Source: a virus (lineage: Duplodnaviria; Caudoviricetes). Taken from it: DNA of 37,108 nt. The notes under the pieces are model-generated. The model did no database searches and had not been told where the DNA came from. It saw only the letters and a list, made by a program, of their open reading frames with translations. The position numbers were made by a program, and so were the translations under genes. Positions 1 to 37,108 of the stretch are shown piece by piece. The stretch is taken from positions 1 to 37,108 of IMG/VR virus record IMGVR_UViG_3300044657_000533; one strand, 5' to 3'. Positions within the stretch are counted from its first letter, which is position 1. Every line of letters begins with the position of its first letter.

Positions 1-1
1 T

Positions 2-289
2 TTATTAGATAAAGCAATAAGATTGGTCTGCCCTATTAACAGTGTTTCGATAGAAATAGAAAATGACTTATCGACAGTAAATATCGACTTCAAAGATGAA
101 GCCACACAAGCAGAGAAAGACGCTGCACAACTTGTCGTTGATAACTTTGATATTAACGCGAAAGACCCTATTGCTGAACGCATCAAAGAATACGGCACTC
201 CTGCAGAGCAAATAGAGCGCATTATTGAAAACGGTCTTGCTGCCGAACAAGCGAGGGTAGCCGAGATTAAAGGGAGGATACCTAAATGA
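2..289 (+). CDS. Small tail-fibre assembly/chaperone-like protein, 5'-truncated
   Basis: Frame is open to the left edge (LLDKAIRLVCPINS...). C-terminal RIKEYGTPAEQIE...VAEIKGRIPK resembles small fibre-associated proteins. Stop overlaps the next ATG. Confidence 0.55.
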   Translation, partial: LLDKAIRLVCPINSVSIEIENDLSTVNIDFKDEATQAEKDAAQLVVDNFDINAKDPIAERIKEYGTPAEQIERIIENGLAAEQARVAEIKGRIPK

Positions 290-1167
290 TTAATAGCCAA
301 GGCGGCATAAGTAAAGCATCACAAGCCGATGCCGAGGCAGGAACAAGTGACTCTACATGGATGTCGCCTTTAAAGACTAAACAGGCTATTGATGCTTTGG
401 GTGGTCATGGGCAGTGCTACCTTGATTACACATCAACTACGCTAATCACACTAAAACCAGAGAATGGCAACAGAGTAATAATAGATGGTGTCTCAACAAG
501 TATAGGCACTGGCGTTACAGCAGCGAACACAAGTGTTTTTATCAACGGCACTGGTGCATCTAACCTAGCCGCCGACACTATATATCTGGTGTGTTTATTT
601 GATAACGCAGGAACACCGACAATAGATTTCCTCACTGTTCACACACATCAAACCCACACAGATGGCGTAGAGATAGCCACGGGTGACAGCACAAGAACGG
701 TAGTAGGCAAGATTAGAACTAATTCATCTAGTCAATTCCAAACAAAGGTGGGAACTGCTTGTTGGTTAATAAGCTGGTTTAACAGAAAGAACATAACCAT
801 TAGTGGGTCATGGTCTGGAAACTACAGCACTACAAGCGCCACAGACGTGGAAGTTAGTACAACGATTAGAGCTTACTTTATATCTTGGGAGACTGAAAAC
901 ATAACAGCGTTCTTTGAGGATTACTGTTGGAACTCCCTATTAGGGGCATGGACAGGTGCGCGGATATATTATGACACAACAATCGTATCTCACTTAAGCA
1001 TACATCAAGCGGGGTCGACTAACTACTCAGGCACAATCTCAACAACAGGGAAGGTCGAAGCTCCTTCAGAAACAGCATCTCACTACATGACAGTTTATGT
1101 TCTGGTTTCTTCTGGAACAGGAAATGTTGCAGGTGGCGGTAGAGTAACTGTTAATTTAAGAGGGTAG
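286..1167 (+). CDS. Tail fibre / receptor-binding protein
   Basis: N-terminal ASQADAEAGT...MSPLKTKQAI fibre repeat, T/S/G-rich beta composition, paralogous to the 36630 ORF. Confidence 0.75.
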   Translation: MINSQGGISKASQADAEAGTSDSTWMSPLKTKQAIDALGGHGQCYLDYTSTTLITLKPENGNRVIIDGVSTSIGTGVTAANTSVFINGTGASNLAADTIYLVCLFDNAGTPTIDFLTVHTHQTHTDGVEIATGDSTRTVVGKIRTNSSSQFQTKVGTACWLISWFNRKNITISGSWSGNYSTTSATDVEVSTTIRAYFISWETENITAFFEDYCWNSLLGAWTGARIYYDTTIVSHLSIHQAGSTNYSGTISTTGKVEAPSETASHYMTVYVLVSSGTGNVAGGGRVTVNLRG

Positions 1168-1170
1168 ACT

Positions 1171-1404
1171 ATGAAAATATACAATTCAAATAAACTAATA
1201 GGCACTACCTTCGCTGATGAAATAAGTGCAGCAGGTCTAAGTGATGTTCTTAAGTCTTGGGGTCATGATGGTAGCTATGAACTTCCAGAAGATACGCCAC
1301 AAGAAACAGTGGATGCAATAGCAGCAGTCTTTGAGGCGCACTACACAAGCCCAGAAGATTACGCAGCGCAGATGCCTAACTTGCCACCGATGGACATAAT
1401 ATGA
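1171..1404 (+). CDS. Small fibre-associated (chaperone-like) protein
   Basis: 77-aa acidic ORF directly after the fibre gene, GAGGGG RBS. Confidence 0.6.
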   Translation: MKIYNSNKLIGTTFADEISAAGLSDVLKSWGHDGSYELPEDTPQETVDAIAAVFEAHYTSPEDYAAQMPNLPPMDII

Positions 1405-1420
1405 TTGAACCATACCACTC
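1401..1420 (+). repeat. 20-bp exact direct repeat ATGATTGAACCATACCACTC (copy 1; copy 2 at 9294-9313)
   Basis: Identical 20-mer read at both positions. Confidence 0.9.
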
Positions 1421-1436
1421 TCTAATGGGGGTCTAA

Positions 1437-1637
1437 ATGTTTGGTTTTAATTTATTCGCAGATGCTGATTTTGCCTCTAGTAACACTAGTGGCAGAATAG
1501 CTGAGTGGGTAAACCAATGTGCTGCAGTTAATAACTGGTTTATAGCTCCTGCAGAGGCTTCTGGATTTGCTAATCAGGTAGTGGTATCGACATCTTGGTC
1601 AGCCAGTAAAGACATCAGGACAGTAAAATTATGTTAA
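1437..1637 (+). CDS. Small virion/tail-associated protein
   Basis: MFGFNLFADADFA start typical of small phage tail proteins, GGGGG RBS. Confidence 0.55.
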   Translation: MFGFNLFADADFASSNTSGRIAEWVNQCAAVNNWFIAPAEASGFANQVVVSTSWSASKDIRTVKLC

Positions 1638-1658
1638 CGAATATTTTGGAGGCATATC

Positions 1659-2318
1659 ATGCCAGTTGAAAGCGCAACAACGATAGCAACCCTTGATAAC
1701 ACTTACCCGCTCGGTGGTGACCAAACAAATCAGGGTGATAACCATCTACGCCTGATCAAGAACGTATTAAAGCTCCAGTTTCCGGGAGCATTGGGAGCAG
1801 GGTTCGCCATTCCTATTACAGCTACTGAGGCGCAGTTGAATTTTGTTACTGGCGTGACATCAAATATACAGTCCCAGATTGACGCAAACACAGCGGCGAT
1901 AGCTGCCATAGTGATATTCCCTACAGGAACTAAAATGTCTTTCTTCCAAGCTGCTGCGCCTACTGGTTGGACTCAGGACGTAACCAATAATGACGCGATG
2001 CTCAGAGTGGTCAGCACGGCTGGTGGTGGCACAGGAGGCGTACATAGCCCGATATTAAACAACCTAGTACCAAGCCATACGCATACAGTAAGTGGTTCAA
2101 CAACGGGTGGTTCGCATGAGCATACTTACAATATGTCTGGCCCGGCTGTCGGTGCAGTTGGTACTGGCCCAAACCAGCCTTTTTGGAACACACCAACATC
2201 GACATCTGGCGGTGGCGCTCACTCACATACCGTGTCGGGAACTGCCGCAGCTAACGCTGGCGCTTCTAACTGGACACCGAAGTACGTTGACATGATCATC
2301 TGCTCGAAAGACCCATAA
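1659..2318 (+). CDS. Tail fibre / tail-collar-like protein
   Basis: GDNHLRLIKNVLK N-terminal motif, FPTGTKMSFFQAAAPTGWTQ collar-like segment, HTH/HSH trimer repeats, GGAGG RBS. Confidence 0.8.
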   Translation: MPVESATTIATLDNTYPLGGDQTNQGDNHLRLIKNVLKLQFPGALGAGFAIPITATEAQLNFVTGVTSNIQSQIDANTAAIAAIVIFPTGTKMSFFQAAAPTGWTQDVTNNDAMLRVVSTAGGGTGGVHSPILNNLVPSHTHTVSGSTTGGSHEHTYNMSGPAVGAVGTGPNQPFWNTPTSTSGGGAHSHTVSGTAAANAGASNWTPKYVDMIICSKDP

Positions 2319-2596
2319 TGGACGTTAAACTAACCTGTCCTTTAGGCAGTACCTGCGAGGAGATTAAAGACAATCAACTCCACCGCTGCCGATGGTACAC
2401 AGAATTGAAGGGGACAGACGCACAGGGCAAGGAACATAATACTTGGGATTGCGCTATCACTTGGATGCCTATTCTACAATTAGAGGCAAGCACCACGAAT
2501 CGCAGTATCGCAGGGGCTATTGAGTCAGCACGTAATGTGAACGACATTAACCAGAAGGCTGCTGTCGCAGAAGTGAGGAAATTAAATGCCAGTTGA
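2318..2596 (+). CDS. Small Cys-rich tail-region protein
   Basis: CPLG...C...CRWY...WDCAITWMP pattern, translationally coupled on both sides. Confidence 0.7.
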   Translation: MDVKLTCPLGSTCEEIKDNQLHRCRWYTELKGTDAQGKEHNTWDCAITWMPILQLEASTTNRSIAGAIESARNVNDINQKAAVAEVRKLNAS

Positions 2597-4211
2597 AATG
2601 TTGAAACTAGCGAATATGGGGCTGAAGGGCTTAAGCACCGACACCCAGCCTTGGGAACTTCCCGCTGAGTACCTGACTTACGGCGCGAACTTTCGTGTAT
2701 TCGCTGGCGCATTGCAGTCTGCTGGTGGATATCAGAAGTGGTCAGCATCCCCAGTTGATTTCTATCCCGGTCATATAATCCACGTGGGCTCAACGTCAGG
2801 CGACTATTGGATTGTTTGTGGCAGGACGGCTGTCTATGTATGGAATGGCGCAACATGGACTGTAGCAAGCTCTACGGCAGGTTATGCGGCGCTTGGGACA
2901 GATGACGAGCTATTATGGACCTCGTGTATGCTTGGTAAAATACCGATCATAAATAATCCACAGATTTACCCAGAGTATTGGTCACCGCAAACACCCGGCA
3001 TTGCGATGCAGCGCCTGATGTTTGACGCTACGAATACGTGGCAAGCTATGGGTTATCAGGCCAAGGCAATGCGCTCACATAGAAACTTTTTATTCGCGCT
3101 GAACTTAACCGAGGGCGGCGTAGAGTTCCCAGACTCATACCGATGGAGCCACCCTGCAGATATCAATGGATTGCCAGCCAGTTGGGATGAGACAGATACG
3201 TCATTTTTAGCGGGTAAAGCGTCATTAGGCGGTGACGGTGGTCAAATTATTGATGGACGCTCACTGAAGAACGCCTTCTGTATTTATTCAGAAAACTCTA
3301 TCGATGTATTGGATTATTCCAACGATGAATTTGTCTGGAATAGACGTGAATTATCATCCTCAGTCGGTTTATTGGCCCGGAACTGTTTAGTTGAAATACA
3401 GGGCACTCACTTCTTCTTGGCTGATGGCGATATCGTAATGAATGACGGCACGAATATTCAGTCGATAGCACATAACAGAATACGAAAACAATTAAATGCT
3501 CGGATCAACGTGGACAACTATCAGCGGTCATTCGCTGTCAGGAATAACTCCTTAAAAGAGATATGGTTCTGCGTGGTAGAGGAGGACGCTGTCTACCCGA
3601 ACATCGCTTATATTTATAATTACGCCGATGACTCATGGGCTATTAGGGACCTGCCTTATACGGCTGTTAACCCAACCGCCTCAGCGGTTCAGTCTGGGAT
3701 AGCTTATGCTGGGTATGGCTCTCAAATAGCGCCTGTCGCAACATGGGATGGGTTAGCAAACAGTGAGACATGGGACAGCGGCACAGGGACATGGGGTAGC
3801 GCCCAGAACACACCGCTTGATGACACGGTGGTTGGTGTTAATCCTGCCCTGATTGCAGACGGTGGTGGATTATATCTACTTGACCCATCAGGCGCATCAG
3901 ATGTCGATATCTCTACGAGATTGGAACGAACTGATTACGCCTTACTGGACAACAGACAGGTCACAACAATTACCAGAGCATTCCCGCATATGCAGGGGAC
4001 TCAGCCCGTTGAGATTCAATTTGGCTCACAGGACTTCGCGGGTAGCCCGATTAGATGGCAGCCAGCGATAACCTTCACGCCGGGAGTGGACCGAAAGGTA
4101 GACTTCAGGACCACGGGCGAGCTTCACTGCTACCGAATAGACTCGGTTGGCACGGGTAACTATGCAATATCGGGCATGGATATTGAATTTGTTAGGAACG
4201 GCGAGCGGTAA
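2586..4211 (+). CDS. Tail stabilisation / nozzle protein (P22 gp10- or T7 gp12-like, probably beta-propeller)
   Basis: 541 aa, Trp/beta-rich, WFC...AYIYNY..DSW repeat-like segments, located upstream of the ejection genes. Confidence 0.7.
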   Translation: MPVEMLKLANMGLKGLSTDTQPWELPAEYLTYGANFRVFAGALQSAGGYQKWSASPVDFYPGHIIHVGSTSGDYWIVCGRTAVYVWNGATWTVASSTAGYAALGTDDELLWTSCMLGKIPIINNPQIYPEYWSPQTPGIAMQRLMFDATNTWQAMGYQAKAMRSHRNFLFALNLTEGGVEFPDSYRWSHPADINGLPASWDETDTSFLAGKASLGGDGGQIIDGRSLKNAFCIYSENSIDVLDYSNDEFVWNRRELSSSVGLLARNCLVEIQGTHFFLADGDIVMNDGTNIQSIAHNRIRKQLNARINVDNYQRSFAVRNNSLKEIWFCVVEEDAVYPNIAYIYNYADDSWAIRDLPYTAVNPTASAVQSGIAYAGYGSQIAPVATWDGLANSETWDSGTGTWGSAQNTPLDDTVVGVNPALIADGGGLYLLDPSGASDVDISTRLERTDYALLDNRQVTTITRAFPHMQGTQPVEIQFGSQDFAGSPIRWQPAITFTPGVDRKVDFRTTGELHCYRIDSVGTGNYAISGMDIEFVRNGER

Positions 4212-4561
4212 TGGCTGGCTTTAAGTATTCAGGGCTGATGGATGATTATTCCTATCTTCCTTTTATGGACAGAATTAATAACCCAAATAACTACGATATC
4301 GTGACTAATGATGATGGCAGTATATCAACCCACAGGATGAGCGCCGAGATTGATGAGAACGGTCAGGCGTGGGCGTTTCCTATGATAGTTCAGACGGACG
4401 AAGGCCTACACGAATACGATGACCCGTTTGAGGCGCTGGACTACAATAAACAAACAAATAACGCGATACCGTTCGACAGTATCGATGAGGCTCTGGAGTA
4501 CAGTAAAACGTACAAGCCAGAAGGTTTTAATAATTTTTATAAAGGTTTAATGGGGGAATAA
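4211..4561 (+). CDS. Hypothetical protein with GLM motif at both termini (candidate internal virion cargo)
   Basis: MAGFKYSGLMDDY...FYKGLMGE, TAATG coupling at both ends. Confidence 0.7.
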   Translation: MAGFKYSGLMDDYSYLPFMDRINNPNNYDIVTNDDGSISTHRMSAEIDENGQAWAFPMIVQTDEGLHEYDDPFEALDYNKQTNNAIPFDSIDEALEYSKTYKPEGFNNFYKGLMGE

Positions 4562-4821
4562 TGGCTAGAGGCATAGGTCAAGAGTCACCACCAGCGTCAT
4601 TCGCCACTGACCAGCAGGACTTCCTGACCCGCAGATTTATTGATGTCGGAACGGCCCTCGGTCAATCAAACCATTTCACCCCACGAAAAGAGATGCCTTA
4701 TAAGCCACAGATTGGCCATGTATATTATTTTAACGACCCTACGGGGGCTGGATATGATGCTGTTATTACTGCAGAAGGTTTATGGGTTTATAAGTCAACG
4801 GGGTATACTTTCATAGCATGA
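4561..4821 (+). CDS. Small tail-associated protein
   Basis: KPQIGHVYYF...EGLWVY motif, coupled to neighbours. Confidence 0.65.
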   Translation: MARGIGQESPPASFATDQQDFLTRRFIDVGTALGQSNHFTPRKEMPYKPQIGHVYYFNDPTGAGYDAVITAEGLWVYKSTGYTFIA

Positions 4822-5273
4822 ACGCACAACTAAAACCATTAGAGCTTGTTATTGCGGCCGTCCCCGCCTCGATGATTGATCTTGTATGGGAGCAGGTAAC
4901 GCCGCTCATCCAGAAGGTTATTGATAAGGCCCCGGACGATGTCACTCTGGAGGCAACACGGGAGAACCTGATCAATGCTAATACGCTACTGGTCACTGTT
5001 TCACGTGGAGCAAAAATTGTCGCGGTAAATATTCTCAACGTGCAGGTTCTGGACTCTGGTAAACGCGTCCTGACCATCCCGGTTATCGGTGGCGAAGAGA
5101 TGCGCGAGTGGATGGATAGGTTTATGGAAATCGCTGAACAGATAGCGAAGGATTTTGATTGTACTGCAATTCGGGGCTTTGCAGCGCGAGAAGGCTGGGC
5201 GAGAGTCTTAGAGCCATATGGTTATAAAAAGCTCCACACTGTACTACAATATGAGATAGAGGAGAAAACATAA
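4818..5273 (+). CDS. GNAT-like fold virion assembly protein
   Basis: IGGEEMREW...AKDFDCTAIRGFAAREGWARVL..YGY pattern, at the position typical of podoviral GNAT-like genes before ejection proteins. Confidence 0.6.
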   Translation: MNAQLKPLELVIAAVPASMIDLVWEQVTPLIQKVIDKAPDDVTLEATRENLINANTLLVTVSRGAKIVAVNILNVQVLDSGKRVLTIPVIGGEEMREWMDRFMEIAEQIAKDFDCTAIRGFAAREGWARVLEPYGYKKLHTVLQYEIEEKT

Positions 5274-6103
5274 TGGGCGGCAGTTCAAACTCAAGCGATA
5301 GCAGCAACCAAGGGCAATTCCAGCAGCAAGTCTGGGGTGGGCAGACCCCGGCGCTGCAGAATTTATACAGCCTAGCTGGTAGTTTGTTTAATCAAACTAA
5401 TGGCGGTATGCAGGGCCAAATACCCGGCGCTGTTAACGGTATTAATCAGGTTACCAACCAAGTCAACCCGGCATGGCAGAACCAGATGCAGGGCGGCGCT
5501 TATGGCGGCTTAAATATTGGCAATCAGCTAATGAGTTCGCTCCAGCAGTCTCAGAACACGCCAAGTAATGAGCAGGAGATCAATAACATGATCATGGGCG
5601 GTCAGGGCAACAACTATGTTGACGCTATGAACCGACAGATGCGTGACTCTGCAGCGACCAACCTTGGCGGCTCTCTGGCCATGAACGACCTCAGAGCAAA
5701 CATGGCGGGTCAGGGCGGTAGCTCACGGCACGGCATAACCGAGTCGGGCTTATATAACGATGCGAATACGCAACTGTTTAACGCTCAGACTAACATGGGT
5801 TATAACACTTTCGATAAGGACTTAAATCGTAAGCTCCAGATCGCCCAGAATGCTGACCAGAATAACTTCGGTAGACAGCAGTTAATGTCCCAGATGCTAG
5901 GTGACCAGCAGAACACGATGAATACAGGTATACAGGGCGCACAGCAGCAGCAGAACCTCAATATGGGGCAGTTTGCACCGTATATGCAGCCTTGGAGCGC
6001 AATGGGCGAATATGGCAATGTAGTGGGCAGACCAACTCTTTTAGGTAGCGGGTCACAGGGTGGCCAGAGCAGCTCGAAGAGTATGGGCGCGTCAATGAAA
6101 TAA
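5273..6103 (+). CDS. DNA pilot / ejection protein (Q/G/N/M-rich)
   Basis: MGGSSNSS start, low-complexity Q/G/N composition, GAGGAG RBS. Confidence 0.7.
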   Translation: MGGSSNSSDSSNQGQFQQQVWGGQTPALQNLYSLAGSLFNQTNGGMQGQIPGAVNGINQVTNQVNPAWQNQMQGGAYGGLNIGNQLMSSLQQSQNTPSNEQEINNMIMGGQGNNYVDAMNRQMRDSAATNLGGSLAMNDLRANMAGQGGSSRHGITESGLYNDANTQLFNAQTNMGYNTFDKDLNRKLQIAQNADQNNFGRQQLMSQMLGDQQNTMNTGIQGAQQQQNLNMGQFAPYMQPWSAMGEYGNVVGRPTLLGSGSQGGQSSSKSMGASMK

Positions 6104-6113
6104 GGGGAATATT

Positions 6114-6572
6114 ATGTTTGACCCAAGAACTTTATCTGGTCCCTTCGGGAATGTTGCCCGGTTCAATGTCTTCGGTGAAGAGGCGCGTGGCCTTCTCGAT
6201 GAACTGAACTACGGCCAGCAGCCCGGTTATGGGGTAATGAAGCCAGAACTGGACCCAAATGACCACTATACAGCGACAAGTATGTCACCACAGTATCAAG
6301 GACCGACTATCCCTCAAGCGCTTCTGGATGACCCCAGCAGAGCCCAGTCATGGGGTGATAAGTGGGGCGAGATGATTGGGAGGCAGGGTGCGCGAGAGAA
6401 ATCACAGTCAGAGCTATTAGGAATGAAGCAGGTTCAGTCGGAGCAATTACCTAACCCGATGCAGACGCTGCAGGGCTTAATGTCCGTAGTGGGCGCTGGC
6501 GGTCAACAGCCATACCAGAACTTCATGCCACGCCAGCAGAACCCTTGGCTGCAAGGCCTGATGAATTACTAG
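6114..6572 (+). CDS. Probable internal virion/ejection protein with GLL/GLM motifs
   Basis: Q/P/G-rich, ARGLLDE, LQGLMSV, C-terminal WLQGLMNY. Confidence 0.65.
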   Translation: MFDPRTLSGPFGNVARFNVFGEEARGLLDELNYGQQPGYGVMKPELDPNDHYTATSMSPQYQGPTIPQALLDDPSRAQSWGDKWGEMIGRQGAREKSQSELLGMKQVQSEQLPNPMQTLQGLMSVVGAGGQQPYQNFMPRQQNPWLQGLMNY

Positions 6573-6581
6573 GAGAATATT

Positions 6582-7781
6582 ATGGGCTTTTTAGATAGTT
6601 ATCTTAATGCCAGAGCGCGGCGCACTAACCCTGCCTACGCTCGTCAGCTTGAGCTTCAGGAGCAAGCAAAATACAACGCTCAGGCCGCCCAGCAGGAGCG
6701 CGACTGGAGCCTCGAAGATTTACAGGTAGGACAGCAGCAACTGGCCCAGAACATGGGTACACGGCCAACTGAATACTTCCAGTCACCTACGGGGCAGATG
6801 GCCCAGAATAATGACGGCACAGGTATATTTGGTGATAAGAATGACCAGATGGAGGCTTTTTATAAGCAGCAAGGCAACCGGGTTAAGGATATCCGGGGTT
6901 ACGGCGCTAATTTACTCAGCGACACGCTAACCAGAAAGGATGCCGCATTAAAACCGTCCGCGCTTATGGAAAAATACGGACTTGTTCAGGATGGACTTGG
7001 TGGTCGCAAACCTACTTTAGATGAACTGGATAAGTACGGCGTATTAGGTGGAGGACAGGAGATTACGCAGAACACCTATGGCGATAAAAATAGGACTATT
7101 GACGAAGAGATTATGTATAAAGACAAGCTCGCTTTCGCTGATGATGCGCGTGAACGTGTTATCGGTTATAGCGCAGCGGGTCACTCCGCCGGGATGAAGG
7201 CTGGGCGCATTGATATTATGCTGAAGCTACTGGATACCGTTAAGACTGGTAAACTGGCTGACTTCCAAGCCGCTGCCAAGGGTTGGGCTAAAGAGCTTGG
7301 CTGGGATATAAGCGATGATGATCTGGCTAACACTCTATTTATGCAGACCCAGCTCGGTGACGAGGTTATGGCGCGGGTGGCGGAGACTAAGGGCGCAGTA
7401 TCTGAGCGTGAAATGGCTTTGTTTGAGCAGTTCTCCGCAAGCATGGGCAAGTCTACCGAAGCAAACAGAAAAATACTTAGATTCCAGAAGGCAAAGCTGA
7501 ACCGGGACAAGAAGGTTGCCAGCATGATCAGGGAAATGCAGAAGCAGGGCAAAAGCTCTATGGAGATGCAGGATAAGATCGATGCGTGGGTGAACAAAGA
7601 CGAAAATTCTCTGCATAAAATACTTGAGGGTATCGAGACTGACGTTGAGGTCACTGTCAGAGAGGAAGAGCTAAGGAACCAGTTGGACCAGAAGTTCGCT
7701 GCTAACCCCGCTCTCGCTGAGAGGTACAAGAACATGAACTCTGCACAGAAGGCAGCCGTCCTGAGTCGAATAGGAAAATAA
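6582..7781 (+). CDS. Ejection (DNA transfer) protein
   Basis: 399 aa, helical composition, KGAVSEREMALF motif common in podoviral ejection proteins, AGGAG RBS. Confidence 0.7.
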   Translation: MGFLDSYLNARARRTNPAYARQLELQEQAKYNAQAAQQERDWSLEDLQVGQQQLAQNMGTRPTEYFQSPTGQMAQNNDGTGIFGDKNDQMEAFYKQQGNRVKDIRGYGANLLSDTLTRKDAALKPSALMEKYGLVQDGLGGRKPTLDELDKYGVLGGGQEITQNTYGDKNRTIDEEIMYKDKLAFADDARERVIGYSAAGHSAGMKAGRIDIMLKLLDTVKTGKLADFQAAAKGWAKELGWDISDDDLANTLFMQTQLGDEVMARVAETKGAVSEREMALFEQFSASMGKSTEANRKILRFQKAKLNRDKKVASMIREMQKQGKSSMEMQDKIDAWVNKDENSLHKILEGIETDVEVTVREEELRNQLDQKFAANPALAERYKNMNSAQKAAVLSRIGK

Positions 7782-7782
7782 T

Positions 7783-9294
7783 ATGGAACTTACAGAGCAA
7801 GAACAGAAAGAGGTTGATGCGCTTCTTGGTGAGTTAGCGAATACGGACGATTCTATAAAGCTGTACGCTGAATCGGGAGCGGACCCCGATGTTGACTCGT
7901 TCATGGCTGATTGGCAGCAGGATGAAGCTAACCCGCCCTCTTTTGATTTCAATGCTATGGATATGGTTAAGAATATCCCCGGCAGTGCTATGCAATTAAT
8001 TGACGATACAACTTATCCTATTCGACACCCGTTCAATACACTCGGCGCTATCGCAAGTCTAGCCAAGGGCGGTGTAGAGAAATTCTCGCCCGGTGTTCAG
8101 GAGAATGAGGCCACTGTCGATGCTGTCTGGAATGCTCTGGTTGAGCGTTACGGCGGCATGGAGAACCTAAAGAAGACGCTACAGGAAGACCCTGTTGGGC
8201 TATTATCTGACGTTGTTGGGATTACAACTGGCGGAGCGGTGATAGCGGCTAAAGCTGGTGGAAACGCGGCAAAAATAGCCAATATAGTCGGTGATGCTGC
8301 AAAGGCTATTGACCCGATAAACGCCGCCGTTAATACCACTAAACTTGCGCTTAAGGAAACGCCTCTGGTTAAGGGTGACCTAGCCAGTGACCTGTACAAG
8401 CAGGTAGCTAAAACATCATTCAGTCAGAAGGGTAAGCGGACGTATGCTGATGGCCTTCCAGTGACCCCTTACAATAATAAAATTGAGATGGCGCTCGATA
8501 ACCAGATTGATATATCAAGGTCATCGGGAATTGTTGATTTAAGGCAGAAACAGGCCGATGCAATGGTAGAGATAGACCGCTTAATTGAGGAAGCTAACTC
8601 TAGTGGTAGGGTCCCGTCCCAGTCTGTATTCGATACGCTAAAACCACTGCGACAGGAGTTAGGCTCTGCCACGCAAACAACAGGAATTAAAAACCTTAGA
8701 GAAATTGATAAGGTTGCGAAAGACATAGGCCAAAACCAGCGCAGATTAGGTAAGGATTATTACACCGTTGAAGAGCTTCACGAGTTAAAGAAGAGCCTTT
8801 GGGCAGATATTAATTTTGACCGTGGACAGCAAACAGGAACGAGGGCTGCCGAAGAAGCTCGGAAAGCGATCGGCGACTCCGCCAAAACAAAGGTGGAGCA
8901 TTTTGTGCCTGAGATAAAGGGCTTAAACAGGACATGGGGTGAGCTTGAAGAGATATCCGGGGACGTGGAGCGGACAATAAGACGGGTCGAGGGTAAGGAC
9001 GTGATGGGTTTAGGCACGCCGCTTAAGATATTGACCGCTCACCAGATTGGTGGCGAAGGGTTAATGGGCAACGTGGCGGCTATTGCTGCTGGTTTAGGTC
9101 AGGCGCTTGGCACTGATAAACATAAGGTAAGAACTGCCCTAGCGTTAAGAGACATGAGAAACCGCACCCGTATGAGCCTTATAAATGATAATAGTGCTGG
9201 CGCTGAACTCTTGCGCGAAGCGATGAAGCAGTCAGGTCGTGGTGGTCGTGGATATTCCGAGGACGATTCTATCCTTGGTTTACTGGGCTTCTGA
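7783..9294 (+). CDS. Large ejection (DNA transfer) protein
   Basis: 503 aa, NIPGSA...IRHPFNT...ERYGG...EDPVG segment, ends SILGLLGF. Confidence 0.7.
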   Translation: MELTEQEQKEVDALLGELANTDDSIKLYAESGADPDVDSFMADWQQDEANPPSFDFNAMDMVKNIPGSAMQLIDDTTYPIRHPFNTLGAIASLAKGGVEKFSPGVQENEATVDAVWNALVERYGGMENLKKTLQEDPVGLLSDVVGITTGGAVIAAKAGGNAAKIANIVGDAAKAIDPINAAVNTTKLALKETPLVKGDLASDLYKQVAKTSFSQKGKRTYADGLPVTPYNNKIEMALDNQIDISRSSGIVDLRQKQADAMVEIDRLIEEANSSGRVPSQSVFDTLKPLRQELGSATQTTGIKNLREIDKVAKDIGQNQRRLGKDYYTVEELHELKKSLWADINFDRGQQTGTRAAEEARKAIGDSAKTKVEHFVPEIKGLNRTWGELEEISGDVERTIRRVEGKDVMGLGTPLKILTAHQIGGEGLMGNVAAIAAGLGQALGTDKHKVRTALALRDMRNRTRMSLINDNSAGAELLREAMKQSGRGGRGYSEDDSILGLLGF

Positions 9295-9313
9295 TGATTG
9301 AACCATACCACTC
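9294..9313 (+). repeat. 20-bp exact direct repeat (copy 2), forming the first codons of the membrane-protein gene
   Basis: Identical to 1401-1420. Confidence 0.9.
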
Positions 9314-9854
9314 AATAATCCTGATCTTTCTCGCTGGCTACTTCGATTTCAGCCGAGGTGGTCACGGGCAATGGACTCGGAAGATAATACCTTTTGTATC
9401 TCATAAGCATATATTCTTACTCTTATTAGCTTCACTGTACGTATACGTTATTGGGTTTACTTATTGGTCTTTAATCTTTGTTATTTGGTTTACACTTGCA
9501 GGAGTTATGTTTGGTACTGGTGACCCAATAGGTAAAATTGTTGGCGGGCATAGTGAGCATGGCAATGACAATAATAAGGCAGGTAAGTGGGAGAAGTGGC
9601 AGTACATAGTCAAGACTGACAATGCTTTTACTAACCATGCAATACTCGGTGCGTTATGGGCGCTGCCTACTTTGTTCCTTGGATTCTTTTTAGATATTAA
9701 CTGGCTTGGGGTTTTTATAGGTCATGTAGTTGGTTTTTATTTCATGGGCTTCGCGGTTCGTGGCTTAGAAAAAGATGTGCGCTGGCAACACCTTGAGAAG
9801 TTAAGGTCTGCTTGTGCGATGCTAATAACAATAACATGGACTAACTTTGTTTAA
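9294..9854 (+). CDS. Multi-pass membrane protein, unknown function
   Basis: Several hydrophobic aromatic-rich helices, AT-rich coding sequence. Confidence 0.75.
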   Translation: MIEPYHSIILIFLAGYFDFSRGGHGQWTRKIIPFVSHKHIFLLLLASLYVYVIGFTYWSLIFVIWFTLAGVMFGTGDPIGKIVGGHSEHGNDNNKAGKWEKWQYIVKTDNAFTNHAILGALWALPTLFLGFFLDINWLGVFIGHVVGFYFMGFAVRGLEKDVRWQHLEKLRSACAMLITITWTNFV

Positions 9855-10471
9855 TGACTACAGAAAATGATGTGACAATACACGAAAAACGCATAGACGA
9901 CCTGTACAAGAAGCATGATTCTTTAAGGGATGATGTGCGTTCACTTGCTCACACGATGGGCGAGATGCAAGTAGCGCAATCAAAGTCAGATGCAAAATTA
10001 GATTCGTTGCTCGACTCTCTGGCGGATATGAAATCATCACTAACCACAGAAGTCGGCGTGCGTGGTAAACATTTATTTTCACTCTTAACAATCGTGGTCG
10101 TTATCGCAGGGTTGTCAGGCAGTCTGATTAAGAACTCACTCGACTCAATGGAAAAATTACGTGACGCACAAGACAGAGAACTTGATGCTAAGCTTGGAGG
10201 CGTCAGTAAACTATCAGAAGAACGCAGTAGATGGATTGAAAAGTTACAAGATATTCAGAGAGACAATTTCCATGAACATACTGATGGTCACCCTTACTCT
10301 GTCATTGCTAAGTTTGAAGGGCTTGAAGCATTAGTGCATAACTTGATTGGTGATATTAAAGAGTCACGCAAGAATGACCTCCATACTGCATCTAATCGAT
10401 GGACTAGGGAGGATGAAATGCAATCTGAAAAGATGAAGACTGCTAAAGAGTTAAATGGAGGTAGTCAGTGA
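9854..10471 (+). CDS. Coiled-coil single-TM protein in the lysis cluster (holin-like/accessory)
   Basis: N-terminal coiled coil, TM segment HLFSLLTIVVVIAGLSG, directly upstream of the endolysin candidate. Confidence 0.6.
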   Translation: MTTENDVTIHEKRIDDLYKKHDSLRDDVRSLAHTMGEMQVAQSKSDAKLDSLLDSLADMKSSLTTEVGVRGKHLFSLLTIVVVIAGLSGSLIKNSLDSMEKLRDAQDRELDAKLGGVSKLSEERSRWIEKLQDIQRDNFHEHTDGHPYSVIAKFEGLEALVHNLIGDIKESRKNDLHTASNRWTREDEMQSEKMKTAKELNGGSQ

Positions 10472-10866
10472 AAAAACTCTTTATCAATAGAGATGATATG
10501 ACCGACACCTACACACTGGGTGAAATGTTCAACCATGACCGTGACTTCAAGGTTCAGACTATCGAACTGCCATGGGTTGATAACGAGAAAAGAATATCAT
10601 GTATCCCGGCTGGGTTATATTTATGCCAATTGGGAATGTACAACAAAGGTGGCTACCCAGCTTATGAGATAATGAATGTACCTGATAGAAGCGAAATTAA
10701 AATACATATCGCCAACTACCTAAAAGATATACTAGGCTGTATTGGCCTTGGGTTAACCCGTGATGCTACTGTCCCGGCGGTCTGGAATAGCAAGAAAGCA
10801 TTTAATCAATTCATGGATTACCTTGATGGCGACCCATTCTTTGAACTGGATATAAGGGAGCAATAA
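10468..10866 (+). CDS. DUF5675-like candidate endolysin
   Basis: TIELPW...SCIPAGLY...VPDRSEIKIHIAN...ILGCIGLG...SKKAF motifs. GTG start with GGAGG RBS. Confidence 0.8.
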   Translation: MKKLFINRDDMTDTYTLGEMFNHDRDFKVQTIELPWVDNEKRISCIPAGLYLCQLGMYNKGGYPAYEIMNVPDRSEIKIHIANYLKDILGCIGLGLTRDATVPAVWNSKKAFNQFMDYLDGDPFFELDIREQ

Positions 10867-10867
10867 T

Positions 10868-11377
10868 ATGGACTGGAAAGATATTGTTAAGAACGTAGCG
10901 CCTATCATTGGCGGCACTATCGGCGGACCATTTGGTGCGGCAGGGATGAAGTTTCTTGCTGGTAAGTTATTAGGTGACGAGAGTGCTTCGGAGCAGGACT
11001 TAGCCGATGCTGTACTTGGCGCATCCCCTGAACAGCTAATGCTTATTAAGAAAGCTGACCAAGAGTTCCAAGTAAAAATGCGTGAGCTTGGGTTCAAAGA
11101 AGAAGAGCTTCATATCAGGGACAGGGATTCCGCAAGGGGGCTAGCAGCGGCTCAGGGCATCATGCCACAGATGACGCTATCACTGGTCTATACTGTTGGT
11201 TATATCGCTGTCCTCTGGATATTTATCGCAGGTGATGTAACTATTGCTGAGAACATTAAGTCAGAGTTTAATATGGTTCTGGGTGTATTGACGGCAGCAC
11301 AGATACAGATTATGAATTTTTGGTTTGGTTCGTCATCCGGGTCAAAGCAAAAGACCGACCAGCTAGGTAAGAAATAA
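10868..11377 (+). CDS. Holin-like protein (3TM type)
   Basis: VAPIIGGTIGGPFG, DRDSAR, two C-terminal TM helices, FWFGSSSGSK. Confidence 0.75.
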   Translation: MDWKDIVKNVAPIIGGTIGGPFGAAGMKFLAGKLLGDESASEQDLADAVLGASPEQLMLIKKADQEFQVKMRELGFKEEELHIRDRDSARGLAAAQGIMPQMTLSLVYTVGYIAVLWIFIAGDVTIAENIKSEFNMVLGVLTAAQIQIMNFWFGSSSGSKQKTDQLGKK

Positions 11378-11691
11378 TGGGCCAGCAAGTAGAGCAGCAG
11401 ACCTACGAGTCAGGAACATACGCCTACGAGGAAGTAGAGGCCGTAGCATTACCACCACCTCCTACGTTTCAGGAGTTCAGTAACTTCTGGGCTATTGGTA
11501 TCGTGCCTATTATTCTTGCTTGGTTCGCATATAAGAGCCTTAAACTCAAGGTACAGGCACGAAACAGGGTGAAGCAGGAAAACATACGTCAGAAGATACA
11601 TAATGGCGAAATGGACGAAATAGACTGGGATGAGGCTGGTGATGAGACTATTATGAGCTTTGTCGGTGATAAACTTAAACGTAAGAAGTAG
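11377..11691 (+). CDS. Single-TM hypothetical protein
   Basis: FWAIGIVPIILAWFAY TM segment, coupled start. Confidence 0.65.
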   Translation: MGQQVEQQTYESGTYAYEEVEAVALPPPPTFQEFSNFWAIGIVPIILAWFAYKSLKLKVQARNRVKQENIRQKIHNGEMDEIDWDEAGDETIMSFVGDKLKRKK

Positions 11692-11700
11692 GAGAAGATC

Positions 11701-11940
11701 ATGGTTGGTAAAATACAGCAGAATTATGATAGAGAAGAGGCTGCAGCAGCCAAATACAAACGGTTAAAGCGTAACGGTTCCGACCCATACAGTCAGGCTG
11801 ATTCAATGTACTCTGAGCCAGCGCCGACTGCTACTGCAAGCAACGCTGATAAGGTTGCGGCTCGTAAAAAGAGAAAAGAGGGTTTAGGCAAGAAGCTATT
11901 CGGCAAGAGCCAAGACTATCTTGACTCTATAGGTGAGTAA
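11701..11940 (+). CDS. Hypothetical protein, last gene of the late arm
   Basis: AGGAG RBS, 79 aa, converges with the minus-strand block. Confidence 0.65.
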   Translation: MVGKIQQNYDREEAAAAKYKRLKRNGSDPYSQADSMYSEPAPTATASNADKVAARKKRKEGLGKKLFGKSQDYLDSIGE

Positions 11941-12111
11941 TTAAGCGGACCAGTATTTCTGTGGTGGTACTTCCTCACGAGTATCTTGCCACCACAGAAT
12001 GCCCTTCTCGTCCACTTCAATCTGCTTGAACCCGGCGCTTATAACGTCAAGGTCCAAGCTGTAGACGTATGCCGCCAGCAAAAGTATCGCTATAAAGTTA
12101 ATGTATTTCAT
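11941..12111 (-). CDS. Small protein with N-terminal hydrophobic helix (56 aa, not in ORF track)
   Basis: MKYINFIAILLLAAYVYSLDLDVISAGFKQIEVDEKGILWWQDTREEVPPQKYWSA, abuts the upstream gene. Confidence 0.6.
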   Translation of the reverse strand: MKYINFIAILLLAAYVYSLDLDVISAGFKQIEVDEKGILWWQDTREEVPPQKYWSA

Positions 12112-12112
12112 C

Positions 12113-12349
12113 TTAATTGGCCCCGCAAAAAGGGTTGCCCCCAGTGATTAAAAATCGTTCAACATCATCCCGGTCAGCATCAAACTCACCGATGTAATTA
12201 TAGTCATGGTCGTAAGCGACAAACTCAACGCACTCGTTGCCCGGATATATTGACAGTGAGCCAACATCCTTTGCTGACAGGGTTGAGAATAGGTCAACGA
12301 TACGACCTTGATGTTTTTCAATGCTAGATATTAGTAAAGATGCGTTCAT
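12113..12349 (-). CDS. Early hypothetical protein
   Basis: ACACGGAG RBS and its own promoter immediately upstream. Confidence 0.75.
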   Translation of the reverse strand: MNASLLISSIEKHQGRIVDLFSTLSAKDVGSLSIYPGNECVEFVAYDHDYNYIGEFDADRDDVERFLITGGNPFCGAN

Positions 12350-12375
12350 TTTATTGCTCCGTGTGTTTAAAAGAT

Positions 12376-12418
12376 AAGCTATCTTGACACAGGCAAATTA
12401 GGAATGCAAAGGGTTCTT
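12376..12418 (-). promoter_or_regulatory. Leftward sigma70-like promoter with two AAG-N4-CTT sites
   Basis: TTGCAT-17-(TGT)CAAGAT on the minus strand. Sites AAGCTATCTT 12376-12385 and AAGGGTTCTT 12409-12418. Confidence 0.6.
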
Positions 12419-12438
12419 GACAAAAATATTGAGAAAAA

Positions 12439-12527
12439 TGGCTCGACAGTAGTTTTTTGTTTACAGAACAAAGACATAACAATCATATTAAAGAATGTTA
12501 AAATTAAAAGATTGTACTGCCGAGCCA
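12439..12527 (-). ncRNA. Candidate small structured RNA or large-loop terminator
   Basis: 13-bp arms TGGCTCGGCAGTA / TACTGTCGAGCCA on the minus strand with one G-U pair, 63-nt AU-rich loop, followed by TTTTT. Confidence 0.4.
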
Positions 12528-12532
12528 GATTG

Positions 12533-12589
12533 TTATGAACCGTGGAACCCCTCGTCCTCTATAAACGTCTTTATACGCTCATCATTCAT
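12533..12589 (-). CDS. 18-aa micropeptide MNDERIKTFIEDEGFHGS
   Basis: Starts 1 nt after the upstream stop and is similar to the C-terminus of ORF 20512-20664. Confidence 0.4.
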   Translation of the reverse strand: MNDERIKTFIEDEGFHGS

Positions 12590-12590
12590 C

Positions 12591-12818
12591 CTACTTTAAT
12601 GCTTTAAGTGCGACCAACTTTGCCTCTTGGCACGTTTGGCAGCAACCGTTCTTGCTGATGGATACCAAAGCATCAGTCAGCGTTTTGATTGTTTCTTTGG
12701 CTGCGGCTAGTTCACGTTCTAAATTTCTAGCAAACTCAGTATTAACTACTGAATTATTAGGCCAATTATTAATCTCTGGCTTGCTTTCTTCATCTGTTCT
12801 TGGCGTATCACTCATCAT
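12591..12818 (-). CDS. Hypothetical protein (SDTPRTD...FARNLERELAAA type)
   Basis: Recurrent small phage protein pattern, C-terminal CCxxC. Confidence 0.7.
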   Translation of the reverse strand: MMSDTPRTDEESKPEINNWPNNSVVNTEFARNLERELAAAKETIKTLTDALVSISKNGCCQTCQEAKLVALKALK

Positions 12819-13003
12819 TTAATCTCCTCAACATAGTAGACAACTGCCTCAACCCTTTTCCTGCCAGAGTCATTGAACGGGGTCTTATAGAACAGCTTCT
12901 TTTTTGTTGCCTTTACGCTATTCGTGTGCAGGAAGCGCCTAGCCGTTGATAGCGATACGTTCTTTTGTTCGGCGTACTCCTTCGCTGTGTATCCGACTAA
13001 CAT
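12815..13003 (-). CDS. Small HTH-like DNA-binding protein
   Basis: TAKEYAEQKNVSLSTARRFL helix-turn-helix pattern. Confidence 0.6.
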   Translation of the reverse strand: MLVGYTAKEYAEQKNVSLSTARRFLHTNSVKATKKKLFYKTPFNDSGRKRVEAVVYYVEEIK

Positions 13004-13680
13004 ACGAAATTCAGCCTTTTGTATACTTTGCGAACAATCTCGACATCGCTTCGGTTGTATGTCTCGACATCAGCAATACGGCCTTCTTTAACCATACCCC
13101 AGACCATCGAGCCATCGATATCATCCTTACCCTCAATGCCTAGTGCTTTGGCTAGATTATCCAGAGATATCGTATCCCGGTAACCTTCCCAAGCTGACAT
13201 GGTGTCGTAGAAGTCGCTGCCGTGCCTACCGTGCTGGTTAAGTTTAAAGCCGGGATTAACACCCAGAATCACCGCACGTTGGAATAAGAACTTAAGGTCG
13301 AAGCCACTAATGTAGTGGCCCACGAAATAGGGTGAGATGCCTTTATCTGAGAACTCTGACAGCCCCAAGAATGCCGCCCTGAGCAATATATCCTCGGGCT
13401 CATCTAATGCGCGTGAGAATGACTGCACTGGATTGTCACCGACAGCGTAGGCTATCGATATAATTTCGCCAGAAGAGCCGCTAAATGACGTTTTTAGGTA
13501 CGTTTCATCGATAAGCGCATCCTTTGCCCCAGAATACTTTCCTAGGCCGTTATGCCAGTCTGAGATAGTCTCAGGCTTGGACATTGTGGCCGGGTGCTTA
13601 ATGGTTTTAGCTATCTCTGCCTTGGTAGCCTCTTCAGGCTGGGCTGGGATTGTCTCGATATCAATATAGACGTTGTTCAT
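12997..13680 (-). CDS. 3'-5' exonuclease, DEDD / PolB-exo-like
   Basis: ExoI YIDIET, ExoII GHYISGFDLKFL, ExoIII YNRSDV. Confidence 0.85.
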   Translation of the reverse strand: MNNVYIDIETIPAQPEEATKAEIAKTIKHPATMSKPETISDWHNGLGKYSGAKDALIDETYLKTSFSGSSGEIISIAYAVGDNPVQSFSRALDEPEDILLRAAFLGLSEFSDKGISPYFVGHYISGFDLKFLFQRAVILGVNPGFKLNQHGRHGSDFYDTMSAWEGYRDTISLDNLAKALGIEGKDDIDGSMVWGMVKEGRIADVETYNRSDVEIVRKVYKRLNFVC

Positions 13681-13865
13681 ACTCGGATGCCTCGCTTGGT
13701 TGCCATGTACATCGTTATAGATTCGCAGGGGGTTTCCTGTGAGTTAACCAGCCCCATCTCAACGAACCAATCCATCGCGTTATTCATTCGCACATCGTTG
13801 TCGTGTATCGTGACGAACCCGGTTTTTAATAATGCTTCCACTATATTTTTTTCAGATATATTCAT
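13677..13865 (-). CDS. Hypothetical protein
   Basis: 62-aa ORF in the early operon, overlapping start/stop with the next gene. Confidence 0.6.
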   Translation of the reverse strand: MNISEKNIVEALLKTGFVTIHDNDVRMNNAMDWFVEMGLVNSQETPCESITMYMATKRGIRV

Positions 13866-13867
13866 AC

Positions 13868-14557
13868 TTATACTCCAACTTTTATTTTGGTTGCTCGTTG
13901 CACAATGGTTTGCTTCTCACCATCACGCTCAGAGTGGTCTTTAATCTTGGCGAAAAAGGTCACAGAATCGCCCTTTTTAGCGCCTTTTAAGCTATTCCAG
14001 TAGATAACTACCCCATTGTCAGTATCGACACAGGTCATCACCCAAACGCCGTATACACCCTCACCAGCGGTAACGAATCGAACCGTGCCTGTTAACTCGA
14101 CACGCTCACCCACTTGGCCAATATGATTGCTGTTGGCTTTACGGTTACGCTCTGCAACTTTGTGAGCGTAAACCTCCTGCAGCGCCTTCAGGTTGTTTAT
14201 CTTGCGGCACTCAAGCGCCACCAATCTCTGGCGGTTCTTTTCAGCTAATTCCGCTGGTGATAATCTTGAGCTTTTAACGCTAAGGAAGCTGGCGCGTAAC
14301 TCAGGACTAACTTCCTGCTTATATGCTTTCTGGATGCAAGAGCTGCCCACTACAGAGCGTTTTCCCTCGGCGCTTACAATGTGATACTCGTAAGTAATTG
14401 CAGTGCCGCAATGATCACAGCTACCAAGAGACTGGCCAGCGTAACCGATGATCACGCCATGTTTATCTGGCAGACCCGATGACTTGTTTTCGGTAACGCC
14501 AACGCATTCAAATGGAGCGTTACCTAAACCTGATACTGTAAATGGGTGCTGTTTCAT
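13868..14557 (-). CDS. Zn-binding plus C-terminal OB-fold-like protein (start moved to ATG 14557)
   Basis: CDHCGTAI...VGSSCI; HIGQVGERV...AKIKDHSERDGEKQTIVQR. GAGG RBS before 14557, and the longer start lies inside the promoter. Confidence 0.7.
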   Translation of the reverse strand: MKQHPFTVSGLGNAPFECVGVTENKSSGLPDKHGVIIGYAGQSLGSCDHCGTAITYEYHIVSAEGKRSVVGSSCIQKAYKQEVSPELRASFLSVKSSRLSPAELAEKNRQRLVALECRKINNLKALQEVYAHKVAERNRKANSNHIGQVGERVELTGTVRFVTAGEGVYGVWVMTCVDTDNGVVIYWNSLKGAKKGDSVTFFAKIKDHSERDGEKQTIVQRATKIKVGV

Positions 14558-14575
14558 CTCAAAATCCTCGTTACT

Positions 14576-14628
14576 TGTAAGTGATAACGAATGATAAGCT
14601 GGCTTGACTATCCCTGTCAAGTAAACTT
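14576..14628 (-). promoter_or_regulatory. Leftward sigma70 promoter with two AAG-N4-CTT sites
   Basis: TTGACA-18-TATCAT. Sites 14596-14605 and 14619-14628. A 17-bp block TGTAAGTGATAACGAAT is identical to 16572-16588. Confidence 0.75.
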
Positions 14629-15046
14629 ATGTATTATTTTCTCCCTCTCCATTTTTAATGTGCCATTGACTGTGATGAGCAGCGCATAACCACCTGACAT
14701 TAAGCGGCTTCAGGTAGTCATCGTGGTGGGCATGAGTATCAGGTTCTCCACATACTTCACATGGCTCTCTAAACAACTCATTTCTAAACACCGCTTTTCT
14801 CACTGCTTGGTGCGCTCTATATTTATTCGGGTACTTTTCCTTGTACTCTTTGAGATACCCCACAGGCAACCTATTCCCCCTTTTACGATCATATTCTCTA
14901 ATCCTCTCTATATTTTCTTCCCTGTGAGTTTTTACGTCAGACTTTGTACAGCCCTTGCATTTATTTAAATGACCGTCAGCCATCTGCTTATGCTTATAAA
15001 AATCAGAGAGAGGTAATTCTCTCTGACATTTGAAACAAGTTTTCAT
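14627..15046 (-). CDS. Zn-finger / HNH-like protein
   Basis: CFKC...CKGC...CEVCG..THAHHDDYLKPLNVRWLCAAHH. Confidence 0.75.
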   Translation of the reverse strand: MKTCFKCQRELPLSDFYKHKQMADGHLNKCKGCTKSDVKTHREENIERIREYDRKRGNRLPVGYLKEYKEKYPNKYRAHQAVRKAVFRNELFREPCEVCGEPDTHAHHDDYLKPLNVRWLCAAHHSQWHIKNGEGENNT

Positions 15047-15114
15047 ATGATTGCCCTTTATTATTTGCATCCCAAGAGCGTAATACTAATTACCAGTATC
15101 TACAAGGGGTTTAG

Positions 15115-15525
15115 TTAAAAAGGAATATCCGAGTCTACAAAATCATCGCTAGCCTCTTGCGTGTTACTTTGTCTCTGAGGCGCTTCATTCTTTTTTGCTG
15201 GTGTGTCGCTGCCCTCTGACTTCTTACCCACTAGGTCTAAGCTATTTACATTACAGGCTAGGGTGGTTCGTGCGTTACCCTCTTTGTCGGTCCACTCCTG
15301 CATACTAAAATCACCTGATACCGCGACCTGCTGACCCTTGACTAGATAGTCGGGCAGCTCACCCTCGGCTCGTTTGCCCCATACCGCGCACTTCACCCAC
15401 GCCGTCCCCTCGTTCTTACCGAACCCGGTTCTAACGCCTACTGAAAAGTCGCACACGGTGTTTTCCCCTACGTGACGAACTTCCGCGTCCCGCCCTAAAT
15501 TTCCTGTAAAACTAATTATGTTCAT
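15115..15525 (-). CDS. ssb: Single-stranded DNA-binding protein
   Basis: GNLGRDAEVR, WVKCAVWGKRAE, KGQQVAVSG, acidic tail ending DIPF. Confidence 0.95.
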   Translation of the reverse strand: MNIISFTGNLGRDAEVRHVGENTVCDFSVGVRTGFGKNEGTAWVKCAVWGKRAEGELPDYLVKGQQVAVSGDFSMQEWTDKEGNARTTLACNVNSLDLVGKKSEGSDTPAKKNEAPQRQSNTQEASDDFVDSDIPF

Positions 15526-16130
15526 GATTGCTCCTCGTTAATGTCGGTTACTGTTAGTCGGTCTTTTGCTTCATCTTTTGCTGCTATAAATTGGTCTACA
15601 TAATGCTGGTTGTTCAGCGATTGCGCCCACTTAACAGCCGTGGTGAATGCTGCCTTTAATGCCTGTCCACCGGGAGCATCATCGATTAAGTCCAGATGTC
15701 TCTCGAACCCGGTCGTGTCTATTTGTGCTGGTGGCGCAGCTTCAGCGGCATTACCATCGTCATCACTGGGTGCTAATTGGAAAATAGCCATCAAACTCAC
15801 ACGCCTCCCATAAGTAGAGGCAGAGATTGCGCCCTGAGCGGTGTTTTTATCGACTGGGATGGGGCAGGGTTGTAATGCAAAAATATCACCTGACTCGTGA
15901 ACCAGAGTAGTTTGAACGGCTATCCCGCCCTCGGCCTCAACAATTTCCTGAAGCGGATATAACCCCGCTGCGTGACAGGCAGGTAGGATGGTGTCCAGAA
16001 CGGACTCAAGTGACGCGAATGTTGACTTAAAATGTGGGTTGGTGGAATCTTTCTTGACCTTCCCGGTGAGGGCGGCACACGCTTTTGCATACGCTACCAC
16101 CGCATTATTAACTTCTGTTTTAGCTACCAT
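15522..16130 (-). CDS. erf: ERF-family ssDNA-annealing recombinase
   Basis: KDSTNPHFKSTFASL, AQGAISASTYGRRVSLMAIFQLAPSDDDGN. Confidence 0.88.
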   Translation of the reverse strand: MVAKTEVNNAVVAYAKACAALTGKVKKDSTNPHFKSTFASLESVLDTILPACHAAGLYPLQEIVEAEGGIAVQTTLVHESGDIFALQPCPIPVDKNTAQGAISASTYGRRVSLMAIFQLAPSDDDGNAAEAAPPAQIDTTGFERHLDLIDDAPGGQALKAAFTTAVKWAQSLNNQHYVDQFIAAKDEAKDRLTVTDINEEQS

Positions 16131-16270
16131 CTTTTTTTCTCCACTGAGTCCAGCCAGATATTACAGGCTGGGTCATTACGTTGAATTATTTCAGGGTCAG
16201 TCTGTTCTTGTAACTCAAGTTCAGCCTGATGCGCCCATGATTGGCTGTCGTAATTTTCTTGCTCGTCCAT
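16124..16270 (-). CDS. 48-aa acidic protein (not in ORF track)
   Basis: MDEQENYDSQSWAHQAELELQEQTDPEIIQRNDPACNIWLDSVEKKRW, TAATG coupling. Confidence 0.6.
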   Translation of the reverse strand: MDEQENYDSQSWAHQAELELQEQTDPEIIQRNDPACNIWLDSVEKKRW

Positions 16271-16419
16271 TACTTTTTATCCTTAATGGTTTTCTCAACA
16301 AGCTCGACACCCGCTAACTTACCCTCAAGGTAGGCCGCGTTCAGTGCGGTTTTTAGTGTCAGGTGGCTCATTTCAAATTCGTTCTTATCCCACCATTCTT
16401 CAAAAGTTAATGCACTCAT
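16270..16419 (-). CDS. 49-aa hypothetical protein
   Basis: MSALTFEEWW..., GAGG RBS before 16419. Confidence 0.6.
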   Translation of the reverse strand: MSALTFEEWWDKNEFEMSHLTLKTALNAAYLEGKLAGVELVEKTIKDKK

Positions 16420-16420
16420 T

Positions 16421-16558
16421 TTAGTCTTCCTCTTTTCGTTTAAGTAATTCTGCAGCCAAGTCAGCGATGACAGCGTTAGCGTCATTGGCGTACTTGTTTA
16501 GGTAATTGATCTCAGCGTTTAAGTGGCTGACCTGTGCCTGATATTCTTCTTCAGTCAT
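16421..16558 (-). CDS. 45-aa coiled-coil-like protein (not in ORF track)
   Basis: MTEEEYQAQVSHLNAEINYLNKYANDANAVIADLAAELLKRKEED, GGGAG RBS, first gene after the 16572-16624 promoter. Confidence 0.65.
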   Translation of the reverse strand: MTEEEYQAQVSHLNAEINYLNKYANDANAVIADLAAELLKRKEED

Positions 16559-16571
16559 GTTGCTGCTCCCG

Positions 16572-16624
16572 TGTAAGTGATAACGAATTATAAGGCTACT
16601 TGGTTTTAAGTGTCAAGCATTCTT
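16572..16624 (-). promoter_or_regulatory. Leftward consensus sigma70 promoter with two AAG-N4-CTT sites
   Basis: TTGACA (16611-16616) -18- TATAAT (16587-16592). Sites 16592-16601 and 16615-16624. Confidence 0.8.
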
Positions 16625-16776
16625 TACAGGCTAATTAAGATGTAGGCAATAAAGGTAGCTGTTGCCAGTATCAAAATAACGTCCACTACCTTGTCGAGAT
16701 ATTCGTTCACTGACCCACCTCCTTCACGTTGTTGCCGATAGGTTTTGTGTGTGCGACCGTTTTTAGTAATTAACAC
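16624..16776 (-). CDS. Small membrane peptide with two in-frame GTG starts (50 aa or 28 aa)
   Basis: AAGGAG before GTG 16776 and AAGGAGGT before GTG 16710. TM segment VVDVILILATATFIAYILISL. Confidence 0.5.
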   Translation of the reverse strand: MLITKNGRTHKTYRQQREGGGSVNEYLDKVVDVILILATATFIAYILISL

Positions 16777-16789
16777 TTTGTGTCTCCTT

Positions 16790-16803
16790 GCCCCCGAAGG
16801 GGC
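16790..16803 (-). other. GC-rich UUCG hairpin in early intergenic region
   Basis: GCCCC-TTCG-GGGGC on the minus strand, no downstream U-tract. Confidence 0.6.
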
Positions 16804-16812
16804 TATTGGGGT

Positions 16813-17031
16813 TTAGATTTCGGTTGCTTTGCTTATTAATTTTTGAATCTCGCCTTGGTTGCATTTGCCGTACAGATAAGACCAACTGTAGCCGTAATCA
16901 TCATTGCTGCGTGATATAGATGCCTTGTATAAACCTTCTCTTTTTGGGTCAGCTACAATGGTAATCCTTGCTGTTGCGTCTTCTGTGCCACCGTTTAATT
17001 TTACTGGGTATTCGTATATGTAGCTTTTCAT
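16813..17031 (-). CDS. First leftward early gene, hypothetical
   Basis: ACGGAG RBS, follows the leftward promoter. Confidence 0.7.
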   Translation of the reverse strand: MKSYIYEYPVKLNGGTEDATARITIVADPKREGLYKASISRSNDDYGYSWSYLYGKCNQGEIQKLISKATEI

Positions 17032-17061
17032 GTTGCTTCTCCGTCCGGTTATTCAAAAGAT

Positions 17062-17148
17062 AAGCTACCTTATCATAGTGAATATCAATTGCAAAGGTTT
17101 CTTTACATTATTTTCAAGGCAAGTTAGGATTGCACCTCAACTTGACTT
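17062..17148. promoter_or_regulatory. Divergent control region (PL/PR-like) with up to four operator-like sites
   Basis: Leftward TTGCAA-16-(TGA)TAAGGT; rightward TTTACA (17102)-17-TAGGAT (17125). Perfect sites at 17062 and 17094, one-mismatch sites at 17116 and 17139. Confidence 0.7.
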
Positions 17149-17162
17149 ATGGAGCTTTATTT

Positions 17163-17345
17163 ATGAAAAAGATTAAACGAGTAATGACCCGGAAGAAGAT
17201 GGAAAAGATATTCGGCGGCATCCCAGCAGCAGCGAAGTTCTTTGAGATTGCCCCAGCAGCGGTATATATGTGGCCAGAGACAAAGCCTATTCCTGAGAAG
17301 CGGGAATTGCAGATGCGGGTGCTAATGCCTGAAGTATTTATGTAG
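17163..17345 (+). CDS. cro: Cro-like HTH regulator
   Basis: IFGGIPAAAKFFEIAPAAVYMWP...IPEKRELQM Cro/YdaS-type pattern. First rightward gene, GGAG RBS before ATG 17163. Confidence 0.78.
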   Translation: MKKIKRVMTRKKMEKIFGGIPAAAKFFEIAPAAVYMWPETKPIPEKRELQMRVLMPEVFM

Positions 17346-17371
17346 ACCAACGTAGCTTAATGCTATACAAT
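17343..17371 (+). promoter_or_regulatory. Rightward promoter upstream of the replication genes
   Basis: TAGACC-17-TACAAT, with a one-mismatch operator-like AACGTAGCTT in the spacer. Confidence 0.55.
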
Positions 17372-17375
17372 CAGT

Positions 17376-17483
17376 TTTGTCGGGTGAGGCTAATTACCTC
17401 CGAGGTTGTTTGTTTGTCTTTCGCAATTCATTCAAATATCCGCAGTACCAAAGATGCCCATTCATCTGCAGTAGCCCGACAAA
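17376..17483 (+). ncRNA. Candidate structured leader or small RNA before the initiator gene
   Basis: Closing stem TTTGTCGGGT/GCCCGACAAA, internal hairpins GAGG-N7-CCTC and AGATG-N6-CATCT. Confidence 0.45.
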
Positions 17484-17508
17484 TTCTTTACACTAATGGG
17501 AGTATCAA

Positions 17509-18318
17509 TTGAAAGCAGACACCGATAACGGATACTTGAAAATAGCCAACGAGCTAATTGAGGCGATCACACGCCACGACTTCAGTAAACGCGAATACAA
17601 AATCCTTCTTGCCGTCATCAGAAAAACCTACGGCTACAACAAAAAATCAGATGATATTGCACGGTCACAAATAATCGAAATGACCGGGCTTGAGTCCTCT
17701 GCTGTCCGAAGATCAGTTAGGAAATTAACCGAGGAAAATGTGCTGCTAAAACAGCAGGGCAAGTACGCAAATAACCTCGGAATTAACAAGAACTATGGAG
17801 AGTGGAGTGGGAGTCAAAACGACTCCGGGGGAGTCAAAACAACCGGGGGTCAAAACAACCCTAGGAGGGGGAGTCAAAACGACCAGAAAGGGGGAGTCAA
17901 AACGCCCCATACAAAAGACAATCAAAATACAATACCAAAAGACAATACTATGTCGAAGAATAAATTCTCCGACACGGACATGAAATTAGTGGTCATGATG
18001 TTTGATAAAATCAAGATTGTTAATCCATCAGCAAAGAAGCCCAACTTCGAGACATGGGCGAATGTTATTCGGATGATGCGTCAACTTGATGACCGAACTA
18101 CCGAGCAGATTGAGCAGATATTCCTGTTCGCCAATAGCGATGACTTTTGGTGTACCAATATTCTCTCGCCAATTAAATTACGCAAACACTTTGACCAACT
18201 AACCATGAAGAGGAATCAAAATGGAAAACGCACCCAGAACGTATATCACAAGTCCGAGAACGGAGCGGATGTCGCATCAAGACTCCGTCAACGTCTCCAA
18301 GATGGCAGTTTCTCGTAA
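17509..18318 (+). CDS. Lambda O-like replication initiator
   Basis: ADTDNGYLKIANELIEA...REYKILLAVIRKTYGYNKK N-terminus, FWCTNILSPIKLRKHFDQL C-terminus, internal iterons. TTG start with GGGAG RBS. Confidence 0.9.
   Translation: MKADTDNGYLKIANELIEAITRHDFSKREYKILLAVIRKTYGYNKKSDDIARSQIIEMTGLESSAVRRSVRKLTEENVLLKQQGKYANNLGINKNYGEWSGSQNDSGGVKTTGGQNNPRRGSQNDQKGGVKTPHTKDNQNTIPKDNTMSKNKFSDTDMKLVVMMFDKIKIVNPSAKKPNFETWANVIRMMRQLDDRTTEQIEQIFLFANSDDFWCTNILSPIKLRKHFDQLTMKRNQNGKRTQNVYHKSENGADVASRLRQRLQDGSFS
17809..17946 (+). repeat. Replication origin: five GGG(A/G)GTCAAAAC iterons plus an A-rich tract
   Basis: Copies at 17809, 17829, 17845, 17869 and 17892, then CAAAAGACAAT twice (17912, 17936). Confidence 0.85.
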
Positions 18319-18880
18319 GCAGTTAATCGCGCAGCTCTATGTGCTGATGAGCACCACCTATGGCCACCTGTTCAGCTCGGTTAACAAATCAGATGCTGAT
18401 GTCGATATCTGGATAAACATCTGGATGGATGCACTGGCTGACCTGAGTGACGTACAGATTCACCGTGGTCAATCACGCATGGCAAAGGAATATGGCTCCG
18501 CGCCAACACCCAAAGAGTTTCGCGCTATCTGCAAAATAACCTCACAGGAAGCCGTGAACCGTGACGAGCAAAACACTACCCCAAGACTGGGCTACCAATC
18601 GGGCAAGAAGGATTGGCGAGAATTAGAGCGCGTGAAGTGGCTTAACAAGCACCCTGAGTTCAAAGCTAATCCAGCCAACAAGGAGGAGGCTTCGGACCTG
18701 ATTAAGATCATAGTCAAGTTCTTGGATAGCACTGGAACACCACTGCCTTACAGCAAGGATAGCAAGCTGGCCGGGAAGGAAGGTAGCCAGAGCGTGTCGC
18801 AGCCCAAGGTTAAGCGGCATATCCTGAATGACGTTGAGTATGAAGCCATACTTGAGCGCAAGGCTCTGGATGAACTCTGA
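18221..18880 (+). CDS. Lambda P-like helicase loader (start uncertain: 18221, 18269 or 18302)
   Basis: MSTTYGHLFSS...WMDALADLSDVQIHRG...APTPKEFRAIC, follows the O-like gene. Confidence 0.65.
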   Translation: MENAPRTYITSPRTERMSHQDSVNVSKMAVSRKQLIAQLYVLMSTTYGHLFSSVNKSDADVDIWINIWMDALADLSDVQIHRGQSRMAKEYGSAPTPKEFRAICKITSQEAVNRDEQNTTPRLGYQSGKKDWRELERVKWLNKHPEFKANPANKEEASDLIKIIVKFLDSTGTPLPYSKDSKLAGKEGSQSVSQPKVKRHILNDVEYEAILERKALDEL

Positions 18881-19097
18881 TGGTTGGCATAAACCCGATG
18901 GGGTGGAGAATACACTGCAGTCAGAGTGCGGCAATTATCGCATCACAAATCAAGGCCCGAAAAAGGGGAATAAGTATTGCCTATGGAAACGCCGGGAGGG
19001 TGTCTACAATCACGAGGTCACAGGGCAGAGGACAGATAGCTGGTGCGAGTTCATTACGATCGGAACCGCGTCTCACTGCCGAAGGAGCGCCAAATGA
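18870..19097 (+). CDS. Hypothetical protein
   Basis: MNSDGW...SECGNYRIT..., overlaps both flanking genes. Confidence 0.55.
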   Translation: MNSDGWHKPDGVENTLQSECGNYRITNQGPKKGNKYCLWKRREGVYNHEVTGQRTDSWCEFITIGTASHCRRSAK

Positions 19098-19396
19098 AAC
19101 GAACTGATAAGCAACGGGCGGCGATAGAGGTCTACTGCAACATGGTGGCAGAGGCCTGTAACGCCAAGGGGTTGGATATGGTCGAGGTTCTGTCCAAGAA
19201 AGCGGTCGAGATACCTTGGACCCAGTACATGGTGAAGGAATTGATCTTTAAAAAAATTGAACTGGTGATGCTCGGCAAGGTATCCACAACGCAACTGGAA
19301 AAGACCGAGGTGTCAACCGTGTACGATGTGATGAACCGCTGGCTAATTAACAATTTCGATATCTCAGTACCCTTCCCGGAGGATAAAAACAAATGA
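19094..19396 (+). CDS. NinB-like protein
   Basis: KRTDKQRAA...STTQLEKTEV...VPFP pattern, AAGGAG RBS. Confidence 0.55.
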   Translation: MKRTDKQRAAIEVYCNMVAEACNAKGLDMVEVLSKKAVEIPWTQYMVKELIFKKIELVMLGKVSTTQLEKTEVSTVYDVMNRWLINNFDISVPFPEDKNK

Positions 19397-19503
19397 ACAT
19401 ACAGCAAGCGTACAAGGAACATAACAGGGCGGTAATCGTGGCGCACTACTGCGCTTGGGCGAGTAAATTCGATCCAATGCTAGAGGGGTATTACGGCGCA
19501 TGA
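19393..19503 (+). CDS. 36-aa micro-ORF
   Basis: MNIQQAYKEHNRAVIVAHYCAWASKFDPMLEGYYGA, ATGA overlaps at both ends. Confidence 0.5.
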   Translation: MNIQQAYKEHNRAVIVAHYCAWASKFDPMLEGYYGA

Positions 19504-19772
19504 TGAAACAAAAGCCATTCAGGTCAAAAGAGTATCTGGCATTTGTTAGGACGTTGCCGTGTTCGGTATGTGGCACGGATCAAGACGTTGTAGCGCACCA
19601 TCTCATCGGTGTCGGTGGCATGGGCGGCATGGGGACTAAAGCCCCGGACAACTACGCTATGCCTCTTTGCTCGACTGACCATCACAAAATACACACAATA
19701 CACTTGATGTGGCCAGACCAGTGGGAGTGGATATCAAAAACACAAGCGAGGTGGATTGAAAATGGTAGTTAA
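19500..19772 (+). CDS. DUF968-like HNH/Zn protein
   Basis: YLAFVRTLPCSVCG...AHHLIG..MGGMGTKAPD..AMPLC..HH..IH. Confidence 0.75.
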   Translation: MMKQKPFRSKEYLAFVRTLPCSVCGTDQDVVAHHLIGVGGMGGMGTKAPDNYAMPLCSTDHHKIHTIHLMWPDQWEWISKTQARWIENGS

Positions 19773-20229
19773 GTTAAGTAATTTTGAGCTATATGTCGCT
19801 GCAATGGTTGGGGTTAGAAGGAATTTTACCAAGAGCGGCTTAACCAACAAAGTGAATAATAAAGATTTTGGATGGCACTGTGATATCGAGGGAGCAGCGG
19901 CAGAAATGGCCTTTGCTAAATGCTTTAATTTGTACTGGAACTTTTCAGTGAATACATTTAAGACGATGCCTGATGTTGACAAGTTTGAGATACGCCACAC
20001 GCAGAGAAAAGACGGCAAACTAATCATTAGGCCAAGCGATATACGCGAGGGCAATGTCACCTCTTACTGTTTGGTTGTTGGGACATCCCCAGAGTACCGG
20101 GTATGCGGGTGGATTAACGATGTCGATGCGGTCAAAGACGAGAGGAACTGGATGAAAGGGTTTAATAATATGCCTGATGCGTGGTTTGTTCCGCAAGACA
20201 GGCTCAATACGGAGTTTAATTGGATATGA
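19762..20229 (+). CDS. Hypothetical protein, possible PD-(D/E)xK-like nuclease
   Basis: GAAAEMAFAK...PDV..FEIR pattern. Confidence 0.55.
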   Translation: MVVKLSNFELYVAAMVGVRRNFTKSGLTNKVNNKDFGWHCDIEGAAAEMAFAKCFNLYWNFSVNTFKTMPDVDKFEIRHTQRKDGKLIIRPSDIREGNVTSYCLVVGTSPEYRVCGWINDVDAVKDERNWMKGFNNMPDAWFVPQDRLNTEFNWI

Positions 20230-20522
20230 GAGGTAACAGACGAGATGACAACGAGAGAGAAATTATCGAAGGACTCAAGCGTATCGGTTGCACGGTGCAA
20301 CCCTTGGGGGCCGACAAGAACGGGCTGCCTGATTTATTGGTTGGTCTGGCTGGAAGGAATTATCTCATCGAGGTCAAAGATGGGAAAAAGCCACCCTCAG
20401 CTACGAAATTAACCCCTAAACAGGTTGAATGGCATCGAGAGTGGGGTGGACAGGTTAGCATCGCTAAAAACGTAGATGAGGCGCTTGAGATAGTGACGAG
20501 GGGATTTAAAATTGCAGGATGA
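20226..20522 (+). CDS. VRR-NUC-like nuclease / resolvase
   Basis: RRDDNERE...GLPDLLVG...LIEVKDGKKPPSATKLTPKQVEW. Confidence 0.8.
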   Translation: MRGNRRDDNEREIIEGLKRIGCTVQPLGADKNGLPDLLVGLAGRNYLIEVKDGKKPPSATKLTPKQVEWHREWGGQVSIAKNVDEALEIVTRGFKIAG

Positions 20523-20664
20523 GCAGCTCGATATGTTTCAGCCTCAGCGGGAGGTAGGTGAGCCTCTTGAGGAGTGGGAGTTCATGATGAAGTGGTGCAT
20601 ACCAAATTACGATGACGAGCAGATACGCACGATGGTCGAGGGCGAGGGGTTCTTTGGGTGCTGA
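20512..20664 (+). CDS. 50-aa acidic protein with a beta-clamp-binding-like motif (not in ORF track)
   Basis: TTG start after GAGGGG. MQDEQLDMFQPQREVGEPLEEWEFMMKWCIPNYDDEQIRTMVEGEGFFGC. Confidence 0.55.
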   Translation: MQDEQLDMFQPQREVGEPLEEWEFMMKWCIPNYDDEQIRTMVEGEGFFGC

Positions 20665-20676
20665 AAATAAATTACT

Positions 20677-20713
20677 AAGAATGCTTGACTCCATTACTAA
20701 GCTGCCTTACTAT
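20677..20713 (+). promoter_or_regulatory. Rightward sigma70 promoter with two AAG-N4-CTT sites
   Basis: TTGACT-17-TACTAT. Sites AAGAATGCTT 20677-20686 and AAGCTGCCTT 20699-20708. Confidence 0.75.
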
Positions 20714-20749
20714 ATCCTCACAGTAACAAAACAGCCAAGGAAAACAAAC

Positions 20750-20998
20750 ATGAAAAACAAAATAAGCGTAACCCGATTCGCAGATGCACATGATGACAAC
20801 ATGAACGTGATTTCTAGCCCGAATATGTTCCAAATAGTATTCGGCGGCCAGAAGATTGTTTTTGATACTCAAGCAGACTTGGACGATGCGATAGCAGACT
20901 TGGCTAACAGCATCACGTTGGGAATGATTGACGACCCAAAGACTAAGCCACGAATCGTACATTTAAACAAAATGTTGACCAAGGTATTAGCAGACTAA
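20750..20998 (+). CDS. Hypothetical protein (start moved to ATG 20750)
   Basis: AAGGA RBS downstream of the promoter. Confidence 0.65.
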   Translation: MKNKISVTRFADAHDDNMNVISSPNMFQIVFGGQKIVFDTQADLDDAIADLANSITLGMIDDPKTKPRIVHLNKMLTKVLAD

Positions 20999-21023
20999 AT
21001 CTTAGGTATAGAGGAGAAATAAC

Positions 21024-21257
21024 ATGGCACGTAAAACAAAAAAAGAAATCGTTGCGCTTTATAACGCAACATTCAGCGAGTACGAAAAAGGTTTGTTGGC
21101 AGAGCACATTGTCGATGAATGCGTCTGGGATATAGACGCTGAGTACCGTGATGCTAACAACATTGGCGGGTACAACGCACAACAACGCGTTGGCTCTTAC
21201 GATGGCGTTTTATCTTTCCTTAAAAACGCTGTAGCGAAATATTACAAGGAGAGGTAG
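21024..21257 (+). CDS. Hypothetical protein
   Basis: GAGGAG RBS, 77 aa. Confidence 0.7.
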   Translation: MARKTKKEIVALYNATFSEYEKGLLAEHIVDECVWDIDAEYRDANNIGGYNAQQRVGSYDGVLSFLKNAVAKYYKER

Positions 21258-21351
21258 TTATGAAAAAGCACACTAAAAAGACGTTAGGTGGTGGGATGTA
21301 CGAGTACAGGGGCTTCTATGACCGATGAGCTTAAAGGTAAAATACAGATAA

Positions 21352-21380
21352 TTCACATAGGCGATTAGATAAGCTATAAT
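21352..21380 (+). promoter_or_regulatory. Candidate promoter for the packaging/late arm
   Basis: TTCACA-17-TATAAT, lacks a complete AAG-N4-CTT site. Confidence 0.55.
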
Positions 21381-21408
21381 CACATATCAACTTAACGAGA
21401 GTTAAATT

Positions 21409-21570
21409 ATGCCCTGCCCAGAATGCTGCACAGAACCCGACTGCAAGTCATGTCAAGAGATGATTGACAACAACGAGTTCCTGTTCTGCAAAGACTGCAA
21501 CCCAGACTTCTATTTAACCCTCGGTAACAAACAATTCTTAATCATACCAGACCGGGTAACAGTGCAATGA
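21409..21570 (+). CDS. 53-aa Cys-rich protein (not in ORF track)
   Basis: MPCPECC...CKSC...CKDC, ATGA overlap with the next ORF. Confidence 0.55.
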   Translation: MPCPECCTEPDCKSCQEMIDNNEFLFCKDCNPDFYLTLGNKQFLIIPDRVTVQ

Positions 21571-21653
21571 GCGGAAAAGGCGATAAACCAAGACCAGTGG
21601 ACCAGAAGAAGTACCGGGAGAACTGGGAAAAGATATTTGGGAAGAAACGATAA
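21567..21653 (+). CDS. 28-aa basic micropeptide
   Basis: MSGKGDKPRPVDQKKYRENWEKIFGKKR, coupled at both ends. Confidence 0.6.
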   Translation: MSGKGDKPRPVDQKKYRENWEKIFGKKR

Positions 21654-21814
21654 TGGGCTCAATGGCATATTCACCAAGCCAAGACCCTTGGCATCCACAA
21701 AGCCCTCAACGACAGAGAGTGTTGCGTCTTCAGGATGAGCAAGAGGAAAGAAAACAAACAGTCAACGACAGGCTCAAGGCATACAAGGCCAAATCAACCG
21801 ATAGAAAACGATAA
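21653..21814 (+). CDS. 53-aa hypothetical protein
   Basis: MGSMAYSPSQDPWHPQ..., TAATG coupling at both ends. Confidence 0.5.
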   Translation: MGSMAYSPSQDPWHPQSPQRQRVLRLQDEQEERKQTVNDRLKAYKAKSTDRKR

Positions 21815-21969
21815 TGGTAAAGCAAGCGTTTATTGAAAACATAATCACAATGATATGCACAGTCACCACTGTTCTTGGTCTGTACTACATGAGCGGCAGT
21901 TTCCATTCGCTTTGGGGATTACTAATGATGCTTAATGTAAACACAATTAAAATAAGGAAGACTGAGTAA
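21814..21969 (+). CDS. 51-aa membrane protein
   Basis: MVKQAFIENIITMICTVTTVLGLYYMSGSFHSLWGLLMMLNV..., TAATG-coupled to the small terminase. Confidence 0.55.
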   Translation: MVKQAFIENIITMICTVTTVLGLYYMSGSFHSLWGLLMMLNVNTIKIRKTE

Positions 21970-22346
21970 TGGCTGGAGGAAGACCATCAAAATGCACTCC
22001 AGAGCTTAGAGCTGACGCACGAGCTTATATCACTGAGTTCTGGGATAAACACGGACATCATGTGCCAAGCATCGTTGGTATGTCTATCGTGTTGAAGGTA
22101 GGTGAGACAACCTTGAAGGATTGGGCAAACCCAGACCACGCCTCGTTTAACGAAGAGTTTTCGACTATCTCCAAGGATTGTATGGCAGCTCAACACTTCC
22201 ATTTGACTAATAAAGGCCTTGGAAATGAGACTAATGCACAGATAACCAAACTCATGTTAACGAAGCACGGATACTCAGACAAACAAGAGGTTCAGGCATC
22301 ATTAATTGAGTTAGACAGAGTAGTAGATTTGACGGGCGGAGACTGA
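21969..22346 (+). CDS. terS: Terminase small subunit (gp3-like DNA packaging protein)
   Basis: GGRPSK, VPSIVGM, HTH-like TTLKDW, ITKLMLTKHGYSDKQE, upstream of terL. Confidence 0.85.
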   Translation: MAGGRPSKCTPELRADARAYITEFWDKHGHHVPSIVGMSIVLKVGETTLKDWANPDHASFNEEFSTISKDCMAAQHFHLTNKGLGNETNAQITKLMLTKHGYSDKQEVQASLIELDRVVDLTGGD

Positions 22347-22543
22347 TGACCGCTTGCACTCACAGGAATGTAAACTGTTATATGTCGGCAGCCAACCCGC
22401 ATCACAGGCACTACAGTAGCGCTATGGCAGATGTTGTTGCAGAGTCGGTGTATGAGTGCAAGGACTGTGGGAGAATAGTATCGCTTGAAGATAGATTGCT
22501 GGGGATTAGGGCAGACCTTAATACTATTTTAGGTAGTGAATAG
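22346..22543 (+). CDS. Small Zn-ribbon-like protein between terminase subunits
   Basis: CTH...YECKDCG, coupled at both ends. Confidence 0.6.
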   Translation: MTACTHRNVNCYMSAANPHHRHYSSAMADVVAESVYECKDCGRIVSLEDRLLGIRADLNTILGSE

Positions 22544-23982
22544 TGAAGGAGAAGCGCCTAGTTAAGCCACAGGGCGCTGTACTCAAGCAGTACCTGATAT
22601 CAAGAGCGCCAGTTCAGATCATCATTGGTCCTCTGGGCTCAGGCAAAACAATCACAACGTGTGATAAGGTTGTTGGTATGATGTGCGAGCAGGAACCCAA
22701 CAACAGGGGTGTAAGGCCATCACGCTGGGTCGCGGCACGTAATACCTACGGCGAGTTATTCACAACCACTATCAAGGACTGGATGGAAGTCAACGGCGGC
22801 CTTGGTACGTTCAATCAGGGCGGCAAGCAACCGCCTACACATACACTGAAGTTCGCACTACCAGACGGCACACGAGTGGAGAGCGAGCTGATATTCATAT
22901 CCTTTGACAGACCAGACCACGTTAAGAAAGCGCGAGGGCTGCAGCTTACTGGCGTGTGGCTGAATGAGGTCAAGGAGTTATCCAAACCCGTGGTTGATAT
23001 GTTAGACCTACGCCATGGCAGATATCCCTCCAAGAAGGACGGTGTCGAACCTACGTGGCATGGGATGCTGGGTGACTGCAACGCTCCAGATGAGGACCAC
23101 TGGCTCTATCACTTGGCCGAGGAAGCGAAGCCAGATGGCTGGGACATATTCAAGCAACCGGGCGGATTGTACCGGGAGGGCGAACACTGGATAGTAAACG
23201 AGAATGCTGAGAACAAATCGAACCTGCCACCAGACTATTACCTGCGCGGTATGCAGGGTAAGTCCGATGATTGGATCAGGGTTAACCTAGCTAACGAGTA
23301 TGGGTTCGTATCTGATGGTAAACCAGTACACCCACGATACGTGGACTCAGTGCATTGCAAGGACTGGGCTGACTGGAAGCCGTCAACAGAGAAGGATATC
23401 GTTATCGGGTTCGACTTCGGTAGAACACCCGCAGCGGCATTGCTTCAGGAGACAGCCTTCGGCGGCTGGGTGGCCTTCGATGAGTTCGTCACGCACGATA
23501 TGTCAGCTATTAGCTTCGCGCCTGAGCTTGGTAAGTACCTGAGACGGCATTATCCTAACAATCAATTCAGGGGCCATGGTGACCCGGCTGGTGGTGATGG
23601 GAACCAAGCAACAGATGAAACACCAATCAAAATATTGAACGCTGCAGGTATCCCTTGTAAGGCAACAAAGACCAATGACCCACTTGTCAGGCGCTCTGCT
23701 GTTGAGGTCCCATTGAGGGAGGTTGGTATGGATGGTGTACCTAGACTAATAATTCTGCCAAAATGTACTACAATGCGTAAAGGGCTTGCTGGTGGTTTTT
23801 GCTATAAGCGTGTACAGGTAGCGGGTGATGAGCGTTATCACGACAAACCAGACAAGAATAAATACTCACATATAGTCGAGGCGTTGGAGTATGGGTTGCA
23901 AGGTGAGGGCGAGGGGCGAGATATCCTTAAGTCAAAGGACCCACAGGGCTACGATGATTGGAACCAAGCGGTAAACTATTGA
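22543..23982 (+). CDS. terL: Terminase large subunit
   Basis: Walker A GPLGSGKT, Walker B VWLNE, nuclease GFDFGRTPA, C-terminal DKN.YSHIVEALEY. Confidence 0.95.
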   Translation: MKEKRLVKPQGAVLKQYLISRAPVQIIIGPLGSGKTITTCDKVVGMMCEQEPNNRGVRPSRWVAARNTYGELFTTTIKDWMEVNGGLGTFNQGGKQPPTHTLKFALPDGTRVESELIFISFDRPDHVKKARGLQLTGVWLNEVKELSKPVVDMLDLRHGRYPSKKDGVEPTWHGMLGDCNAPDEDHWLYHLAEEAKPDGWDIFKQPGGLYREGEHWIVNENAENKSNLPPDYYLRGMQGKSDDWIRVNLANEYGFVSDGKPVHPRYVDSVHCKDWADWKPSTEKDIVIGFDFGRTPAAALLQETAFGGWVAFDEFVTHDMSAISFAPELGKYLRRHYPNNQFRGHGDPAGGDGNQATDETPIKILNAAGIPCKATKTNDPLVRRSAVEVPLREVGMDGVPRLIILPKCTTMRKGLAGGFCYKRVQVAGDERYHDKPDKNKYSHIVEALEYGLQGEGEGRDILKSKDPQGYDDWNQAVNY

Positions 23983-25469
23983 TGACCTATGAGGAATTAA
24001 TGCAGAAGCAGAAGCGTGATGGCTTGATGGACGGCCAGCCCTCTATGTTTCGTAACCTTGGTATGCAACCAGATAATGGCCTGATGCGATTCCTGCACGA
24101 CCAGTTCGCTATACCTGAAGACCTCACCCCGATATCACAACAGACCCCAGAGCAGCTTGGTATGAATAATATGCAGCGGTTCAGTGAGCAGGTACAAGCA
24201 ATGCACCCTATGGATCAGGCGGCGATGGCAACAAGCTCAGTGCCTTTTGTTGGTGATGCCATTGGCCTGATGGCTGACGCACGAACACTCTGGAACGAAC
24301 CCGAACAACGAACACCGATGAACTATGGCCTGAGCGCATTAGGCGCGTTGCCGTTTATTCCAAGTCTCGGCATGGTCAAGGCATGGCATGGCACACCTCA
24401 TAAAGTAGATAAGTTCTCTATGGATAACATTGGAACAGGTGAAGGAGCGCAATCCTACGGGCATGGATTGTATTTTGCTGAAAGCCCTGATGTAGCTAAA
24501 CAATATAAAGAAGTTTTAGAGGTCAAGGAATTTACTGATGACGCAGGAAACGTGTTTGATGTTCCTGATTGGCTTGACGATTCAAACATTACAGGCGCGA
24601 GATTCCCGATACACACTGACTACGATATAGACCCAGAAGATGCAATAAAGACACTTGATTTTAACATTAAAAGAGCAGAAAGAAACGGGGCTAATGTAGA
24701 TATAGATTCAGCCAAAAGGCTATCAGAAGGATTGAAAAGTGGCGCAGTACACCAAAGAAAGCAAGGCAGCCTCTACAGCGTAAACCTAGACGTAGAACCT
24801 GAAGATTTATTAGATTGGGATGCGCCTTTGAGTGAGCAACCTAAGAAGATTCAAGAACTAATAAACAACTTAAAAAGCGAAGGAGAATTAACCAGTACGG
24901 CAAACTTTGAGTCGGGGGAAAGTCTATATCATTGGCTTACAGGAAGGAAAGGTGGCGGTGAGATGGAGGCAGGTTCTAATTACCTAAATCAACAAGGCAT
25001 CAAAGGCATCCAATACTATGACGGCGTGAGTCGTAAAGCTGGGGCAGGAACACGAAACTACGTCATGTTCGATGATGAGCTAATTAGTATCAACAGGGAT
25101 GCTTTTGACGCAACCACGACTGATATGCCCTTCTACGATAATCTTATCCAGAGCATTGGCGATGATTACAAGACCAATTACTTCAACAAGGAGAAGGGGA
25201 TAGACTTCAATATGAGCGAGATGACCCCTGATGATTACCTGTCCACAGTTGACTCTGGCTTCAGTCATGGCGTGATGAGTGGTATCGACCAGAGCAAGGT
25301 AGATAGGTATGCAGAGAAGATGTTAAACGGTGAAAAGTTCCCGGCATTAACATTGGATTACAGTAGCGGCAGACTGAGTCAGGAAGGTAGACACAGGTCA
25401 CTGGCCGCAAAGAAGGCGGGAATTAACAGTGTTCCTGTCCTAACCGTTAAACGCAACAAGCATTATTGA
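23982..25469 (+). CDS. Multidomain effector-like protein: shared leader, pre-toxin-like hydrophobic segment, ART-PolyVal-like domain, ParB/Srx-like domain
   Basis: TGATG coupling to terL. VPFVGDAIGL...LSALGALPFIP; AWHGTPH...GTGEGAQSYGHGLYFAESPDVAKQY...GIQYYDG...NYVMFDD; QEGRHRSLAAKKAGINSVPV. Confidence 0.75.
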   Translation: MTYEELMQKQKRDGLMDGQPSMFRNLGMQPDNGLMRFLHDQFAIPEDLTPISQQTPEQLGMNNMQRFSEQVQAMHPMDQAAMATSSVPFVGDAIGLMADARTLWNEPEQRTPMNYGLSALGALPFIPSLGMVKAWHGTPHKVDKFSMDNIGTGEGAQSYGHGLYFAESPDVAKQYKEVLEVKEFTDDAGNVFDVPDWLDDSNITGARFPIHTDYDIDPEDAIKTLDFNIKRAERNGANVDIDSAKRLSEGLKSGAVHQRKQGSLYSVNLDVEPEDLLDWDAPLSEQPKKIQELINNLKSEGELTSTANFESGESLYHWLTGRKGGGEMEAGSNYLNQQGIKGIQYYDGVSRKAGAGTRNYVMFDDELISINRDAFDATTTDMPFYDNLIQSIGDDYKTNYFNKEKGIDFNMSEMTPDDYLSTVDSGFSHGVMSGIDQSKVDRYAEKMLNGEKFPALTLDYSSGRLSQEGRHRSLAAKKAGINSVPVLTVKRNKHY

Positions 25470-25477
25470 GAGCAGCT

Positions 25478-26956
25478 ATGACCTATGAAGAGCTAATAGC
25501 ACGACAAAAACAGAACGGCCTTATGGATGGACAACCTAGTCTATTCTCTGGCTTCGGTGACCACATAATGGGTGGCCTTGAGACAGGTTTAATGGCCCTA
25601 ACAGGTATGGCCGCTGAACCGATGGCTGGTATCGCTGGTATATTTGGCATGGCTGGCGGTGATAAACAGACCGATTTCGTTAACCAGACCCGTGACAACC
25701 TAACCTATAAACCCAAGAGTAAGGCGGTCAAGGCACTATTTGAGAAGGCTTCCCCCTACGCTGAGAAGGCTGGTGAGTATATCGATAACGCCGCAGTGGG
25801 TGTCGAGAATTACACTGGGATACCGAGGGAGGCGGTCAAGGCTGTCCCTATCATGGCTGCTGAGTTAGCTGGTGGCATTGGATTGATGGGCAAGGTAGGT
25901 AACACGCTCACCAAGAACGCAGTATCTGTACCCCGTAAGATGGGGCAGTCAGGTGCGATATCTAAAACACCAAGAATGAGTAGGGCCGAGGCCGAGCGCC
26001 TTGGTTATTGGCATCCAATCGGTGGCGGCAAGAAGACAGCGAAGCCATTCGATGAATACACCTCAACCGTAATAGACACATCAAACGCACACCCATCAAA
26101 AATACTACACCCAGAGGAAATGCTGGGCGGGGTTATTATACCGGGCTTCGGCGATAGAACTATGGCTGGCAAACTGTTGACGAGTGTTGATGGTATAGAC
26201 TTTGAGAATCCAGTGCCGTTAGATGGTGGTCATGGTTTTATGAAAGAGAACCCAGCAGGATGGGCATCAGCCAAGCCCGTTATCACCAAGCTAAACAACA
26301 AGGCAATAGAGGCTCTTGATCAAGGGAAGACCCCTTACCTGAACTATATGCCCATGAAGCATGAGACAGTGGACTTCAATACCATGATGTCTGACGCATT
26401 GCTTGAGCAGATGAAGGCAAGCAAGATAACCAAGAAAGCAAAAAAAGAATTTGACAAGAAGATAAGAACAATAAGGCCAGAGTGGAAGGGCATTGATAAC
26501 CCTGAGTCACGCGCACAACTAGACAAGACAGGCGCATTACGACAGGCATTTGTTGATACAGCCAAGCTAGACCAATTCAAGAACCAAGGCTTCCCTGATA
26601 TAGCGGGAACACGCAAGGCGCTGATAGACCCAATTCTTATGGACACCCCTCTACTTCATGGCGGTCAGTCAATAGCAAGACTGGATGGCAAGATAATAGA
26701 TGCCCCGGAAGTGCCGCACCCAACCTACCCTGCCCAGATGGGTGGAGAGTATATTGGTGGGCTTGAGCAGGGCATACCTTTGCAATTAATGATGCCTGAT
26801 TTTATTAAGGCTAGACGAGCAGACCCGCTGGACACTGGCCCAGCTTATGACTACAGGTCAATCGATATGGCTAAACCAGTGCAACCCGCCAACCAACAAT
26901 GGCTTGACGGGCTTATGGATTACATTGAAAAGTCAAAAGAGTTTAACCCCCAATGA
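25478..26956 (+). CDS. Second effector-like protein: shared leader, ejection-protein-like hydrophobic segment, uncharacterised globular C-terminal domain
   Basis: MTYEELIARQKQNGLMDGQPSLF; AEPMAGIAG...LTYKPKS; GDRTMAG...GGHGF...WAS...HPTY; ends WLDGLMDY. Confidence 0.75.
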   Translation: MTYEELIARQKQNGLMDGQPSLFSGFGDHIMGGLETGLMALTGMAAEPMAGIAGIFGMAGGDKQTDFVNQTRDNLTYKPKSKAVKALFEKASPYAEKAGEYIDNAAVGVENYTGIPREAVKAVPIMAAELAGGIGLMGKVGNTLTKNAVSVPRKMGQSGAISKTPRMSRAEAERLGYWHPIGGGKKTAKPFDEYTSTVIDTSNAHPSKILHPEEMLGGVIIPGFGDRTMAGKLLTSVDGIDFENPVPLDGGHGFMKENPAGWASAKPVITKLNNKAIEALDQGKTPYLNYMPMKHETVDFNTMMSDALLEQMKASKITKKAKKEFDKKIRTIRPEWKGIDNPESRAQLDKTGALRQAFVDTAKLDQFKNQGFPDIAGTRKALIDPILMDTPLLHGGQSIARLDGKIIDAPEVPHPTYPAQMGGEYIGGLEQGIPLQLMMPDFIKARRADPLDTGPAYDYRSIDMAKPVQPANQQWLDGLMDYIEKSKEFNPQ

Positions 26957-27143
26957 CATGGTCATCAGGCAGGTTAAGAATGGTAAGCACTAGCCCATGC
27001 AGGTCGTTTAGAACCTCTATGGTTTCAGGCTTGTATTCGCGTTGCTCACCGACCTCAGTGTCTATCACAGTATCGATAGCGAGGAATATTGTCTCGTATG
27101 TTTGCTTGGCTATTCTTAGTCGTGCAGCTTCAGTATCAGTCAT
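26943..27143 (-). CDS. Small antisense protein inside the late operon (candidate antidote/immunity protein)
   Basis: ACACGGAG RBS, same as at the 12349 early gene, with its own promoter. 3' end overlaps the effector-2 stop by 14 nt. Confidence 0.7.
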   Translation of the reverse strand: MTDTEAARLRIAKQTYETIFLAIDTVIDTEVGEQREYKPETIEVLNDLHGLVLTILNLPDDHVIGG

Positions 27144-27165
27144 AGTATTTCTCCGTGTAATAACT

Positions 27166-27199
27166 AAGTAAACTTAACATAAATATTAGAGGTACGCAA
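27166..27199 (-). promoter_or_regulatory. Early-type antisense promoter with operator
   Basis: TTGCGT-17-(TGT)TAAGTT. AAGTAAACTT 27166-27175 is identical to the site at 14619. Confidence 0.6.
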
Positions 27200-27200
27200 C

Positions 27201-29444
27201 ATGAGCGCAGTGATGGATGACGAAATGTATGAGGATGACGATGAGGGCGAGGTATTATTCAGCCCCATGTCAGATGACGAGCTTGTCAACTTCTGCCTGA
27301 ATGAAATAAGCGGCGGTATTGGCGGCAGCGCGAGTGGTGACCACGAGGAGAGTATTAGTACCCCTCTTGATTATTACTTAGGCAGGTTACCCGGTATCAG
27401 CGGGAGTAAGGCCAAGGACCCAAACGCGTCCCGGTTCGTATCAATGGACCTGATGGACGCTGTTGAGGCATCCACAGCTGAGATTATGCCTACCTTCACC
27501 ACCGACCAGATAGCCTTCTATGAGCCTGAAGATGAACGCGATGAGGACCAATCACGAACAGAGTCCGAGGTCGTTAACTATTTATTCATGGAAGAGTATG
27601 ACGGCTACACCATGCTGCAAGTGGCCCTAAAGGACTGCTTCCTGCACAGAAACTGCACGGTCAAGGCTTACTGGGATGAACGTCAATACGTCACCTACAG
27701 GACCTACGAGGACGTTCCAGAAATGGCGCTCGAAATGATTCTTCAGCCCGAAGAAGAGAACCAAGTCGTTGAGATAATGGAGCAGGAAATAACCGAGGAA
27801 GCCAACCCGGAACAGGCCAACATGATACACGAGGCTACCATGGCTGACCCGATGTCGGCGGCCGAGGCAGCTCAGTCACCAGAGGCGCAGCAAGAGATAC
27901 AGGCGGCGATGATGGCGGCTCAGGCTAAGTACACGATTAAGATTAAGCGAACCACAACCAAGGGCAGACCCAAACTTGAGTCACTCCCTCCAGAGCAGGT
28001 TATCGTCTCTGGTGGCCATAACTCACCCTTCCTGCATAAGTGTCGGTTCGTTGCACATGAGAACCTAGAGACTCAAAGCTCACTGATTGAGCAGGGGTAT
28101 GACCCTGAGATCGTCAAGGAGTTAAGCGCGTACAATGCAGATATCGATGGGTTGTCACGCTCAAGGGCCACTGATGACCAATCCAAAGAGGCCAACCACG
28201 CCTCAGTCAGAACCATACGAGTATACGAGTGTTATCCACTTGTTGACTTCGATGGTGATGGCATTGCAGAGCGCCGCAAGGTAGTGATATCGGGCAATAA
28301 AATTCTAGCCAATGATGAGTGGAACGAGGTCCCGTTAATTGGTGGTGTTGCTATTGTTATGCCGCACAAGTATTCAGGTGTATCGATGTTCGATCGACTG
28401 AGAGAGATACAGGACTCAAAGACACCGATTATTCGTTCCATTGTTGACGGCACTCAGCTATCCAGTAACCCGCGTGTTGGTGTGGTTACCGGGGAAGTTA
28501 ACCTCGATGACCTGTTGACATCACGCACGGGCGGTATTGTGCGTATGGATAACCCTAACTCTATTGTTAACATCCCTAACCCTGAGATACCGCAGTCAAG
28601 CTACGGAATGCTGCAGTATATGGATTCTGTTAGAAGTGAGCGCGGTGGTTCGGCGATTACATCAAGCAGTCAGGCTCAGGCCGTGTCGGGCGATACAGCT
28701 CATGGTATCGAGCGCGTCATGTCGGCAATGGAAATGAACAACGCGGTTATCGCCAGAACACTAGGTGAGACGCTTATCCGGGGCATATTCATACAGCTTC
28801 ATACGTTAATCCGTGAGAATTATACGGGTGAGCTTAAGGCTAAGATAGGCGGGAAGTGGATAACGACCATGCCTTCGGAGTGGAAGGAACGCACCTCAGT
28901 ATCGGTACAGATAGGCAGCTCACACGCTGAACGTGCGCGTCAAGCTGGTGTTATCGAGAAGGTTGTGGCGGCTCAAGCTCAACTGGCGGCCCAAGGCTCT
29001 GTTATGTTTACCGAGGCGAAGGCGTACACGGCTCTCACTGATGCCGTTAACCTGTCCGGCGTTAAGAACCCTGATAGATACTTCACTGACCCAGAGTCCG
29101 ATGAGGGACAGCAAGCCAACCAGCAGAAGCAACAGCAGAGCCAGCAGGAAATGCAGAAGCAACAGGAGCTTGAACAGCAGATGTTGAAAGCTCAGAACGA
29201 CTTGGCAATGGCCGAGATACTGAAGGGACAGGCCGCGCTGCAGTCTCAGCAGGTTAAGTTCAAGAATGACCAGCTACAGGCGCAGCTCAAAGAAGCTCAG
29301 ATGATGTTGACTCAGTTGAAGGACACGAATAAGCAGTCCTTTGAATATGACCAATTATTAGTCGATGCCGCTCTAAAATTGACCGAGCTAGAAGTGAACG
29401 CCGCCAAGGACCTGAGCGCACAATATGAGGGTAATAAACGATGA
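27201..29444 (+). CDS. Portal protein (P22-like, Q-rich C-terminal barrel)
   Basis: DYYLG, VDFDGDGIAERRKV, PHKYSGVS..D.L.EIQ, LSSNPR, C-terminal coiled coil. Confidence 0.92.
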   Translation: MSAVMDDEMYEDDDEGEVLFSPMSDDELVNFCLNEISGGIGGSASGDHEESISTPLDYYLGRLPGISGSKAKDPNASRFVSMDLMDAVEASTAEIMPTFTTDQIAFYEPEDERDEDQSRTESEVVNYLFMEEYDGYTMLQVALKDCFLHRNCTVKAYWDERQYVTYRTYEDVPEMALEMILQPEEENQVVEIMEQEITEEANPEQANMIHEATMADPMSAAEAAQSPEAQQEIQAAMMAAQAKYTIKIKRTTTKGRPKLESLPPEQVIVSGGHNSPFLHKCRFVAHENLETQSSLIEQGYDPEIVKELSAYNADIDGLSRSRATDDQSKEANHASVRTIRVYECYPLVDFDGDGIAERRKVVISGNKILANDEWNEVPLIGGVAIVMPHKYSGVSMFDRLREIQDSKTPIIRSIVDGTQLSSNPRVGVVTGEVNLDDLLTSRTGGIVRMDNPNSIVNIPNPEIPQSSYGMLQYMDSVRSERGGSAITSSSQAQAVSGDTAHGIERVMSAMEMNNAVIARTLGETLIRGIFIQLHTLIRENYTGELKAKIGGKWITTMPSEWKERTSVSVQIGSSHAERARQAGVIEKVVAAQAQLAAQGSVMFTEAKAYTALTDAVNLSGVKNPDRYFTDPESDEGQQANQQKQQQSQQEMQKQQELEQQMLKAQNDLAMAEILKGQAALQSQQVKFKNDQLQAQLKEAQMMLTQLKDTNKQSFEYDQLLVDAALKLTELEVNAAKDLSAQYEGNKR

Positions 29445-29680
29445 AGCAAGCTATGACTAAAACGAAGAGTAGGCAGATAGCCTCACTGGGCAACCAGATA
29501 CTGAACCACCCGCTACTGCCTGAGATATTCGACCGTATAGAGCGGAAGCTATTCGATAAGTGGATGGTATCTGACCCGGCAAAGCGCGAGATCATAGGCA
29601 ATATAGTCGACTCAAAGAACCTATTCCTTAAAGAGCTTAGGATAATAGTTGAAGAAGCCGAAGAGATAGAAAACAACTAA
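29441..29680 (+). CDS. Small head-region protein following the portal
   Basis: Position between portal and scaffold; ILNHPLL.EIF...W pattern. Confidence 0.7.
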   Translation: MKQAMTKTKSRQIASLGNQILNHPLLPEIFDRIERKLFDKWMVSDPAKREIIGNIVDSKNLFLKELRIIVEEAEEIENN

Positions 29681-29710
29681 CGCCGAGAGGCAAACATCGA
29701 GGAGAACAAG

Positions 29711-30742
29711 ATGTCCGAGAACAACGCATTCGCAGCAGTAAAAACCCTACTAGAAGAGAAGGGACAGCTATCAGCAGCGCCTAAACCTAAAGAGATTGAG
29801 GAGGTTGAAGAGGTAGAGATTGAGGAGCCAGAGCAGTTACTGGATGAAGAAACCCCTGAAGAGATTGAAGAGGTTGAAGAGGGCGAGGTTGATGGTGATG
29901 AGGATATCACTGAGACACCTAACGCATCCAATGATGACTCATTCACCCCGGCCTCACTTGCGGCCGATATTGGATGGGATGCCTCCGATATCTACGACAT
30001 GGATATTCCGCTGGAGTCTGGTGAGCCTATAAAGCTGGGCAAGCTGAAGGATGAATACACGAACCTATCGAAAGAGCGTGAAGCATTACACGCGCAGCTC
30101 CAAGAGAAGGACGAGGAAATCAAGAACGCCGCGGCTGGTGGCTTCGAGGCACAGAACCTGTCCCACGGCATGATCTCAGCACTGGGTGACATGGATACAA
30201 TCCAGAAGCAGTACAACAGTATTGACTGGGATGAAAAGGAACGAGAGGACCCCGGTAGAGCCGTGCTACTCAAGCAACGATACAAGGATGCCTACGCCGA
30301 AGCTCAGGCCAACCTAGCGCAAGCGGAGCATGATGTTGAGGCTATACGCCAACAGAACCTACAGAAAGCGGCTGTTAAGCTGATGGAGGTTGTCCCTGAG
30401 TGGAAGCAGCCAGAGGTGAGACAGGCTGACCAAGCGGAGATCAGGCAGCTAATGCTGAATGAGGGCTACAGCAATCAGATGATATCCAGTATTGCGGACC
30501 CCATTGCATTGAAGCTATTGCGTGAGCTTGCCGGGTATCGCAAGAAGTTCGCAAGCGCGAAGGATGCCGTGAAGCGTGTCAGGAAAGCACCGAAGGTCCT
30601 GAGTGCTACGGGTAGACGTAAGCCAGTGGATAATACAAAGGAAGTGGCAACGCTTAAGAACAAGGCTAAGAATGCACGGCCAAGTGAGAAGCGGTCAGCT
30701 GAACTTGACGCGGTTAAGGCTATTATTGCAAACCACCGATAA
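29711..30742 (+). CDS. Capsid scaffolding protein
   Basis: Acidic N-terminus, coiled coil, IDWDE..REDP, VPEW, basic C-terminus, directly before the capsid gene. Confidence 0.85.
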   Translation: MSENNAFAAVKTLLEEKGQLSAAPKPKEIEEVEEVEIEEPEQLLDEETPEEIEEVEEGEVDGDEDITETPNASNDDSFTPASLAADIGWDASDIYDMDIPLESGEPIKLGKLKDEYTNLSKEREALHAQLQEKDEEIKNAAAGGFEAQNLSHGMISALGDMDTIQKQYNSIDWDEKEREDPGRAVLLKQRYKDAYAEAQANLAQAEHDVEAIRQQNLQKAAVKLMEVVPEWKQPEVRQADQAEIRQLMLNEGYSNQMISSIADPIALKLLRELAGYRKKFASAKDAVKRVRKAPKVLSATGRRKPVDNTKEVATLKNKAKNARPSEKRSAELDAVKAIIANHR

Positions 30743-30867
30743 GGTGCTAAACTAGCAGTATCCATGCTAGAGATAGCCGTACTACCCTAGTCTGACGAGA
30801 GTCTCCTGACAGAGTAAGTATTGAAGGTGAAAACTTTTACTATTTATTATTTAAGGAGGCTCTTAAA

Positions 30868-31977
30868 ATGGCTGCCAATCAACTTGATGCAACTAACCTT
30901 GCATCCGTCCCGTTAAACGGGCAAATCCATGAAGAACTCATGGACGCAATTTATGATGTTTCACCTGTAGACCGTCCATTTTGTGATGCTGTCGGCTCTA
31001 CTAACTCAGGTAACACCTACAAAGAATGGGTTCGAGAAGCACTCGAAGCCGCAACCAAAGATAATGCCCGTATTGACGGTTCATCTAGTTCTGGTATTAA
31101 CGATACCGTAACTGGCGAACGTCTGGGTAACTATCACCAGATTGCAACCAAAACCGTCCGTGTTTCTGACCGTGGTCGTGAGTCTGATACTGTTGGTTCT
31201 AGCGATGAGCTGATCCGCCAGTTGATGAAACGTCAACGCGCTCTACGCCGTGACGAGGAAGCATCTCTGGTATCACGTAACGCGGCTGTTGCTGGTGATG
31301 GTACTTCTACCGCTGGCAAGTGTGCTGGTGTTGGTGCTTGGATTGGTGTTGCAGAAAGCAACGTAGCATCTACAACCTCAAGTCGTGGTATTACCACAGG
31401 CGCTGACCCAGTTCTATCTGGTGCTGGCGGTTCTGGTGGTGGTTTCCCAACGACCGCTGCAGTTGGTGGTGTTAAACGTGCGTTATCTGAAGCTGATATT
31501 CGTGAAATGATGAGAGAAGCCTATCTGAATGGTGGTAACCCTACCATGGCGATGTCTACTCCTGCCGTTATCGAGAAGCTATCTGATTACTTGTTCACCT
31601 CTAGTGCGCGAGTAGCAACATTGCAAACCAACGTGGCTCAAAGCAACCGAACTGACAACAGTTCTGGTGGCGGCAAGTCTGGTGGTGGCGTTGTTGCTCA
31701 GGGTTCTGTAAACATCTTGGTTACTAACTTCGGTACGCTTGAGTTAGTTCCTAACCGTTTCCAGCCTGATACAGATACTGGCGAAGCAGACCTCTATCTG
31801 ATTGACCCAGAGCTGTGGGAACGCAGTTACTTACAAGGTTACGAAACCAACGAGCTTGCTCGTGATGGTTTAGCAGAGAACAGAGAAATCTCAGTCGACT
31901 TCTCACTCTGTGCGTTGAACCCTGAAGGTAATGCGGTTGTTGCTGACATCGACACCACGTTAGCGGCTACGGCTTAA
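30868..31977 (+). CDS. Major capsid protein (DUF5309-like, HK97 fold)
   Basis: IYDVSPVDRPF, EWVREAL, RLGNYHQI..KTVRVS, TNFGTL.LVPNRF, ELARDG. TAAGGAGG RBS. Confidence 0.92.
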   Translation: MAANQLDATNLASVPLNGQIHEELMDAIYDVSPVDRPFCDAVGSTNSGNTYKEWVREALEAATKDNARIDGSSSSGINDTVTGERLGNYHQIATKTVRVSDRGRESDTVGSSDELIRQLMKRQRALRRDEEASLVSRNAAVAGDGTSTAGKCAGVGAWIGVAESNVASTTSSRGITTGADPVLSGAGGSGGGFPTTAAVGGVKRALSEADIREMMREAYLNGGNPTMAMSTPAVIEKLSDYLFTSSARVATLQTNVAQSNRTDNSSGGGKSGGGVVAQGSVNILVTNFGTLELVPNRFQPDTDTGEADLYLIDPELWERSYLQGYETNELARDGLAENREISVDFSLCALNPEGNAVVADIDTTLAATA

Positions 31978-31993
31978 CAGTCCCGTGTAGATT

Positions 31994-32019
31994 GGGTGGG
32001 CTTCGGCTCACCCTTTTTT
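31994..32019 (+). terminator. Rho-independent terminator after the capsid gene
   Basis: GGGTGGGC-TTCG-GCTCACCC followed by TTTTTT. Confidence 0.9.
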
Positions 32020-32037
32020 AAATTTTGGAGGCGGCAG

Positions 32038-32211
32038 ATGTCAGACTCAGAAGCAAAACCAACCAAGAAGAAGGTTGTCAAAGAAACTACCACCCGGTTT
32101 ATCAATAACACTACCAAGAATATATTCACCTCGGCGGGAAGATGCGCCCCGGGGAAAGCTGTGATCATCCCATCGGATGAGGCAGAGAAAGCGGGTCTGG
32201 TTAAAGAATGA
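32038..32211 (+). CDS. Small virion-associated protein (start moved to ATG 32038)
   Basis: GGAGG RBS after the terminator. Confidence 0.65.
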   Translation: MSDSEAKPTKKKVVKETTTRFINNTTKNIFTSAGRCAPGKAVIIPSDEAEKAGLVKE

Positions 32212-32564
32212 AGAACGTCATCGATGTTGGCAGTAACTCTGTCACAACGGCCCAGCTCGATGGCAATAAGCTCTATGTCCACACTAAGTTTTATGATGAC
32301 TTAGCGCTGGCAAAGAACAGAAAGATACAGAACTCAGGCGCTCTGGATAAAGCCAAACTGGGTCTGCATGATGATGAGGATATCAGGCTGGTTGTATCCT
32401 GCCCATCGCATGAGCAGTGGAGTTTATTCAAGAGGAAGCATCCCGATGTCTATGCCCTACTGACCACGCGTGGAGGTTCGGTTGATGCGGACCAGTCAAG
32501 AATGAAAGGGGCGCTACAGTTATCACTGTTGGAGCCTGAGTGGGTAATACAAACACGACTCTAA
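32208..32564 (+). CDS. Hypothetical head-region protein
   Basis: 118 aa, ATGA overlap with the upstream gene. Confidence 0.7.
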   Translation: MKNVIDVGSNSVTTAQLDGNKLYVHTKFYDDLALAKNRKIQNSGALDKAKLGLHDDEDIRLVVSCPSHEQWSLFKRKHPDVYALLTTRGGSVDADQSRMKGALQLSLLEPEWVIQTRL

Positions 32565-32574
32565 GGAGTTAGCT

Positions 32575-32715
32575 ATGTTGAAGACGAGAAAGCCAATCAG
32601 TAATTTGATCTTAATGCGTAAGAAGAACGTGTTCGGGCCTTACTTCCAGCAAACAACACGGTCTGTGATGGCTAAGTCGGTAGGAGATTCTGTTGAGCGT
32701 GGCAAAATACCATGA
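32575..32715 (+). CDS. 46-aa basic protein (not in ORF track)
   Basis: AAGGAG RBS. MLKTRKPISNLILMRKKNVFGPYFQQ..., ATGA overlap with the next gene. Confidence 0.6.
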   Translation: MLKTRKPISNLILMRKKNVFGPYFQQTTRSVMAKSVGDSVERGKIP

Positions 32716-33356
32716 ATTATAGCGAAATAGTGGCATTGTCCCTGAGTTATTCAGACAGGGAGGACGCTGAAGTCTCTGATAGGATTAATGACTTCATCGA
32801 GATCACCGAAGCAAGAATAAATAGATTGCTTGAGGTCCGTAAGATGGCCACAAGGTCAACAATTACCACTGTTGCCGACCAGATTTACTACGGATTGCCA
32901 TCAAACTTCTCAGGATTGCGTGATATTGAGATATACGGGACAACGACAGCACCAACAAGCAGCGATTTCCGTCAAACACTGCAATATGTCACCCCTGAAC
33001 AAATGAACCAGAGAACGGCCACTCCTGCAGCCTCAACGAGTGCTTATTCTCAGATTTATTACACGATTGTTGCCGACCAAATACAGATACACCCAGCGCA
33101 GGACGGCAGGACAATGGAAATTGTCTACTATCAGAACGTCCCCAACCTAAATGTTGTCGACACAACCAACTGGCTTACTGATTCAGCCCCGGATGCTTAT
33201 GTATTCGGTATATTGACCGAGATTAACGCATTCGTGAAGGATGCAGCGACATCAGACCTCTGGAACACAAGGTTCTTGGGTGTTATGAATCAATTATCGC
33301 AAGATGACGCTAAAGACCGCTGGTCTGGTCAGCCTCTACAGATGAGGGCGACCTGA
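32712..33356 (+). CDS. Head-tail adaptor / tail tubular protein A-like
   Basis: MNYSE...FIEITEARINRLL...LPSNF...TNWLTDSAPDAYVFG. Confidence 0.8.
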   Translation: MNYSEIVALSLSYSDREDAEVSDRINDFIEITEARINRLLEVRKMATRSTITTVADQIYYGLPSNFSGLRDIEIYGTTTAPTSSDFRQTLQYVTPEQMNQRTATPAASTSAYSQIYYTIVADQIQIHPAQDGRTMEIVYYQNVPNLNVVDTTNWLTDSAPDAYVFGILTEINAFVKDAATSDLWNTRFLGVMNQLSQDDAKDRWSGQPLQMRAT

Positions 33357-34957
33357 TGGCAGAGGTAGGTAATTGGATATCAGAGAAAACCGTTACTATC
33401 GGGTCGGGAGATATTACCCTTCTTGGCACTAACGCGAGCTTTGTAAGATTTGCTCAAGCTGTCCCGGCTGGCACTGTATGGTACTCAATAATCGATGGGA
33501 ACAACCGAGAGGCTGGAATTGGCACGTTCAATGGCACAAACACACTGGCAAGAACAACAGTACACGCCACGCTCGTTAATGGCGTTTATAATAATTCAAG
33601 TCCACCAGCAATATATTTAAGTGGCGATACCGCCATCGTTAGCTGCACTTATAACACTGCAGCGTATAACGAATTAGTGGCTGCAGATGCCGCAGCAGTA
33701 TTAACTGATGGGACACGCGCTTTTTCTGCGGGGTATTTTGATGTAACCACCGCAGCTACACCGGGCGTACCAGCGGCTGGCGACCTTAGAGTCTTCGCGG
33801 TTGATGAAGGTGGCTTCAGTTATCTTCATGTTGAAGACGAAAACGGTATAGATAGAAGGATTAGCCGTGACAACGAGCTTGTTGTCCGTAATAACACAGG
33901 TGTTACCATAGCAAAAGGCAAGGCTGTTTATATTAATGGCGCAACAGGTACATGGCCCACTGTCGCACTGGCGGACAACACCGCAGAATCAACACTACCC
34001 GCTATTGGTTTAGTTGTTTCGGATATCGCCAATGCTTCATTTGGTCAGGTGTTAGTTATTGGTTTGATAGACGGGATTGATACATCAGCATTCACAGACG
34101 GTGACACTGTTTATGTTGGTACAGCGGGCGGTTTAACAGCTACCCCACCTACCCCAGCTAGCGCCACCGTCCAAATAATGGGCTATGTCATTCGCTCTAA
34201 TCCATCAAACGGTGAGATAAAAGTATTACCATCACCAGCGTTTAAAGAATCATTTATAGACCACGGCGCAATAGTGGGTTTGTCAGATGATGACCACGCG
34301 CAATACTTATTAGCAAGTGACGCAACAAGCAGGGCTGCTTTTATTACAGAGTGGGCAAGGCTCGCTGGCATGGAGACAGGCGCAACCGCTGACCAAACTG
34401 CTGGTGAAATAGAAGCAATAGTCAACCACGATAACTTGGTTGGCTTTGTGGCCAATGAACATATTGATTGGACATCTGGCTTGGCAGCAGGGTTTAATTC
34501 ACTTGGCATTGACGATAATGCTACTTCAACAGCCTTAATAATAAACCCAAGCCAATACGTAGCCATAGGCGAAACAAACTTAGAAGTAAGATTAACAGCA
34601 CGAAATGACAGCGCATCTTCTACCAATATTGTTGGCTACATTAAAAACAGAAACGCATCCGCAGTAGACGCTTTACTTGCTTTCACGACAGGCGCAACAG
34701 ACATATCCGATAACCGTTATTCTTATATAGGTGTTGAGAATGTTGGCACGAACGGAAATGACTTGGTGTTTGCTAGTAACGGTGATGGACTCGCAGCAGT
34801 TGAAGCATTACGTATAGACTCAAGCCAAAACGCTACCTTTGCGGGCAACCTTACAGCAACAGGCGTATTAGACGGCGGCTCTCTTGGCACAACTCTAGCA
34901 GCAGAAGTCAACTCAATAGCCACCTCAAAGGCTATAGTTTTTTCATTATTATTTTAG
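33356..34957 (+). CDS. Proximal tail fibre / fibre scaffold protein
   Basis: N-terminal anchor (ET..T.GSG.ITL.G...REAGIGT), central VRNNTG.TI.KG.AVYI domain, HGAIVGLSDDDHAQY and HDNLVGFVANEH motifs, ends SKAIVFSLLF. Confidence 0.78.
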   Translation: MAEVGNWISEKTVTIGSGDITLLGTNASFVRFAQAVPAGTVWYSIIDGNNREAGIGTFNGTNTLARTTVHATLVNGVYNNSSPPAIYLSGDTAIVSCTYNTAAYNELVAADAAAVLTDGTRAFSAGYFDVTTAATPGVPAAGDLRVFAVDEGGFSYLHVEDENGIDRRISRDNELVVRNNTGVTIAKGKAVYINGATGTWPTVALADNTAESTLPAIGLVVSDIANASFGQVLVIGLIDGIDTSAFTDGDTVYVGTAGGLTATPPTPASATVQIMGYVIRSNPSNGEIKVLPSPAFKESFIDHGAIVGLSDDDHAQYLLASDATSRAAFITEWARLAGMETGATADQTAGEIEAIVNHDNLVGFVANEHIDWTSGLAAGFNSLGIDDNATSTALIINPSQYVAIGETNLEVRLTARNDSASSTNIVGYIKNRNASAVDALLAFTTGATDISDNRYSYIGVENVGTNGNDLVFASNGDGLAAVEALRIDSSQNATFAGNLTATGVLDGGSLGTTLAAEVNSIATSKAIVFSLLF

Positions 34958-34966
34958 GTATATAAA

Positions 34967-35287
34967 ATGGCTATAACAAACAACGGCAACGGAACATTAA
35001 CAGGTGGTACTGATACACTGGTAACAGGCAACGCGCTTAATACTGTGATACCGGGGGGGTCTTTAAAGATAACTAATAAGACCACAGGCACAGTGGGTGC
35101 TCTTCAGGTTATTTTAGATGTTGGCGCATCGAGCAAGGACTTGTTTAACCAAACACTAAACCCCGGTGCTTCATGGATAAACGATGGGCCGATAATGCTG
35201 AAGACTTCCGCAGATACCATTCAAGCAGTAGGCACAGCAGCCACGTTTGATTGGACTGTCTCATTCTTAGACGACTATTTGGCATAA
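34967..35287 (+). CDS. Small beta-rich fibre connector/adaptor
   Basis: 106 aa beta-strand pattern, between the proximal fibre and RBP genes. Confidence 0.6.
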   Translation: MAITNNGNGTLTGGTDTLVTGNALNTVIPGGSLKITNKTTGTVGALQVILDVGASSKDLFNQTLNPGASWINDGPIMLKTSADTIQAVGTAATFDWTVSFLDDYLA

Positions 35288-35291
35288 TATT

Positions 35292-36323
35292 ATGGCTATT
35301 GTAGATGACCCAGTAAACAGTTCAGGCGTATTAAAAGCTACTAATGCCGAGGCAGTTACAGGCACAGAGAACGGTAAGTACATGACACCTCAAACTAGTA
35401 CAAAGACTGAGATAGGCAAGAACTTCATCATCAATGGTACGTTTGATATTTGGCAGAGAGCAACGAGCCAGACTGCTACAGGGTATGGTTCAGATGATAG
35501 GTGGAACAATATCATAACTGGTTCTACTCAAGTAGCCAGTCAGCAAACATTCACTTTGGGACAAACAGATGTTCCTAATAACCCAACCTACTACGCGAGA
35601 ACAGTGGTTACTTCTGTTGCCGGGGCAGGTAATCTTGCGTTTAAATACCAACCAATCGAAGGCGTAGAATCTTTATCAGGCACGACAGCAGTAGTTGATT
35701 TCTACGCAAAAGCGGATACAAGCAAGAACATAGCGTTAGAACTGTTTCAATCCTTCGGCACTACAGGCTCTCCATCTACAGGCGTATCAATACCAGTACA
35801 ACTTATTGCATTAACAGCATCGTGGCAGCACTTTCAAATCGAAGTCGCTATACCGTCAATCACAGGAAAGACATTAGGCAGCGATGGTAACGATGCGCTC
35901 CAACTTATTTTATGGATGGACGCAGGTAGCACCCACAACGCAAGAGCAGCATCACTAGGTCAACAGTCAGGCACATTCGATTTCTCAGAGATTAAGATTT
36001 ACGAGAAGGGCAAGCAATGCGAACCAAGAAGAAGTGTTGGTGAGGAATTGGCATTGTGTAAGAGGTATTACCACACAGTAACAAGAAACGTGGGTGGTTA
36101 CTGGTATGTTGTTAATGGCTATCCTTATTCAAATACTGAGAATTACCCTGTTACCATGAGAGCAGCTCCAACACTGGTAAAAACTAGGACAAGCACTAAT
36201 CTTTTTTACGCAGCCACTAACAGCATATCGTCAGACGCAACTGGTCACGCGACCTACGTGGTTAGTAATGCCACAGGACAAGGTAATTATTTTTATACAT
36301 ACACGGCAGACGCGGAGTTATAA
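35292..36323 (+). CDS. Receptor-binding / distal tail fibre protein with carbohydrate-binding-like domain
   Basis: KNFIINGTFDIWQR...DDRW...EELALCKRYY...PVTMRAAPT...ADAEL. Confidence 0.8.
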   Translation: MAIVDDPVNSSGVLKATNAEAVTGTENGKYMTPQTSTKTEIGKNFIINGTFDIWQRATSQTATGYGSDDRWNNIITGSTQVASQQTFTLGQTDVPNNPTYYARTVVTSVAGAGNLAFKYQPIEGVESLSGTTAVVDFYAKADTSKNIALELFQSFGTTGSPSTGVSIPVQLIALTASWQHFQIEVAIPSITGKTLGSDGNDALQLILWMDAGSTHNARAASLGQQSGTFDFSEIKIYEKGKQCEPRRSVGEELALCKRYYHTVTRNVGGYWYVVNGYPYSNTENYPVTMRAAPTLVKTRTSTNLFYAATNSISSDATGHATYVVSNATGQGNYFYTYTADAEL

Positions 36324-36324
36324 C

Positions 36325-36630
36325 ATGAATATACAAACAGCAATATATCAAGAAGATGGTTCAATATTTGTTAATGACTCAATGACCGTTCCTGTCTCTG
36401 GCGGCAACCGAGACTACCAAGCTATCCTTGAATGGGTAGCCGAAGGCAATGTTGTTGCCCCTTATGTTGTGCCAGACACAACGGTTCAGGATGCTAAACA
36501 AGAACTAGCCAACATTGATATTAAATCAATTAGGGGTATGCGAGAGTGGATAGCAGCACAACCAGATGCTCCTGAGTTCTTGCAATTATTAGAAGCATCA
36601 GCTAAAGCAGAAAGGACAAAGATTAAATAA
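36325..36630 (+). CDS. Tail-fibre assembly chaperone-like protein (start moved to ATG 36325)
   Basis: NRDYQAILEWVAEGN...PY motif, GGAG RBS. Confidence 0.7.
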   Translation: MNIQTAIYQEDGSIFVNDSMTVPVSGGNRDYQAILEWVAEGNVVAPYVVPDTTVQDAKQELANIDIKSIRGMREWIAAQPDAPEFLQLLEASAKAERTKIK

Positions 36631-37108
36631 TGGCTATCGTAGACGAAGGCGACATCTTACTCCCGTACAGCGCACCTAGCGCAGCAGACTTAGTTCTAAC
36701 GTCTACAGGCACAGGCGCGGGTGATATTGAATGGAAAGCAAAAGCAGTCGCAGGGGTCAATGACTTCCGTTTAACTTTAACGTCAGGAATGCCAGTTACC
36801 ACAGCCGATGTCAGTGCTGCGGGAACAATCTACATGACACCTTATAAGGGTAACTCAATAGGTTGCTACGATGGGACAAATTGGCAGATGGTTCAGACTA
36901 CGGAGTTATCAGTAGCAGTACCTGCATCAGCTAATCAGGTCTTTGATATTTTCCTTGATTACAACGCAGGAACGCCACAGCTTGTTAGCACGAATTGGAC
37001 AAATGACACGACAAGAGCAACCGCATTAACTTATCAAGATGGCGTATTAGTTCAAACAGGCAACACCGATTGGCGTTATCTCGGTACAGCACGAACTAAA
37101 ACAGCAAG
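36630..37108 (+). CDS. Receptor-binding / tail fibre protein, 3'-truncated (not in ORF track)
   Basis: Open to the window end: MAIVDEGD...FRLTLTSGMPVTTADV...IYMTPYKGN...DYNAGTPQL...QDGVLVQTGNTDWRYLGTART. Confidence 0.8.
   Translation, partial: MAIVDEGDILLPYSAPSAADLVLTSTGTGAGDIEWKAKAVAGVNDFRLTLTSGMPVTTADVSAAGTIYMTPYKGNSIGCYDGTNWQMVQTTELSVAVPASANQVFDIFLDYNAGTPQLVSTNWTNDTTRATALTYQDGVLVQTGNTDWRYLGTARTKTA

Follow-up and report, generated by a model that had tools for sequence, protein, structure and literature searches.

The window analyzed here, a stretch of 37,108 nucleotides, holds the 95%-complete genome of an uncultured 37-kb SU10-type podophage in which two large tandem genes, ORF1 and ORF2, lie between the genes for the terminase large subunit (terL) and the portal (Table 1). 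Both genes start where the original prediction had placed them, the ATG of ORF1 overlapping the stop codon of terL when read from the sequence, and the terL-ORF1, ORF1-ORF2 and ORF2-portal junctions are each bridged by contigs from two estuary runs, from which this DNA may come. The cassette is shorter than the extent to 27199 first proposed, because ORF2 ends at 26956 and the remainder holds a separate ORF of 66 aa on the minus strand. This opposite-strand ORF is all that lies downstream of ORF2 before the portal gene; a role as an immunity gene is unsupported, since it belongs to no family and is unrelated to the ORF that follows gp72 in the cultured Roseobacter phage CRP-902. The claim that no MuF domain is recognizable stands: PF04233 has no match at E<=1 in the genome (positive control, 8/14), and no MuF Pfam or PHROG entry matches ORF1 or ORF2. 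A general Pfam/PHROG scan of the head-module proteins gave no match to a head protease. Relatives of the terminase (36-44% identity), used to look for syntenic loci, led to 16 loci, none of which has genes of the ORF1 or ORF2 type.

Table 1. Features of the terL-portal region, with positions in the window
Feature	Coordinates	Strand	Basis
Terminase large subunit (terL)	22543..23982	+	phrog_2 E 1e-13, PF03237
ORF1, 495 aa: leader, helical module A, ART and ParB-like domain	23982..25469	+	ATG start
Leader copy 1, ORF1 residues 1-27	23982..24062	+	Predicted helix, then G-L-M-D-G-Q-P-S
Helical module A, ORF1 residues 76-129, Gly/Ala hairpin preceding several cargos	24207..24368	+	HMM matches
Predicted polyvalent-type ADP-ribosyltransferase (ART) domain with variable insertions, ORF1 residues 132-370 (H136, Y164, D347)	24375..25091	+	PF18760, triad
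ParB/sulfiredoxin-like domain (tentative), ORF1 residues 405-491, GRHR motif	25194..25454	+	Motif, weak profile matches
ORF2, 492 aa: leader, helical module B and YTH/EVE-like domain	25478..26956	+	ATG start
Leader copy 2, ORF2 residues 1-27	25478..25558	+	Helix 3-12 in structure model
Helical module B, ORF2 residues 34-130	25577..25867	+	HMM matches
Unnamed domain, ORF2 residues 161-490, predicted PUA-superfamily (YTH/EVE-like) core with hairpin/helical insertions	25958..26947	+	Model, conservation
66-aa ORF, family none, not tied to cassette	26943..27143	-	
SU10-type portal	27201..29444	+	PF23899 E 3e-140
Head scaffolding protein	29711..30742	+	phrog_3927 E 1.6e-12

Both proteins are built in three tiers, a leader, a Gly/Ala helical module and a cargo. 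The leaders are identical at 17 of 23 residues (18 of 27 over the longer span, E 5e-9), and beyond them the two proteins diverge as had been described, the next-best local match between ORF1 and ORF2 having an E value of 0.53. Within the first 27 codons, the codons differ at 12 of the 16 identical degenerate residues, with a dN of 0.24-0.31, a saturated dS and a DNA identity of 42/69; the leader peptide is under purifying selection at the protein level, as the original prediction had argued. As a control for chance, 2,901 pairs of co-resident unrelated phage ORFs were compared; they reached at most 9 identities over an ungapped stretch of 23 residues, whereas the leaders have 17, and the local score of the leaders is 102, with 47 as the highest value in 2,543 pairs. 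The idea that this leader would be found fused to many different C termini is not supported, and within the tested sensitivity the searches gave an outcome that the original prediction had itself named as refuting, a leader confined to these two C termini. There is no third copy in the genome, and a leader profile, which has a low reach with its 35 columns from 4 sequences, gave 4 matches at E<=1e-3 among 1.84 billion representatives: two orthologues, which are the only ones found within the tested sensitivity, and two repeat proteins (P0104 and P0105), discarded as chance matches. None of 148 pattern matches in viral contigs and neither the one match from a search with the ORF1 N terminus could be confirmed as leaders, the sole match in INPHARED had an E value of 4, and a search with ORF2 residues 1-150 recovered the orthologue alone.

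The proposal that the cargos are effectors is supported by the polyvalent-type domains identified in them. ORF1 matches PF18760 with an E value of 1.5e-5 and 26.2 bits, compared with a cut-off of 31.2, and only over the first third of the profile because its domain carries insertions. The H-Y-D triad is invariant in 13 aligned sequences and lies on strands 1, 2 and 5, respectively, the arrangement that defines ART-PolyVal in the Tox-ART-HYD2 clade (PMC5512222), with strands assigned by motif. ORF1 is predicted from its sequence to be an NAD+-dependent ART of the polyvalent type. Its GC3 is 0.36 in the ART region and 0.56 in the N-terminal part. At the C terminus, the GRHR motif is invariant in five sequences, and weak profile matches to SbnI, sulfiredoxin and Noc (E 0.08-1.1; six of nine rows of the ParB/Srx type) suggest a ParB-like domain. 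This C-terminal domain has no match in Pfam, and ORF1 has none among PDB sequences.

The cargo of ORF2 is predicted, from structure models, to fold like the YTH/EVE readers of modified bases. In a model of high confidence (pLDDT 95.4, pTM 0.91), the best 10 rows of a VIA structure comparison are all YTH or EVE-type, the best having a Z score of 8.3 (rmsd 3.5, 140 of the 157 residues of a YTH domain aligned), a middling value given that models with no clear match typically reach a best Z of 7-8. The PUA-type barrel is supported in two independent predicted models, in which every row with Z>=5.7 is YTH or PH1033, which we take to be EVE-type, followed by ASCH and VcaM4I. Sequence identity to the best YTH-fold matches is 9-13%, with large insertions. 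The Foldseek comparison that had been suggested as a check returned no PDB match at E<=1e-3 for either model. At the level of sequence, none of the 72 members of the domain family matches the YTH (PF04146) or EVE (PF01878) profile at E<=1, the family profile finds no YTH match in the PDB, Pfam (deposited LPDs included) holds no matching family, and the atlas yielded no usable feature match. A profile of the W262 segment picked out a lectin "WAS" repeat and RavD in the PDB, which were discarded as short-motif matches. Across 76 sequences, W262 and Y417 are invariant, H414 is conserved at 0.99, and D226-R227, G250-G251, R355 and R379 are also conserved. The domain is common in aquatic phages, with 94 protein matches, 267 viral stretches and 17 BFVD structures. 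A Flavobacterium entry with this domain carries the label "structural protein", as annotation only.

Modified-base binding by the ORF2 domain is, in our estimation, a possibility that falls somewhat short of an even chance, and much the same can be said of its being an enzyme with a PUA fold at its core (a nuclease, a hydrolase or a base-editing activity) rather than a passive reader. Its 330 residues, twice the size of a YTH domain, would suit an enzyme, as would the near-invariant charged residues D226, R227, R355, R379, H414, R446 and R447 that accompany the aromatic pair and the presence among the fold matches of ASCH domains, a group that includes enzymes. However, readers account for all of the best fold matches, and W262 sits in a strand-helix-strand setting that presumably resembles that of the first YTH cage tryptophan. 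No DNA methyltransferase was found among the scanned proteins of the window, and shielding of the phage's own methyl marks is therefore unsupported.

What is widely shuffled in these proteins is not the leader but the helical modules behind it. Among the compared proteins, module A has 19 HMM matches, with ART, YTH-like, ART plus GNAT, and LPD23 cargos, and module B has 8, preceding also ART, methyltransferase and LPD23 cargos; the two modules are unrelated to each other in sequence. The original description of Gly/Ala-rich hydrophobic segments holds for their composition, but their hydrophobicity is only moderate (Kyte-Doolittle 19-residue maxima of 1.27-1.45). PT-TG (PF14449) has no match in the genome, module A included; a likeness of module A to PT-TG in one atlas row (0.83) is a lead only, and one ORF2 relative matches PF14449 with an E value of 0.038.

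Relatives in cultured phages bear on whether such proteins are packaged. Sulfitobacter phage phiGT1 gp5 is an ORF1-type ART, encoded between the portal and scaffold genes; it retains the triad, is 37% identical to the ORF1 domain across 245 columns, and is detected in virions as a single low-count entry, with 12 spectra and an SC/MW of 0.29, above the authors' contaminant level of <0.2 (PMC10386132 Table S3). This protein is MuF-less and has no leader of the shared type, and since it is packaged nonetheless, the family does not need a shared leader. In Autographiviridae, ORF1-type ARTs are also embedded in internal-virion or "structural" proteins. In CRP-902, four post-portal genes (gp65, gp66, gp68 and gp72) have a common MANP-type leader, unlike that of ORF1 and ORF2, as their sole shared part: paired with one another, they take the six highest places among 3,003 N-terminal pair scores (75-39, with the sixth level with background), and their bodies are unrelated (YTH-like with the ORF2-type domain, GNAT, unknown and PBECR5). 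The slot of CRP-902 gp72 is occupied in CRP-901 by gp68, in which the leader is kept (48% over residues 1-29) and the body is replaced. The proposed modular virion delivery is thus upheld in part, by the MuF-less ART relative found in virions and by the recurrence of the leader design with cargo exchange in cultured phages, but not as regards many cargos behind the leader of ORF1 and ORF2.

Other loci show similar combinations. In one (L132), the portal gene is followed by genes for an ART and a PBECR5 protein, both of which begin with MASMREL. Another (L101) joins an ORF2-type N-terminal part, aligned with ORF2 from residue 1 and 48% identical over 162 columns, to an ORF1-type ART; it is the only third combination of leader region and cargo that was found, and its N terminus, tried as a diverged leader, has no score on the leader HMM. 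Relatives also fuse the ART to the ORF2 domain, GNAT or LPD23. The 80 viral loci that carry the ORF2 domain are redundant; within two genes of it, 37 have head genes and 28 an ejection-type cluster (a label inferred from position), while 14 show other contexts and 1 is uncalled. In most relatives a shared leader is not detectable: of 76 effector genes, 4 score at least 33 with a neighbour at the N terminus, compared with 0.5 expected. Leaders are likely to be lineage-specific, with modules and cargos exchanged across lineages.

Our preferred reading, to which we give a probability of about 0.55, is that ORF1 and ORF2 are MuF-independent accessory head cargo and that they are loaded through an N-terminal signal specific to their lineage, which resembles, by analogy, the T4 capsid targeting sequence (CTS). 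That the two proteins are virion cargo is quite probable; that the leader is the putative loading signal is favoured with less assurance. ORF1 and ORF2 would be produced late, together with terL and the portal, because the start codon of ORF1 overlaps the stop of terL. As in T4 and P22, the leader helix would then bind the core of the prohead, with the scaffold as its most likely target; the scaffolding protein is the likely docking partner by analogy with these two phages, as far as the available text of the sources goes (PMC8402733, PMC10229621), the former providing a precedent in P22 for scaffold dependence of loading. A predicted complex of scaffold and leader scored 0.01, which is uninformative in either direction. 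The Gly/Ala helical modules may serve as exchangeable linkers that aid passage with the ejection proteins, and both proteins would be ejected alongside the DNA into the new host. There, NAD+ would serve the H-Y-D ART in modifying a host target, and DNA or nucleotides would be the target of the ParB-like domain; the YTH/EVE-like domain would bind a modified base in DNA or RNA via W262 and Y417, blunting methylation-linked defence.

The alternative that survives best, although we consider it improbable, agrees that ORF1 and ORF2 are virion cargo but ascribes loading to the Gly/Ala modules, or to a general G-L-L-D-like character of the N terminus that ejection proteins also have, leaving to the leader a later role in portal-tail exit, pairing or processing. 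Modules A and B recur with many cargos where the leader does not, phiGT1 gp5 is packaged without it, and P22 gp7, in the part of PMC8402733 available, remains functional after losing its first 20 residues and binds via residues 21-154. Effector N termini are enriched in a loose GLL-type motif (12/76 compared with 18/390, p 0.001), whose other carriers mostly resemble ejection proteins. However, the strict GLLD-type motif, found in 33/119 compared with 25/521 sequences before dereplication, falls to 6/76 compared with 12/390 after it (p 0.09), and this signal is therefore kept only within the present alternative. The lack of relationship between the two modules and the sharing of the leader alone by the CRP-902 genes also speak against it.

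Even less probable is that ORF1 and ORF2 are unpackaged, late intracellular factors that guard DNA packaging from immunity or exclude superinfection, with the leader docking on a shared partner such as the terminase or portal. A position in the packaging operon is compatible with either reading, the available text of PMC9503650 names this alternative for ARTs, and 14 of the 80 ORF2-domain loci lie in other contexts, but the presence of phiGT1 gp5 in virions, the ARTs embedded in internal virion proteins and the 28 of 80 ORF2-domain genes that come after an ejection-type cluster all count against it. That the leader is a relic of gene duplication or 5'-end capture, retained for expression or stability rather than targeting, would fit its presence in two adjacent genes of one lineage only, but is very improbable given that 17 of 23 residues are kept despite saturated silent sites, that the DNA upstream of the two copies differs, and that the same design recurs with a different peptide in CRP-901/902.

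A short leader that loads head cargo is a known idea, with the T4 CTS and the P1 DarB N30 as tested precedents; the new parts here are the YTH-like cargo and a cultured test system, CRP-901/CRP-902. Within the literature covered, T4 and P1 are the only phages for which capsid-targeting peptides are proven. For the entry of non-essential effectors into MuF-less podovirus heads, this locus and CRP-901/CRP-902 supply a specific candidate of 20-27 residues and a natural cargo swap, and the loading question is therefore open to direct deletion and fusion experiments. If the ORF2 domain does bind modified bases, it would represent a new class of injected counter-defence protein. A wider generalization, which we regard as doubtful, is that small aquatic podophages use lineage-specific address peptides to load swappable effectors without MuF, and that one of the commonest of these is an injected YTH/EVE-fold protein that reads or acts on methylated bases and disarms modification-linked defence, so that a host-type modification sensor would have been turned to virion-delivered counter-defence. 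CRP-901/902 would then provide a portable loading tag for podoviral heads.

Comparison with known systems highlights both similarities and differences. In the literature searched, in which subscription journals are thinly covered, no paper describes podophage cassettes of this kind whose genes have a leader in common, or a YTH-like virion domain encoded by a phage. MuF polymorphic toxins, in the accessible part of PMC5576092, likewise have variable C-terminal effectors in the head module, but ORF1 and ORF2 have no MuF domain, and no shared immunity gene was found in the locus maps. YTH and EVE proteins, as presented in the available text of PMC7641849 and PMC7897488, share with ORF2 the predicted core fold and the invariant Trp and Tyr, whereas ORF2 has no fused nuclease and its domain lies in phage structural modules, not in host restriction systems. 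Phage polyvalent proteins, ART-PolyVal among them, are described in the accessible text of Iyer et al. 2017 (PMC5512222) and PMC9503650 as having shuffled domains, lying in the terminase-portal region and being predicted to be injected. Here too, unrelated conflict domains (H-Y-D ART, ParB-like, GNAT, PBECR5 and LPD23) are shuffled in varied architectures among terminase-portal-region genes, close to virion genes, the difference being that proteins of the ORF1/ORF2 type are small, with one to two cargos. "PUA" and "ASCH" are absent from the main text of PMC5512222, whose online alignments may label the ORF2 domain otherwise.

The T4 CTS is a short N-terminal peptide on IPI, IPII and IPIII (according to the part of PMC9026906 available; sequences compared here are from NC_000866), and as in our proteins it is common to head proteins with unrelated bodies. 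The ORF2 leader has TYEELIA where T4 has TYQEFIA (TY[QE]E[FL]IA, 5/7 identical), and the T4 targeting positions 4 and 7 align with Y3 and L6, a seven-residue likeness that may be convergence rather than homology. T4 is a large myophage in which the gp21 protease removes a propeptide of 10 residues, whereas in this SU10-type podophage the conserved stretch spans 23-27 residues and the cargos have ~490 aa. Closer in signal length is P1 DarB, which has an experimentally tested N-terminal packaging signal of 30 residues and in which a polyvalent-type protein is likewise loaded without MuF; however, the P1 Dar proteins have no N-terminal consensus according to the available text of the same source (PMC9024508), whereas ORF1 and ORF2 do have one.

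ORF1 and ORF2, which are flanked by terL and the portal gene, are modular proteins built in three tiers: an N-terminal leader common to both, a Gly/Ala-rich helical module and a C-terminal cargo domain. The leaders are identical at 17/23 residues (18/27 over the longer span), with 12 of the 16 identical degenerate residues encoded by different codons and dS saturated, and past residue 27 the two proteins are unrelated. The best 23-residue identity among 2,901 unrelated co-resident ORF pairs is 9/23, and the local score is 102 for ORF1/ORF2 versus 47 for the best of 2,543 control pairs. The leader is under protein-level selection, and the original prediction of tandem ORFs with a shared, synonymously diverged leader stands. 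Its leader followed by unrelated bodies also holds; with the Gly/Ala-rich segment, which it described too, counted as a module of its own, the build has three tiers rather than two. It was also right that there is no MuF domain here: none is present in the window genome, and the cassette is not a MuF toxin. In the leader copies (23982-24062 and 25478-25558), 7/8 two-fold degenerate identical residues take the alternative codon, where saturation would predict one half. The excess may stem from selection to avoid a DNA repeat prone to recombination, or it may be chance.

The 37,108-base record, 95% complete, carries terS, terL, an SU10-type portal, scaffold, coat and adaptor. The terL stop is overlapped by the ORF1 start, and contigs from two estuary runs, which may be where this DNA comes from, span the terL-ORF1, ORF1-ORF2 and ORF2-portal junctions. 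No family was found for the minus-strand ORF that follows ORF2. The four clustered genes listed in the table, without a match in a Pfam/PHROG-type family scan of the window proteins, are putative ejection proteins in a P22-type position. Those at 6114 and 6582 have GLLD/GFLD-like motifs near their starts, and the product of the gene at 7783 has the C-terminal end GLLGF.

Features of the window and of the compared viral loci (L) and proteins (P)
Feature	Location	Remarks
ORF1	23982-25469 (+)	495 aa
ORF2	25478-26956 (+)	492 aa
Acidic ORF	26943-27143 (-)	66 aa; between ORF2 and portal
Ejection-protein-like cluster	5273-9294	four genes; basis: position and composition
CRP-902 leader genes	L193:6617-11868	gp72, gp68, gp66, gp65
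CRP-901 leader genes	L196:6852-10560	gp68, gp66
Natural chimera gene	L101:56-1510	ORF2-type N-terminal part and ORF1-type ART
ART/YTH-like tandems or fusions	L062:6717-8993, L068:3137-5413, L147, L100, L160, L178, P0007, P0066-P0068	

The helical modules are shared with other effectors. Iterated profiles across a comparison set of 1,846 proteins trace module A (ORF1 76-129) to 19 of them, in which it precedes ORF1-type ART, the ORF2 domain, other ARTs, and ART+GNAT or LPD23; module B (ORF2 34-130) occurs in eight, preceding the ORF2 domain, ART, methyltransferase or LPD23. In the chimera, the ORF2-type first 160 residues (48% identical) are fused to ORF1's ART type. The drop in ORF1 GC3 from 0.56 to 0.36 across the module-cargo border is expected from a mosaic origin. 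Another common motif (13/19 identical, E 2e-5) links L097:1054-2259 and P0096, preceding module A and ART in one and module B and methyltransferase in the other.

A leader profile searched against 1.84 billion representatives recovered two orthologues; two further matches, to repeat proteins, were rejected as chance. Searches of viral contigs, with the ORF1 N-terminus, with the ORF2 N-terminus and of INPHARED were blank. The expectation of one leader on many C-termini was not borne out, the window leader being found in the 1.84-billion search only on ORF1/ORF2 orthologues. The design of a leader on unrelated cargo does recur outside the window. The ORF2 domain search led to the cultured Roseobacter phage CRP-902, whose gp72 has this domain (E 8e-47) and shares a MANP-type leader with gp68 (GNAT), gp66 and gp65 (PBECR5); past residue 25 the four have nothing in common. 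When 3,003 N-terminal pairs were scored, their six pairings came out on top, although the lowest of these tied with background. In CRP-901, gp68 occupies the gp72 slot, with the leader retained on an unrelated body that has no Pfam match and that we take, by eye, to resemble a helix-hairpin-helix DNA glycosylase. A third case, with a shorter leader, is locus L132. Leader sharing with a neighbour concerns 4/76 effector genes versus 0.5 expected, and shared leaders are a minority among effector genes. The available text of the CRP phage paper mentions neither the leader genes nor virion proteomics (PMC10149686).

ORF1 residues 132-370 match ART-PolyVal with a score under the cut-off, and H136, Y164 and D347 are kept in 13/13 aligned ART sequences, an H-Y-D triad being given for this family in the accessible part of PMC5512222. 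An estimated ~2,500 viral stretches match the ORF1-type ART, and in at least six of 80 loci (L114, L116, L119, L125, L126, L133; gene neighbours scanned for 57/87 representatives) the ART gene lies directly between terL and portal. The C-terminal GRHR domain of ORF1 may be ParB-like. Over window 24329-24838, a low-depth contig of sequencing run X1 agrees with the conserved ART ends and has different letters between; it is a related phage with another ART insertion. At L035:1929-5111, a gene with weak ART likeness is followed directly by the portal gene, and both products start MATQFP, as if the N-terminus of the portal protein itself had been captured.

The ORF2 cargo domain (residues 161-490) has 94 protein matches with many different N-termini, no Pfam family among 72 members, and no functional name given to it in any of 17 BFVD matches at E<=1e-3, all from tailed phages where an organism is given. 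Across 76 dereplicated sequences W262 and Y417 never vary; W262 may be the counterpart of the first tryptophan of the YTH cage. When the domain-only model (pLDDT 95.4, pTM 0.91, 65 sequences) was compared with 48,161 chains, the top ten were nine YTH domains and PH1033 (best match Z 8.3, rmsd 3.5, 140/157 residues), followed by ASCH and the EVE nuclease VcaM4I; the full-length model left the ranking unchanged (Z 9.0). Z is middling and Foldseek of the ORF2 models gave no significant match in the PDB, so it is the consistency of the match list that speaks for a YTH/EVE fold; by sequence the domain belongs to neither family. It occurs in 267 viral loci; among the best 80, which include redundant loci and for which the ejection assignment and two of the terS assignments are inferred, it is close to head genes in 37, close to an ejection-type cluster in 28 and in other surroundings in 14, with one not called. 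EVE/YTH domains are described, in the portions available of PMC7897488 and PMC7641849, as flipping and binding modified bases and, in prokaryotes, as serving mainly host restriction, which motivates our hypothesis that the modelled domain is a modified-base reader; that it is instead an enzyme is about as likely. In several lineages that are not related to one another, ART and the YTH-like domain are encoded in tandem or fused in one protein, a hint that they are functionally paired.

This unnamed cargo and cultured CRP-901/902 as a test system are the main points of interest. As for virion presence, phiGT1 gp5, 37% identical to ORF1's ART and encoded between portal and scaffold, is listed in the virion (SC/MW 0.29; portal 0.67; contaminants <0.2; PMC10386132 Table S3), a claim limited by its lacking the window leader; ORF1-type ART also occurs inside internal-virion-type proteins. 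ORF1 and ORF2 would be co-expressed late, their leader would bind the prohead core, and the proteins would be ejected and then act as effectors. Precedents, as far as the available texts go, are the 10-residue T4 capsid targeting sequence (CTS), sufficient for packaging with positions 4 and 7 required (PMC9026906, PMC10229621), P1 DarB, for which the first 30 residues suffice (PMC9024508), and P22 ejection proteins, which need scaffold and not portal (PMC8402733). T4 IPII/III start MKTYQEFIAE, with which the ORF2 leader agrees at 5/7, a seven-residue likeness too short to show homology; the pattern occurs in 3/1,019 N-termini compared, all three the window leader. By analogy, the ORF1/ORF2 leader likely works as the T4 CTS does, loading polyvalent-type effectors.
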